Of a DNA stretch of 64,000 nucleotides, positions 1-64,000 are shown in pieces; positions within the stretch are counted from its first letter, which is position 1, and each line of letters opens with the position of its first letter. Source of the stretch: Roseibacillus sp. (GTDB taxonomy: Bacteria; Verrucomicrobiota; Verrucomicrobiia; Verrucomicrobiales; Akkermansiaceae); contig CBDEUM010000012.1 in assembly GCA_965242925.1 (NCBI GenBank), positions 1 through 64,000 of the forward strand. Reading direction: 5' to 3'. The notes below the pieces were generated by a model that worked only from the letters and a program-made list of their open reading frames with translations, was not told where the DNA came from and ran no database searches. A program made the position numbers and the translations under genes.

Positions 1-10
1 CCAGCCTCCT

Positions 11-1345
11 TCACTTCCCAAGGCAGTAGAGGGTATTCTTACTGCGGAGAAAGACCCGGTTGTTGGCCAGGGCGAGGCTGCTGCGGTGACTCCGCATGGA
101 CTGGTCACCGAACTGCACCCGGTGCAGAAGATTGAATTTCCCGGGATCCGCCGCCACCACGAAGACCTCTCCGTTGTGGTCCTGAAAGTAGATCTTGCCA
201 TCCCCGCCGGTGGGCGAGGCCTCGATCTTGGCCCGGGTTCCGAGGGGGCCCATCCAGCGCACCTTCCCGCTCCGGGCTTCAACACAGCAGAGGCGCTTAT
301 CCTTGAATTCCCCGTTGAGAACGTAGAAATGGCCGTCGTGGTAAAGCGGCGTGCACACGTCGGAGGAGACTTCCTTGTCCTGGCTCTTCCACAGGAGCTC
401 CCCATTCTTCATGTCGACGGCGTAGATCGGGCTCCTTTTGGGAGCGCAGGCCAGCGCCACCCCGCTCCCGGCCACCGGGGAGGGCACCAGGCGCCAGTGC
501 CCGATTTTGTTGGGGTTCCATGTTTCCCAGCGCCAGATCTCCTTGCCGCTGGCCGGGTCGTGCCCACTCAGGGCGTCCCCCCCCGCGACCAGCAACTGCA
601 ACTTGCCTCCCTTATCCGCAGTCGGGCTGACCACCGGGCTGGTGAAGGCCTCCAGCGACTCCGCCACCGCCTTGGCGGGCCGCTCCGCCCGCCACTTCTG
701 CTCACCGGTGGCAAAATCGAAGGCCACCAGGTAGGATGGAATGCTGTTTGCGTCCTGCTTCCCCCGGGGCAACCCGGCGTAAGAAAAAGGCACGTCCCGC
801 TGCAGCACCTGCATGATGAGGTTTCCCTCGAAGAGGATGGGACTGGTGGAGAAGGTCCACTGGAAGGCGAAGTACTTCTCCCCGGGAGGAATCATGTTTT
901 TGCGCCAGATCTCCTTGCCGCTCATGTCGTAGACGATCAGTTCCCCGTTCCCGAAGAAGAAGGCCACGTGCTTCCCGTCGGTCACCGGGGACGGGGAGGA
1001 GAAGTCGCTCCGGTCATCGATATGCACCCTCCCTTTCGCGACCACCCGGGACCAGAGGATCTTACCGGTGGAGGCCTGCAGGCAGATCGCATGAATCTCC
1101 TTTTTCTCGCGATCGACGGCATTGACAAAGACGTGGTCATTCCAGACCACCGGGGTGGCGGCCGACGCCCCCGGCAACTCGGCCTTCCAGTCCACGTTCT
1201 CGGTAGGCGAAAACTTGGCTGGCAGTTTCAGGTCCTGCTCCCCGGATCCGTTGAAGTGGGGACCACGCTGGTTCGGCCAGTTGGGGGCCGCAAATACCAG
1301 GAAGGGAAAGGAGAACAGCAGCAGGGCAAGGTGGAAGGTCTTCAT
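11..1345 (-). CDS. PQQ-binding-like beta-propeller repeat protein (BamB-like, PVC-expanded family)
   Basis: Signal peptide MKTFHLALLL; WPNQRGP start motif; repeated 'G.ilW' propeller blades; SSP/STP turns. Confidence 0.85.
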   Translation of the reverse strand: MKTFHLALLLFSFPFLVFAAPNWPNQRGPHFNGSGEQDLKLPAKFSPTENVDWKAELPGASAATPVVWNDHVFVNAVDREKKEIHAICLQASTGKILWSRVVAKGRVHIDDRSDFSSPSPVTDGKHVAFFFGNGELIVYDMSGKEIWRKNMIPPGEKYFAFQWTFSTSPILFEGNLIMQVLQRDVPFSYAGLPRGKQDANSIPSYLVAFDFATGEQKWRAERPAKAVAESLEAFTSPVVSPTADKGGKLQLLVAGGDALSGHDPASGKEIWRWETWNPNKIGHWRLVPSPVAGSGVALACAPKRSPIYAVDMKNGELLWKSQDKEVSSDVCTPLYHDGHFYVLNGEFKDKRLCCVEARSGKVRWMGPLGTRAKIEASPTGGDGKIYFQDHNGEVFVVAADPGKFNLLHRVQFGDQSMRSHRSSLALANNRVFLRSKNTLYCLGK

Positions 1346-1502
1346 CTGATTCTGGAGCAATGGTTAGTGGATTGCGAACGGCTACTCAACACGATTTCCC
1401 CCCCGAGAAAAGCCCTTAGAGCCCATGGCACTCCATCGTGTCGGCCCTCCAGCCCTTCCCTCCGGCCTTGCCGTCCGGCGGACCGCTCCCTAGACCAGTT
1501 TC

Positions 1503-2702
1503 ATGCAGAATCCACCGGGACGAAGCCTGCTTTCGTGCGCCTTGCTCTTCCTCGCCATCCCCTCCCTCACTCCCTCCCTGCTGTCCGCCCCGGCCGGGGA
1601 GACGGTGGCTGCGCCGGAACCCTTCGTCCACCCGGGCCTCCTTCACAGCAAATCTGAGATTGCTTTCGTGCGAGGCAGGATTCGCGCCGGGGCCGAACCG
1701 TGGAAGACGGCCTGGGAGGCCCTCAAGTCCCATGGCCACGCCAGTCTGGAGTGGAAATCCCGGGCGCATCCCAACGTGGAACGCGGTCCCTACAACCGGC
1801 CCAGCGTGGGGGCCAACGAAATGATGAGAGACGCCCCCGCCTCCTATACCCATGCCCTGCACTGGACCCTCAGTGGAAAGAAAGAGCATGCCCGGAAGGC
1901 GATCGAGATCCTTGATGACTACGGATCGGTGCTGAAATCGGTGGGCCATCACGACGCCCGGCTTCTGGTGGGGATGACCGGGATCCAGTTCCTCAATGCC
2001 GCCGAGCTGATTCGCCATGGTGGGGCGGGATGGCCGGAGGACAGCCAGAGAGCGTTTCGAGGAGATGGTTCGCAAGGTCCTCTATCCCGTGATCAGAGAC
2101 TTCTTTCCCACCGCCAATGGCAACTGGGACGCCTCCATGATCCAGACCATGATTGCGATGGGAGTCTTTCTTGACGACCGGGTCATCTTCACCGGGGGGT
2201 GGACTACTTCAGGAGTGGCAAGGGCAATGGGGCGCTCACCAACTACTTCAACGAGATCGGGCAGTGTCAGGAGAGCGGACGGGATCAGCATCATACCCAG
2301 ATGGGGATCGGTTACCTTGCCTACGCGGCTGAAATTGCATGGAAGCAGGGCGTTGATCTCTTCTCTCTCGCCGATCACCGCCTCGCCAAGGGCTACGAGT
2401 ACACCGCGCGCTACAACCTGGGGCATGATGTTCCCTTCAGGCGTTACCGCAGCATCGACGGTCGTTACGACCATGCGGAGATCTCCAAGCGGGGCCGGGG
2501 CTATCAGGGGCCGATCCATGAGATCGCCTGGCGCCACTACCATGGACGCCTGGGACGGGAGATGCCCTTCACCCGGCAGGTGGTGGAGAAACAGCGTCCC
2601 GAGAAACCCCGCGGTGAATTTGTGCCCTGGGCCTCTCTCATGTTCGCGGAGGTCCCGGGAGACGCCGTCGACCGGAAGAAGCAATCCCCGCAAAATAACT
2701 GA
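1503..2702 (+). CDS. Alginate lyase family (PF05426-like) secreted protein, split by two frameshifts (~2055, ~2195)
   Basis: FVHPGLLHS, NGNWD and GQCQESGRDQHHTQMG motifs spread over three consecutive frames (ORFs 1503, 2017, 2199). Confidence 0.75.
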
Positions 2703-2959
2703 TGGCGGTGAACTGGATCATCGACTGCCTTCTCCGGGTCCTCTTTTTATCACAATTATCCAACGAATTGTCCCCGCAAGGGTCTGCATTGGTGATACTC
2801 GTCCTCAAGATCTGAACACCCTGAAATCCGTGCCACGCTCCCGAACCTGTCCCTCCCTCCGACCCGGAAATACTGTCCCCCTCAACGCCCCCCGGATGCT
2901 CTCGTCGATGGATCCTCCGACAGCACGCCGGACGGGTACTTCTGGCCCTCACGATTCTC

Positions 2960-3634
2960 TTGTTTGTGGCCCATGCTCCTTGCGCCCGGGCGGATCCGGA
3001 CCTCTCGCTGCGGATCAAGTGGACCGGGGACCTGTTTTCCTTTCGGCTGGCCGGGGATGACGGATCAGGAGAGTGGGTCCTGCAGCACTCTCCGGACGGA
3101 CGGGAGTGGGGGGATCTCCTGTTTCTGGGACGGGAGAATGAGTGGGGAGGAGTGCCGGGGGCGGACATCTCCCCGGCCGCGCTTCCCGTGCCTGAGGCCC
3201 CCTCGGCCTTGTTTCGGGCGGTCCAACTGCGCGGGGACGACCCGCTCTATCGCGACTACCTCGCCGCGCGCGCCCGGTGGAGGTCCGCCGACCTGCACAG
3301 CTACCGCTACGAGCTGCGCTGGAGCACCATGATCCTCTGGCTTGGAACGATCAGCGTGATCGATGATGAGGTGGTCTCCTATGAGCGGATTGAGGCCTTT
3401 CCCCCATTCTTCGAGGAGCCGCCGTTACTGAGGACGATCGATGGCCTCTTCGACAGGATCGCGCAGGCCCGGGCCAGCAATGCCGTGGTCATCCAGGTGA
3501 CATGGCATCGTGAGTTCGGCTACCCCACTTCCGTTTACATCGACCAGAGCCGCATGATTGCGGACGAGGAGCAGTGGTGGACGATCGAATCCCTGGAGCC
3601 CCTGCCTGAGCCCGTTCCTGCCGCCCTCCCCTGA
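2960..3634 (+). CDS. DUF6174-like domain protein; true start probably slightly upstream
   Basis: C-terminal TIDGLF...GYPTSVYID...IADEE pattern; in-frame hydrophobic leader RVLLALTILLFVAH upstream of the listed start. Confidence 0.65.
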   Translation: MFVAHAPCARADPDLSLRIKWTGDLFSFRLAGDDGSGEWVLQHSPDGREWGDLLFLGRENEWGGVPGADISPAALPVPEAPSALFRAVQLRGDDPLYRDYLAARARWRSADLHSYRYELRWSTMILWLGTISVIDDEVVSYERIEAFPPFFEEPPLLRTIDGLFDRIAQARASNAVVIQVTWHREFGYPTSVYIDQSRMIADEEQWWTIESLEPLPEPVPAALP

Positions 3635-3749
3635 GGTAAGAGGGCCTGATTGATGGCCTTCCCCTAGAGAGGTTTATCCTTCCGGTCGGTGAGCGGTCAT
3701 CCCTGATAGACGATGAAATGGCCCTTCCAGGAGCCCCAAGGCGACATAA

Positions 3750-5150
3750 AGGTTTGGCCGCTTCTAGTCCAGGTAGTCGGCCACCACTTCCAGGACGGTA
3801 GCCCTGGAACAGAACGACAATCCTTCAGATGCCGACGTTGGACGCTAGCTAGTTGCGGCCTCGACTGGGGGAATACCTGTCACCAGTCGGGACTGAGGAA
3901 GGTTTTTAGAGAGAAGTTGCGCAAATCCTCAGGGCCGCCCCTCGTTCCTCGTTCTTTGGCTCTCGCGCATCAGTGGAAATACGGACTCACTCAGGCCCAC
4001 CTTGAAGAACTTCAAAGGATGTCGCCGTCCTCTGACTTCATGAAGTGCCACTAGTTTCCCGTCTAGAGATTGAGATGTTGTCGATTATGTCTCTTTTTCT
4101 TCAGAACCGAAGACTGGTCAATTGGCCATTCAACTGAAGAAGAATTCCGCCGCGAGGGTTAGCATCCCACTTGAACCTACGGGCGAATTCGATCTACCTT
4201 ATCCCCACCTTTCGGGCAGCGATGATTACGGCTTCAGGACAGGGGTTCTGGTTTCCTAGTATGTACGGTTAAGACCAGCGCCGGGCAAAAGTTCGAATCG
4301 GCGCAACTCTGGAGTTTACCAGTGAAATCTCTATTCTCAGATTGCGACAATTCGCTTGTTGACATCCGGCATTTGCCATACCTTGGTTACGACTACTGCA
4401 GTGGAAGGAATTGCTCCAGTGACCTGTAGGTGATGAAAAGGACTCCGCTCCTCATTTCCGCAATGGGACATTAGCGGACGATGAGACATGCGTAACCGGC
4501 TAGGCCATTTGTATAAAATGAGCGGGGACGCGATAGTGAACGCAGACGATTATCTCAGGCTTCGCATGCGCCTATCCCGAACGCTAAGAAATTCATCACC
4601 GACGGCAAGCTGGCTTCATTGGTGTACGCACTCGCGCCAATGAAACTCACACTAATTCTAATGGTCTCAGGAGGAAACCGACCTGAAATAGCGCTTCCAC
4701 GCAAAGAAGGTTAGCAAGATCCCCCCATCCCCAGAGAATCGATTTATTGCACTTGAAGACCCGAGAAACATTTTGAGAAAAACAAATCCCGATATGAATC
4801 CTGCGATCGAGCGGGAATACTCGAGGGCCTGGATGGAAGCGGAATTGACCGGGTGATCTCGACTGTGGAATCGTTGCGGCTACGTGGCCTTCTACGGAAC
4901 CTTGAAGATACTCCGCTCGGAGGTAGCTGTTCACTTCATTGCCCTATCTCAAGTTATTGTCTATGTGGTACAACTGAAAAAAGCGCTCCACACGACAGTT
5001 GTTGAAGCAGGGCCCTTGAAGACGGAAACCTACCTGTCATTCAGGATGCATACGTTCCATTGTTCGAGTGGCTTTACGACAACTTCAGGAAGAACGCCCA
5101 AAAAGACCGGAGCTGACAGTTAAGTTGGCTACACGGATTTGCTACGAAAC
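3750..5150. other. Garbled, insertion-expanded copy of 5150-5640 (probable noisy-read artefact)
   Basis: Colinear shared words, e.g. CTGGAGTTTACCAGTGAAATCTCTATTCTCAGATTG (~4310 and ~5333), GACCGGGTGATCTCGA, TACGTGGCCTTCTACG, CCCTATCTCAAGTT, GGAAACCTACCT; no credible ORF. Confidence 0.75.
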
Positions 5151-5379
5151 CAGGCCAGTAAAGGCGACTAGCAGTTGATCCGGCCCGAGTAGCAAGCTGG
5201 GATTCCGTTCTTGACGTCTGGATCAGAAGTTTCGGCTTCGCCGGCCCCATCCTTGAAGCGGTGTCGCCGATGCCTCGATCATGTTAGTGCTAGCGCCAAT
5301 CTTCATTCCCTGTGGCAGCGCCGGGCAATCGGCTGGAGTTTACCAGTGAAATCTCTATTCTCAGATTGATTCGCTTGCC

Positions 5380-7197
5380 ATGAACATCCTGGGCATTTCC
5401 GCCTTCTACCACGATCTTGTCACCGACGGCAAGATCGTGGCAGCCGCTCAGGAGGAGCGCTTCACGCGCAAGAAGCACGACCCGGCTTTTCCCGCCAAGG
5501 CGATCGAATACTGCCTGGCGGAAGCGGGAATCGGACCGGGTGATCTCGATTACGTGGCCTTCTACGAGAAACCCTATCTCAAGTTCGACTGTTGGAAACC
5601 TACCTCGCGTTTGCGCCGAGCGGATTTGGCAGTTTCCACAAGCCATTCCGATGTGGCTGCGCGAGAAGCTGCATCTCCGCCGCGTGATCCGCAAGGGACT
5701 GGGGAGGGAATACACTGGGCCGCTGGTTTTCCCGGAGCACCACGAGACCCATGCCGCCAGTGCCTTTTTCCCGAGTCCCTTCGACGAGGCCGCGGTCCTG
5801 ACAGTCGATGGCGTGGGGGAATGGGCCACTTCCACCATCGCGGTGGGCGAAGGCAACAAGGTCAGGATCCTCCAGGAGCAACGCTTCCCTCATTCCCTCG
5901 GTCTTCTCTACTCGGCCTTCACCTACTACTGCGGCTTTCGGGTCAACAGCGGGGAGTACAAGCTCATGGGGCTCGCGCCCTATGGCCAACCAATCTACGC
6001 CGACAAGATCCGCGACCACTTGCTGGACATCAGGAAGGACGGCTCCTTCCGAATGGACCTGCAGTATTTCAACTACTGCCAGGGACTGACCATGACGAGC
6101 CAGAAGTTCCACCAACTCTTCGGGCAACCGCCGCGGCGGGCGGAGACGGAACTGAACCAGTTCTACATGGACGTGGCGGCGAGCGTGCAACTGGTGACCG
6201 AGGAGTTGATGCTGGCGATGGCGGCGCACGCCCGGGAAGTCACCGGCAAGGACAAGCTGTGCCTGGCGGGCGGGGTGGCGCTGAACTGCGTGGCCAACGG
6301 CCGGATCCTGCGGGAGGGGCTGTTTCAAGGATCATCTGGATCCAGCCCGCCGCGGGCGATGCCGGGGGCGCTCTGGGAGCGGCCCAACTCGTCTGGTATC
6401 ATTATCTCGACAACGAGCGCATCGCCGGGGGCGAGGGCGACCAGGGGAACAGTTGGTTCGGGCCGGAGTTTAAAACGGAGGAGATCACGGAGTTCCTCGA
6501 CGGGGAAGAGGCGGTCTATGAAATCTGTGCGAGCGAGGAGGAACTCTGTGAAAAAGTGGCCCAGCTCATCGCAGACGAAAAGGTCATCGGTTGGTTTCAG
6601 GACCGCATGGAGTTCGGTCCCCGGGCCCTGGGAGCGCGCAGCATTCTGGGCGACGCCCGCTCGGAGAAGATGCAGCGCACCATGAATCTCAAGATCAAGT
6701 TTCGCGAATCCTTCCGCCCCTTCGCCCCCGTCATTCTTCGCGAGAAAGTGGAGGAATACTTCGAGATGGAGGCGAACCAGGACAGCCCCTACATGCTGCT
6801 GGTGGCGCCCGTGCAGGAGGACAAACGGTTCACCCTCAATGACGAGGAGGCCGATCTGACCGGATTGAAGAAGCTCAATCAGAAGCGTTCGGTGGTGCCG
6901 GCAATCACCCACGTCGACATGTCGGCCCGCGTGCAGACCGCGGACACGCGACACGGGATCTATCACAAACTCCTCGAGGCCTTCCACGCCAAGGAAGATT
7001 CTCCCGTCCTGATCAACACCAGTTTCAACGTGCGGGGGGAACCGATCGTGTGCACGCCCGAGAACGCCTACCGTTGCTTCATGGGCACCAACATGGACGT
7101 CCTCGTGCTGGGCCACGTGATTCTGCGGAAGGAGAAACAGCCCAACGCCGGGGAGATTGACAATGCCAAGTATCTCAAGGAGTTCGCCCTCGACTAG
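5380..7197 (+). CDS. Carbamoyltransferase, NodU/CmcH/SxtI family (frameshifts ~5590 and ~6330)
   Basis: MNILGISAFYHD, AAQEERFTRKKHD, EHHETHAASAF, TVDGVGE, GGVALNC, QPAAGDAG, EFGPRALG, NTSFNVRGEPIV. Confidence 0.92.
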   Translation: MNILGISAFYHDLVTDGKIVAAAQEERFTRKKHDPAFPAKAIEYCLAEAGIGPGDLDYVAFYEKPYLKFDCWKPTSRLRRADLAVSTSHSDVAAREAASPPRDPQGTGEGIHWAAGFPGAPRDPCRQCLFPESLRRGRGPDSRWRGGMGHFHHRGGRRQQGQDPPGATLPSFPRSSLLGLHLLLRLSGQQRGVQAHGARALWPTNLRRQDPRPLAGHQEGRLLPNGPAVFQLLPGTDHDEPEVPPTLRATAAAGGDGTEPVLHGRGGERATGDRGVDAGDGGARPGSHRQGQAVPGGRGGAELRGQRPDPAGGAVSRIIWIQPAAGDAGGALGAAQLVWYHYLDNERIAGGEGDQGNSWFGPEFKTEEITEFLDGEEAVYEICASEEELCEKVAQLIADEKVIGWFQDRMEFGPRALGARSILGDARSEKMQRTMNLKIKFRESFRPFAPVILREKVEEYFEMEANQDSPYMLLVAPVQEDKRFTLNDEEADLTGLKKLNQKRSVVPAITHVDMSARVQTADTRHGIYHKLLEAFHAKEDSPVLINTSFNVRGEPIVCTPENAYRCFMGTNMDVLVLGHVILRKEKQPNAGEIDNAKYLKEFALD

Positions 7198-7204
7198 AAA
7201 CGCC

Positions 7205-7621
7205 ATGACGATTGCCGATTTCAATATCAAACCGAGCGCCAAGATGCTGCGCGAGTTCGGCATCATTGCGCTCTTCGGTTTCGGTTTCGTGGGGGCTCTG
7301 CTCGGACTGAAGTGGGAGGCCTGGACTGCGAGCTACGTGCTCTGGGCGCTGGGTGCGGTCTCATTCGTGCTCGCCCTGGTGCAACCCAGGTTGCTCCTCC
7401 CCCTCTACGTGGTGCTCATGGTCGTGGCCTTTCCGATCGGCTTCGTGATCAGCAACGTGATTCTGTTGGCACTCTACTTTGGACTGTTCACGCCCTTTTC
7501 AATGGTGTTTCGTCTCATCGGCCGTGACACCATGAAACGGAAGTTTGAGCCGGAGGCGGAGAGCTACTGGATCGACCGCACGGACAACAAACCGGTGTCG
7601 CAACGCTTCAGGCAATACTAA
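7205..7621 (+). CDS. SxtJ family membrane protein
   Basis: LREFG start, hydrophobic helices, 'FTP...RLIGRD.M.RK...SYW...FRQY' C-terminus; follows carbamoyltransferase. Confidence 0.8.
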   Translation: MTIADFNIKPSAKMLREFGIIALFGFGFVGALLGLKWEAWTASYVLWALGAVSFVLALVQPRLLLPLYVVLMVVAFPIGFVISNVILLALYFGLFTPFSMVFRLIGRDTMKRKFEPEAESYWIDRTDNKPVSQRFRQY

Positions 7622-7650
7622 CTTCCGCAACTTTCCCCATCCTTCCCAAA

Positions 7651-7860
7651 ATGAGCGACCAAGGCGACAAAAGCAAAGAGAACGAGTTTGAGCAGGCGAG
7701 CCGCGAGGTGAAGACGGGCTTCCTGGCCGAGATGGTCGGATTCCTGAAGGACAACAAGCGCTGGTGGCTGACGCCGATCGTGGTGGTCCTGCTTCTCCTT
7801 GGAGTCCTGCTGCTGCTGGCGAGCACGGGAGCGGCACCATTTATCTACACTTTGTTCTAA
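7651..7860 (+). CDS. DUF5989 (SxtK-like) small membrane protein
   Basis: FLKDNKRWWLTPIVVVLLL...AAPFIYTLF signature. Confidence 0.85.
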   Translation: MSDQGDKSKENEFEQASREVKTGFLAEMVGFLKDNKRWWLTPIVVVLLLLGVLLLLASTGAAPFIYTLF

Positions 7861-7866
7861 GAGGAC

Positions 7867-8055
7867 GGAAGTGATCTATTCCTGCCGGAGACTATAGTCG
7901 CTCACCACCGTCCGATAGCGGCGCGAGCCGAAAACGAGTCCGTTGTCGTGGCGCAGCAGCATGCCTTCCGGGGCGCTGCCCAGCGTTCCGAAGCGAGCGA
8001 GGAAGGCTTCTTCGAGGGCTCGCTCGGCAGTCCTGGCCCGGGCGGATACGGCCCT
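7867..8055 (-). pseudogene. IS3-family transposase (rve integrase core) remnant
   Basis: Minus-strand translation ARARTAERALEEAFLARFGTLGSAPEGMLLRHDNGLVFGSRRYRTVVSDYSLRQE*ITS; DNG motif of the DDE core; internal stop, truncated on both sides. Confidence 0.75.
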
Positions 8056-8106
8056 CTCACCGGCACCCTGTCAAGTGGACCGGGGAGTGAGGCCGGGGAC
8101 CCCGGG

Positions 8107-8545
8107 TCAACGGGGAGGCTTGGGACTCTCGATCCGGATCCCGTTCGGCATGATGGGCACGAAGCTGGCACCTTCCCTCGATGCCACATGGACGGTCACG
8201 ACCTCGCCCTTTGCAGGGACAGACGAATGCCCCTGTGGGCCTGGGATGGGGGGAATCCGCACGGCCACCTGCCAGGCCGTCACCACAATCTCCGCACCCT
8301 GTTTCACCCCCTTGCCCTTCGCTACCCCCGTGACCCGGAGCCTGATGGTGAAGACCCGGTCGCGATGAATCCCAATGGTCTTCTCCACCTTCGATTTCCG
8401 GGTCCTGGACTTCACCTCCAGCACCCTTCCCGTGATGATATGACTAGCCTTCTTCCGGAGTTCCTCCGGACCGAGAGGTGCCACCGCCGCCCAACTGGAA
8501 GCCTCCCATTGCCTGTCAGCATGAGAGCCGTGATCAGGTTCTCAT
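8107..8545 (-). CDS. Hypothetical secreted basic protein (5' end frameshifted)
   Basis: ORF 8107-8484 plus a signal-peptide-like LITALML segment upstream of it in another frame. Confidence 0.5.
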
Positions 8546-8608
8546 GTCTAAAGGCGATTGGGCATTTCCCCGCCCCCCCCATGGGTGCAGTAAAACAGCT
8601 TCTCCGGT

Positions 8609-9908
8609 TTACTCCTCATCCTCCGCCGCATCAGGTTCGTCCAGTCCCAGCAGTTCGGTCGCCTTGTCGTCCGGCAGGCTCTCCACCGACCGTAGTTTCC
8701 GCGCCATGACCCTCGTTCTCGTGCCGGTCTCCTCGATCGACCGACTGGCGGTGTCGAGCTGGCGTTTCACCTTGTCGAGCACTCCCCCGAACTTGCCGAA
8801 CTCCGTCTTCACCGCGGCCAGCACCTGCCAGGCCTCGCTGGCCTGCTTTTCGATGGCGAGGGTCCGGAACCCCATCCGCAGGCTGGTCAGCAGCGCGGTC
8901 AGGGTGGTGGGCCCCGCGATCAGGATCCGGTGATTCTGCTGGATCTCCTCCAGCATGCCGGGCTGCCGCAGGACTTCCGCATACATCCCCTCGGTGGCGA
9001 GGAACATGACCGCGAAGTCCGTGGTGGACGGTGGATTGATATACTTGGTCTGAATCTCCTTGGCCGAGTGACGCACGGTCCGCAGGAAGGCGTTCAGGGA
9101 CTTCTCAACGGCTTCAGCATCCGCCTTGTCCGCGGCCGCCTGCAGGCGCTGGTAATCCTCGGTGGGAAACTTGGAGTCAATCGGAAGCCAGATGCAGCTC
9201 CCGGGATCGTCTTCCGGTCCCTGGGAACTTGACCGCGAATTCCACCCGCTCGGTGGTGCCTTCCCTGGTCTGGACATTGGAAGCATACTGTTCCGGCGTC
9301 AGGGTCTGGTCCAGGATGTCCCCGAGCTGGTATTCCGCCCAGGTCCCCCGCGCCTTCACGTTGGTGAGCACCCGTTTCAGGTCCCCCACCCCGGAGGCCA
9401 GGTTCTGCATCTCTCCCAGCCCCTTCTGGACGTTCTCCAACCGTTCACTGACCAGTTTGAAGGACTCCCCCAGCCGCTTCTCCAGCGTGTCCTGGAGCTT
9501 CTCGTCCACCGTCTTGCGCATCTCCTCGAGCTTCTTCTCGTTGCCCTCCCGCAGCTCCTTGACCCGCTGTTCGAGATTCTCCCGCACCCGGTCAATGGCC
9601 CGCCGGTTGGATTCCGAAAGCTCCTCCAGTTTCTTGGCAAACCCTCCCAGTTGCGCGTTCTGGACCTTGCTGGTCTCCGCCAGGCTCTTGGTGAGCGAAT
9701 CGCTGCCGTCCTTGAGACCCCGCCCCAATTCCTCCCGGAGCTGCTGAGCGGCCTCCTGCGACTCTCCCCTCCCCGCCCGCAGTTCCTCGCGCAGGACCCG
9801 TTCCGCTGAAGCCGAGGAACCGCCCCTGGACCGCCCCAGGATCACGATCAGCAGCACCACGGCCGCAACCGTGCCAAGCAGGACAGCTAGTTGAATCAAG
9901 TCAGACAT
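8609..9908 (-). CDS. rmuC: DNA recombination protein RmuC (frameshift ~9210)
   Basis: N-terminal TM + coiled coil, RGTWAEYQL, WLPIDSKFP, TTDFAVMF, GPTTL, GFRTLAIEK. Confidence 0.92.
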
Positions 9909-9916
9909 CTTCCAAG

Positions 9917-10614
9917 TCAGGTCCCCTTCGTATTCCCGAACAATTCGATATGTAGCCTAGGACAGAAGCGGTAACCAGTTCGTTTGCACAACTCGGCAAC
10001 AAACTGGCCACGGTTCTGGAGGGTCTCCAGGGTCGGTTCCCTCCGGCATGAGGAGGACCTGCCCGGAACCGGGCTGGGGGGGTAACCCCACCCAGCAGTT
10101 CGTTGATCTCCTCGATCTGCCCGGGATCACTGACCACGAACTTGAACTGGCAGTTATAGCCGGCTGCCCAGGCATCGAGAACCTCCGGCATGATCCTGCA
10201 TTCCTCATGGCGCCGGGACCAGCCTTCACCAAACTGGTTCGCATCCGGAACGGAATCGGCCAGCTTGGGACTGAGGGAGGCCAGGTCACAGGTGATGCCC
10301 CGGGGCTCGATCGTTCCCGCAGTCTCGATGGTGATGTGATACCCGGAATCCTTGAGTTCGCTGGCCAGTTGGTGGATTCCCTTCGCCATCATCGGTTCTC
10401 CTCCGGTCAGGACCACATGGGTGGCTGGATGCTCCCGCACCCGGGTCATGATGTCTTCCACCGAGAGGGGCTCCCCCTCCGGTTCCCAGGAGGCGTAGGG
10501 CGTATCGCACCAGCGGCACCGGAGATTGCAGCCCGAGGTCCGCACAAAGACGGAGGGAACTCCTGACAGGAGGCCCTCGCCCTGTATCGAGTAAAATATC
10601 TCCGCGACCAGCAT
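9917..10614 (-). CDS. queE: 7-carboxy-7-deazaguanine synthase (radical SAM), 3' frameshifts
   Basis: EIFYSIQGEG, GCNLRCRWCDT, LTGGEP, IETAG, SLSPKL; true C-terminus YRFCPRLHIELFGNTKGT* in another frame. Confidence 0.92.
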
Positions 10615-10618
10615 CTCT

Positions 10619-11317
10619 TCAGTCCCCCGGGCGGGCGGGAAGTTTACCGGTGTCGAGGTATTCGGTCGGATCGGTGAGCCCCGCGAGCTCGAAAGCTTCC
10701 CGTCGCTCCACGCAGGTCCCGCATTTCCCGCAATGGATCTCCCCTCCCCTGTAACACGACCAGGTCTGCGCGAAGTCAACCCCCAGTGCGTTCCCGCGCG
10801 CTGCGATCTCTTCCTTCCGCAACGAGATGAAGGGCCGGATCAGGTTGATCTTTCCATAGGTCCCCAGCTCGATGGCATCCCCCATGGAAGCCATGAACTC
10901 TTCCCGGCAATCGGGGTAGATCGCGTGGTCCCCGGAGTGGGCCGCGATGACCAGGCCCTCCGCCCCCCGGCTCTCGGCGAGGCCGGCTGCTATCGCGAGC
11001 ATGATCCCATTCCTGAACGGGACCACGGTGGCCTTCATGTTGGATTCCTCGTAGTGCCCCTCCGGGATTTCGCCTCCCGACTGCAGGAGATCGGAGTGAA
11101 ACAGTTCGTTCATGAACGCGAGCTCGATGACCTCGTGCAGCACTCCCAGTTGTTCGGCTTGATGGCGGGCCAGCGGAATCTCCCGGTGGTTGTGCTTGGA
11201 GCCGTAGTCAAAGCTCAGGGCCACCACGACCTCGTACTCCTCGCGAGCAGCGTGGAGAGCGACCACCGAGTCCATTCCGCCGCTGACGAGGACTGCCACC
11301 TTCTGTCCGCTTTTCAT
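10619..11317 (-). CDS. queC: 7-cyano-7-deazaguanine synthase
   Basis: SGGMDS PP-loop, VPFRNGIML, YPDCR, TWSCY...HCGKCGTCVER. Confidence 0.96.
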   Translation of the reverse strand: MKSGQKVAVLVSGGMDSVVALHAAREEYEVVVALSFDYGSKHNHREIPLARHQAEQLGVLHEVIELAFMNELFHSDLLQSGGEIPEGHYEESNMKATVVPFRNGIMLAIAAGLAESRGAEGLVIAAHSGDHAIYPDCREEFMASMGDAIELGTYGKINLIRPFISLRKEEIAARGNALGVDFAQTWSCYRGGEIHCGKCGTCVERREAFELAGLTDPTEYLDTGKLPARPGD

Positions 11318-11363
11318 GACTGAATTCTGGAAATGGTTTTCCCCAGTCTGCCCTGGGAAAATT

Positions 11364-11777
11364 CTACTCGCCCTCGGGGTAGCTGGCCGAGGCGGTGAGG
11401 CTGATCCCGCCACGAGGGGAGAACTCCCCCACCACAGTCATCCGGGCCGGACTGGCCGCCGCCACCAGGTCGTCGAGGATCCGGTTCACGATTTCCTCAT
11501 TGAAGGCGGGCTGGTTCCGGAAGGACGCGAGGTAGAATTTCAGGGCCTTGGTCTCGAGGCAAACGTTCGCCGGAACGTAGCTGATATGAATATGAGCGGT
11601 ATCCGGCTGTCCAGTGACCGGACAGAGGGAGCTGAACTCCGGACAGTCCAGCTCGATGGTGTAGGCCCGGCCGGGAGACTTGTTCGGAAAAGTCTCCAGT
11701 TTCGCCTCCTCCGGGGAGGAGGGCAACTTGCTCTCGTGCCCGAGGAGACTGAAATCATTTGACGCTCCACTGCTCAT
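11364..11777 (-). CDS. queF: NADPH-dependent preQ0 reductase (preQ1 synthase), unimodular type
   Basis: EFSSLCPVTGQPD, ETKALKFYL, FSPRGGI. Confidence 0.94.
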   Translation of the reverse strand: MSSGASNDFSLLGHESKLPSSPEEAKLETFPNKSPGRAYTIELDCPEFSSLCPVTGQPDTAHIHISYVPANVCLETKALKFYLASFRNQPAFNEEIVNRILDDLVAAASPARMTVVGEFSPRGGISLTASASYPEGE

Positions 11778-11832
11778 GTGCGCGGGGACGCTAGGGCAAT
11801 CCCGCACGTCATCCAACCCTGAATGCATGAGA
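11733..11832. repeat. Direct repeat A, copy 1 (queF promoter + first ~15 codons)
   Basis: 82/100 identical by manual ungapped alignment to 13554-13653. Confidence 0.9.
11788..11816 (-). promoter_or_regulatory. Sigma70-like promoter of the queF operon
   Basis: TTGGAT-17 bp-TAGCGT, 10 nt before ATG; both hexamers conserved in the second repeat copy. Confidence 0.55.
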
Positions 11833-11925
11833 TACCACAACTCCGGCAGGAGCCCCCGGCAGCTAAAATCGCCATCGAAAGCATGAGGTTGCCCCCGTCC
11901 GGGCAATCGGAATAATGAACGTGGC

Positions 11926-12552
11926 ATGCCGGACCACTCACATCTTGACGCAGTCCTCCCGGGTTTCTCGGAGGCTCGCGAAATCATCAAGACCGCCGAT
12001 GACTCGGTGTTTCCGCTCGGCTACAAGGGCTCCAAGTTTGACTTCTACCGTTTCGCCAATCGCTATCGGATGGCGGCACGCTTCCAGGGCCTCTCGCTCG
12101 AGGGGTTTGAGGAGGAGACCGAGGCTGGTTACTCCGCCCTGACCCGCGTGTTTCTCACCTGGTCTGTCTTCGAGCGCTACTCGGAGCTGGTCGGCGATCC
12201 CTCCCCCTACAAGCAACTTCTCTCCCTTGTCCCCAGAATCTCCTTCGCAGAACTTGCCGACCATATTGAGCGCCATGACCCGGAAAGGCGCCTCTTCGAT
12301 TTTCTCTACGAGCAGTCCCTTGAGCAGAACCGGCACTTCCTCGACCGCTACCGCAACGGCGACCGGCGCGGGGTCGTCTTCTATGCGGCCGCAATCCGCC
12401 ACATCTACGTCCACGGGCACCTGACCGCCCACCCCAATCGTTGCGAGGCTGCCAGCGTGCAGGCTATCTGCCACCGCCTCGCGGACTTCATCCTCAGCCT
12501 CGTCCGGGACGATTTCATCCGCCGCCTTGCGGTGGCACAAGGCTCCGCCTAG
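11926..12552 (+). CDS. Hypothetical protein, possible HEPN-superfamily domain
   Basis: 208-aa helical-looking ORF with R-x4-H (RHIYVH) near the C-terminus and FLTWSVFE upstream. Confidence 0.55.
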   Translation: MPDHSHLDAVLPGFSEAREIIKTADDSVFPLGYKGSKFDFYRFANRYRMAARFQGLSLEGFEEETEAGYSALTRVFLTWSVFERYSELVGDPSPYKQLLSLVPRISFAELADHIERHDPERRLFDFLYEQSLEQNRHFLDRYRNGDRRGVVFYAAAIRHIYVHGHLTAHPNRCEAASVQAICHRLADFILSLVRDDFIRRLAVAQGSA

Positions 12553-12596
12553 CCCGGACAGGGCACCCCCTCACTTCGCCTTGCCTGTCACCAGCT

Positions 12597-13598
12597 CTAC
12601 TTCGGCGTGGCCTCCCCATGCGGGTAGCGATAATCGGCCTTCTCATCAGTCGAGACCTTCCGGGTCAATTCGTCTGCGAGGGTGTAGAGAAAGAGCTTCC
12701 GGCCTGCGTGGTAGACGATGGCGGTCTCATCCTGCGTCCAGCGCGGGTAGGCAAACCAGACCGGCTTGCCCTCCTTGTTGGCAAAGGATTTTGCCTCACT
12801 GATGATCCGCTTCCCGGCATCAAAATCCGCGAGGTAGAGTGTCCGGCCGGGCACCCTGCGCTTGAAGCCACGGGTGTATTCAAAACAGATCTTCTTCTCG
12901 CTCGGTGAGATACTCACCCGGTCAAGTGTGCCAGCCTCGGCAAGATCGCAGGAGACCCGCTCAAAGGTGGGTTTTCCCTTCCGGTTCGGTGTCATGAGGA
13001 AATAGCCCCGCCGGTGACCGGGAGGATTGCCCCCCACAAAGATCCGGCCATCGCTGAGGCAGGTGTAAGCCCAGGTGTGATAGCCCTTCCCGGTGAGAGC
13101 ATATTCCTCTCCCGGCCGGGCTCCCACCCGGCTCGCCATCACCCGGAAGGCCCCGGTCTGAAGATCCCGACGATTCCAGATGGGGGTGTTGGTTCCATCC
13201 CTGGTCCAGGTCTGGTTGAAGTCGGTGTGGGTGCCGTCGGTGAGCTGGTGGAACCCGCTACCGTCCACCTTGATGATGCAGATCGCGGTCTTCCACTTAA
13301 CTACGTCCGGGTCGTTCTTGAGGCGCCGGAAGAACACCAGCATGTCCCCGGTCCTCGACCACGAGGGCTTGAAATCCCAGTGCCCTTTCGTCAGCGGCTT
13401 TCCTTCCCGCGTGCCGAGGACATTCACATGAATCTCCCCGTCCTTGTAATAAGACGACCGGTGGCCCGTTTCGGCCCCAGCCGACAAGTCGTCCGACAGG
13501 GCCGCGAGGAGGAGGGCAACCATGAGGAAGGCCCCGCGGGAGAAGGCCCTGCCCTCCTGCCCGGCGCGACTGAAATCATCTGACGGTCTGCTCCTCAT
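12597..13598 (-). CDS. TolB/PD40-like beta-propeller protein
   Basis: LT...PSWS..G, QTWT.DG, ISPS, YPRWT.D repeats; hydrophobic leader; N-terminus homologous to the queF start. Confidence 0.7.
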   Translation of the reverse strand: MRSRPSDDFSRAGQEGRAFSRGAFLMVALLLAALSDDLSAGAETGHRSSYYKDGEIHVNVLGTREGKPLTKGHWDFKPSWSRTGDMLVFFRRLKNDPDVVKWKTAICIIKVDGSGFHQLTDGTHTDFNQTWTRDGTNTPIWNRRDLQTGAFRVMASRVGARPGEEYALTGKGYHTWAYTCLSDGRIFVGGNPPGHRRGYFLMTPNRKGKPTFERVSCDLAEAGTLDRVSISPSEKKICFEYTRGFKRRVPGRTLYLADFDAGKRIISEAKSFANKEGKPVWFAYPRWTQDETAIVYHAGRKLFLYTLADELTRKVSTDEKADYRYPHGEATPK

Positions 13599-13653
13599 GC
13601 AGGCAGGGACGCTAGGGCAATCCCGTAAATGATCCAATCCTGAATGCATGAGA
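13554..13653. repeat. Direct repeat A, copy 2
   Basis: Matches 11733-11832 at constant offset 1821. Confidence 0.9.
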
Positions 13654-13946
13654 GAATATCTCTCGAACGGGCTCCTCTCCCGTCAGACACACCGAAAAAA
13701 GAGCAGGTTGCCACACACCCAGTGCCCGGGACACCGGCGCGGCGTGCCGGGCCCGGATCCATCGAATACCGACCCATTGGAAAATCCTTTCGGGAATTTG
13801 GGTGATTTCCAGGATGGTTGGCTCAAAGTCCTGCGGACGGAGTGGTCGATATGCTCTCGCCGGAAAGAGGCTCTTGGAACATGCGCCCCATCCGATCTAA
13901 GAGCACGAAGCCTTCCTTCGTCATTCCTTCCCCAAATTCCTCAGAT

Positions 13947-15792
13947 ATGAAAACGATCCTGCCCGTTCTCGCCATCCTTTACCTGTGTCCGCAGGCCCTT
14001 GCCCAGGACACTGCCCCAACGCCTATTCGCGTTACTGAAGGCCCCATCCTCGGGCGCCCCGCACCAGATTCCATGACCCTCTGGGTCCGGACCGAGCGAC
14101 AAGGTGAAGTCGAGGTCTTCTACGGGAAAGAGGCCGGCAAGCTCGACCGTTCCATCACCTTCAAGACCCGGGGACCCGAACACGACTACACCGGTCTTCT
14201 TACTATCGGCGAGCTCGCCCCCGACACCCGTTACCACTACCGGATCGCGGATCACCAGTTGAAAGGATCGTTCCGCACCATGCCCCGGGCAGAGGATTAC
14301 AGGAACCCCGGGGGCAACCCCGAGGGATTGTTCAACTTCCGCTTCGAGTTCGCCTGCGGCAACAATCCGAAAGGCGCTGGTGACAGCGTGGGGCCGACCC
14401 TCCCGATCTTCGACACCCTGAATGCCAAGGTGCGCGACCAGATCCACTTCGCCATCCTCAATGGCGACTGGCTCTACGAGACCCGCCGTGACTACCCGCC
14501 CGGGGAATGGCTCCACCAGGTCGGTCTGGCCAGGGACGACGCTCCCCACATCGTCCGCCACGCTCCCACGGTCGTCGGGGTATGGCAGAACTACAAGGAC
14601 CTCCTGCACCGGGGCCGCAACCTGGCCGAGTGGCACCGCCACATGCCGACCTATTTCACCGCCGACGACCACGAACTGATCAACGACATCTACGGGACCG
14701 CCGAGACCGGCTACGTCAACCGACGGGCCGTCTTCCGGGACATCGCCACCCAAGCCTGGTTCGATTACCTGGCCTGGGCCAATCCGGTGAGACACGATGC
14801 CCCGGCCTGGTTCGGCTCAGCAGAATTCAGGAAAGGCAGCGACGTCCTGGAGGACGACGAGGCCGATTTCACCAAACTGGACCTCACCGCCATGGCCAAC
14901 CTGCACGTGCACTGGGGCACGCCCACCGCCGGAGTCCCCGATTCCAAGCCTGGACGCCGAACCAGGCAACCCAAACTCGGCGGTCTACGATATCGTGAAG
15001 GTGCTGGGACCCAACAAACTGCAGGTGAGCTCCAGCAGCCCGGGCAGACGGAGTAGCCTCGTATTCCATCGGGCGACGCTGCTACGGGAAATTCACCGTT
15101 TCCAATTGCGACTTCTTCCTCCTCGACACCCGTAGCCACCGCAACCTGCACAACGTGGACAAGCCCGGACAACCCGAAGGCCACCATGCTCGGGAAGCAG
15201 CAACTGAAGTGGCTCATGGACGGCATCCGGGAAGAGCAAGTCCGACTTCATCTTCGTGGTCTCCTCGGTCAACTTCATGGTGCCCCACGTCGGCAGCGGG
15301 GGCGGAGACGACAAGCAGGCCACCATCAAGAAGGACGATGCCTGGACCGTGTTCCTCAAGGAGCGCGAGGAACTCATCGAGTTCTGGGACGATCTCGACA
15401 AGGCGGTCTTCGTGCTGACCGGCGACCTCCACAACAGCTTCGCGATCAAGATCACGGACAACGTCTACGAATTCGCCAGCGGCCCGCACAACTCGATCAA
15501 CCACGCCCCCATGAAGGACGAGGGCGGCCGCCCCGCCAATGGCAGGTTCAAGTACGGCCCGCGGGCCTGCGACATCCGCTGGTCAAGCTATGCCATGGAA
15601 GATATCCCCCGGGCCAACCGCACCTTTCCCCATTATTGCGTGGTCCAGGTCAACAACGTTTTCAACAACCCGGTCGAGCGCGACGGTGAGCGCTGGTTCG
15701 CCTTTCCTCATCCCCAGGTCATCTTCCAGTTCCACGATGCGATCACCGGGGAGCTCCGTTATTCCGAGACCATCGTGCTGGGCCTGGACTAG
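13947..15792 (+). CDS. phoD: Alkaline phosphatase D family protein (several frameshifts 14940-15240)
   Basis: Signal peptide, N-terminal purple-acid-phosphatase-like domain, GDWLY, DDHE, LDTRSHR, MLGKQQLKWL, LTGDLH. Confidence 0.75.
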
Positions 15793-15900
15793 GATAAACG
15801 AACTGCCCAGCGAAGGCAGCGCGCCAGGACCGGAACGTGGAGGGCACGGCATGACCAGTGGCCCCATCTTTCGTGCCGTATGGGAATGGACTGGCGGGCT

Positions 15901-18900
15901 TTACGGCACGATCCCGATGCGATAGTAGCGCTCGGTCGATCTGCGGCGTCGCGTTGGTGTCAAGGAATGAGGTCGTGAGCCCGGCCGAGGCCGGGACGGG
16001 TACGCCCCGACATCCTGCCAGCTGTCCAATCGTGAGATCGCTTGAGGACTGGCACTGATATGTCTTGCCCGGCACACTCTTCCACGTCAACAGGACCTCG
16101 CCCTGTAGTTGGAATGCGCGAAGGCCGAAACCAGGGTGAAGGAGGATGAAGGAATTCAGCGGGTCCGTTCCCGCAGCGACCTCGGTGCTGTCATCAACAC
16201 CGTCCCCGTCGGAGTCTGCCTTCAGAGGATCGGTGCCGAGGACCTGTTCCTCGTGCGTCGGTGAGACCGTCCCCGTCTGTGTCCGGGCCGGGCCCGGTCC
16301 CGGCATCACTGCTCCCGGGCGTTCCACCGATCTGCAAACTGGAGCGCCAGTTTGCATGGGATCGTTGTAGTCTCCGTTCACGTCGATGACTTCAAGTGAA
16401 CTGCCGTTCCCATCAGCTTCGAGGGGCCATGGCACCTCGTCATCATAGGTGAAGTCGTGGATGGGATTCCCGAAAATATCACGGAGGACAATGCGCTCAC
16501 CACCATTGGAAAGGAGACCGCCCGGCCACTGCTCGAGGATCCTCGGACCAATACCGTATTCGGCCTGGAAGGCGACCTGATCGTTCACCACCAATCCCAC
16601 TTCGCCGGCACTCAGGACCAGTGGCCCAAAAATGAATTCGTCAAACGGACGGGTGCCTTCAAAACGGATTCCATCCAGGCTGAAAGCATTATCACTGATG
16701 TTGGCCAGCTCGATATATTCAAGCGATTCTCCACCCGGAGGATTATACATCACTTCCGTAATACGCAGAAAGTCGATCGCTCCCGAGAGGCGCTGCGGAT
16801 CGACGAGGAGGACATAATCGAAATCGCTCCGTAACGACTGTGGTGTGTCTGTAGTGGTGAATATGCCTCCCTTGTTGACCGTCGGCGAGGCGGCGAGGGC
16901 GCGACTGTGCACATTAATCCAGATTTCGTCGACCCGATGCTCAAAGTGGAGCATCGCACCCTCACGCCGGATGCGGAGCTCAGCTCTCCCTATTTCCCAT
17001 GGAATGGAGGCGAGCGAGATAACGGCCGCGCCCTGCATTCGCCTGGCGCTGATGCTGCTGCCGTTTTCCAGTCCAAAGGTGTAGCGACTCGTGACCCCTG
17101 CCTCGACGGTTTCCACGATCAAGCCCGTGTGAAAATCACCGAACTGACGGGTGTCCAGCGAGATATCGGTCTGCAGTGACCAGTCTGTATCGTTTGGCAT
17201 CACGCGCCACAGATGCGGGAAGGCAGTCCCACCAATGGCAAGCGGCTTGGCGGAATCCTCGAGGACCTGGAGCAGGAAATTGCCCGGATTGTCCTCCGTC
17301 GAGTACCAGGTACTCGGGGAGTAGTTGCCGCGCGGTTCGAGATTACCGAGTTCCCAATGACCCTCCAGGACGGGACTGGAGAAAGGGCTGAAGTCCTGCG
17401 CGTTATAAACAGCCACTTCCCGCGTGACACTGCTTTCCGCTTCCTGGTCATCTGTCACGGTCACGGTGAACTCATAGAGACCGGGACGGGAAAAAGTTGC
17501 GGTCGCCAGACTTCCGGCGGAACCGAGGTTCACGTCCGCCGCGGGAGAGACCGTCCAGGCATAGCTCAGAAGTCCTCCTTCAGGATCAAAACTGCCCCCG
17601 GCATCCAGTTCCAGCGTCTCTCCCACTCCAATATTCAACGATTCCGGGGTGCTGTCGAAGTCGACAATGGGTGGCGCGTTTCCGCTTTTGCTGATCACGA
17701 ACACTGACGACTCCACCACCTCGCCTTCCCGGTCCAGGCCATCGACCATTAGAGAATTCCGTCCGGACTGCAGATAGATCCCCGAAAGCGCCCACTCGGT
17801 CGTGCTGATCCACTCAAACTCCGTGTCAGGCTGACCGGCAATCCGCACCTCATAGACCCTCGAGGGACTGGTTCCGCTGAGCGTGATCATATTCGCCGAA
17901 GTCCCCCCGCTGGTGTTTGCCTCGTCGCGTGTCGGACTCGCAAAAAGAAGCCAGCTGCTGCTACCATCCCCCTGTCGCCCCAGGGACCGCCCGTCGAGCG
18001 GCATGGTCGTGTCGATGGCGTTGATCACGGATTCTCCGTCGGGAGCAGTCAGATAGACCACCGTTGCCGGGTTGACCGTCAACGAGGACTCGGTGAATCC
18101 GACCGATCCGAAACCCATCGGTGAAACGAGAATGTTGTCGTTGATGCGGAATCTGGTCAGGTTCCCTGCCGAATCCGAAAGATAGTGATTCTGGAGGTTA
18201 ATGGGCGCGGCAGTGGGGTTGAAGAATTCGACGAATCCTGCCCCCGGACCGGCTGGCAGCACCTCGTTGATTACGAGTCCCCCGCCTCCCGGCACTGAAA
18301 TGCTGAAGCGGGCCCCAAATACCACATCGGAGCTACCTTCGTTCGTCTGGTGCACTTCGGCGGCGAGGACGTTGGCACCCGGGACAAGCGCCGAGCCATC
18401 CCCGCTGACCACCCCGAGTTCTTCCGTGGCATTGCCGATGGTTCGACTGGCATCCGTCTTCCATCCCGCTCCCGCCGAAACCCCGGCCCCACCTATGGGA
18501 GTGCCGTTGAGATAGTAAGTCGCTCCATCATCGACGATCTGGTCGACCGTGATTGTCACCCCAACGAGACTTCCGGTGTACTCGAATTCCTTTCGGAAAT
18601 AGTAAGTGATGTGGTTGGCCGCATTGTCGCTGTTGAGAAGTGGCGTCCGGATGCCCGGTGCCGGAAGGCCCGAGTTTTCAAATCCGTAGAGCCCCCCGAC
18701 ATTGCCCGCGTCTCCCTCGCGCGTCCAACCCGCGTGCGAGTAGTTATAGTCTGCGGCTCTCCAACTTGTCCCGAGATCGATGTTCTGGTCATTGAAGTCC
18801 CAGGCATCTCCATAGTTGATAAAGGGAATACCCGCCGAGAGGTTCACTTCAGGATCGGGATGAGTCGCCTCCGTCGTCACTGCGAAGTTCGTATTGTCGA

Positions 18901-21900
18901 GGGACGACCCAATGAAGCCCTCTACCTCTCCCACGCGACTGTTAAACCAGCTTGCGTACTTGGAAGACACGGAATAGGAACTTGAGGCATTCTCCTCAGC
19001 CTGAAGCCAGGCCGCCGTGCGGGCAGAGTTCCGCGTGTGCTTCTCCAGTAATTCCGTGAGGTAGTAGTTCAACATCCTCCGGACGTATGGCTTGTAGAAG
19101 TAATTACGAACGCCCGAGAGATTTCCCATGATGTTCTCGCCGGAGTTTTCGAACACGCGGTCTCCATCCCAGTGCACCAGCATCCAGAGGCCATCGGGCT
19201 TCCGGTAAAAATAACCGTTCTTTCCCCGGCGAAGGGTCAGGGTGTCCCAATCTCCGTCGTATCCCCGGACCGCTGCGTTCAGAGCCGCAAGATCCGTGTC
19301 GATGAGCCGTTCAATCTGTGGTCGGTTGAAACTGTTGGTCCCCACCTTATTTACAAACTCGATAAAGCTCGTGTAGTCATAGTCCGTTTCACGTGAGCGC
19401 ATGAGCCATTCGCTATGATAGCGAGTCGCTTCATCAGTTCCCTTGTAGGACCAGTCGGCATTCCGGCTCCCTCGCCCGAAGTCGTCCTCGTACCACCACT
19501 CGTCATCGATCCGGAGGAGGGTTCCGCGGTTCCCCTCGCTGAAGTTGCGGTTCAGGAAATCATTGGCGATCGGCTCCATGTCATCGCGCACCGAAGCGCT
19601 GCCCCCATTGATGATCACGCGCACAAACTCGGCCTCGGAAACAGGATGTCCCATCTGGTAGAGGAAATAACGGGCAATGCGATCATCGTGGTCGACCGAT
19701 GGGTCAATCACGCTCTTCTGCCTGCCGCGAAAATGCCGGTCACCCGGGAGTTTCCACTTCCCGTGATCCAAGCCGTTTCCACTCGACCTCGTGAATGGGC
19801 TGCCGCTCTTACGGAGCTCAGCGTTGTAGTAGATATCCGCCTCATTCGAAATGAAGGTGGCGTTGAAATAGTGGTTCGACATGCGGGGAAAGTCATACTG
19901 GTACTTGGACGAATGCCCGGAGCTTGTGCTGATCGCATCACGGTCATACGCGGAGATGACAAAGCGCTGGGTACGCAGGTCAGAGGGGATCGAACTGTTG
20001 TCCACCACCCACATGGCGGGGCGCTCGGGACCGAGTTTTGGCAGCAGAGTAGATTCTCCGTTTGCTCCCTCGGCCCGGATATAGAACTGAACGATTCGGT
20101 TGTCCGCCTGGTGCTGGGTCAGGGTCGCGGTATAGATCCCGTCGCCGGCGATGTCGTCTCCACCCGAGGAACCATTGTCAAACATTGCGCTCGAACGCCA
20201 TTCTCCGTTGCCATTGTTGTTGTCCGCACGGTGCAACACGGTAACGGTGGGCACTCCATTCGGCGACAGCACGCGCGCCGTGATCTTCACGGAATCGCTC
20301 GACCTGGGAACGGCAGGACTGTGCAGGACGCTGGCCACGGTGGGTGCTGGCCCACTTGAGAGGATCCTCGAGTTCCGGGCGCCCGGCGTCCCGAGATTAT
20401 CGGGGATGGGTATGAGCCATGCCTTGCCGATACTGTGATCCCAGGTTTGCGTGATCAGGCGCGGCTTACCCGAGATCCAGCGCGCGTCGAACTGAATAGT
20501 ATAGGATGCATTGTCATTGATGCCGGTGCAGTCGATCTCGGCACGGTTTGCCTTGTTGTCGCCATGCCCATCGGAGATCAAATGCAACTGACCATTTCGG
20601 AGGTGGCTCGCCCAGTGGGTGCCCTGGCAGAGCCATCCGCTGGCACTCGAACCATTGGTCGCGTGTGAAGTCACGTTCTGCAGCTGATTGCCCCCGTTCC
20701 CATTCTGGCGCAGGCTGATGTTTTCCAGCAGAAGGTAGGAATCTCCCACCAGGTGCATGTGGAACTCCTTGTAGTCGGACGCGGATCCCCTGCTGTTGTT
20801 CTGTCGGTAGGTGCCGGTGTGGGTGAAGGTCTCCATCGTGCTCTTCTGGCTCTCGTCGCTGTCCGCCCAGCTGGCCGCGGCGTCGTTATCCATGTCGGGA
20901 TGCTTCAACTCCATGCTGCTTCCATCTCCGTCGGCGAGTTCCGGCCAATCCCCACCGGGCAGATAGTCGACCTCGTCTACCAGGTTCCCCCATCCGTCCT
21001 CCAATCTCACGAGTTCTCCGGAATCCCTCAGCTGGCCAGTAAAATTACCGATGATCGGCAGTGCCCCATAGGCAGATTCCATCCACGCTCGATCCGCCGC
21101 CACGACGAGATAGGCCCCGTCATTCAGGATGGTATTTGCTGGAAATGTGAAATCGATCCCATCGACAAAGCGCCACCCCGAGAGGTTCACCGGCCCATCC
21201 CCCCGGTTATAAAGTTCGACGAACTCGCCATTGCGATGATCCGAAGGAAGATCATACATGATCTCATTGATCACGATGTCATTGTTGCGCGTGGGATTGT
21301 TGGGCGCATCGCGCGTCGATGTTTCCGAGGAAAACCAATCACTGGATCCTGCAGGAAGTGTCTGCATGGAGTTCCTGCCAACCGCCCTGGCTACCCGGGC
21401 GGATGCCAGCACATTGTCAGCGCCGTCGATGAGAAAGAACGAAATCTCGTCCGATCCGGAAGGCACTGCGAAGGGAGCAGCCCAACTGCTGTAATCTCTG
21501 CCAGCTACCGATCCACTTAATGGCACCTTGTCGGAAAAATCCGGCAACGTTGCAACGAAGAGAGCGCCGACGCTGGTCGTGCTCTCACTCGAATTGTGAA
21601 GCTCGATCCAGTCAATATTATCCAACCCATCGGCAAATTGCACTTCGCTGAATGTCAGCGCTACCGCGAGTCCGGAGAGATCGTCATCTCTCCGCCCGGG
21701 AGATCCCCCGTTCCTGTTACTCACCCGCCAGTTGCGCCAGTTGTCAACGAGCCGATCTTCATTTTCTACCACAAGGCTGTGACCCGTTCCGTTCGCAGCA
21801 ATGGGCCAGTGACCGTCATTCCCATAATTTACCGAACTTACGATGACCCCATTCTTATCCTTGAGAGTGACACGCTCGCCGCCGTTGTTGAGAGCCCCGG

Positions 21901-22240
21901 ACCATGGACCATATATTTTCAGGCCTCTCGGTATGCCCGGGTAGGCTGCGCGCAAGGCTGCCTCATCGACGGATGCGACAAGGACCCGCTCGAAGCCTTG
22001 CAGAAACATGCGCTGCGAATCGGCTGCGGAAAAACCGGGGAATTCGTAGTCCACTCCATTCGTGAATTTCCATTTAGCAAAGTCGAGCGGAGTCGCGGTG
22101 AGGTTCTGCACTTCGATGTATTCAGGCAGCGAACCCGCCGGACTGTACATGATTTCGCTAAAGATAACCTGCTTGGCCTTAAGGGGCGGAATCGAAATCA
22201 GGACAAGCGCAAGCGCTGAAAGGAATTTGAGAGGGTTCAT
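15901..22240 (-). CDS. Giant secreted protein: multiple lamin-tail domains, CotH kinase, PKD, TSP3-like repeat, C-terminal domain (3' frameshifts)
   Basis: Repeated (S/N/T)EIMY..EFVEL.N LTD motifs; KNGYFY...WDGD CotH-like core; DSDGDG repeat; likely true end ERYYRIGIVP* at 15901. Confidence 0.8.
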
Positions 22241-22470
22241 AATGGGGGAATGTTCCCGCGCCTATCGATCCGGGCACTCCCAAGATCGTGACGTTGAGAT
22301 ATCCCGACTGCAAGGTCTGCTTTCCGATTCCCATTTAAGGAGCGATGAATCGACGATCTCTCACGGTAAGGATTGGAGGCGTATTTTATCCTGCGATGGT
22401 GAGCGGCGGGCACATTTCCAGCTCTCCTCTCGCAAAAAGAATACTAGCCCAATTGCGTTAGATCCATACG

Positions 22471-25110
22471 ATGACTGCAATGAGATCGCTGGCGGTGATC
22501 ACAATCCTTTCGCTGGCAGCACCAGCTTTCCAAACAGCCATCGCCAAGGAGAAGACGGCTGCTGATGTGCTATTTGCCCGGAAGGTCCTTCCACTCTTCA
22601 AGGCCAGGTGTATTGCCTGTCATGGTGAGGACCCGGAGAAGAAGTTGAAGGGAGACCTCGATATGCGCACGCGCGCAGGCTTATTGAAGGGCGGGGCGAG
22701 TACGGAGCCCTCCATCGTTCCCGCCAAGCCTCTTCAAAGCCCGTTGTATTTAGCCGTCACTCGCATGCATGAGGATGACTGGGAGGCGATGCCGCCCAAG
22801 GAGAATGACAGGCTTTCCGCTGAACAGGTTGCTCATATCGGGGACTGGATCGCAGGCGGTGCGCCGTGGCCGGATGAAAAACGTCTGGCTGCTATTCTCA
22901 GGGAATCCAACCCATGGGGTGAATCTGAAGGCGTTGCTGTTGGAACCAGTGGCGGACTTGACTCGTCCTGGACCAATCGCAAATACGATTTGGAAAAGCT
23001 CTGGGCCTACCAACCAGTGAAGAAGCCGGCCCTCTCCACCCAGGCTCACCCGGTCGACACCCTCATCAAGGCTCGTTCGCCCGGGAACCTGGCGCTTGCT
23101 CCACGCGCTGACCCGGTGACCTTGATTCGCCGGGTGACTTATAATCTTACCGGCTTGCCCCCGCCACCTCATGAAACCTCTGTTTTTGTTGAAGCATGGA
23201 AAAAGGATGCCGATACGGCATGGTCACAATTAATTGACCGGCTTCTGGATTCCCCGCATTACGGCGAGCAAATGGCCAGGCATTGGCTGGATGTGGTGCG
23301 CTATGCCGATTCAGCAGGTTTCTCAAATGATTACCCGCGCCCGCATGCCTGGCGTTATCGCGACTATGTGGTGCGTTCGTTTAACGCTGACAAGCCCTAC
23401 GATCGGTTCGTACGCGAGCAAATTGCCGGTGATGAGCTCGGATCCGGAGACCCCGAGCACCTCATCGCCACGGGGTTCCTGCGCATGGGGCCATGGGAAC
23501 ACACGGCCATGAGCGTCAAGGCGGTCACCCGCCAGCAGTATCTCGACGACGTGGTCAACTCGGTGGGAGTAACTTTCCTTGCCAATGAACTGCGCTGTGC
23601 CAAGTGCCACGACCACAAGTTTGACCCTATTCCTGCCAGGGATTATTACCGGATGCAGGCCATCTTTGCCCCGGTTTCATTTGCTGAGCGCAAACTGCCG
23701 TGGCAGTCCTACGAGAACAAGAGGGGTATCCAGGAGGATCATGCGCGTTACCAGCGATTGGCGAAGGGCAAGGGCATTCGCAGCATCACCACGCTCCCCG
23801 AGGCTGCCCGTCCGGTGGAGCAGTTTGACAAGGAATCGGAAAAAATTGGTCACGGTAAGGTCAATAACAAGCGACGCCAGCAGCTTAAGTATCAGCTCAA
23901 GCGCGGCAACCCGGTGGTGTTCTCGGTAATGAACGGGGCTCCTGATCCCATTCATATCCTCAAGGGCGGGTCTATTGAAGACCCGGGGGCGAAGGTCGGA
24001 CCCGGATTTCTCAGTTTGTTTGCCGGTTCCGGGGAAGCATCTTCAGTCACCAATGAAAAGACAGGTCGACGCAGGGAACTGGCACAATGGATCACCAGCA
24101 AAGACAACCCGCTCACCGCACGCGTGATCGTCAATCGCGTCTGGCAATGGCACTTCGGACAGGCCATTGCAGGCAACCCCAATAACTTTGGTGGCACCGG
24201 CAGGGTGCCCTCTCATCCACAACTCCTCGACTGGCTGGCGGCAACCTTTGTCGAGGAAGGGTGGTCCCTGAAGAAACTCCACCGGCGCATATTAACTTCA
24301 GCGGCCTATCAGCGCTCTGTGCAGCATCCCGATCCCGTGACTCTCGCGAGACTTGATCCCAATGGCGTGAGTTACGCCGCCTTTAAGCCGCGCCGGCTCA
24401 GCGCCGAGGAATTGCGCGATTCCATGCTGGCGGTTTCCGGTGAACTCAACCGCACCCTGGGAGGAATTCCCTGCCATCCTGAGATCAATGAGGAGGTCGC
24501 CATGCAGCCACGCCACATAATGGGTTCGGTGGGGCCAGCCTATCAGGCTGACCTCCGACCCGCACAGCGCAACCGTCGCACGCTTTACGCCGAACGGATC
24601 CGCACCCTGGCCGACCCGATGCTGGAGGTTTTCAATAAACCGGGACCAGATCTGTCCTGCGAGCGCCGGGAGAATGCCACCATTGCGCCGCAGGCCTTTA
24701 CCATGCTCAACAGCCCCATCATCCGGGCACGGGCGCTGGCCTTTGCCGTCCGGCTTGAAAAAGAGAGGCCTGATAATATCAGCCAGCAGGTTCGGAGCGC
24801 CTTCCTCCTCGTATTCCAGCGGCTACCAACCGGGGAGGAAATAAAAACTTGTGCAGGGTATTTGACGAAGTTTACCGGGCAACACGAGTCCAACCCTCAG
24901 AAAAAGACGGAGGTGCCGGAATACGTGTTACGGCAGATGGTGGAAGAAATGACCGGGTTGGCTTTCTGGTGGGTGGAGGACCTCGATGTCTACGCCAGCA
25001 AAGACTACGTTCCTGACCTGAAACCCTGGGACGTGGAACCCTCAACCCGAGCGCTGGCCGACCTCTGCCTGGTTCTTTTCAACAGCAACGAGTTTGTGTA
25101 CATTTATTAG
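22471..25110 (+). CDS. Planctomycete cytochrome c + DUF1549 + DUF1553 (PSD1) protein
   Basis: CIACH, LIRRVTYNLTGLPP, WLDVVRYADS, CAKCHDHKFDP, NPLTARVIVNRVWQWHFG, LFNSNEF. Confidence 0.93.
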   Translation: MTAMRSLAVITILSLAAPAFQTAIAKEKTAADVLFARKVLPLFKARCIACHGEDPEKKLKGDLDMRTRAGLLKGGASTEPSIVPAKPLQSPLYLAVTRMHEDDWEAMPPKENDRLSAEQVAHIGDWIAGGAPWPDEKRLAAILRESNPWGESEGVAVGTSGGLDSSWTNRKYDLEKLWAYQPVKKPALSTQAHPVDTLIKARSPGNLALAPRADPVTLIRRVTYNLTGLPPPPHETSVFVEAWKKDADTAWSQLIDRLLDSPHYGEQMARHWLDVVRYADSAGFSNDYPRPHAWRYRDYVVRSFNADKPYDRFVREQIAGDELGSGDPEHLIATGFLRMGPWEHTAMSVKAVTRQQYLDDVVNSVGVTFLANELRCAKCHDHKFDPIPARDYYRMQAIFAPVSFAERKLPWQSYENKRGIQEDHARYQRLAKGKGIRSITTLPEAARPVEQFDKESEKIGHGKVNNKRRQQLKYQLKRGNPVVFSVMNGAPDPIHILKGGSIEDPGAKVGPGFLSLFAGSGEASSVTNEKTGRRRELAQWITSKDNPLTARVIVNRVWQWHFGQAIAGNPNNFGGTGRVPSHPQLLDWLAATFVEEGWSLKKLHRRILTSAAYQRSVQHPDPVTLARLDPNGVSYAAFKPRRLSAEELRDSMLAVSGELNRTLGGIPCHPEINEEVAMQPRHIMGSVGPAYQADLRPAQRNRRTLYAERIRTLADPMLEVFNKPGPDLSCERRENATIAPQAFTMLNSPIIRARALAFAVRLEKERPDNISQQVRSAFLLVFQRLPTGEEIKTCAGYLTKFTGQHESNPQKKTEVPEYVLRQMVEEMTGLAFWWVEDLDVYASKDYVPDLKPWDVEPSTRALADLCLVLFNSNEFVYIY

Positions 25111-25265
25111 GGAAACAGAATGCATTATCACAGCTTTGTTTTGCTCGTGTGTGCCGCTGATGGCTGCGAACAGGGAGCCCTCGACAGAAATCACCAGGCG
25201 GAACTTACAGAGTCAGAAATTCGTATGACTAACAAGAAGCCCACAGGCGAATTCCCAAGCACCCG

Positions 25266-26651
25266 ATGAACCGCCGCGAATTCTTATACGGAGTCAATGG
25301 AGGACTGGGCGCCCTGGCCTTTCATTCCATGCTGCAGGCTGAGGAGGCCATGAATCCTCTGGCTCTGAAGGTGGCGCATTTTCCAGAGGCCAAAGCCAAG
25401 CGCTGCATCTTCCTCTACATGGCCGGCGGACCCAGCCACATCGATACCTTTGATCCAAAGCCCAAGCTCAGGGAGCTCCACCTGAAGAAATTCAAGCGGG
25501 AGAGCAAGTTCCTCTCCGCGATGGGTTCCGGGGAGCGCTATTACGTGCAGAGCCCCTTTGATTTCATAAGGGCTGGCCAGGGCGGCATTGAGATGTGTGA
25601 GCACTGGCAGCACCTCGCCGGAGTCGCTGATGAACTCTGTATCTATCGAGGCTGTAAAGCCGAGTCCATCAATCATCCCACCGCCAACTACCATATGAAT
25701 ACCGGCAATCGCTTCGGCGGGGACCCGGCCATCGGGTCGTGGGTGACTTACGGACTGGGCACGGAGAACAAGGACCTGCCCGGTTACGTGGTCCTGCCCG
25801 AGGTGGCCTACCCGCAGGGAGGAGCAGCGAACTGGTCAAATGGATTCCTGCCCCCGCACTTTCAGGGAACAACGTTCAGAGCGAAGGGATCGCCGATCCT
25901 CGACCTGCACCCGCCCGGGGGAGTCACCCGCGAGGCGCAGCGCAGTAACCTTGACCTGCTGGCCGACCTTAATTCCCTGCACGCAACGCGTTACCCGGGA
26001 CATGAAGAATTGGCCGCGCGCATGGAAAGCTACGAACTGGCCTACCGCATGCAGATGGAGGTGCCCGGCATCCTTGCCCTCGATAAGGAAAAGCAGTCCA
26101 CGCGCGAAGCCTATGGCCTGGATGATCAACGGACCACGGAGTTCGGGCGCAGGTTGCTGCTGGCCCGACGACTCATTGAGCGCGGAGTGCGCTTCGTGCA
26201 GGTCTACACCGCCGGTTGGGATTCACATGACTACATCAAGCGTTCCCATGCCGAGCGAATCCGCTCAGTCGACAAGCCCATCGCCTCCCTGATCAGGGAT
26301 CTCAGGGAACGGGGACTACTGGATGAGACCCTGGTCGTCTGGTGCGGTGAGTTTGGCCGGACCCCCGATAACGGCAAGCGCGGTGGCGGGGAGCGCCTCG
26401 GGCGTGATCACAACAAGAATGCCATGGCGATCTGGATGGCCGGGGGCGGAGTCAACGCCGGGCACGTGGTTGGCGCGACGGATGAGATTGGCGAGCATGC
26501 CTCCGAGGTGGTCCACCCGATCCGTGACCTGCACGTCACAATGCTGCGGCTGATGGGACTTGATGACAACAAACTCACCTACTTCCATGGCGGCCGCTTC
26601 AAACAGCTCTCCCAGACCGGAGGCCAGCCAATTGCCGAACTGATGGGGTGA
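25266..26651 (+). CDS. DUF1501 domain protein (Tat-like leader)
   Basis: NRREFL, GGPSHIDTFDPKP, GVRFVQV, WDSH, GEFGRTP, GRDH. Confidence 0.93.
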   Translation: MNRREFLYGVNGGLGALAFHSMLQAEEAMNPLALKVAHFPEAKAKRCIFLYMAGGPSHIDTFDPKPKLRELHLKKFKRESKFLSAMGSGERYYVQSPFDFIRAGQGGIEMCEHWQHLAGVADELCIYRGCKAESINHPTANYHMNTGNRFGGDPAIGSWVTYGLGTENKDLPGYVVLPEVAYPQGGAANWSNGFLPPHFQGTTFRAKGSPILDLHPPGGVTREAQRSNLDLLADLNSLHATRYPGHEELAARMESYELAYRMQMEVPGILALDKEKQSTREAYGLDDQRTTEFGRRLLLARRLIERGVRFVQVYTAGWDSHDYIKRSHAERIRSVDKPIASLIRDLRERGLLDETLVVWCGEFGRTPDNGKRGGGERLGRDHNKNAMAIWMAGGGVNAGHVVGATDEIGEHASEVVHPIRDLHVTMLRLMGLDDNKLTYFHGGRFKQLSQTGGQPIAELMG

Positions 26652-26744
26652 GCCTCACTCGCCTCGAACTACCCGCTCATTCCCTTCCTTTTCGAGTCCT
26701 TCAGAAAGCCTCTCCTGCAAAAGAAACCCGGGTCAAAAGGTGAG

Positions 26745-27617
26745 TCAACGAGTCCGCCGACGCATCAGAAACGGAAGGATCGCGAGCCCCAGGAGCAACG
26801 TCCCCGATGGCTCAGGGATGGCGGCGATATAGGACTCCACCAGCAGGCGGTCCGCGTCGCTCAGGGCGGAGTTGAAAATGATCATCTGGCTCATGTCGCC
26901 GACCAAATCGTAGCCACTCGCGCTATATGACCCCATGATGATGCCCGCATTGGCATCGACGCTGTTGGTCGGGTTTCCTCCAATATTGAGATTCGTCCCG
27001 TTGGCATAGGCGGTGTGGCTGTTGGCGGTGATGACGGTACTCCAGATGGTATCGATGCTATCGTAGACTTGGATGTCATCACCCGCATAGGTCGTGCCGT
27101 TATACATCTCCACGCGAAAACCGCCGCCACCATCGTCACGCTGATGCGATATATCGTTAGACCCGATGTTGTAGGCGTAGTTTCCAGAAGTGGCGAAGGG
27201 AGCATCTGCCTCATAGTGCCCGAGCCAGAAGACGGTGAAATCTGTCGATTGGGCGTTGGAGAGCGTGCCAGCGAGATAGCGCCCACCTGAACCGGGGTCG
27301 GTAAACGTGAGTCGGCTACTGCCGTCATAGGAGATGTGGCTGTCGGCGGCGGTGCCGTGTCCGGTGTTAGTAACCGCCATGCCAGATAATCCGTTGCCGT
27401 TGCCATCAACCGGAGTCCAGGAGTTCACCGTGCTGCTTGTGACGTTGCTTGTCGCAACACCGGTCCGGCCGTCGTAGTGCGCCACCAACGAAGCCTGGGC
27501 TGCCGCTGATAATCCCGGGACGTCCGTAAACAAGGACGCCGAAAAGGTGCACGGAGCAGCGCCGAATAGCCCGGCGAGGATGAACGCTCCAATACCGCGT
27601 GGCCTGTAGTGGGTCAT
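26745..27617 (-). CDS. PEP-CTERM protein with LamG/ConA-like domain
   Basis: C-terminal IPEPSGTLLLGLAILPFLMRRRTR; 'GDMSQMIIFNSALSDADRLLVESY'. Confidence 0.88.
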   Translation of the reverse strand: MTHYRPRGIGAFILAGLFGAAPCTFSASLFTDVPGLSAAAQASLVAHYDGRTGVATSNVTSSTVNSWTPVDGNGNGLSGMAVTNTGHGTAADSHISYDGSSRLTFTDPGSGGRYLAGTLSNAQSTDFTVFWLGHYEADAPFATSGNYAYNIGSNDISHQRDDGGGGFRVEMYNGTTYAGDDIQVYDSIDTIWSTVITANSHTAYANGTNLNIGGNPTNSVDANAGIIMGSYSASGYDLVGDMSQMIIFNSALSDADRLLVESYIAAIPEPSGTLLLGLAILPFLMRRRTR

Positions 27618-27773
27618 GCCGCCATATCCTCACAAAATTTAGCGGCGCGCAAGCGGATACTCCCACAATCAGGCTCGCCGGGGTTGGCTTCTCCCCGTGC
27701 CGACGAACTGCCTAGCAGAGCTACGCTCTTCTTAGAGAAGGACGACTTTAAAGGACCGCGAACCGATCAGGGC

Positions 27774-29447
27774 TCAGAGGCCCGGCGGGTGGCGGTAGAA
27801 GTAGGCACTGGAAGCGTCCTCGTAGAGCGGTCGGACGGGCAGGAATCGGTTGATCAGCTCCAGTTTATCCTCCTCCGAGAGAGGGATGGCCGTTTTAAGG
27901 GCGATGTCCATACGTACCCCATTGTCACGGTTCGAGGAGCCGTCCCCAGGTGGTTGCGGAGAGGCGATGGCATCAAGGCTGGGGCCTCCAAGGCCGAGGT
28001 AGGCAGCCCCGCTCGAAGTATTACGGTAGAGCACGAAGAACATCCGACTGCTGGATATCTCATCGTAATCTCCCGTATAAGCTTCAGTGGTGTCGGTCTG
28101 GCCCGGAGATGCGGGTGCCGCGAGGTTGATGTAGGTTTTCTGCGAAGAGAGTGGTTCCAGCGTCAGGAAGCTATAGGTGGGGGATGCATATGTCGTCCAT
28201 CCGCTGGCGACCGCGATCGCTTTCATCGCCGCGGCCTCTTCGTTACGATCCATCAGAAACTCGAGGAGCCCGGATCCATGGTTTGCGGAATTGAGGCCGC
28301 ACCACCATAAATTATTGGAGCCGCCGTAAAAATCGAGGCCGTGGGCCTGCTCACCGAGGAAAAACAGCTCACCGGTATCGACGTGGTATTCAATCTCGCG
28401 GTAAGTGTCGGATTCAAAGCGCGTGCGCAGCACCACCCCTCGCGGGATCTCGGTAAACCTGGTCACCAGACGGAAGAATTCCCGCTCCTTGTCGATCTCC
28501 CACGACAGGGGTGAGGTTGCTTCCGCCTCGATGAACCATTCGACGAGATCACTCGAGGATAGCAGGTGGGCATCGGCGTTCCACGTCAGTTCGGCGAGGC
28601 CATCATGAATCGTAAGCTCGAGGGACTGCAAGGGAGTCGGCTCGGGCTGCGGGGGCAACCCGGCGAGGTTGCCAAGATAAGATTCGACGAGCCCTCGGTC
28701 GTCGTCGCTGAGGGCCGATTCGAAGATGATCATCTGCCGGATCTCGCCCACAAGGTCATAGCCGCCCGAGCTGAACGCCCCGATGACGATGGCTGCGTTT
28801 GCAGCAACGCTGTTGGTCGGGCTCCCACCAACATTGAGATTCATCCCGTTGGCATAGGCAGCGTGCGTAGTGGCTGTGATCACGGTGCTCCAGACAGTGT
28901 CGATGCCATCATAGGCCGTGACATCATCACCCGTATAGGTCGTGCCGTTATACATCTCCACGCGAAAACCGCCGTCGCCATCGTCACGCTGATGCGATAT
29001 GTTATTAAGCCCGACGTTGTAGGCGTAGGTGCCGGAAGTGGCAAACGGCGCGCCATCCTGATAATGGCCGAGCCAGAAGATGGTGAAGTCGCTGGTGCCG
29101 GCATTGGCCAGGTTTCCCGCGAGATAACGACCGTCGGAATTCGTACTGACATCGTCGAAAATCAAGCTGTCGCTGCCGTCGTAGGTAATGAGGTCAGCTG
29201 CACCACTCCCGCGCTGCATGGACGAGGCGACCATGCCAGGGAGCACCACGCCATCACCGTCCACCGGGGTCCACGATTCGACGACGCTGCCGGTAGTCGC
29301 GACCCCGGCGCGACCATCATAGTGGGCGACCAGAGCCGCCCGGGCTGAGGCCGAGAGCCCTGGCACATCGTCGAACAGGCTCGCAGATGTATCAGAGAGC
29401 CCTATTGAGGAGATGGCGATGGTCGCCGATAAGAATCTGATTTTCAT
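27774..29447 (-). CDS. Secreted protein, paralog of the adjacent PEP-CTERM protein with a different C-terminal half
   Basis: N-terminal ~240 aa closely match 26745-27617 (shared ISHQRDDG.GGFRVEMYNGTTY); then S.DL..W/FFR domain and an unknown domain. Confidence 0.8.
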   Translation of the reverse strand: MKIRFLSATIAISSIGLSDTSASLFDDVPGLSASARAALVAHYDGRAGVATTGSVVESWTPVDGDGVVLPGMVASSMQRGSGAADLITYDGSDSLIFDDVSTNSDGRYLAGNLANAGTSDFTIFWLGHYQDGAPFATSGTYAYNVGLNNISHQRDDGDGGFRVEMYNGTTYTGDDVTAYDGIDTVWSTVITATTHAAYANGMNLNVGGSPTNSVAANAAIVIGAFSSGGYDLVGEIRQMIIFESALSDDDRGLVESYLGNLAGLPPQPEPTPLQSLELTIHDGLAELTWNADAHLLSSSDLVEWFIEAEATSPLSWEIDKEREFFRLVTRFTEIPRGVVLRTRFESDTYREIEYHVDTGELFFLGEQAHGLDFYGGSNNLWWCGLNSANHGSGLLEFLMDRNEEAAAMKAIAVASGWTTYASPTYSFLTLEPLSSQKTYINLAAPASPGQTDTTEAYTGDYDEISSSRMFFVLYRNTSSGAAYLGLGGPSLDAIASPQPPGDGSSNRDNGVRMDIALKTAIPLSEEDKLELINRFLPVRPLYEDASSAYFYRHPPGL

Positions 29448-29928
29448 CGTTGTGGCCCAGATTGGATTGGAGCTTTGCGGCAGAGTCGCAGACCCGCCCT
29501 ATTTCAGGAAAACCTGCCTAAATTTTGACCGAAACCCCAGTTATTTTGGGAGCATTTTCCTCCTTTGCCCCATTTGCTCATGAATTTGCACCTCTTCCTC
29601 AGTTTCCAGGCTCCCAGAAAACCCGGCCCGGGAAAGGTGGGAGTGCAAGGACCCTTGGTTTAGTGTTATCACTCATGGCGTCCTAAGACTACGTGGAAGC
29701 ACGGTTACCTTCCAATTGGATATAGTTGAAGCAGGTGCATGTCAGCACGGCCTGTCAGGGCGATATATCGCAACCCTTCACATGGCAGTTACTTCCATGT
29801 CTTATCAATGGGAAGCAAGGAAACTGACCTCACAGTGACCTATTGATGCTTTCTTTCTCACTAAACTCATGGGCTTCTACCACACTTTCTACTTTGCTCA
29901 TTGGACAAGGAGAAATAAGGTAAAGTTG

Positions 29929-32208
29929 ATGAGGCCAATACACATGGTGTTGCTGGCTTTTTGCCTGCAATGTCCCTTGCTGGGGGCGGACAATCCTGAA
30001 CTCTCGCCGGATGGTTATTTCGTGGATGAAGTATGGTCCAAGGTGGGTGAGTTGTCCTGCCTGATATGTCACAACAACGCGGGTGAGGCGGAGGACAGCC
30101 GGTTTATCCTCAGGGAAACGATTCTCCTGGACGGGGCTCAACTGCAAACTGCACACGAGGCCAACTTCAAGGCCTTTGCCAAAATGGCCCGGATGCGCAA
30201 AGGGGGACAATTGCCGCGGTTGCTCCTGAAGCCGATTGGCAAACTGGCCCATGAGGGTGATCAGGTCCTGGAACCCGACTCCACGGGCCATCTCATCCTC
30301 AAGGCATTCGTCCAGCGCATGGAAGGAAAATCCTCTCCAGTAGCTCCTGCCGGAAAATACCAACCGGGATCATTCTTTGAGGGAGTGACCATGATCAGTG
30401 ACCAAAGCCTTCTGCGCCGGCTCACGCTTTCACTGGCCAGTCGTCTGCCCACCACAGGGGAAAGGCAGGTTATCAGGGAGAAGGGCCTGACCGGACTGGA
30501 CGTGATCCTCGACCAGCTAATGAGCGAGGATGCCTTTTACGAACGCCTCAAGGAAGGCTTCAACGATATCTTCCTGACGGATGGTTACGAGGGCAATGGG
30601 GAGTTGATCCTTTCCTACGATCATTTTAACGAGACACGTCACTGGTACCAGAAGCATGATTTCAGCCACATCGAGGGCAAAAGGCAGCGGCAGGAAGCCC
30701 TTTGGGACATGGCGCGCGTTTACCGCGAGTCGATCCGCGCCGAACCTCTCGAGTTGATTGCCCACGTGGTGCGCAACAACAGGCCGTTCACCGAGATTAT
30801 GACCGCCGACTACATGATGGTCTCGCCCTACTCGGCCAGGGGATACGGCATTTATCAACAGGTGAAGGAACAGTTCAAGGATCCTGACAATCCTTTTGAA
30901 TATGTGCCGGCCAGGTTGCCCGCCCTGAAGAACAGGCAAGGCAAGGTGCAGGAATCAAGGACCGGGGCCTTTCCCCATGCCGGTCTCTTTAGCATGTTTC
31001 ACTACCTGCGCCGCTACCCGACAACGGAAACCAACCGCAACCGGCTCAGGGCCCGTATGTATTACCAGCACTTCCTCGGCATCGACATCATGGAACTGGC
31101 GGATCAAGTCGCCGATGCTGCCGCCATCGATGTCAGATACGAGACCCCGTGGATGGAAGCGGCGGATTGTGTGGTTTGCCACCGAACCATCGACCCGGTG
31201 GCAGGCTTGTTTCAGGATTTCTACAACGAGGAGGGACACTTCAGTCCCCGTAAAGAGGGCTGGTTCAAGGATATGTTTGTTCCCGGGCTGGAAGGCGAGG
31301 ATCTGCCCAGGGAGGAAAAATGGCGCTCCCTGCAGTGGCTCGCTTCCCATACTGCCAGGGATCCGCGCTTTGCCATCGCGATGACGGAACACGTCTGGTA
31401 TATCCTCAGTGGCCGCATGGCCCTGCGGCCGCCGCAGGACATCGAGGATCCTCTCTTTACTCCCCGTCGACGCGCCTACTCCATGCAGCGAGGCGAAATT
31501 TCCGGGGTGGCCAAGCGCTTTGCCCGTGAAGGCTTCAACCTGAAACTGGTCTTTAAGGAGCTTGCCAAGTCACCCTTTTACCGGGCCGACGGACTTAAGG
31601 CAGTGGTTGAGCATCCCCATCGCAAGGCGGAACTCCACGACCTCGGCGTGACCCGCCTGTTGGCTCCCGAGCAACTGGAAAGGAAAATTGAAGCCCTTTT
31701 CGGCAAGCGCTGGGGACAGGTGGAAAGTAAAATGAAGATCCTATACGGCGGCATCAACTCGCAATCGGTCACCGAGCGCCTGTCAGAGCCAAGCGGTGCC
31801 ATGGGGGCCATCCAGCGCATCATGGCCAACGATGTATCCTGCCTGCACGTCACACCGGACTTTGCCCTCGAACCGGCCAAGCGGCGACTGTTCCCGCAAA
31901 TTGAAAAGGATATTGTCCCCGGCGAAAATCCGGCCAATGACCTCAAAATCCGCCAGGCCATTGTGAGTCTGCGTGCGCACCTCCTGGGTCTTCATGAGGC
32001 TATCAATCACCCGGAGGTTGACAGGACATTTCAGCTTTTTTCAGCAGTGGTGGCGGAAGCCGGGAAACGCAAGGGCATTGACACGCGCGACAGCTATCAT
32101 TGTGGACGCATTGCCGGCAAACGAGTCGAGGATCCGCATTATACCTTGCGTGGATGGCGTGCCGTGGTGACCTACCTTTTGCGACACCCTGAGTTTCTCT
32201 ACGAATAA
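29929..32208 (+). CDS. Secreted cytochrome c-like protein related to DUF1588/PSD families
   Basis: Signal peptide, CLICH and CVVCH, LRRLTLSLASRLPT, HAG...RYPTTETNRNR.RAR. Confidence 0.7.
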   Translation: MRPIHMVLLAFCLQCPLLGADNPELSPDGYFVDEVWSKVGELSCLICHNNAGEAEDSRFILRETILLDGAQLQTAHEANFKAFAKMARMRKGGQLPRLLLKPIGKLAHEGDQVLEPDSTGHLILKAFVQRMEGKSSPVAPAGKYQPGSFFEGVTMISDQSLLRRLTLSLASRLPTTGERQVIREKGLTGLDVILDQLMSEDAFYERLKEGFNDIFLTDGYEGNGELILSYDHFNETRHWYQKHDFSHIEGKRQRQEALWDMARVYRESIRAEPLELIAHVVRNNRPFTEIMTADYMMVSPYSARGYGIYQQVKEQFKDPDNPFEYVPARLPALKNRQGKVQESRTGAFPHAGLFSMFHYLRRYPTTETNRNRLRARMYYQHFLGIDIMELADQVADAAAIDVRYETPWMEAADCVVCHRTIDPVAGLFQDFYNEEGHFSPRKEGWFKDMFVPGLEGEDLPREEKWRSLQWLASHTARDPRFAIAMTEHVWYILSGRMALRPPQDIEDPLFTPRRRAYSMQRGEISGVAKRFAREGFNLKLVFKELAKSPFYRADGLKAVVEHPHRKAELHDLGVTRLLAPEQLERKIEALFGKRWGQVESKMKILYGGINSQSVTERLSEPSGAMGAIQRIMANDVSCLHVTPDFALEPAKRRLFPQIEKDIVPGENPANDLKIRQAIVSLRAHLLGLHEAINHPEVDRTFQLFSAVVAEAGKRKGIDTRDSYHCGRIAGKRVEDPHYTLRGWRAVVTYLLRHPEFLYE

Positions 32209-32219
32209 ACGACCCGGCC

Positions 32220-33506
32220 ATGCGACGCGACTTTCTGAAATTCTGTGGCCAGGCGGGACTTGGGTTGACGATGCCCGTAAGTTGGTCCAGCACGCTGCAC
32301 GGTAAGACTGGGGAACCTGACCCTTACGAAGGCCCTTATTACGTCGTGTTCAATGCTTCCGGCGGATGGGACACCACCTGCCTGATGGACCCGAAGGGGG
32401 TCAACGGCATTAATCGCCTCTACAAGGAGGGTGATATCATCACCCACGGAAAGCACAAGTTCGCCCCCACCGCCAATCAGGTCGAGAAAGGCATGAGTAA
32501 TGAGGATTTCTACAAGGCCTACGGCTCGGAGTTGCTGGTTCTCAATGGCCTCGATTATTCCATTAACAACCATGCGCCCTGCCAGCGATACATGGCCACC
32601 GGCAAGCTCGACAGCCTGGCCTATCCTACTTTCGCCGCCCTGGTCGCCGCCTGCAGGGGCCCGGAAACACCCCTTGCGTTCCTGACCTTCGGCAACTACT
32701 CAACCACTGGAAACCTGGTGCCGATGGCAAGGATTCCCTACCTGCCCTCTCTCAGGCTGATTGCCAATGCCGACTCGATTCAAGGCGTTGCCCGCAATCT
32801 CTACCATGATGATTTCGCCCAGGACCTGATCGAGAAAGCCTTGAGCGAACGGACCGGGGCACCTTCCAGGGATCATCCCCGTCTGCCCAGGGCTGAACGG
32901 GCCCAGAGCATGCTCTATGCAGCCCAGAGCAATTCAAAGGCCCTCAAGCGGGTCACTCCTTACATACGCAACAATATTCCCAAGCAGCGATTGGCCCAAC
33001 AAGCGGAGATCGCGTTGTCCTGCTTTAAGGGCGGGGTCTGCGTGTCGGCCAACCTGTCCATTGGCCAGTTTGACAGCCACGCCAATAATGATCCGGACCA
33101 GATGAGACTGATACCCGAGTTCCTCGCCGGTATCGATTACTTGATGAAGCGTGCCGAGGAATTGAAAATCCGCGACAAGCTGGTCGTGATCATACAAAGT
33201 GAAATGGGTCGCACGCCCCATTACAACAAAGGCCAGGGCAAGGATCACTGGTCCATCGGTTCGATCATGTTCATGGGAGAAGGCATCCGTGGAAACCGTG
33301 TCATAGGAGCCACCGACGAACGGCAGTTCCTTCTTCCCATCAACAACAAGACGCTGACTATCGACAAGGAAGAAGGCATTCGCACCCGCCCCGAGCACAT
33401 TCACCGCGCACTGCGTGAACTGGCGGGAATTGAGGATCACGCCTTCAGCAGGAAGTTTCCGTTAAAGATTCCCGAAGGCGAGAGACTCCAAGGCCTCTTT
33501 GCATAG
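32220..33506 (+). CDS. DUF1501 domain protein (Tat-like leader)
   Basis: MRRDFLK, GGWD, FDSH, SEMGRTP, GKDHW, VIGATD. Confidence 0.85.
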   Translation: MRRDFLKFCGQAGLGLTMPVSWSSTLHGKTGEPDPYEGPYYVVFNASGGWDTTCLMDPKGVNGINRLYKEGDIITHGKHKFAPTANQVEKGMSNEDFYKAYGSELLVLNGLDYSINNHAPCQRYMATGKLDSLAYPTFAALVAACRGPETPLAFLTFGNYSTTGNLVPMARIPYLPSLRLIANADSIQGVARNLYHDDFAQDLIEKALSERTGAPSRDHPRLPRAERAQSMLYAAQSNSKALKRVTPYIRNNIPKQRLAQQAEIALSCFKGGVCVSANLSIGQFDSHANNDPDQMRLIPEFLAGIDYLMKRAEELKIRDKLVVIIQSEMGRTPHYNKGQGKDHWSIGSIMFMGEGIRGNRVIGATDERQFLLPINNKTLTIDKEEGIRTRPEHIHRALRELAGIEDHAFSRKFPLKIPEGERLQGLFA

Positions 33507-33645
33507 CTCCCTCTCCAACGTATTCCCCGCCACGGAAAATCCGTATCTTCCTTATTCTTCTTACTGGCCTGCTTCTCTTCCGAACATTAATGACCCGAGA
33601 AGTTCAGAACGATGCATGTGACGCAAGGGGGCATGGATCAATCCG

Positions 33646-33948
33646 ATGAAATCACCGATTGCCAGACTCGCCAGGCATATGCTGCTCATCACAGCGATTT
33701 ATGCCTTGGTTTGTATTCCCGCCATTCTCCTCTCGGAACGCTACGGCTGGACCCAGGCCCCATATCACCTGACCCAGATGATCGCCGTCATCCTGTGCCT
33801 TATCTCCTCCGTCGTGTTTCTCGCTGCCACCCGCTCTTCCCCATTCGGACCATGGCAGTGGCTGGCGTCCTCTGCCCTCGCGCTTTGCTTCCTCTGGCTT
33901 ACCTTCGCGGCCTACGCACTCGCGACCTACTCCGGCCCGGGAGACTGA
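33646..33948 (+). CDS. Hypothetical membrane protein (3 TM)
   Basis: 100-aa ORF with three hydrophobic segments. Confidence 0.5.
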   Translation: MKSPIARLARHMLLITAIYALVCIPAILLSERYGWTQAPYHLTQMIAVILCLISSVVFLAATRSSPFGPWQWLASSALALCFLWLTFAAYALATYSGPGD

Positions 33949-33979
33949 GACTTCAGGACACCCGGAATTGACTAAGAAG

Positions 33980-34065
33980 TGGTGGGCAGGGAAGGACTCG
34001 AACCTTCGAAGGCGTAAGCCAGCAGATTTACAGTCTGCCCCGTTTGACCACTTCGGTACCTACCC
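33980..34065 (-). tRNA. tRNA-Tyr (GTA)
   Basis: GGGTAGGTACCGAAGTGGTCAAACGGGGCAGACTGTAAATCTGC...GGTTCGAGTCCTTCCCTGCCCACCA; long variable arm, encoded CCA. Confidence 0.97.
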
Positions 34066-34186
34066 TTAAAGTGCGGAGCGGAGGGCATATGCCGGGGACT
34101 TCCTACGCTCAAGCCTAAAATATCAAGGCGAATCGAAGTGCTCCGGCCTTGCATGAAGGAACCGGGGCCGTTAAGGGGCTCGTGTC

Positions 34187-35214
34187 ATGCCTATTGCAAC
34201 TCCTGAGCAATACCGCCAAATGCTGGATGCCGCCCAGAAGGGTGGATACGCCTATCCCGCAATCAACATCACTTCCCTGACAACCGCCAACGGGGCCCTC
34301 AAGGCCTTTTCCGAGGCCAATTCAGACGGGATCATCCAGCTCTCCTCCGGGGGCGGGCAGTTTGCCTCCGGTCTAGCGGTCAATGACGCGGCCTTCGGGT
34401 CCATCGTGCTGGCTGAGGCCGTCCACCGTCTCGCCGAGAAATACGACGTCCTGATCGGACTCCATACCGATCACTGCCATCCCGGAAAGGTGGACAGCTT
34501 CCTGCGGCCCCTCCTGAAGGAATCCCGCCGCCGCAAGGAAAACGGACAGGGCCCTCTCTTCCAGTCGCACATGCTCGATGCCTCCGAACTCCCCCTCGAC
34601 GAGAACATGACCCTCTCGGTGGAGATCATGAAGGAGTGCGTGGAACTCGACATCATCCTCGAAGTCGAGGCCGGCGTGGTGGGCGGCGAGGAGGACGGGC
34701 ACGATACCTCGGGCCTGCCCGCGGAAAAGCTCTACACCACCCCGGAGGATATGATGACAGTCTACGAGACGTTGAATCCGCTCGTCGCTTCATGTTCGCC
34801 GCCACTTTTGGGAATGTGCACGGTGCCTACAAGCCCGGTGCTGTAAAACTCAAGCCCACCATCCTCCGGGATGGGCAGAAGACCGTGATGGACAAGCATG
34901 GGGAGGATGCCGAAATGGATCTTGTCTTCCACGGCGGAAGCGGATCTTCACTGGAGGACCTTCGGGAAACCCTCGATTACGGGGTGATCAAGATGAACAT
35001 CGATACCGACACCCAGTATGCCTTCACCCGTCCGGTGGTGACTCACATCTGCGAGAATATCGAGGGTGTCCTCAAGATCGAGGACGAGGTCGGGAACAAG
35101 AAGGTCTACGACCCCCGTTCCTATCTCAAGAAGGCCGAGCAGAGCCTTTGCGACCGCCTGAAGCGCGCCTGCGACGACCTGCTTTCCACCGGGAACAGCA
35201 TCTACCAGTCCTAA
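34187..35214 (+). CDS. fbaA: Class II fructose-bisphosphate aldolase (frameshift ~34785)
   Basis: LHTDHC, SHMLDAS, GGEEDG, FGNVHGAYKPG, VFHGGSGS, KMNIDTDTQ. Confidence 0.95.
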
Positions 35215-35293
35215 TAAGGGGCCGGCAGGCCCAGGGTCGAAGGCCGCGCGTCGGGGCCTTTGACCTTCGCCTTCCCGACTCCTCCCCGTCCTC

Positions 35294-36097
35294 ATGTCCG
35301 ACGTCGCTGCCAAGCCTCCGCAGGAAAACCCGCTGACCAACATCCTCGTCAACGTCCTGGTGCCCATCCTGGCCCTGACGATGATGAGCGACGATCCGGC
35401 GATCCTGGAACAGCTCCGTGCCGAGGGAGTGGACGCCAAGGAACCCCGCCTGTGGCACCTCGGACCGGTCAAGGCCCTCGTTATCGCCCTGACCCTGCCT
35501 GTCTGTTACGGGATCTGGTTCTTCTGCCAGCACCGGAAACTCAATTTCTTCTCGGTCATCGGATTGATCTCGGTACTCCTGACCGGCGGTCTCACCCTCT
35601 ACCTCTGGCAGGAGGATGGAAGTGTTCGGTCCAATGCCCCCACCCTCTTCGGGATCAAGGAAGGATCAATTCCTCTCATCCTCGGACTCGCCATCTTCGG
35701 ATCGCACTGGACGAAGACCCCTCTCCTCAACACCTTTCTCTATAGCCCCCAGATTTTCGACATCGGGAAAATCGAGCGGGTGGTGAAGGAAAGAGCCGCG
35801 GCAGAGGGCTATGCGCGGCTCCTCTTCACCTGTACCATCTTTTTCTCTGCTTCCTTCCTCGTCAGCACCGTTGCCAACTTTCTCCTCGCCCAGCACTTCC
35901 TCGGGGACATCAATTTCAATGACAAGCTGGAGGCTCGCCGCCAGTACAACAACGGAGTAGGTAAGCTCACCTTCTGGGGATTCATTGCCATAGGAGTGCC
36001 CATCCTCGTAATCCTCATGTTCGTGATGTGGCACCTCGTGAAGGGCATCAAGAAACTCACCGGCTTGGACACCGAGGAGATCCTCCTGCCTCGCTAG
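35294..36097 (+). CDS. VC0807 family membrane protein
   Basis: ENPL.NIL.NVL.P, LGP..AL..AL, NFFS.IG.ISVLLTGG, KE..IPL. Confidence 0.75.
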   Translation: MSDVAAKPPQENPLTNILVNVLVPILALTMMSDDPAILEQLRAEGVDAKEPRLWHLGPVKALVIALTLPVCYGIWFFCQHRKLNFFSVIGLISVLLTGGLTLYLWQEDGSVRSNAPTLFGIKEGSIPLILGLAIFGSHWTKTPLLNTFLYSPQIFDIGKIERVVKERAAAEGYARLLFTCTIFFSASFLVSTVANFLLAQHFLGDINFNDKLEARRQYNNGVGKLTFWGFIAIGVPILVILMFVMWHLVKGIKKLTGLDTEEILLPR

Positions 36098-36106
36098 GGA
36101 AGGCCC

Positions 36107-36382
36107 TCAGTCCACGAAGTTGTCGATGCGCCGGGCTACTTCGAAATCTGCCGCGGTAAGGGCGCCCTTGGAATGCGTGGTCAGGCGCAGGCTCACCCGG
36201 AGATAGCGGATATCGATGTCCGGATGGTGCCCGGCGTCCTCGGCAATCCCGGCAACCCCATTGACGAAATCGATGGCCTTGGGAAAGGACTCGAATTCAA
36301 AGGTCCGGCCTATTTCCTTCCCCTTCAGTTCCCAGGCTGGGCACCGGGTGAGGCCATCGGCGAAGTCGTCGGTTGGGTCCAT
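36107..36382 (-). CDS. phhB: Pterin-4-alpha-carbinolamine dehydratase
   Basis: AEDAGHHPDIDI, LTTHSKGALTAADF. Confidence 0.9.
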   Translation of the reverse strand: MDPTDDFADGLTRCPAWELKGKEIGRTFEFESFPKAIDFVNGVAGIAEDAGHHPDIDIRYLRVSLRLTTHSKGALTAADFEVARRIDNFVD

Positions 36383-36605
36383 GAGACGACAATCTGTCAC
36401 CTTCCAAGCATGGCTGGCAAGGCGGTTTGAGGGACAAAAACAGCTGCAAGGGAGCATCTCGCTCCCGAGCACTTCTCACATCACCACAGCTATTGAGATT
36501 GCGCCGGCAGGGAACAGCGCCCCTTCGCAAGGCAGGACGCTTGAATTCCGCTCCATCGGGGGGTCTAATTGCTGTTCACACGTTCCCATCGCTGTCCTAC
36601 ACCTT

Positions 36606-37280
36606 ATGAAACACCTCCTTTTCCTTTCGCTGGCAGGGGCCTGTCTTGTCTTTGTCTCATGCTCGACATCCTCTGGAATCTACGGCGGATCCGGGCGCTA
36701 CGCAGCCTACGATCTCCCCGCCTCCAAGCCATCGGATCCAACCCAGGTCAGGGTCAAGGTCTCGATCAGAAACCAGGCCGCCTACGTGATGGAGGGCAAC
36801 CGACCGCTCCTGGTGATGCCGGTAGCGGTAGGAACCTCAAACAACCCCACTCCGCAGGGCAGCTTCCGCATCTTCATAAAGGATCACAAGCACCGCGCCA
36901 ACAGCCACGGCTACGCCTACAACGGCAATTCAGTGGTCCAGACCTGGCTCTCCAAGAAACCTGCGGGATGGAAATTCAAGGGCACGCCCATGCCCTACTG
37001 GTGCGAATTCAAGTCCAACTACGGGTTTCACACCGGCTGGATGAAACCCTACCCCTGTACCTACGGCTGCCTCCGCATGCACGAAAACCTGGCGCCCAAG
37101 TTCTACAGCCTGATAAGGGTAGGCACCCCGGTAAGTATCAGCACCACCCAGCCGGAGGACGCAACCATCGGCCGGAACATCCCAAGACCTCCCGATGCCG
37201 GACCGCTTCCCGATTATCCACATTCCTTTTACCTCGGAAACAGCTACTTCACAAAGCACAAGACTCCCAGCTACCGATAG
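36606..37280 (+). CDS. L,D-transpeptidase (YkuD) lipoprotein
   Basis: Lipobox FVSC; TPQGSF, PMPYW, GFH...YGCLRM. Confidence 0.85.
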   Translation: MKHLLFLSLAGACLVFVSCSTSSGIYGGSGRYAAYDLPASKPSDPTQVRVKVSIRNQAAYVMEGNRPLLVMPVAVGTSNNPTPQGSFRIFIKDHKHRANSHGYAYNGNSVVQTWLSKKPAGWKFKGTPMPYWCEFKSNYGFHTGWMKPYPCTYGCLRMHENLAPKFYSLIRVGTPVSISTTQPEDATIGRNIPRPPDAGPLPDYPHSFYLGNSYFTKHKTPSYR

Positions 37281-37340
37281 AACGGTCTGCTCTTTCCCAA
37301 CCCCGTCCCGGCGGGAGGGTGTCAGCACCTCGGCGAAGTC

Positions 37341-37958
37341 CTAATTGACCACGAGCAGAACCGCAAGAGTCAGGAGTCCGACCCCAAAGCCGGTATCGAA
37401 CCAGGGGCCCGCCCGCTGGTAGCCATTCCGGAATGGTCGGAACTGGAGCATCCAGACGTAAAGAAACCAGAGAACAAATCCCTGAATGACGATGATCAAC
37501 CAAAGAGCGGAAGACCACCAGCCAGGACGATCCCCGGCGACAAACTCGGTCACTACCGCTGCAAAGATGAGCGCCACCTTGGGGTTGAGAATATTGCAGA
37601 GCAGACCGCGCACGTAGGCTGACCGTCCATTTTCACTCTCGCCTTCCTCGCGGCGCCTCCCTCGATGCATCACCGCAAGAACGGCAGGCAGGAGACGTAA
37701 TCCCAGATAGGCAAGATAGAGGGCTGCCACCCACCGAAGAGCGCCGGTGAGCCATTCACCCTTCCCCATGAGATAAGCCATCCCGAACACGGCCACGGTG
37801 GCATGCACACACAACCCGGTGGCAATTCCCGCCGCCGTCCACCATCCGGCAGAGCGCCCCTGCGCCAGGGACGTGCGGGTGAGCAGCAGCATGTCGGGCC
37901 CCGGACTGAATTGCCCGAGCGCCATCACACCTGCAAACACCAGGAGATCACCGATCAC
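37341..37958 (-). CDS. LysE/RhtB family translocator
   Basis: SPGPDMLL, YLAYLG, GLLCNILNPK. Confidence 0.9.
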   Translation of the reverse strand: MIGDLLVFAGVMALGQFSPGPDMLLLTRTSLAQGRSAGWWTAAGIATGLCVHATVAVFGMAYLMGKGEWLTGALRWVAALYLAYLGLRLLPAVLAVMHRGRRREEGESENGRSAYVRGLLCNILNPKVALIFAAVVTEFVAGDRPGWWSSALWLIIVIQGFVLWFLYVWMLQFRPFRNGYQRAGPWFDTGFGVGLLTLAVLLVVN

Positions 37959-38272
37959 CCGGAGAGAAGAGCAGCCGCATCGCCCCGCTGCAATGTCAAC
38001 GACGATCCAAAAACAGACAGCTACGGAACTCGTTTTCCGGCTCCCCTCTATTTCCGCCAATCACCGAAGGAAAATACCGGGAAATGAATCATGGTGCAAC
38101 GCAGACCATTCCCTGCCGCCGCCCTGGGCCCCTTTCGTTCTTTGACAATCCTCCCTGAATTCCTACCCTGCAGATCCTCAAGACAAGGAGGCAAGCCCCG
38201 CACGGTGAGCAGCTTTCTTTCGACAGCTCCCTCCCCTTTCCAACCTGTTAATATTTGAAAGTCGCAAGCCCC

Positions 38273-41065
38273 ATGGACACCCTCCGCACCTTCCCCACCG
38301 GCTCCGGCTCCGGCTCCGGCTCCGAGGGACAATTCTACTCGCTTCCCGCCCTCGCTGAGCAGGGATTCCCGAACCTCCCGCGTCTTCCGATCTCCATCCG
38401 GATTGTTCTTGAATCCATTCTGCGCAATGTCGATGGCAAGAAAGTCACCGAGGAGGATGTCCGGAACCTGGCCAGCTGGAACGCCAGGGCGCCCGGCGAC
38501 TATGAAATCCCGTTTACGGTCGCCCGCATCGTGCTGCAGGACTTCACCGGGGTTCCCCTCCTCGTTGACGTTGCGGCCATGCGGGACGCAGCCGTAAAGC
38601 AGGGCGCGGAAGCAGAAGCCATCGAACCCCTTGTCCCGGTCGACCTCGTCGTCGATCACTCCGTGCAGGTTGATTTCGCCGGCTCCCCGCAGGCACTCGA
38701 CCGCAACATGGAAATTGAGTTCATTCGCAATCGCGAGCGCTACGAGTTCCTCAAGTGGGGCCAGCAGGCCTTCGACACCTTCTCGGTTGTTCCTCCGGGG
38801 ATCGGAATCGTGCACCAGGTCAATCTGGAGCATCTCGCCAAGGGAGTTCTTTCCAGAGGCAACGTCTACTACCCCGACACCCTGGTGGGAACCGACTCAC
38901 ACACCACCATGATCAATGGTGTGGGCGCAGTCGGATGGGGCGTGGGCGGAATTGAAGCGGAGGCCGGCATGCTCGGTCAGCCCGTCACTTTCCTGGTCCC
39001 TGAAGTAGTGGGCGTCTGCCTGCACGGCCAACTCGGGGAAGGGGTCACCGCCACGGACCTCACCCTGCGTATCACGGAGATGCTGCGGGCGCACGGCGTA
39101 GTGGGCAAGTTCGTCGAGTTCCACGGACCAGGAGCGCAGGACCTCACCCTGCCTGATCGTGCCACCATCGCCAATATGGCACCAGAGTATGGAGCTACCA
39201 TGGGGTTCTTCCCGGTGGACGAGGAAACAATCAACTACCTCGTGGGCACGGGCCGCGACCCCGCGCTCTGTGAGACCGTGCGGAATTATTTCCAGGCCCA
39301 GGACATGTTCGGCATCCCCGATAAGGGCCAATGCGACTACACCGACCTTCTCGAACTGGACCTGGCTTCCATTCAGCCCTCGGTCTCCGGCCCGAAACGC
39401 CCCCAGGATCGCATCGAGGTGCCGCGGCTCCGCGAACGCTTCGACGAGCTTTTTACCTCCCCTGCCACCGAGGGAGGTTTTGGCGAACCCGCTGACAAAC
39501 GCGAAACCCGCATGCCCGTGCACCTCGACAGCCCCGCGGGCGAGTTCGATTCGCCCATCCTCGACGGTGAGACCATCACCGCGATAGATACGGACACTTC
39601 AATCGCGCACGGTTCGATCCTCATCGCAGCAATTACCAGCTGCACCAATACTTCCAACCCGAGCGTCATGCTGGCAGCCGGCCTTCTCGCCAGGAAAGCC
39701 AACGAAAAGGGACTGACCATCGCGCCTTACGTGAAAACGTCCCTCGCGCCGGGATCGCGCGTGGTGACCGACTACCTTGACGCCACTGGCCTGAGCCCGG
39801 AACTCGACAAACTCGGATTCCAGACCGTGGGCTACGGATGCACAACCTGCATCGGCAACTCGGGTCCGCTCCATCCGGCCATCGAGTCCGCGCTCAAGGA
39901 GGGAGACCTCGTATGTGCCTCGGTGCTCTCCGGGAACCGCAACTTCGAGGCGCGGGTCCACGGCGCGGTCCGCGCAAATTTCCTCATGTCGCCTCCCCTG
40001 GTGGTGGCCTATGCCCTGGCCGGGAGGGTCGACCTCGATCTCAGCACCGAACCCCTGGCAAGCGATGAGGACGGCAATCCCGTCTTTCTGAGGGATATCT
40101 GGCCCTCACATGCCGAAATCAGGGAGCAAATGGAAGCAGCCCTCAACCCGGAAGTATTCAACAAGCTCTACGGCGATTTCGACACCGCCAATCCAAAGTG
40201 GAGCCAGATCCCCGGCCAGGCGGGGGCGACTTATCCGTGGGACGAAAATTCCACCTATATCCAGCACCCGCCTTTCTTCGACGGCTTCACAGGAACCCCG
40301 GGCGACATCATCGACATCGTGGATGCCCGCCCGCTGGGCATTTTTGGTGACTCGGTCACCACCGACCACATTTCTCCCGCTGGCGCAATCAAGGAGGACT
40401 CTCCCGCCGGAAGCTACCTCCTCGAAAACGGAGTGGAAAAAGCCCAGTTCAATTCCTTCGGTTCCCGGCGTGGGAATGACCGGGTAATGACCCGTGGCAC
40501 TTTTGGCAATGTCCGGATCAAGAACCTCATGGTCCCCGGCACCGAAGGCGGCTACACCGTCTACCATGGGACCGGCGAAGTTCCGGACCTTGGCCTGCCA
40601 AAAACGACTCCGGGGGGAACCGCCACTCACATTTATGATGCCTCCCAGGCCTACCAGTCCGATGGCACCTCCCTCGTGGTGATTGGCGGAAGCGATTACG
40701 GCATGGGGTCCTCCCGCGACTGGGCTGCCAAGGGAACCCGTCTCCTTGGCGTAAGAGCGGTGGTTACCAAGTCCTTTGAACGCATTCACCGTTCCAACTT
40801 GATCGGGATGGGCGTTCTTCCGCTCACCTTCGTCGAAGAATCCGACTATGACAGGGTCTCGAACCTGCATGATGCAACCTTCTCGATCACCGGTTTAAGC
40901 AACGACCTGACTCCCCGTAGCAAAGTCACCCTGACGGCCATAAGTGCCGATGGGCCAACCGTGGAAGTTCCCGTGGTGGTACGACTGGATACGCCGGTGG
41001 AGATTGATTACTACCGGGCGGGTGGAATCCTGCCTTACGTCCTGGCCCAGATTCTTGCGGGCTAG
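38273..41065 (+). CDS. acnA: Aconitate hydratase A
   Basis: [57 protein letters not shown]. Confidence 0.98.
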
Positions 41066-41120
41066 GCCCACGGGGCGATTCGACATTTCTGCCTTCCCGC
41101 TTATAGTGAGGGAACCCCCC

Positions 41121-43868
41121 ATGACTCTCCTCATTCCAGGCTGCCTGCGGCAGAGTGGCATCCTGTTGTCATTACTGCTCCTTGTCCTCGCGGGGGCCAC
41201 CTCCCCCGGCACTCCCCTTCGAGTGGCCACTTTGAATGTCGAACTCGGCCTCGGGGCACCAGGGAGCACGGGATTCGAGGCTGCGGTCGATATACTGGAG
41301 CGGATCGATGCCGATGTCGTCGCCCTCCAGGAACTCAATCGCCCCGACTTTGAAGGAGCTCCGACTTCTTTTGAGAGTCTGGCCTCCACCCTTGGTTATC
41401 CACACCTCCACACCGCCACAACTCAGGGAGTTCTCGATCTCGGGATGCGCGCCGGATTCCTCAGTCGCTACCCCATCACCTCTGCCACCAACATCGGGTC
41501 CCCGCCGGGAGCCCGGGACATGGCGCGCCAGATTCCGGCCATCGTAGTGGATGTCCCTGCCACCCTCGCCGATCCCACCATCCTGACTTTGCACCTGAAG
41601 TGCTGTCTCGATCCGGACGACCCCTTCCGGAGGGCCGTCGAGTTGAAGCGGATCACGGACTATCTGGCGGCCCAGGAGTTGACGGCCGGGGACAACGTCA
41701 TCGTTCTCGGCGACTTCAACCTGATAGGAAGCGATCTGGCCTACGACACGGTTCCGAGCGGACTGCCCCAGACCTTCGAACTGGGAGAAGATGTAACCTT
41801 TCCCATCAACTACCACACGGATCCGGCAACCTACTTTCAATCCTGGTCCATCTCCGCGCTCGAGGCCCGGCAACTCAACGGCTCTTCCAACACCCAGGGC
41901 AGCGGACGCCTTGATTTCATCCTCGCCACCTCAGCCCTGACAAACCGACCCCATGCCAGCGAAGTCTACAACAGCGCCCTTGATGTCAGCACCCGGGATG
42001 GGCTTCCGAAGACCGGCTCACCGCTACCCGAAGGAACAAGCCGCAGTGCCTCGGACCACCTGGCCATCTTTGCCGACTTCGCCCTGACCTCTCAGGACAC
42101 CCTTGGCCTCGTGGTCTCTCCCACCGAAGTAGCGGAATCCGACCCTCCCGGCGCAGCCGTGCTCATAGTTGAGCTGCCCGTTGCTCCCGGCCCGGGGGAA
42201 TCGATTGAGGTCCAGCTCAGTTCTTCAGCGCCGGAGGAAGCAATTCCGGCGCTGACAACGATCACCTTCCTGGCCGGGGAGACTCTTCAGGAGGTCGACG
42301 TCGTTCCACGAACCGACGGACAGATCGACGGGGCCAGAGAGGTCATCTTTACTGCCGCTTCCGCCGGTTTCGCTTCCGCCACGGCCCGTCTCCAGGTGAA
42401 CGACAGCTCCATGTCCCTCTACGAGATCAGACAATTGGGCAACCCGGTCACTGAGGACTTCAGGGAATTCGAGGGGATCTCCGCTCCGCCGCGCTGGACT
42501 ACTTCCCGGGGATTCTGGCGTGGTATTGATGACGGCAGCTCCGGTATCGGCGGCCTCTACTCCTACGGCAACGACGGGTCACTCGGATTTCTTGTCAACA
42601 ACAACCCGGTCACTGCCACAGCCAGCTTCCGGAATAATACCGGCCATACGATCACCGCCCTTCATGTCGCCTACGATGCGGAGCAGTGGCGCTCCTTCGA
42701 AGGCGGGAGGGCCGACACTATCACGGTGGAGACCTCCATCGGTGGCGTCCTCAACCCCCTGTCCACTCTCACCTTCACCGCAGACCGATCTCCCCCCGGC
42801 AACGGGCCCGTTCCAGGGGGACTCTCCACCACCCTCTCGGCAGAGATCTCCGATCTTTCCATAGCCCCGGGTGAGACCTTCCAGATCATGTTCACCGCGA
42901 CCCCGGGACCCCTTTCCGGTTTCATTGAGGACTCAATCCGCCTGAACGAGATCCACTACGACAACGGTGGCCAGGATATCGACGAGTTTCTCGAAATCCT
43001 GGTGGCCCCAGGTTACGAAGGGCCTGCCTCGGAAGTGGATATCCTGCTCTACAATGGCAATGGTGGCACTCTCTACGGACAGCACTCCCTGGCATCCTTT
43101 TCCCACGACCAGACCTTTCCTTCCGGCTACCGTCTGTATTCCAAACTCATTCCCAGGATCCAGAATGGGCCCGACGGGATAGCTATCGTGGCGCAGGGTG
43201 AAGTGCGGGATTTTCTCTCCTACGAAGGCACTTTCACCGCAACCGACGGCCCGGCCAGCAGGAGGGTATCAGAGAATATCGGCGTGGTTCAGGCCAATCC
43301 CGTTCCGGCGCCCGGCATGGGCAGCCTGGGCCTGACAGGGGACTCCACCTGGTCCCGTTTCTCCACTCCGCACTCCCGCGGAGTATTAAATCCCGGTCAA
43401 CTACTGGTTAGTCATCCCATACCGGGAATCGCCATGGACAACCTCAGTATCATCGCCCGGGACGACACCGACCTCGATGGACTGCCCGATTGGATCGAAC
43501 AAGAACTCGGCACCAATCCCAAGCTTGTGGACAGCGACGGAAATGGAGTCCCGGATGGAGAGGAAGACGCGGATGGAGATCGGCAGAGCAATCTGGCCGA
43601 ACTTAATCTCACCCAGACCGACCCGCTCGATCCCAACTCCCGCTTCCAGATCACGATTACCTCCGATCCCGGTGTTATGCATGGCGCCCTCCTCTCCTTT
43701 GCCACTCTCCCCGGTCGCAGTTACACCATCTTTCACAGTAACGACCTGGTCACCTGGGCTCCGCTTTTCTCCCTCCCGGGATCGGGCCGGTCCGAAACCC
43801 GGGCCGTCACCGGAACCCCTCTCACCCCGTCCAACTTCTTCCGGGTCGAAGTCGTTCAGGGTAGATAA
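41121..43868 (+). CDS. Secreted endonuclease/exonuclease/phosphatase with Calx-beta-like, lamin-tail, TSP3-like and C-terminal domains
   Basis: RVATLN, DVVALQE, HLK, GDFN, RLDFI, ASDH; NEIHYDN; DTDLDGLPD. Confidence 0.85.
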   Translation: MTLLIPGCLRQSGILLSLLLLVLAGATSPGTPLRVATLNVELGLGAPGSTGFEAAVDILERIDADVVALQELNRPDFEGAPTSFESLASTLGYPHLHTATTQGVLDLGMRAGFLSRYPITSATNIGSPPGARDMARQIPAIVVDVPATLADPTILTLHLKCCLDPDDPFRRAVELKRITDYLAAQELTAGDNVIVLGDFNLIGSDLAYDTVPSGLPQTFELGEDVTFPINYHTDPATYFQSWSISALEARQLNGSSNTQGSGRLDFILATSALTNRPHASEVYNSALDVSTRDGLPKTGSPLPEGTSRSASDHLAIFADFALTSQDTLGLVVSPTEVAESDPPGAAVLIVELPVAPGPGESIEVQLSSSAPEEAIPALTTITFLAGETLQEVDVVPRTDGQIDGAREVIFTAASAGFASATARLQVNDSSMSLYEIRQLGNPVTEDFREFEGISAPPRWTTSRGFWRGIDDGSSGIGGLYSYGNDGSLGFLVNNNPVTATASFRNNTGHTITALHVAYDAEQWRSFEGGRADTITVETSIGGVLNPLSTLTFTADRSPPGNGPVPGGLSTTLSAEISDLSIAPGETFQIMFTATPGPLSGFIEDSIRLNEIHYDNGGQDIDEFLEILVAPGYEGPASEVDILLYNGNGGTLYGQHSLASFSHDQTFPSGYRLYSKLIPRIQNGPDGIAIVAQGEVRDFLSYEGTFTATDGPASRRVSENIGVVQANPVPAPGMGSLGLTGDSTWSRFSTPHSRGVLNPGQLLVSHPIPGIAMDNLSIIARDDTDLDGLPDWIEQELGTNPKLVDSDGNGVPDGEEDADGDRQSNLAELNLTQTDPLDPNSRFQITITSDPGVMHGALLSFATLPGRSYTIFHSNDLVTWAPLFSLPGSGRSETRAVTGTPLTPSNFFRVEVVQGR

Positions 43869-43925
43869 CGCAGCCCCGGGTGCTTACTCTTGCCTCCAGG
43901 GTCATCGCCCCCCACTCTCCCGCCC

Positions 43926-46665
43926 GTGCAGCACCCCCTCCCCGGTCAGCGATGGACCAGTGCATCCCAGCCGGAACTCGGCCTGGGCCTCGTCATCACC
44001 ACGGAGGGTGACCGGGTCGAGATTTGCTTCCCCGCTGCTGAAGAAATGCGTCAGTATGTCTTCTCCTCTGCTCCCCTGATCCGCGTCCACTTCAAGGAGG
44101 GTGACCGGATCAAGGACCAGGCGGGCAAAGCGTTCACCGTTGAACGGGTTGAGGACCGGGATGGGCTTTACGTATACCACGCCGGGGAACACGAGATTCC
44201 GGAGGAGCATCTCTTCGACGCCTTGAGTTTCTTCAAGCCGGAAGAGCGCCTCCTCGCCGGTCAATGCGACGACCTCCCTTCCTTTGACCTCCGGGCCCAG
44301 GCCCTGCAGCATAATGGTCGCATTCGCAGCTCTCCCGCCCGGGGCTTCACGGGTGCTCGCATCGATCTCATTCCACACCAGGTCGCCATCGCCTCGGAAG
44401 CCGCCCGGCGACTCTCTCCCCGGCTTCTCCTCGCCGACGAAGTCGGACTGGGAAAGACCATTGAAGCCTGCCTCATCCTTCACCGCCTGCATCTTACCGG
44501 ACGTGCTGACCGGGTCCTCATTCTTGTTCCAGAGCCACTTGTCCATCAATGGTTCGTGGAATTGCTGCGCCGTTTCAATTTCCTCTTTGCCCTCTTCGAC
44601 GAAGACCGTTGCGCTTCCCTTGAGGCCAACGATGAGACCGGAAATCCATTCCTGGACAGCCAGCTCATCCTCTGCGCCACCGAATTTCTTGCCGAACAGC
44701 CGTCCCGGGCCGAACAGGCCAGAGCCGCGGGATTCGATCTCCTTATCGTGGATGAGGCCCACCACCTCGAATGGCATCCCAACGCGCCCAGTCCGGCCTA
44801 TTCTCTGGTTGAATCGCTTGCTGCGATCGTGGATTGCCTCCTTCTCCTCACTGCCACGCCGGAACAACTCGGACCGGAGGGCCACTTCGCGCGACTTCGC
44901 CTTCTTGACCCCAGCCGCTACGACAACCTCTCCACTTTCCGGGAGGAGGCGGAAGGTTACGAACCACTTGCCGACCTGGTGGGGAGGCTGGCCGACGGGG
45001 AATGCCCGACTGAAGAGGATCTCGCTCTCATCGCGGGGCGTTCGCCACGCACGGAAACCTCGGTCCGGGCTTTAGCGGAACACGATGAATCTGCACGAGC
45101 GGAGCTGATTCAAGATCTCATCGATTCCTTTGGCACCGGAAGGGTCATGTTCCGCAACACCCGGGATCGCCTCACCGGCTTCCCGGAGCGCAAACTGCAC
45201 CTTGTCACCCTTGATGCCGTTCAGGATGGGGACGGGATCGAGGCGCGCGTGGACTGGCTGTCGGAGTTCCTCCACGACTTCCCAGACCGCAAGGTCGTCG
45301 TCATCTGTCATTCCATGGAATTGGCCGAGTCGATTCGCTCTCTCCTCCTCGCTCGCATTCAGATTGAAGCCGCCCTCTTTCATGAGGAGCTTACCCTTCT
45401 TCAGCGTGACCGCAATGCCGCCTGGTTCGCAGAACCGGGTGGCGCCCGTGTCCTGATTTGCTCCGAAATTGGGTCCGAGGGTCGCAATTTTCAATTCGCC
45501 CACCACCTCGTCCTCTTCGATCTCCCGGCCAATCCGGAACTTCTCGAGCAGCGCATTGGAAGGCTTGATCGCATCGGACAGACGGAAACGATCAATATCC
45601 ACGTCCCGGTAATCAAGGGCAGCGGCGAGGAACTACTGGCGCGCTGGTATGCTGAGGGGCTTGACGCCTTTGAGCACTCCCTGAAGGGCGCGGCCACCCT
45701 GTCAGGAGCCCTCGGACCGGAACTCAGAACCCTCCAGCAAAATGGGGAGACGACTCACTTCGCGGAGTTTCTGGAACGCACCAGGACCATGCGGGATAAA
45801 GTGGCACGTGAACTTGCCAGCGGTCACGATCGCCTCCTTGAACTGGGCGCCCCTTCCACGGAGAAAACGAAAGAACTTATCGAGCAGATTTCGATTACCG
45901 ATCACGATCCCGCTTTCGAACAATTTGTCATTCGACTCTTCGACCACCTCGGACTGAGCATCGAGGACCTCTCCCTGCGGAGTTATGTTTTTCAGAGAGG
46001 TGAACGCCTCAGCGAGGCCTTTGGAGAGTTTCCCGAGGATGGACTCTCCGCCACCTTCGATCGAGACTGTGCCCTCACCCGGGAAGACATCGCCTTCATG
46101 ACCCCGGACCATCCGCTCTTCCGGGATGCCGTCGACTCCCTCCTCGGCCAGGAGCAGGGCAACTGCAGCTTTGCCCACTGGAAGACGGCACGGGGAAAGA
46201 CGATGCTCCTGGAGTGCTACTACGTCCTGGAGTGCCCTGCCCCCACCCGGTTGCACGCCGACCGCTTTCTCCCGCCCACCCCCTACCGCACAGTGGTTGA
46301 TCACAAGGGAAATGATCACAGCGAGGACGAGGGCTTGCCGACCGCCAACCTGGAACCAGGCAGTCCCCGCAAGCTCGGTCTCCCAGAAGGTATTCAGGAC
46401 GGACATCCTTCCTTCCATGCTCGCCCGGGCGGAGGAGATCGCAAGCGAACGGGCCCAGGCACAAGTTGAACAGGCGGTAAGCGCCGCTGAAAAATCACTG
46501 GCCGGCGAGATCGAGCGCCTCCGCGATCTGGCCCGACGAAACAACCACATCTCTCCCGCCGAGATCGAATCCCTCGTCGAACATCGCGACGAAATTAGTC
46601 GCCTTCTCGGCCAGTCGCGGGTGCGACTGGATGCCCTCCGCCTCATCTGGCGGACCCCGGGCTAG
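43926..46665 (+). CDS. rapA: RNA polymerase-associated SNF2 ATPase RapA (frameshift ~46375)
   Basis: GQRW.S..PELGLG, LLADEVGLGKT, DEAHH, GSEGRNFQF, EQRIGRLDRIGQ, RLDALRLI. Confidence 0.95.
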
Positions 46666-46744
46666 AAGCAATGTCCGGTGCAGGACACGCCGGGAACCAG
46701 AGGTTTACCTTTTCCGGACCGCCGCGACCCCGTAGCCTTCGCGC

Positions 46745-47158
46745 ATGAAACTTCTCATGCCCCTGATTCTCGTCTCTGTTCTCGGGGCCCTCCCGGCCAA
46801 TGCGGATCCTGGCAGAAATGCGACCGGGGCAATCGTCCATGTCAACGCCGTGAAAGCCGCTCAACTTCTTTCCAACAAGGACGAGAAGAAGCGTCCCGTC
46901 ATCATCGATATCCGGACTTTGGACGAGTTCAGGGAGACACACCTGAAAGGGGCCAGGCAGATCGATTTCCTTGAAGACGACTTTGCTGCCAGAATCAGGA
47001 AACTGGATCGCACCCGGGCCTATCTCATTCACTGCCGCAGTGGTGGCCGCAGCTCCCGCTCGCTTACCCTCTGGAATGAACTCGGATTCAAGAAGATCTA
47101 TCACCTCGATGGCGGCATCCTGGCCTGGCAAAAAGCCAGCCAACCCGTGGTCAAGTAG
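46745..47158 (+). CDS. Rhodanese-like domain protein (exported)
   Basis: IDIRT..EF...HLKGA, HCRSGGRS, LDGGILAW. Confidence 0.9.
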   Translation: MKLLMPLILVSVLGALPANADPGRNATGAIVHVNAVKAAQLLSNKDEKKRPVIIDIRTLDEFRETHLKGARQIDFLEDDFAARIRKLDRTRAYLIHCRSGGRSSRSLTLWNELGFKKIYHLDGGILAWQKASQPVVK

Positions 47159-47173
47159 CCGCTCCGAAAAGCA

Positions 47174-47536
47174 ATGCTGAAAACTCCGATTGGAAGACTG
47201 CGGCTTACAGGACTGCTGGAAGGGAGCTCTTACCTCGTCCTTCTCTATTGCTCGATTGTGCTCAAGCGGATCCAAGGCAACGCGGAGGCCATCCACCTCC
47301 CGGGCGCTATTCACGGCGGACTCTTCATCCTCCTCTGCCTCCTGCTCTGCCTCGCCCGCAAACCAGCGGGATGGTCACACAGGACCTGCGCCGTAATCTT
47401 CGGCGCAGCCCTTCTCCCATTTGGACCGTTCGTAATTGAACCCTGGCTCAGAAGGGAAGACCAGCGGGTAAGGAACCAACGACAGGCAAACGCCGCAGGC
47501 ATCCGCGCCGATGCATCCGGCCCCCTGGACCCTTAA
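47174..47536 (+). CDS. DUF3817 membrane protein
   Basis: LEGSSYLVLL, GAIHGGLF, ALLPFGPF. Confidence 0.8.
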   Translation: MLKTPIGRLRLTGLLEGSSYLVLLYCSIVLKRIQGNAEAIHLPGAIHGGLFILLCLLLCLARKPAGWSHRTCAVIFGAALLPFGPFVIEPWLRREDQRVRNQRQANAAGIRADASGPLDP

Positions 47537-47868
47537 CGGGCACAGTCTCCACAAAGGGTGGCCTCGGGCCGCTGCTCGAGACGGGCATAGGCGATCCACT
47601 GGCCGCACCCTTCGCAAAGCCCGTAAGCTCCCTCGTCCATCCTGCGAAGGGCCTCCTGCAATTCGTGAATACGCTGGTTACGACGGCGACTGGCATCCTT
47701 GCGCACCTCCTCCATCTGCATCGAGTCCAGCCTCGAGAGGCGACCGATCGCAACGTCCACCGCCACCGCCTGGGGGTCCACCTCCTCCGAGGTGGCCTCT
47801 TTCCTCAATTGCCCCAGTTCCCCCCGGGCGCGGATTTCCAACTCGATCTGTTCCTCCACGCTGAGCAC
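47533..47868 (-). CDS. TraR/DksA C4-type zinc finger protein
   Basis: IGRLSRLDSMQ, ALRRM..G.YG.CEGC...I...RL...P...LCGDC; GTG start inferred. Confidence 0.88.
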   Translation of the reverse strand: MLSVEEQIELEIRARGELGQLRKEATSEEVDPQAVAVDVAIGRLSRLDSMQMEEVRKDASRRRNQRIHELQEALRRMDEGAYGLCEGCGQWIAYARLEQRPEATLCGDCAR

Positions 47869-47986
47869 CCCAGCAGCATGCCGTCCCCTCCCCCTCGAGG
47901 CAAGATTGGGCACAGGAATCGCTCGCCAGCACGTTCCCCGTTGAGATTCTGATATCATGAAGCCCTCCCTCCTGTTCGCCAGCGCC
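47746..47986. repeat. Direct repeat B, copy 1 (traR/dksA 5' part, bidirectional promoter, truncated C25 start MKPSLLFASA)
   Basis: Colinear with 56791-57031, roughly 80% identical by eye. Confidence 0.9.
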
Positions 47987-48042
47987 CGGTTTCAGGAGCC
48001 AATCGCTTCACGCATCGTGCGATCGCGGATCGTGCCCAAGGA

Positions 48043-48076
48043 AAAACGCCGCAGTCCGCGAGGACTCCGGCGTTTT
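48043..48076 (-). terminator. Rho-independent terminator, potentially bidirectional
   Basis: AAAACGCCG-c-AGTCC-gcga-GGACT-c-CGGCGTTTT just downstream of the PEP-CTERM gene. Confidence 0.7.
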
Positions 48077-48096
48077 GAAATGAGTAATCCAGTCTC

Positions 48097-48846
48097 CTAG
48101 CCGCGGTTCCGGCGACGCAGGAAGGACAAGGTCAACACGGATCCGAGGAGGGCGAGAAGCGGGGCGCTCGGCTCGGGAATTGGGTTTGAGACGGCATTGA
48201 GCGCCACGTAGTCATGTCCCATCCAATTACCACCGCCGCTGGCGTTGTAATTGATCCCGCGCAATTCGACATAGTTATCGAACCCGGATCCAATCTCGCC
48301 ATTGACGCTCGCAAGGGTGAATTGCGGGGTGGTGATGACGGTGCTGAGGTTCCCGGGGTTGACCTCAACTTCCTCCCCCACGAGGACATTGTTGAAATAG
48401 ACCTCCACGCCGTAACGCTCGGTTCCACCCTGCCCATGCAGGTTGTTCGCCTCGAAGGAAACCGAGAACAGGTCGGTCGGATCGACGGTTGTCAGGTTGA
48501 AGTGAAAGCGGGAGTGATTGTCGGCGCCTGCAAAGGCCCGTTCAGCGCCAAGCTCATTGGTGGCAACGACCCCTACCGGAGTATAGGTGCCTCCGTCGAC
48601 CACGGTGTTGTAAACGCCTGCAAAGTAATAGTCGTCATCGCTCTGTCGGGCTACCAGCGAACTGTCGGGAGCTCCGGGAAGATCATTCACTGCTGTTTCC
48701 TGGACCCAGTTGACGTCAGGTCCACCACCAACCTGACCTTGAGGCCAAGCCCGTCCGGGGGCACCTGCTTGCCAGACAATGGCAGCTTGAGAAACCATTC
48801 CACTAAGCGCAAAAATGGTGATTAAGGGCATATGGGTTTTTGCCAT
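48097..48846 (-). CDS. PEP-CTERM protein
   Basis: Signal peptide; C-terminal IPEPSAPLLALLGSVLTLSFLRRRNRG. Confidence 0.88.
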   Translation of the reverse strand: MAKTHMPLITIFALSGMVSQAAIVWQAGAPGRAWPQGQVGGGPDVNWVQETAVNDLPGAPDSSLVARQSDDDYYFAGVYNTVVDGGTYTPVGVVATNELGAERAFAGADNHSRFHFNLTTVDPTDLFSVSFEANNLHGQGGTERYGVEVYFNNVLVGEEVEVNPGNLSTVITTPQFTLASVNGEIGSGFDNYVELRGINYNASGGGNWMGHDYVALNAVSNPIPEPSAPLLALLGSVLTLSFLRRRNRG

Positions 48847-49197
48847 GCCTGAAAACTGCCCACTCCCATGGCATGATGCAAACATTCTCATCGCTTATGT
48901 TCGCAAAACTGAGCTCCCACGGTCACATCGTTCTTGATATTCAGCCAATCCTGATTTCGCATGAACCCGCCCAATATCTCCTGGCCCCTTGTTTCCATGT
49001 GAATTTCTTGGACACGCGGCTCCGGCGAGTCCCCAAATAATGTCGCTCACCGCCCTTGATAAATTGGTTCCGCAAACACCCGCACCGGATCAGGCTCACT
49101 CTGGCGAGAGCGGGATATTCCGGGCAGCCCTGCCTCATCACACCCGGGAACTGCGAGTTGCACATCGTGCGCGCCCTGTTACCAACCTAAACGGCCG

Positions 49198-52100
49198 ATG
49201 ACCCTGTCCAAGTCCACCCGAGAACCCCTCGCCCGGGGGAAGCCCAACCCCTCGCCCAATCCTGGCCCTGATTGTTCTGACACTGGCGATGCCGGGCTGT
49301 AAACCGACGCAACGCCCCAACCAGGATTCCATTGTGGGCAACGATGCCGCTCAAATTCGCGAGCTGGTAAGCGTGGAGGAACGGATCCTCGCCCTCACCC
49401 CACAACTCCGCGAGCTCTCGAAAAGCATGCAGAACCTGCGCCTCCCGGACGGCCCCCGGCTGATCCACTTTGCGTCCGAGGTGACCGTGCGGGAAGCAGG
49501 GCAGACTGCGGACACCTCCGCCCCCGGGGATCTCGACCTGCTGCGCCCCCTCCTCAAGGAGGTGGCCTGGATCGAGCAGGCTTCCTTTTACTTCATCGAT
49601 GGGAGGTTTCCGGACGAGGAGGAGGATCTCTTCGAGGGTGAAGTGGGATTCCGTGGACTGGCCAAATTGAAATCCGGCGGATGGCAGGGACTGATCGGCA
49701 AGTTTCTCATCAAGTGGACCAGGGGCACAGGCGAGGAGGGTGCGGAATGGAAGATCAGCGGCTGGGAACAAAAGGAACTAGTGACCATGGCGAGTGCGCG
49801 GCGTCTCTTTGGCGATGCGCTGGGCACCGCCTTGCCCCGCCCGGCCGACCGGGCCCTCGCACATCGCTCTCCCCACCAGGAGGCCGCCATCAAGTTCTAC
49901 CAGGGGGCGCGAAGAAACATCCGCATCCCTACTTCGCTCCGATCTCCGTCAATCAGAAGCCCGGTCTCGCGGTGGTGGACATCGATTCAGATGGCGACGA
50001 TGACATCTATGTCACGGTCCGGATCGGGCGCAACCTGCTCTTCGAGAACCAGGGCGACGGCACTTTCGTGGAAGCGGCGGAGAAGTATGGGATCCACTTC
50101 ACCGGGCACTTCACCTGTGCGCTCTTCGCGGACTTCGACAACGACGGCGATCCGGACCTCTTCGTGGGCCGTAGCTTGAAACCCAGCCTCTACTTCGAGA
50201 ACCGGGCGGGCCACTTTTATCCCGGCCCGCAGCAGAAAGAGTTCCCGATGACGGCGGTCTCGGCTTCCGCGGCAGACTACAATGGCGACGGCTTGCTCGA
50301 TTTGTACCTGCTGACCTACCGTCCGTCGACAATCGGCGGCAACTCAAGTCCCTCGGGCGGCTCGGGCGGGGTCGGAGCACAAACCGAACACTGGCCTGAT
50401 CACTTTTTTCCGCCCGGGATGGCCGCGGAGTATTACCGCCGTCACAGGGAAGCAAACTCGCGAAACGATCCCCAGTTCCCGAACCTCCTCAACCAGATCG
50501 GACCGCCGAACATTCTCTATGTGAACCGCGGCAAGGGGCGCTTTGAAATTGCGGAGGAGAGCACCCAGTTGGGGATCTGGAGAAACTCCCTGCAGGCCAC
50601 CTGGGCGGATTATGACGAGGATGGCGACCCGGATGTCTTCATCGCCAACGACTGGGCGCCCGACAACCTCTTCCGCAACGACGGAGAGTCCGGCTTCACC
50701 GACGTCACGAAGGAGGCCGGCCTCACCGAATTCGGGTTCGCGATGGGGGCTACCTGGGGCGACTACGACAACGATGGCCTGCAGGACCTCTACGTCTCCA
50801 ACATGTTCAGCAAGGCGGGTGCCCGCATCACGAACCGCGTCCCGGGAATCGCCGAGATCTACAAGCAGTCCGCGGCCGGTAATTATCTCTACCGTCAGCG
50901 GCCCAATCACACCTTCGAGCTTGTCTCGGGAGACAAGCCCCCTGCCCTCGCGGTCACCAAGGCAGGCTGGTCGTGGGGTGGCCAGTTCGCCGATTTTGAC
51001 AACGATGGCTTTCTCGATCTCTACGTGCTGAGCGGATACTTCACCGCGCCCGAGGCCGTCTCATCGGAGCTGGACTTGTGAAGTAACCTCTGGCGCACGG
51101 TCGTGCGCACCGACAGCAACCTCGCCCGGCGCAGCTTCCGCTTTTCCGAGGAATGGAGGCGCCGCACCGGGGATGCCCCGCTCACCCCGCAGATTGACCG
51201 ACGCCTGCAGGGAGGCCGGGAGGAAGACGGCCGCTATGTCGTCCATTCCCTGAGCGGAATGGAGCGCAACCACTTCTTCATGAACCGGGACGGAAAAAAA
51301 TTCTCCGATCTCTCGCTGATTTCCGGGATCGACAATCCGGCGGACAGCCGCGGATTCGTCCTGCTCGATTACGATCACGACGGCTGGCAGGACCTCGCCC
51401 TGGTGAACGCCAACGAACCGCTCTTCAACATCTACCGGAATCAGACGGGCGAGGCTGAAGGAAAGGCGGACCACCATGTCATTGCGATTCGCTTCGAGGG
51501 CGGAGCCCGAGGAGAGGCCAGCCCCAACGAGAACTACGCTTGCCGCGACGGATATGGCGCCTTGGTCACCGCCGACCTGGGTGACCTGACGATCAAGCGC
51601 GAACATCGCTGCGGAGAGGGCTTCAGCGTGCAGAACAGCCGCACCATGGTGATTGGGATCGGCTCACGCGAAATGGTTCCCTCCCTCACGGTTCGGTGGC
51701 CATCAGGCAAGACAACCACCCGGGAGAACGTGGCAGCCGGCACCCTTCTCATCGCCTACGAAAATCCCACCCACTCGGGCGCCAGCACGCAGTTCACGCT
51801 GAGCAACTACCACGATGTTGTGCCGCGGAAGCAGGCCCCCGTCCCTCTCACCAGCTTTCCGATCACGGAGCCCGACGCCACCGCACCCATTCGGGTCTAC
51901 ACCACGATGGCCACCTGGTGTGTGGCATGTCAGTCGCATCTCCCGCAGCTCCAGGCCCTGAAGAACGGACTGGGTGAAGGGGCCGCTCTCATCGGCATTC
52001 CGATCGACCCGGACGATAACGCCAAGATGCTCACCGAGTACGCCGAGGAGTGGAAGCCTGCCTATCGCATCCGCGCCGACCTGGAATCCGACGCGCGCGC

Positions 52101-52248
52101 CGCAGTGACAAGGTTTCTTGCCGAGCAATCCGGCGAAGAGGCCGCCCTGCCCTCCACCATCATCACGAACGCCGAAGGCAAAGTCCTCAAGGTGATGTCC
52201 GGCGTGCCGGATGTCTCCATGGTTCGCAAACTCGCGGCCGGTCCTTGA
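49198..52248 (+). CDS. FG-GAP/CRTAC1-family lipoprotein with ASPIC/UnbV and thioredoxin-like domains; in-frame TGA 51079-51081 (candidate selenocysteine); frameshifts ~49240 and ~49905
   Basis: Lipobox-like ILALIVLTLAMPGC; seven D.D.DG..D repeats; ORFs 49681-51081 and 51103-52248 share a frame with no other stop; SLSGMERN, VRWPSG, ATWCVAC. Confidence 0.8.
51093..51108 (+). promoter_or_regulatory. Candidate bacterial SECIS element
   Basis: GCGCAC-GGTC-GTGCGC perfect 6-bp stem with GGUC loop, starting 11 nt after the TGA. Confidence 0.7.
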
Positions 52249-52253
52249 GCAGA

Positions 52254-55200
52254 TCAACGGGCCTGGACGCGTAAGCGGGAGAAGAAGCGCTCTCCGAGGC
52301 TTCCCGCAGGATTCAGTCGCACCGTCATGAGCACCCGGCCATCTCCGAGATTGACCACGCTGACTACCACCGCCTCCGCTCCGGCAGCCTGCCAGGATTG
52401 CAGGTCGTTGGAGTAGTCGATCTCGATGGTCGCCCCGTCCGCGGCGATACTGACAGGATAGATCAGGGTCGGCAGGGAGAGCATCTGTCCCTCGATATCG
52501 TAGTCCTGCATGGTGAAGGTCGCCTGAAGAGGACCTGCGCCGAGACCATTTCCAAACGCGTAGTCGAGAAGATCCGTAATCCCATTGCCATCCGCATCGC
52601 CCAACGGGTTTACGGGCAGCGGAAGGGCGTCCGTGTCATTCGGATTGCCATCCGGGAGCAGGCTCGCGCGCCAACTCGCAGGGTCATCCGGATCCGGGCT
52701 GGTCTCGGGCGCGATGAGGACGATGCTGTTTCCAAGCCCGTCCGCTTCCTCGGGCCACGGGGCGAGGTCGTTGTAGCGGAACTCCGCGATCGTGCCGTTG
52801 AGAGCGTCCTCCAGTTTCACAGTGTCGCCGCCGTTGTTGAGAGCACTCATATTCGCAAACACGCCGGCCACCGGCAGACCGATGCCGTGCACGCCTTCAA
52901 AGGCGGCGAGATTGCGGACCACGAGAACCCTCGCGCCAGGAGGCAGGCTGGTCACCGCACTGCCGGAGAAGTCGAACTGGATTCCTCCCGTGAAGCGAAC
53001 ATTGGTGAGATCGAGGGTAATCGAATCGCTGATGTTGATGAGTTCAATGAACTCGGTCAGCTCGCTTCCGAGTGGATGATACATGATCTCGGTGATCCGG
53101 AGGTAGAGCTGCGCGTCCGAGGGATTGCCCACGTAGGTAGTCGCACTGATCTCGTTGCCGGCCGAATCCGAAAGGGTGACGGTCTCGCCGAAGCTGGAAA
53201 GGTGCCCCTCGTATGCGCCCTGCACGAAGAGGCCCTCGCCGCCCTTGGGACTCTGAGTGCGGGCGCGGAAGGCGGTGACATCGGGGCTGACGTAAAGCGA
53301 ACTGCCCGCCGGGATGACGGTCCCGCCCTGGAAGGTAAACTCGATCCCGCCATCCAGCTTCCAATCCGAGATGTCGACCGCGATGTCGTTCGGATTGGTC
53401 AACTCGATGTACTCCTCGTCCTGGTTTCCCGAGGGAGGCGCAAACTCGAGCGCTCCGAAGTTGATGATCGGTTCGCCGGGAGGGCCCACTAACTGGGTCC
53501 CGCCGTAAAGTTCGGGCCTGATGATCATGTCGCTGCTCCCGGTGCCTTGGTTGAGACCATGAATAGCGAGGATATTCTGCCCGGCCTTCAGGGCTCCGAG
53601 GTGCTGCGTAATGTTGTAGATGTCGAAGCTCCCGGCATTGGCCTCGTGGCTGGCGTTGAGGGCCGCCGAGTTCCAGGTCACCGCCCCCGGTGCGTTCTCG
53701 GACTGGACCACCGTGCCATTGATGAAGGCCACGAACCCGTCGTCCCACTGCATGCGCAATTCGAGGCTGTCGAAGGCACTGGGATCCGCCACGTTGAAGG
53801 GGATGCGGATGTAGATGCTGTTGTTGCTCCTCATCTGCGTGTTGACGTCGGTGCCGATCAGGGATTGGTAACCACTGGTGCGCTCGTAGCCGATTCCGGT
53901 GGTCCCTGCGATCCAACCGGAGGTGTCGAAGGGCTCGAAGGCCGCGAGTCCGATCCAGGTAAGTCCCAGGCTGTTGTCGGAGGGGACAAAAGCATGCGAA
54001 GGCGCGGGGGCCTCTATCAGGGGAGTAAGCTGGAACGAGGCCGCACCGGTCTGCGGCAGGGGAATCTCCCCACCGTTGCCGACCGTCTGGTTGTTGTATA
54101 TCTCGTTGCGCCGCGCCGGAAGGTACTCGTTCTTCCAGCGCAGGACGGCCTCCGCCATCGACTCCACCGCGGGATTGGTATTCGTGTGGGAAACCGGCGA
54201 ACCGCTGCCCTGGAGCCACGATCCCCACTTGACAAAATCGCGCTGGGCATCCGAGGGGACGATCGAGGGCGGATCGATGAGGGCCGATTGCTCATCCAGT
54301 CGCCGCTCGTACCAGCGTTCGGCGAGAGGGGTGCCCGGCTCCTGGAGATAGCGGTCTGAGAGCGTCCGCATCCTGCGCAGGATCATGGATCGCAGCGCGG
54401 AATTGCCGAACATGTGGGAGACCAATCGGATCGAGCTTCCAGTCACCACGAGACCATGGGAGTATAGATTGTTGTCGAAATAGGTGTTTTGGGAGTTCCA
54501 GACGCGACCGCCGGAGAGGTCGAGGTCCCAGGGCAGGAGCGCCCACTCGTTGGTCTTCCCGGTGTCGCGATAGATATACCAGTTCTTCGAGTGCATATCG
54601 ATGTTCCGGATCACGGAGTTGGCGGCCAGCAGGTTGACGCACTTCGGAATGTCGATGTTGTCGTAGAGATAGTTGATGCGCGCGGTTCCACTCAGGGTGA
54701 GATTGTCGATGAGGGCCTGCAGGTCGGAGTTGTTCTCGAACTTGCGGTTCTTTTTCTCGAAGCCGCTGTTGGCGGAGCCGGTCAACCTGTTGCTGTAGGC
54801 CTTGTAGAGGGCACCATCCCTGTTGAGCCCGGCCCGCTCGAGGTAGATGTCGTCCCCGTCCTCCACAAAATCCGCGACGCTGAAGAAGGCCCCGTTCTGC
54901 TCGACGCGGACGGTGAAGGAGAAGTGGGCGGGGACACCCGACTCGCGCATGATCTCATAGGCAATCGGGTGGCGGACCTTGGACTTGTCCGCCCAGTTGG
55001 TGAGCAGATCGATATCGGCCACGCGCGGGATATCGGGATCGAGGCTCCACTGGAATCGCTGGGTCTTGTTGAAGTCGATGTTATAGCTCTTCTTGACGAA
55101 GCCACCGGTCGATTGACCGTGACGACTGAAGTGCACGTTGTCGTAGAACTGACCGAGGTAGTAGAGCGCGCCGATGGTCCCGTTCGTATTGTTGGCCGAG

Positions 55201-56723
55201 TTCGGACTCGCCACAAACCACTCCAGCACCGAAAGGTTGGTCTGGATCGCCGGGTCGTGACCGACAGTGCCGAAGTACTGGTGTGAATCGCCCGCATCGC
55301 GAAAAGCGGGCTCGCGCGTCTCGTTGCCCACCGCATCAAATGCAGAAAAGCGCCAACGCGTCATTTCACCGGGGACGATCTGGTTGGCCGGGATCACCGC
55401 GGTGTATATGTCATCGCCTGCCACCGCGTCCGCTCCGGTCCCGTTATCGAACATGAAGACCGAGGCTTCGCCGCTGAACATGCGGCGATAGTAGAGCCGG
55501 ACCGAGGTGATCGGACTGACCGAGCCGATCACTTTGGCCGTCACGGTCAAGGCGCCACTCACGGGCTGGGGCGGGTTCTCGGTCACCTCCCTGAAGATCG
55601 GCCCCGACTGCTGTCCGCCGGTATTCGGGGCGCCGGGGGTCGGGTTGTCGAAGTAAACCCATGCCGCCGAGGCCCCCGGGTCCGCGGTGGTCGAGACCGT
55701 CAGGGAGATCTCCGGTTTGCTCCCGGGATCAATGTCCCAATCCATGAACATGGGATTGGCGTCATTGAGAATCATCAACTGACCCCGCTGGGGAGCGCCG
55801 GGATTGTCGACCCAATCCTGCACCAGCGCAGCGATGTCCCAGGTTGCCACCGGGGTCTGTCCCGGCGCAGCGGTGAAGGCCGCCGCCGGTGCGTTTGCCG
55901 CGTAGTAATCCACCAGGTCGCTTCCCGAGTAGGCTGCTGCGATGCTGTCAACTCCGTGATTGGCGTCGGGAACTGCGAAGACTCCGAGATTTGCGGAGAC
56001 CGCGGGTGAGCCAAAGACAGAGTTCGCCACCGCCCCACCCCAGGACAAGGTCGCAGAGTCCACCACACTTCCACCTGGGATCGTGCTGAGGTTGCTGGAA
56101 AAATCGAACCACATGTAAAGCTGCGTTCCCACTGCCCCGCTCCCAAGATCGAAGCTGTCCGCATTCGACGTCTCGCTCGCCGACTGAGTTCCGGTCAGCG
56201 CGACATTCGCGTAGTTTCCCGGCGAGCTCCAAAACGGGGTGAGGTCGAGATTCGAGGACGAACCCGGCACGCCGAACCCGAATGACTGGTCATCGAATTG
56301 CGGTGGATAGACCGGGCCAAACGCGCTCACGATGGTCGTTCCGTCGGGGGCCACCAGGCCGAGGAACTCGCCGCCGGAGCTCAGCCGGAAACTGGTATGG
56401 AGTTGCGAGGCTGGATCGACACGGTCCTTGTTGGAGGCAAAGACCACAAGATACTGGTCCGCGTTCAGGGTGATGGCAGGGAAGGTCCACTTGGTAAGAT
56501 TGGCGGCGTTGTCGGTCAGATGATACCCGTCAAGTTGCACTGGAGCGGGGCCTGGATTATGAATCTCGATCCAGTCCGAAAAGTCACCATCCTCATCCTG
56601 GTAGGAGGTGTCGTTCACCGACATGAATTCGGAAATCAGGGGAGCGGCGCTCAGCAGGGACGCGAAACAGAGCAAGGCCAGGATGCCCGCATGTCGCAGG
56701 CGCAAATTACTTTGGATGATCAC
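52254..56723 (-). CDS. Secreted lamin-tail-domain / CotH kinase protein
   Basis: ISEFM..N...DEDGDFSDWIEI LTD; KKSY.I.F, D..SKNWYIY, PWDLDLS CotH motifs; further LTDs; C-terminal SNDLQSW...FFSRLRV. Confidence 0.85.
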   Translation of the reverse strand: MIIQSNLRLRHAGILALLCFASLLSAAPLISEFMSVNDTSYQDEDGDFSDWIEIHNPGPAPVQLDGYHLTDNAANLTKWTFPAITLNADQYLVVFASNKDRVDPASQLHTSFRLSSGGEFLGLVAPDGTTIVSAFGPVYPPQFDDQSFGFGVPGSSSNLDLTPFWSSPGNYANVALTGTQSASETSNADSFDLGSGAVGTQLYMWFDFSSNLSTIPGGSVVDSATLSWGGAVANSVFGSPAVSANLGVFAVPDANHGVDSIAAAYSGSDLVDYYAANAPAAAFTAAPGQTPVATWDIAALVQDWVDNPGAPQRGQLMILNDANPMFMDWDIDPGSKPEISLTVSTTADPGASAAWVYFDNPTPGAPNTGGQQSGPIFREVTENPPQPVSGALTVTAKVIGSVSPITSVRLYYRRMFSGEASVFMFDNGTGADAVAGDDIYTAVIPANQIVPGEMTRWRFSAFDAVGNETREPAFRDAGDSHQYFGTVGHDPAIQTNLSVLEWFVASPNSANNTNGTIGALYYLGQFYDNVHFSRHGQSTGGFVKKSYNIDFNKTQRFQWSLDPDIPRVADIDLLTNWADKSKVRHPIAYEIMRESGVPAHFSFTVRVEQNGAFFSVADFVEDGDDIYLERAGLNRDGALYKAYSNRLTGSANSGFEKKNRKFENNSDLQALIDNLTLSGTARINYLYDNIDIPKCVNLLAANSVIRNIDMHSKNWYIYRDTGKTNEWALLPWDLDLSGGRVWNSQNTYFDNNLYSHGLVVTGSSIRLVSHMFGNSALRSMILRRMRTLSDRYLQEPGTPLAERWYERRLDEQSALIDPPSIVPSDAQRDFVKWGSWLQGSGSPVSHTNTNPAVESMAEAVLRWKNEYLPARRNEIYNNQTVGNGGEIPLPQTGAASFQLTPLIEAPAPSHAFVPSDNSLGLTWIGLAAFEPFDTSGWIAGTTGIGYERTSGYQSLIGTDVNTQMRSNNSIYIRIPFNVADPSAFDSLELRMQWDDGFVAFINGTVVQSENAPGAVTWNSAALNASHEANAGSFDIYNITQHLGALKAGQNILAIHGLNQGTGSSDMIIRPELYGGTQLVGPPGEPIINFGALEFAPPSGNQDEEYIELTNPNDIAVDISDWKLDGGIEFTFQGGTVIPAGSSLYVSPDVTAFRARTQSPKGGEGLFVQGAYEGHLSSFGETVTLSDSAGNEISATTYVGNPSDAQLYLRITEIMYHPLGSELTEFIELINISDSITLDLTNVRFTGGIQFDFSGSAVTSLPPGARVLVVRNLAAFEGVHGIGLPVAGVFANMSALNNGGDTVKLEDALNGTIAEFRYNDLAPWPEEADGLGNSIVLIAPETSPDPDDPASWRASLLPDGNPNDTDALPLPVNPLGDADGNGITDLLDYAFGNGLGAGPLQATFTMQDYDIEGQMLSLPTLIYPVSIAADGATIEIDYSNDLQSWQAAGAEAVVVSVVNLGDGRVLMTVRLNPAGSLGERFFSRLRVQAR

Positions 56724-56790
56724 GAGAGTTGGGGGTCGCGAGTGCGGCTGATGGAACCAGCGGAACCGAAACTATAGGAGCGCATGGATA

Positions 56791-57031
56791 GATGGCAACG
56801 TCCACTGCCACCGCCTGCGGATCGACCTCCTCGCTGCTGGCCTCTTTTCTCAGCTGCTCCAGTTCCCACGGGCCCGTATTTCCAACTCGATCTGCTCCTC
56901 CACACTCAGCACTGCGGCAGCATGACGCTCCGTCTCCCCGGAGGCAAGAATCCGCACAGGAATCGCTCGCCAGCACGCTCTCCAGTTGAGATTCTGCCAG
57001 CATGAAGCCCGCCTTCCTGTTTGCCAGTGCC
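56791..57031. repeat. Direct repeat B, copy 2 (truncated traR/dksA 5' fragment, promoter, intact C25 start)
   Basis: Minus strand encodes VLSVEEQIELEIRAR/ELEQLRKEASSEEVDPQAVAVDVAI and then diverges. Confidence 0.9.
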
Positions 57032-58465
57032 ACCCTTACGGCTACCGGCATCAGCCTGGCTCATCCCGAACACGAGTTCATGGCGGGACTCTCCGCCCCC
57101 TCCCCCGCCACCGTCCTCCTCATCACCTCGCCGGAACTGGCGGAAGCCTGGAAACCCTTCGCGGCCTGGAAGAAACAGCTCGGGAAACCGGTGCGCATTT
57201 TGACCACCGGGCAGATTGCCGACCGCTACGAAGCGCCCGACCTGCAGGAAAAAATCCGGCGCTGCGTGCGCAACCATACTGATCACCTTGGAACACGCTG
57301 GATCATCCTCGGGGGTGACAGCGAAAAGGATGGCAGGGGGGTAGTGCCCGATCGCGATACCGTCCACCAGACGAAGTTCGGCGACTACGATGACATCCCC
57401 ACGGATATCTACTATCTCGGCAAAAAGGACTGGGATGCCGATAACGACGGCATCTACGGAGAGTGGGAAGACGATCGCGAGTCCATTGATTATCCCGACG
57501 GGAATGTCGGACTGGGGCGGATTCCGGTACGCACCGCAGCGGATGTCAAGGCCTACACCGAGAAGGTCATCGCCTACGAGTCAAAGTATCCCGAGTCGAG
57601 ATTCGCCACCTCCATGACTTATACCTGCTCCCTTCCCTCGGAATTCCCGAAGTTGAAGATGAGTTGGGACAACCATCTTTCCAAGATCCTGAAGGGAGGT
57701 TCCGCCCAACATTTCTTCTCCGGCACGAAGGATGGAAAACCGCTGACCCCGACCAACTGGGTGCAACTCCTCAACGGGAGGAAGAGCGGCAAACTGCACA
57801 TGCACGGCCTCGGTTTGCACCACGGCTGGATCCTGGAAGACGATGAGATTGTCGCCGCCGATCAAATCGCCCAACTCAGGAATGAGAATGCCTATCCGGT
57901 CATCACGACGGTCTCCTGCTTTACCGGGGAGTTCGACCGCGGAAAAGACCCATGCATTGCGGAGGCCATGATCCGCCGACCGAAAGCCGGAGCGGTTGCG
58001 GTGGTCGCTCCGGTGCGGGAGGGCAAACCAGACGCAACGTCCCGCACCATGACACAGTTCTGGGAGCAGGGACTGAGCCAGAACGTCAGCGCCGGGGCCG
58101 CCATGATGCTGGTCAAGGCCGGCCTGGCGGCAGGGGCAAGAGAATCGGCATTCCTCCACCTCTGCGCCTGCGAAGTGAACCTTCTGGGCGATCCCACCCT
58201 CAGTCTTCGAGGGACCGCTCCCAGAACCCCCAAGGTGGCAGGACCCGGGGAATTACCCGCCGGCAACCTCAGCCTGATCATCGAATCGGACGCACCTCAC
58301 TCGATGGTTGCCCTGCAGGACAGCTTCGGTCTCTACGCGGTACAGGTCTCCGACGAATCGGGTAATGTGACCTTTCCTCTCAACGTGGTGAAGGACAGCA
58401 CCATCACCATCACGGTTTCGGGACCGCAATACAACGCGGTGACATTGAAAATCCCGGTCAGGTAG
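57002..58465 (+). CDS. Peptidase C25 (gingipain-like) family protein
   Basis: WKKQLG, ILGGD, IPTDIYY, DWDADNDGIYGE, LGRIP, TVSCFTGEFD, GAVA, NLLGDP. Confidence 0.85.
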   Translation: MKPAFLFASATLTATGISLAHPEHEFMAGLSAPSPATVLLITSPELAEAWKPFAAWKKQLGKPVRILTTGQIADRYEAPDLQEKIRRCVRNHTDHLGTRWIILGGDSEKDGRGVVPDRDTVHQTKFGDYDDIPTDIYYLGKKDWDADNDGIYGEWEDDRESIDYPDGNVGLGRIPVRTAADVKAYTEKVIAYESKYPESRFATSMTYTCSLPSEFPKLKMSWDNHLSKILKGGSAQHFFSGTKDGKPLTPTNWVQLLNGRKSGKLHMHGLGLHHGWILEDDEIVAADQIAQLRNENAYPVITTVSCFTGEFDRGKDPCIAEAMIRRPKAGAVAVVAPVREGKPDATSRTMTQFWEQGLSQNVSAGAAMMLVKAGLAAGARESAFLHLCACEVNLLGDPTLSLRGTAPRTPKVAGPGELPAGNLSLIIESDAPHSMVALQDSFGLYAVQVSDESGNVTFPLNVVKDSTITITVSGPQYNAVTLKIPVR

Positions 58466-58470
58466 CACCG

Positions 58471-58554
58471 GTGCTGATGGGCATGGTGCTCACCGCCATC
58501 GCGATCAATATGATTCTGACCGACATCTGGCATTTCTGCGGGCTCGGAACTGAC
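58471..58554 (+). pseudogene. MarC-family C-terminal remnant
   Basis: VLMGMVLTAIAINMILTDIWHFLRARN* resembles the last MarC helix; no upstream part. Confidence 0.45.
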
Positions 58555-58748
58555 CTCTCATGAAACATGCACCCGTCGACGGATCCTTCCCATGAGGAGT
58601 AATGGTTCACTTTTTCAGAACGGTCCGACAGGCCGGCGATTTCGCGTTGTCGTTTCTTCTTTTGGCTTTAGCACAAACCGGGAAAATCAGCTTGTCTAAT
58701 CGAGCCCGCACGAGGAATCTCCACCTCACCCTTTTCCACGCATCGGCC

Positions 58749-59456
58749 ATGAAGATCACCCGTTTCCTGGCCCTGCTTATTTCACTCACTACTGCGTTTT
58801 CTGCTCCCGCCGCGCCTCCTCTTGAGGCTCTCACCTTTGCCCTCGATTCCACACGCACCTTCCTGCCCCTCATTGAAGCGTCGCAACAACTGGGATGGCC
58901 ACCTCGCAGGGATGAAGAGAAAGGCACTGTCATCCTGAACGGCAAGACCCTCTCGACCAGCACGATGCGCACCTTGACCGACGGCACCATGCTCATCAGC
59001 CTGGAGACCCTTGCCACGGCTGGTGCCACCGTGACCCCGCAGGAGGACGACTCCACATTCAAGGTGTCCTTCTCCGGTCGCCACTTCCGGGTGATCCGGG
59101 CCGACAAGCGCGCGGAAATCAACCTCAAGGAGCAGCTCCTGCGGGCCTGGGAAGGAAAACGTCTTGTTCTCGAAACCAACATCAGTTCAGGGAGAGGCGG
59201 CTCTACCCCAAGCGGCGAGTTCAAGGCCGGCCCCTACAAGGCCCGGAGGCATTACTCCAGCCGCTACAACAATGCCTACATGCCCTACAGCGTGCAGGTC
59301 ACCGGACACATCTTCATCCACGGATTCAAGCATGTGCCGAAGTATCCCGCCTCCCACGGCTGCATCCGCCTCCCCTACCTTACCGACGAAAACCCGGCCC
59401 GCTTCTTCTACGAGTGGATCGACAAGGGCACCCCCATCACGATAATCAAAAAGTAA
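58749..59456 (+). CDS. L,D-transpeptidase (YkuD) family protein
   Basis: Signal peptide; ISSG...TPSGEF, MPYS, FIHG, ASHGCIRL. Confidence 0.9.
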   Translation: MKITRFLALLISLTTAFSAPAAPPLEALTFALDSTRTFLPLIEASQQLGWPPRRDEEKGTVILNGKTLSTSTMRTLTDGTMLISLETLATAGATVTPQEDDSTFKVSFSGRHFRVIRADKRAEINLKEQLLRAWEGKRLVLETNISSGRGGSTPSGEFKAGPYKARRHYSSRYNNAYMPYSVQVTGHIFIHGFKHVPKYPASHGCIRLPYLTDENPARFFYEWIDKGTPITIIKK

Positions 59457-59526
59457 CTTAACTTCTCAGCAGCCACCTGACCGGGAACTGCCCCCTTCCT
59501 TCACTCCATCCAGCACTGATTCCATC

Positions 59527-60387
59527 ATGTCACGTCTCCTCACCGGACTGGTCAGCCTGTCCATCCTCACGAGCGCATTCGCCGACGAGTCCCTCCTCAG
59601 GTCCGCCCTCACCATCTACTCTTCCTTTGACAAGGGGGTGGACGCCGACTTTGCCAAGGGTGACCCCAAACTCTACACCTGGGTGGACCGCGGAAAAAAA
59701 ATCTCGAGGGCCGGACTACATACCGGAGACAAGAGTGGCCTCGCCAGGGGAAAAGGGAAATTCGGAGGCGCCATCTCGTTCATGGCCGGCGATGCTCCCT
59801 GGATCTACTACACCGCCGACAAGAATCTCGCCTACAATACAAGCAACTGGGGCGGCACGTCCTCCTTCTGGCTCAAGTGTGACCCGGTTGACGGCCTGGC
59901 CAAGGGCTACTGCGACCCCATCCAGTTCACCCCGCGGGCCTGGAATGACGCCTCCTTCTTCGTGGACTTCAACAAGGAGGGAAAGCCCCGAGACTTTCGC
60001 CTCGGGTGCTTTGCAGACAAGGCGGTCTGGAACCCCGGGGGCGGCGAAGTGCCCGAAACAAAGCGCCCGCTCCTCACTTCCAGGAATCCGGGATTTGCAC
60101 CCGACAGGTGGGTTCACGTCCTTTTCACCTGGGAAGGTTTTAACACCGGCAGGAAGGACGCCATTGCCAGGCTCTATCTCGACGGAACACTCAACGGAAC
60201 GCTCAAGGGGTGGAACCAGCAGTTCACCTGGAAGGCGGACGAGACCGCTCGTCTCCTCCTTGGCCTCCACTACATCGGACTGATGGATGATTTCGCCTGC
60301 TTCAACCGTGCGCTCACCGCGGAGGAAGCAAAGAAGGTCCACCGCATGAAGGGCGGCCTGGGCTCCCTTCTCAGGAAAAATCCCTGA
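59527..60387 (+). CDS. LamG/concanavalin A-like domain secreted protein
   Basis: GKFGGA, SFWL, WVHVLFTW, LYLDG, MDDFACFNRALT. Confidence 0.8.
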   Translation: MSRLLTGLVSLSILTSAFADESLLRSALTIYSSFDKGVDADFAKGDPKLYTWVDRGKKISRAGLHTGDKSGLARGKGKFGGAISFMAGDAPWIYYTADKNLAYNTSNWGGTSSFWLKCDPVDGLAKGYCDPIQFTPRAWNDASFFVDFNKEGKPRDFRLGCFADKAVWNPGGGEVPETKRPLLTSRNPGFAPDRWVHVLFTWEGFNTGRKDAIARLYLDGTLNGTLKGWNQQFTWKADETARLLLGLHYIGLMDDFACFNRALTAEEAKKVHRMKGGLGSLLRKNP

Positions 60388-60431
60388 GCACCTGCGACAA
60401 CCTTCCCGGAATCTCCCTTCCCTCCGATTCC

Positions 60432-61556
60432 TCATCGCGGGACCAATCCCGCCTCGACGAACGGCCACATCAGTTTCGGGTAGAAGCGATGCCCTCCCTG
60501 CCCCCAGCGCAGAGCGAAATGGTCAGGCACCCCGGTGGCGCTGAAGATCTTCTTCACGAGCGCTGCCACGGCCTCAACGTCGGATTTCCGGTGAAGCCCA
60601 TCCTGCACGCCGTGTACCAGAAGAAGATGACGCGGGGCCACCAGTCCCCCGATTTCCGGCCAGTCACCCCAGTTGCGCAGACCCGGGACCATGCAGCAAT
60701 CGCAATGGAAGATGAAACCCTCCGAACTCGTCATGGAGGTGAAGGAGCAACTCGGGATGGCCACCCGGATACGCTGGTCGATGGCTGCAGTATAGGCGGT
60801 AAGCACTCCACCTCCGGAATTTCCACTCATCACGATGCGCTCCTTGTCTACGGATGGATGCGCCACCACCCAGTCCAGCAGGCATTGCATGTCCCAGACC
60901 CTCTCGGCAATGGGAGTTCGTCCCGCGACAAGACAATGCATGAACTGGGCCCGGCAGGGCCGATTGCCGTGACGCCCCTTCGGATCGGGCACCAGCACCT
61001 CCTCAGCCAGACCGCGGGTCGCGGGTGCGAGGGCCACGAAACCACGCCGTACCGCCTGCTCCGCGATGTTCCCTCCCCGGCCCAGAATCTGCTCCCGGTG
61101 AGCCTTGTTCCGGTACACTCCGGCATAGGAATGCAGGCCGTTCAGGTCATGCCCATGCGGACAGAGAAAGAGCGGGAAACGCACATTCCTGTCCGCCGCC
61201 CTGGGGACAAGCAGGTAGAAGGGGATTGAGATCCCGGGTTCGGTTTCAATCGTGCACAGACTGCGATAATGGGATTCTTCAATCTCCACTGCCTGTCCCT
61301 CGATCACCTTGGGCCGGAAGGAGGACAACTCCCGGCGCATGCGTTCCAGTCCCGTCACCCTCACAAGGGCGGCACGAGCCTCAACCTGCCAATTGGTGAC
61401 ATCCTCACCTCCCTTGAAGGCATGACGTTGTTCCCCCTGCTGGACCCGTTTCAGGTAATCCCGCGTCTTTTCCGAATAGTCGACGAAGGATTTGCTCTCC
61501 TCCCCGCTCGCCGCAAGACCTCCGACCAGCACGCCCACCCACAGAAATACTCTCAC
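60432..61556 (-). CDS. Alpha/beta hydrolase (dienelactone hydrolase / acetyl esterase-like)
   Basis: LCPHGH, GNSGGG nucleophile, APR.LL..G..D, GGHRF. Confidence 0.85.
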   Translation of the reverse strand: MRVFLWVGVLVGGLAASGEESKSFVDYSEKTRDYLKRVQQGEQRHAFKGGEDVTNWQVEARAALVRVTGLERMRRELSSFRPKVIEGQAVEIEESHYRSLCTIETEPGISIPFYLLVPRAADRNVRFPLFLCPHGHDLNGLHSYAGVYRNKAHREQILGRGGNIAEQAVRRGFVALAPATRGLAEEVLVPDPKGRHGNRPCRAQFMHCLVAGRTPIAERVWDMQCLLDWVVAHPSVDKERIVMSGNSGGGVLTAYTAAIDQRIRVAIPSCSFTSMTSSEGFIFHCDCCMVPGLRNWGDWPEIGGLVAPRHLLLVHGVQDGLHRKSDVEAVAALVKKIFSATGVPDHFALRWGQGGHRFYPKLMWPFVEAGLVPR

Positions 61557-61597
61557 CCCTGCACTGCACCAAAGCAGCCGCTCTCTAGCAAGGGCAA

Positions 61598-62572
61598 CTA
61601 TTCCCCTGTCTTCCTGTCCTCCTGATCCTTGCTCCCCCCCGCCAGGTAGAGCTCTTGTATCCAGGCAATGGCTGCCGGCTGTATGATCTCGTGTCCTCCT
61701 TCAAAGATCGTCACCGTGGCGGTCGCTGACGAACGGCGGAAGATGGGTTGCTTCCCTCCGAAGGTCGGATCAGGGGCCGCCCTGGTGAGCGCATCAGGTA
61801 ACCGGGACTCCTTGGTCATGAACGCGATCTCCTTCAATCCAATCCGGTCCTTCTCTTCAGCCACTTCATTGAAGGCCAGCAACGAGTGGCTGATGGGCAC
61901 GCTCCCGTTGTGCCCATCAGTGATGCCCGTCGCAATATGCAGGCGCACTTTGCCCTTTGCGTTCCTGAGATAACTCACCGGCGAGCGCTTGCGATACTCC
62001 CCGTCCACCACCGGACTGTCCCCCGGTTTGCCACCGCAGGATTTCACGATATCGTCCGCATAACGCCGCCCACCCCTGATATTGTCGTGATACCAGGCTT
62101 TCAGATCAGAGATCGAGGCCCAGGCCGATATTCCGGCAAAGAGTTCCGGGTGCTTCCCGGCCATGACAAGACAATGATATCCTCCTCCCGAAGTCCCTAC
62201 CAGGAAGACCGCCTTGGCGTCAATCCGGGTGGTCTTCCTGGCATGAGCCACCGCGCTGACGATATCCCCGATCACCAGTTCCGAACCCGTGGCCTCGGGC
62301 CTCCTGGCCGGACCCCGGAAGTCGGGATGGATGTAGGCCCAGCCCTTCTTCATGCACCACTCACGAATGGGCTTGTGGTGCTGCTGCCGGTAACCCCCCG
62401 ACCAGGTGTGCAGGGCAACCACCAGCGGGACGGGTTTATCCGGCTTCGGATCATGGAACATGGCCCGCTGCCTGGTGTTGTCCGCGCCACTGAGATACTC
62501 GATATCCTGCAAGTCCACCGCGACGGCCGAACTGGACACCGCCAGCATGAACGCGGCGAAGACTGGTTGCAT
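61598..62572 (-). CDS. Prolyl oligopeptidase (S9)-like alpha/beta hydrolase, secreted
   Basis: VALHTWS, GTSGGG, RSP, G..DG...SVP, FEGGHE. Confidence 0.82.
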   Translation of the reverse strand: MQPVFAAFMLAVSSSAVAVDLQDIEYLSGADNTRQRAMFHDPKPDKPVPLVVALHTWSGGYRQQHHKPIREWCMKKGWAYIHPDFRGPARRPEATGSELVIGDIVSAVAHARKTTRIDAKAVFLVGTSGGGYHCLVMAGKHPELFAGISAWASISDLKAWYHDNIRGGRRYADDIVKSCGGKPGDSPVVDGEYRKRSPVSYLRNAKGKVRLHIATGITDGHNGSVPISHSLLAFNEVAEEKDRIGLKEIAFMTKESRLPDALTRAAPDPTFGGKQPIFRRSSATATVTIFEGGHEIIQPAAIAWIQELYLAGGSKDQEDRKTGE

Positions 62573-62580
62573 TCCCCTAT

Positions 62581-63985
62581 TCATTGCCCAAACCAACCCT
62601 TCCGGGTTCCTCCGTGCATGTGGAGTTTTCCGTCGGTACTCGCAATCATGAGTGCCACCATGGCGTTCCCAATCGGTTCCAGTCCGAGATACTGGTCCCC
62701 ACCGATATTACGTTTGCCTCCGAAATAACCCACCGAGCCGGCGGCATTCCGGCTGAGTTCGAGAAAAGGCCTCCATTTGCGCATGATCTCCGCGTGTCCT
62801 TCCGGGTGTGCGCTCCTGAGGCCCGCAAATCCATAGATCACGCCGATCGACGACATGGCATGGGCATGCCTCATCCGGCCGTGATGCATAACGAGGGCAT
62901 CCGCGAGACGACGGGCCAGTTTGGGTTCCTTGCCTGCCACCATGAGCGCGGACGCCATCGCACCGGTGCGGGCGGAAATATCGGGACTGCGCGGAGCCCG
63001 CGAGGAATAGCCCAGTGCTCCCGTCTTCTCGTCCAGCGACCCCTGCACTTCCTGGAAGGATTGATTCCACACCACCTGATCCACCTCGTATCCGCATTTC
63101 CCGGCCAGCGCCCAGGCCAGGTGGGCCTGCACATTGATGATGACCAGGCCACCTCCATTATAGGGAATGTCAAAATGATGCCCCATCCTGCCCTTGGTGG
63201 TTACCCGCGCGGCAAGGAGATCGCAGTTTGTCTTCAGTGCCTTGGCGAAAGACCTGTCACCGGTCGCCAGTTGATACTCGGCAAGGAGAATAGCGGTGCT
63301 GGCCGCCTGCCAGTTCTTGGGACCTGTGCGCGGATTCTTCAAATCAGCGGAGGCAGTGCTCTTCTGGTTGATGAACCCGATCGCGGCCTTGATAGCCGGG
63401 AAGGTATTTCCTGTCATCCGCCGCCAGCAGTGAGAGTGCACAGAAAGCGGACATGTAGACGTCAGCGTCACCTCCCACCCCCGGTTGCCAGCGCCCGTTC
63501 TCCTGCTGCGTGGCATGCAGATGATCGGCAATGCCGGCAAGCAGGCCCGCGCTTTTGAGCCCCGCCCTGGTCAGGCTCACTCCCAGCGAAACCAGTTCCT
63601 TCCCGCGGCGAACCTGCAGGGACAATGCAGGGGGGGCAGCTGCACAGGCCGCAACAAGTGCCAGGGCAAGGTCCGTCTGCGGCCCCTCCAACCCCGTCTC
63701 GGTGCTCTTGGAGAACGGCTTCGACCTGCGTCCCCCGGCTGAGACGATGCGGTCACCACCCAGCAGTCCGGCTTTCTCCCCGGGACCATCCTTGCCCACC
63801 TCCATGATGAAAATCTCGCGCTCTCCATCGGAAAGGCGCCCCGTCGCCGAGAGCACCCCCAACGGAAAATCGTGATGTTCCCCTCTCTTGCTGTTCTGCA
63901 GCTTGGGATGGTAGCGCGGGAAATTCGAATCTGCGGCGTGGGAAGACAGGGACGCAAACAGAAGTAGAACCAGCGGATATCTCAT
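62581..63985 (-). CDS. DUF6288-like protein (PDZ + alpha-helical barrel), frameshift ~63400
   Basis: Signal peptide, PDZ-like GPGEKAGL..GD.I, then NW......LAEY..TGD; two frames join at KYLP/AIKAA. Confidence 0.65.
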
Positions 63986-64000
63986 GGAGTGCATTGATCC

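Follow-up and report, generated by a model that had tools for sequence, protein, structure and literature searches.

The window analysed here, a 64,000-nt stretch of Roseibacillus sp. DNA, carries on its forward strand an FG-GAP ORF (49681-51078) that terminates in SSELDL and runs directly into a TGA (51079-51081), after which the same frame continues as SNLWRTVVRTD... and stays open until another TGA at 52246-52248. An earlier note on this DNA had read the junction in this way, with the DYDHDG repeat placed after the TGA, and all of these features are present in the sequence. The part upstream of the TGA contains an FG-GAP beta-propeller (49915-51078; Pfam FG-GAP_3 149.5 bits, FG-GAP 72.1 bits). 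Downstream lie a conserved segment that begins SNLWRTVVRTD... and includes the last FG-GAP blade, DYDHDG (51082-51549), an UnbV/ASPIC domain (51550-51747; Pfam PF07593, 51.8 bits, residues 157-222 of the downstream part) and a thioredoxin-fold domain of AhpC/TSA or TlpA-like type (51901-52212), whose CxxC motif, WCVAC, has its Cys codons at 51919-51921 and 51928-51930. The first TGA links the propeller to the UnbV/ASPIC and thioredoxin-like part in one frame. The second (52246-52248) is the true stop codon: the ortholog from a sister genome ends at the same place.

That ortholog is a single open frame with the TGA as its only interruption, and the uninterrupted homologs are single proteins of 1000-1100 amino acids, in agreement with the earlier proposal of an exported protein of about 1000 residues that has its own redoxin domain and is annotated as two genes. 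Like the extracytoplasmic reductases of the TlpA/AhpC type, the predicted protein has a C-terminal W-C-x-x-C domain that matches the AhpC-TSA, Redoxin and TlpA models. Unlike them, it matches with marginal scores, and the domain does not stand alone but is joined to a large propeller: AhpC-TSA passes narrowly (26.7 bits, cut-off 26), Redoxin stays under its cut-off (20.5 bits, cut-off 26.6), and TlpA, the sole NCBIfam match, reaches 22 bits, far under its cut-off of 230.

The gene is taken to start at the ATG at 49198-49200, as in related environmental contigs; with the indels of other sequencing runs applied, the frame is open to 52248 and contains a single internal stop, the TGA, at codon 625. 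A hydrophobic signal segment read from the DNA (49262-49300, LALIVLTLAMPGC) ends in ...LAMPGC, which is lipobox-like by the lipobox rule, and the aligned lipobox column is Cys in 9 of the 11 paralogs of this genome. As assembled, the lipoprotein claimed for 49198-52248 is present in its features but not as a continuous frame: two stops precede 49681 in the frame of the ATG, and the signal segment (in frame with the ORF at 49289-50179) and the N-terminal domain lie in another frame, with breaks at about 49226 and about 49902. The first break, between the ATG and the signal peptide, consists of about ten bases (49225-49235) that are extra relative to contigs from other runs; a 12-nt direct repeat occupies 49223-49234 and 49246-49257, and the extra bases sit in its first copy. 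The 10-nt insertion is missing from the contigs of two of four other runs, the bases being absent at 49225/49226 in X3 (depth 9.49/9.49) and X2 (4.7/15.3). The second, between the N-terminal domain and the FG-GAP part, is a 1-nt deletion at 49901-49902, where the twin contig C17 has one A more and each of the four runs carries an additional base (A for X1 and X2, G for X3 and X16). In the sister-genome ortholog this region is read without a break as YQGGAKKHPHPYF. Since these frame-breaking indels have no counterpart in related populations, this copy either reflects a mis-assembly or has been inactivated in this strain. Parts of the gene are covered by RNA contigs of run X16; such libraries may contain DNA, and as contigs cannot show decoding, they are no proof of it.

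The two indels bear on the simplest reading of the TGA, that it is an ordinary nonsense lesion in a pseudogene and that the hairpin described below is a by-product of the peptide WRTVVR. They speak for a decayed gene; the orthologous gene, intact save for the TGA, speaks against one, as does the behaviour of the TGA column among relatives. The codon is TGA in all 191 related loci for which the 48-base stretch at the column is complete, and the reading frame is kept on both sides of it; these loci come from Verrucomicrobiota, Planctomycetota, Myxococcota, Gemmatimonadota, Pseudomonadota and other phyla. The overall count, before the restriction to complete stretches, was 160 of 160 loci, including 71 of 71 from relatives and 80 of 80 from named MAGs of several phyla, to which 32 further metagenome loci are added. 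Within the genome itself, TGA occupies the same column in 13 loci with 30-99% identity, which may represent 11 distinct genes given the twin contigs C12/C17 and C28/C37. Each gene has exactly one internal TGA, and the hairpin always lies downstream of it. Contigs of three DNA runs from three studies span 51079-51081 with no difference listed.

The family is multi-copy in this marine Roseibacillus-like genus and spread over several phyla. Genomes of the genus carry 0-16 copies, and 19 of 20 have at least four. The covariance model R1 recovered 12 of the 13 loci of the window's own genome; one extra weak match (C14:317344, E 0.66) was dismissed as chance, having no in-frame TGA. In a 300-genome sample of the phylum, a DNA-motif search matched two other genomes, once each, a result of little weight given that no member of the window's genus was in the sample; a Glu-type query of the same sample returned no Glu-type locus. 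Loci with the same TGA and hairpin from Planctomycetota are also in the present set. Homolog databases contain only sense-codon forms at this column.

Downstream of the TGA come an 11-nt spacer (51082-51092) and a SECIS-type hairpin (51093-51108) with a 6-bp stem formed by GCGCAC (51093-51098) and GTGCGC (51103-51108) around a GGTC loop (51099-51102), as had been noted from the letters. The SECIS of E. coli fdhF has an 11-nt spacer, a GGUC apical loop and a bulged U in the upper stem. The present element agrees with it in spacer and loop but not in the stem, whose six base pairs contain no bulged U, as the earlier note had also said. The two systems also share an in-frame UGA with a coding-sequence hairpin directly downstream and a SelB with winged-helix domains. 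They differ in the protein: here it is an exported propeller rather than a cytoplasmic or Tat-exported molybdoenzyme, the selenocysteine (Sec) would be no metal ligand of any known cofactor, and the counterpart residue in propeller homologs is mostly not Cys. A rule for bacterial SECIS elements given in a passage of PMC4605307, a 6-8 bp stem and a loop G about 20 nt after the UGA, fits the hairpin, which has a 6-bp stem and its loop G at about that distance.

Several properties of the hairpin agree with its being a by-product of the peptide. Its fold energy is unremarkable: a 71-nt single-sequence fold was no more stable than shuffled sequences (z +0.95; 167 of 200 shuffles fold as well). The conserved peptide R-T..V-R dictates four of the six stem pairs, and 5-6 of the six pairs still form in 19 of 21 loci of a clade that has a Glu codon in place of the TGA. 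The stem alone consequently proves little, and whether the hairpin exceeds chance is decided by comparative data, not by this sequence alone. An Rfam scan of 50950-51250 at E values up to 10 returned no family.

The comparative data favour a maintained structure. In alignment A2 (93 sequences), 94.1% of cells are paired, against 5.6-67% in slid registers; four of the six pairs show compensatory double changes, with 21 doubly changed cells against 2.9 expected, and the observed values were reached by none of 500 shuffles. Alignment A3 (51 sequences) is 96.4% paired, likewise with none of 500 shuffles as high, so that a covarying hairpin, suggested earlier as a check on homologs, is borne out in both alignments. 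The compensations alter amino acids on both arms (WRTVVR, WSTVVL, WRVVTR, WREVSR, WRAVAR), which runs counter to pairing as a by-product of the peptide. A second subfamily has a 5-nt loop, GGUCG. Loop column 27 is G in 105 of 116 and in 51 of 53 distinct Sec sequences, and in the Glu-codon clade (n=20) it is C in 11, A in 3, T in 2 and G in 4; synonymous loop bases are nearly fixed only where the TGA is present. Set against the conserved column, the amino-acid-changing compensations and these loop bases, a nonsense lesion is a highly improbable explanation of the TGA.

No sel genes lie within the 64,000-nt window. Elsewhere in the genome, which is a marine Roseibacillus-like MAG, we detected a tRNA-Sec (59 bits, anticodon TCA), a SelB (287.5 bits) with SelB-wing_2 and SelB-wing_3 domains, and a selD that encodes Sec itself (SSCAG-TGA-ASKLG), its Sec codon being followed by CGCGCAGGUCCUGCGCG with the same loop motif as in the propeller gene. 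Two models failed to find selA in this 89.9%-complete genome; 18 of the 19 other genomes of the genus have it. Of the machinery that the earlier note suggested looking for, tRNA-Sec, selB and selD are thus in place, and selA was not found in this assembly but is present in nearly all congeners.

The missing selA would suit a different decoding of the UGA, without Sec-tRNA, whether by near-cognate read-through or by local or general reassignment to Trp, Gly or Cys, and reassignment of UGA to Trp has been reported in some Verrucomicrobiota (PMC13462651). In this genome, however, TGA is still a stop, since it terminates this gene and the majority of the paralogs (7 of the genome's 13 copies). The restriction to a single internal TGA per gene, always with the hairpin after it, and the presence of tRNA-Sec, SelB and a Sec-containing SelD, with selA in the other genomes of the genus, likewise make decoding by anything other than Sec-tRNA hard to credit.

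We consider it very probable that the TGA at 51079-51081 is a selenocysteine codon within one exported protein, decoded by way of a SelB-type hairpin, as the earlier note had suggested. The conservation of the TGA, the covariation of the stem, the loop bases, the loop motif shared with selD and the set of tRNA-Sec, SelB and SelD all support this assignment, and from these genomic data we infer that Sec is actually inserted. The organism's SelB would bind the hairpin 11 nt downstream through its 6-bp stem and GGUC loop and deliver Sec-tRNA(Sec) to the UGA, and the ribosome would then make one exported protein of about 1000 residues. From its N-terminus this protein would comprise a signal/lipoprotein sequence, an N-terminal domain, the FG-GAP propeller and a Sec-bearing segment, followed by the last propeller blade, the UnbV/ASPIC domain and the thioredoxin-fold domain with its CxxC motif.

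Related proteins have been listed once before: Table S9 of Kim et al. (2016, PLoS One, PMC4807772) contains four ASPIC/UnbV FG-GAP selenoprotein candidates, each annotated as two genes, with Gly and not Cys as the counterpart in the closest match and with a SECIS found by bSECISearch in three of the four. Compared by description only, they resemble the present family in domain make-up and in the non-Cys counterpart. The candidates occupy four rows of the supplement without analysis, and the available portion of the main text contains no discussion of them (PMC4807772). The family is not mentioned in a 2022 review, a 2026 review, the deep-Sep paper, or the main text and one supplement of BSepDB, a set of sources that is possibly incomplete. 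The tentative earlier view that this is not a characterised selenoprotein family is accordingly right in that the family is barely documented, but has to be amended by the four candidates of 2016 (PMC4807772). Beyond that list, the column conserved in 191 loci, the covariation, the number of copies per genome, the loss of Sec to Glu and the link to the CxxC motif are shown only here.

We examined which residues replace Sec in homologs with a sense codon. The earlier note had proposed comparing homologs across the junction for a conserved TGA or Cys at this column; the TGA is conserved, but Cys is a rare counterpart. The 120 nearest uninterrupted homologs of the window's gene all have Glu at the column (120 of 120). 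The corresponding column of a paralog subfamily (n=120) holds N in 66, S in 19, A in 10, C in 7, G in 6, H in 5, D, Y and E in 2 each and Q in 1, and the seven Cys forms include three of the subfamily's five best matches. Given such varied residues, the fold, and perhaps also the function, would seem not to require Sec in many lineages. The Glu clade is nested within the Sec forms (FastTree, subsample, midpoint root, SH-like supports 92-99).

This tolerance is also what would be expected if the UGA served mainly as a programmed stop or selenium-dependent switch, with Sec having no chemical role: termination would yield a propeller-only lipoprotein, and Sec insertion the full-length protein. 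The TGA stands at a boundary, ahead of the final blade and of the ASPIC and redoxin parts, and UGA-SECIS recoding in E. coli is reported to be only 30-40% efficient and selenium-dependent (PMC4513850). Yet the terminated product would miss a propeller blade, as DYDHDG follows the TGA. The pattern of the CxxC motif also argues against a mere switch: WCxxC is kept in 6 of 6 Sec orthologs and CxxC in only 8 of 120 members of the derived Glu clade, a link that is correlative, the rows being kin. Among the 11 Sec paralogs of this genome, Cys or Sec is widely kept only at the lipobox, at the Sec column and in the CxxC motif. CxxC is also found in proteins whose Sec column holds S, H, Y or E. We regard the switch as unlikely. 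Retention of CxxC with Sec, and its loss in most cases after replacement of Sec by Glu, points to chemistry.

An AlphaFold2 model built from a 63-row alignment has a mean pLDDT of 76.3, with values below 50 around the Sec (residues 376-391, 393-436 and 439-447 of 777). Owing to this low confidence, no model geometry supports a contact between Sec and the CxxC motif. The best Foldseek match is murine CRTAC1 (9etn_A, E 1e-23, TM (target) 0.65), the matches being CRTAC1 and generic propellers only, and by sequence, too, the PDB gave CRTAC1 (PDB code 9etn) as its sole match (E 1.5e-11). Both CRTAC1/ASPIC and the bacterial 'CRTAC1 family' share with the present proteins an FG-GAP propeller of the calcium type and, after it, an UnbV/ASPIC domain; the Pfam matches of the window's gene to these two domains exceed their cut-offs. 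CRTAC1, in contrast, has neither Sec nor a thioredoxin domain, and in the alignment it lacks the segment of about 150 residues between propeller blades that holds the Sec. To our knowledge, the biochemical function of CRTAC1 is not known.

For the Sec-containing protein we infer a redox centre in which Sec and the CxxC domain of the same protein would act together outside the cytoplasm, for instance in a selenenylsulfide relay. More broadly, and as a tentative possibility that we think less likely to be right than wrong, the family may constitute a new kind of extracytoplasmic Se-dependent oxidoreductase. In a calcium propeller resembling CRTAC1, a conserved and mobile segment would carry the Sec, which would be recycled by the C-terminal thioredoxin-fold CxxC of the same protein, and the paralogs of marine Verrucomicrobiota, as many as 16 in one genome, would presumably serve different substrates. 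In lineages that replaced Sec with Glu, Asn, Ser or other residues, the CxxC would have been lost as well, and the protein would have retained no role other than binding.

The propeller proteins described here form a widespread bacterial family of exported proteins, hardly documented so far, whose genes are split in two by gene callers. With the proteins split in this way and databases holding only sense-codon forms, hundreds of large exported proteins of marine and soil bacteria are misannotated. Because its counterpart residues are Glu, Asn, Ser and others, the family departs from the usual Sec/Cys rule and would escape searches built on Cys homologs. With as many as 16 copies per genome, it adds a considerable and overlooked demand for selenium in marine Verrucomicrobiota and Planctomycetota. 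The Sec and the fused CxxC domain offer a first functional handle on CRTAC1-like propellers, and if the oxidoreductase reading is true, the chemistry of the whole CRTAC1/ASPIC family would become testable.

The earlier note read the gene at 49198-52248 (+) as one exported propeller protein of about 1000 residues with a WCVAC redoxin domain, whose internal UGA would be decoded as selenocysteine (Sec) through an fdhF-like SECIS. The elements it described are all present in the window: an FG-GAP ORF (49681-51078, +) ends in SSELDL directly before an in-frame TGA (51079-51081, +), the frame continues as SNLWRTVVRTD and stays open up to a TGA at 52246-52248, and a hairpin, GCGCAC-GGTC-GTGCGC (51093-51108, +), begins 11 bases after the internal TGA. 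Pfam places FG-GAP repeats 5′ of this TGA. On its 3′ side follow one more FG-GAP repeat, then UnbV_ASPIC (51.8 bits), then AhpC-TSA (26.7 bits against a cut-off of 26), which contains the WCVAC. The 71-nt stretch at the TGA, folded alone, is no more stable than shuffled sequences (z +0.95), so the window sequence by itself is no proof of a SECIS.

We searched 41 related genomes with a 307-residue piece spanning the junction. It matched 27 of them, with a single internal TGA in nearly all matches listed. The window's own genome contains 13 loci (30-99% identity) with a TGA precisely at the query's column. Most of them encode lipoproteins 1160-1365 residues long, in which the TGA is codon 610-700. 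TGA also occupies the column in 71/71 regions retrieved from relatives that cover it and in 80/80 loci of named genomes, which include Verrucomicrobiales, Planctomycetota (Mariniblastus, Pirellulaceae), Acidobacteriota, Latescibacterota, Longimicrobiales, Myxococcota, Halioglobus and Binatia. In total, 160 of 160 loci have TGA there, as do 32 more among metagenome contigs; complete 48-mers were available for 191 of the TGA loci. A DNA motif (D-L-TGA-S-x-x-W plus the hairpin start) has 12 matches in the own genome and 4-16 in each of 19 out of 20 genomes of the genus; the reversed motif, used as control, has none. In a sample of 300 genomes from the phylum, two others carry the motif once each. 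Of the 13 own loci, a covariance model recovered 12, and it gave no credible match in the own genome beyond these.

Outside the window, two nearly identical Sec paralogs lie at C28:4493 and C37:896 of the own genome. In C37 a stop follows 53 codons past the TGA, and this twin is probably truncated or broken, so the 13 loci may be 11 distinct genes. The window's contig carries a second Sec paralog at 89967, ~26 kb past the window end (~1400 residues; FG-GAP, UnbV_ASPIC, AhpC-TSA and TPR repeats). In relatives, Sec paralogs of two subtypes, SDLWRSVVR and SCFWSTVVL, adjoin within ~2-3 kb, often on opposite strands (genome:contig G008:C50, G002:C27, G003:C66, G006:C525, G009:C183 and G037:C57), and this conserved pair may work together.

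The hairpin covaries in both clades analysed. Among the 93 distinct sequences of the window gene's clade, 94.1% of stem cells are paired. Double changes occur at four of six stem pairs, with 21 doubly changed cells where 2.9 would be expected; no shuffle out of 500 matches this, and slid registers pair just 5.6-67%. For the second clade, which has a 5-nt loop (51 sequences), pairing is 96.4%, with 0/500 shuffles as high. Several compensations alter residues on both arms (WRTVVR, WSTVVL, WRVVTR, WREVSR, WRAVAR). However, the peptide R-T..V-R by itself dictates four of the six pairs, and a clade whose column holds a Glu codon, GAA or GAG, still has 5-6 stem pairs in 19 of 21 loci, so the stem alone is weak evidence. 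It is the loop, not the stem, that separates the Sec forms from this Glu clade: the synonymous base preceding the loop valine is G in 105/116 and 51/53 Sec sequences, but is free in the Glu clade (C 11, A 3, T 2, G 4; n=20), where NATG replaces the GGTC loop. In the Glu clade (metagenome loci L185-L205, proteins P0001-P0120) the ancestral stem is kept, but the GGTC loop is gone, as is the CxxC in most members; what is left looks like the relic of a lost SECIS within a still-conserved peptide.

The earlier note proposed to test whether homologs conserve TGA or Cys at the column together with a covarying hairpin. The TGA and the hairpin are conserved in the Sec forms, but uninterrupted homologs mostly have Glu, Asn or Ser, seldom Cys, and do not show the usual Sec/Cys counterpart pattern. 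The 120 nearest to the window gene all have Glu; those of a paralog from the other subfamily have N 66, S 19, A 10, C 7, G 6, H 5, D 2, Y 2, E 2 and Q 1, with Cys in three of the five best matches. A FastTree tree built on a subsample of 128 rows places the Glu clade (support 99) beside the window gene's group as its sister (support 92); a 24-row clade (support 98) holds both and, outside the Glu rows, is all Sec. This nesting implies a single loss from Sec to Glu. In the tree's other half, rows with C, D, Q, A, H, Y or G are interspersed among the Sec rows, which suggests repeated replacement.

The genome search proposed by the earlier note recovered most of the Sec machinery: a tRNA-Sec (59 bits, anticodon TCA), SelB (287.5 bits; beta-barrel and two winged-helix domains) and SelD were found, but two models found no selA in this 89.9% complete genome; of the 19 other genomes from the genus, 18 have selA above its cut-off. 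selD (C14:573853-574776, locus L009) has an in-frame TGA at its active site (SSCAG-TGA-ASKLG) and is itself a selenoprotein gene. Downstream of that TGA lies CGCGCAGGUCCUGCGCG. The selD hairpin starts 25 nt after the UGA, versus 11 in the window gene; the GCAGGUC loop motif is common to selD and the propeller paralogs, and hints independently at the binding target of this genome's SelB. TGA is still a stop here: the window gene and its ortholog terminate with it, as do 7 of the 13 own copies.

The single-protein claim is supported by the sister-genome ortholog, an open frame whose sole interruption is the TGA. The window copy is damaged or mis-assembled, its frame being broken upstream as assembled. 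From ATG 49198 there are two stops ahead of 49681, and the signal segment (...LALIVLTLAMPGC) and N-terminal domain sit in another frame. A twin contig of the same assembly, C17, which ends inside the repeated region, matches window 44000-54517 over 42364-53243 (98.5% identity over 4.3 kb, 82-97% upstream); the MAG either mixes strains here or carries a recently duplicated region. C17 has one extra A at ~49902, its own 47-nt insertion at window ~50232, a different 5′ end, and the long two-helix N-terminus of homologs. Among Logan contigs from four runs of four studies, one extra base at 49901/49902 is present in all four and 10 bases at 49225/49226 are absent in two; the TGA is spanned by DNA contigs from three runs, with no difference over 50903-52091 among those listed. 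With both changes applied, 1013 codons can be read in frame from 49198, the TGA at codon 625 being the sole internal stop. Two copies of a 12-nt direct repeat, AACCCCTCGCCC, lie 23 nt apart in 49223-49257; the 10-nt indel falls in the first copy, as expected for slippage or assembly error.

The gene is flanked by a CotH-kinase-like protein (52254-56723, -; 1489 residues, three lamin-tail domains) and a 264-residue protein (48097-48891, -) with no Pfam match, whose PEP...hydrophobic...RRR tail resembles a PEP-CTERM sorting signal.

When 11 Sec paralogs of the own genome are compared, Cys or Sec is widely conserved only at the lipobox (9/11), the Sec (11/11) and the CxxC (9/11 and 8/11), and WCxxC is kept in 6/6 Sec orthologs of relatives. 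The Glu clade has CxxC in 8/120 and neither Cys in 91/120. In the other subfamily, CxxC accompanies C at the column in 3/3 aligned and N in 1/28, and is also found beside S, H, Y and E. These correlations, among rows that are kin, lead us to infer a redox role of Sec coupled to the fused thioredoxin-fold domain. An AlphaFold model (mean pLDDT 76.3; residues 376-447 around Sec unreliable) most closely matches murine CRTAC1 (E 1e-23), which lacks both Sec and the Sec-bearing segment.

A full-text search for literature tying selenoprotein or selenocysteine to FG-GAP, ASPIC, UnbV or CRTAC1 returned nothing relevant, and a term search of a 2022 review, a 2026 review, deep-Sep, the BSepDB text and one BSepDB supplement found no mention of the family. 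The supplement of Kim et al. 2016 (PMC4807772, Table S9) lists four candidates of the ASPIC/UnbV FG-GAP type, with Gly as counterpart residue and a SECIS predicted for three; the available parts of its main text leave them undiscussed. Column conservation, the covarying hairpin, the nearly fixed loop base and the presence of tRNA-Sec, SelB and SelD support the earlier reading of the UGA as Sec. The window TGA is very probably the selenocysteine codon of a real exported selenoprotein family, its decoding, judging by sequence, the known SelB/SECIS mechanism and its chemistry a matter of inference only. In all likelihood this family is widespread and barely documented.
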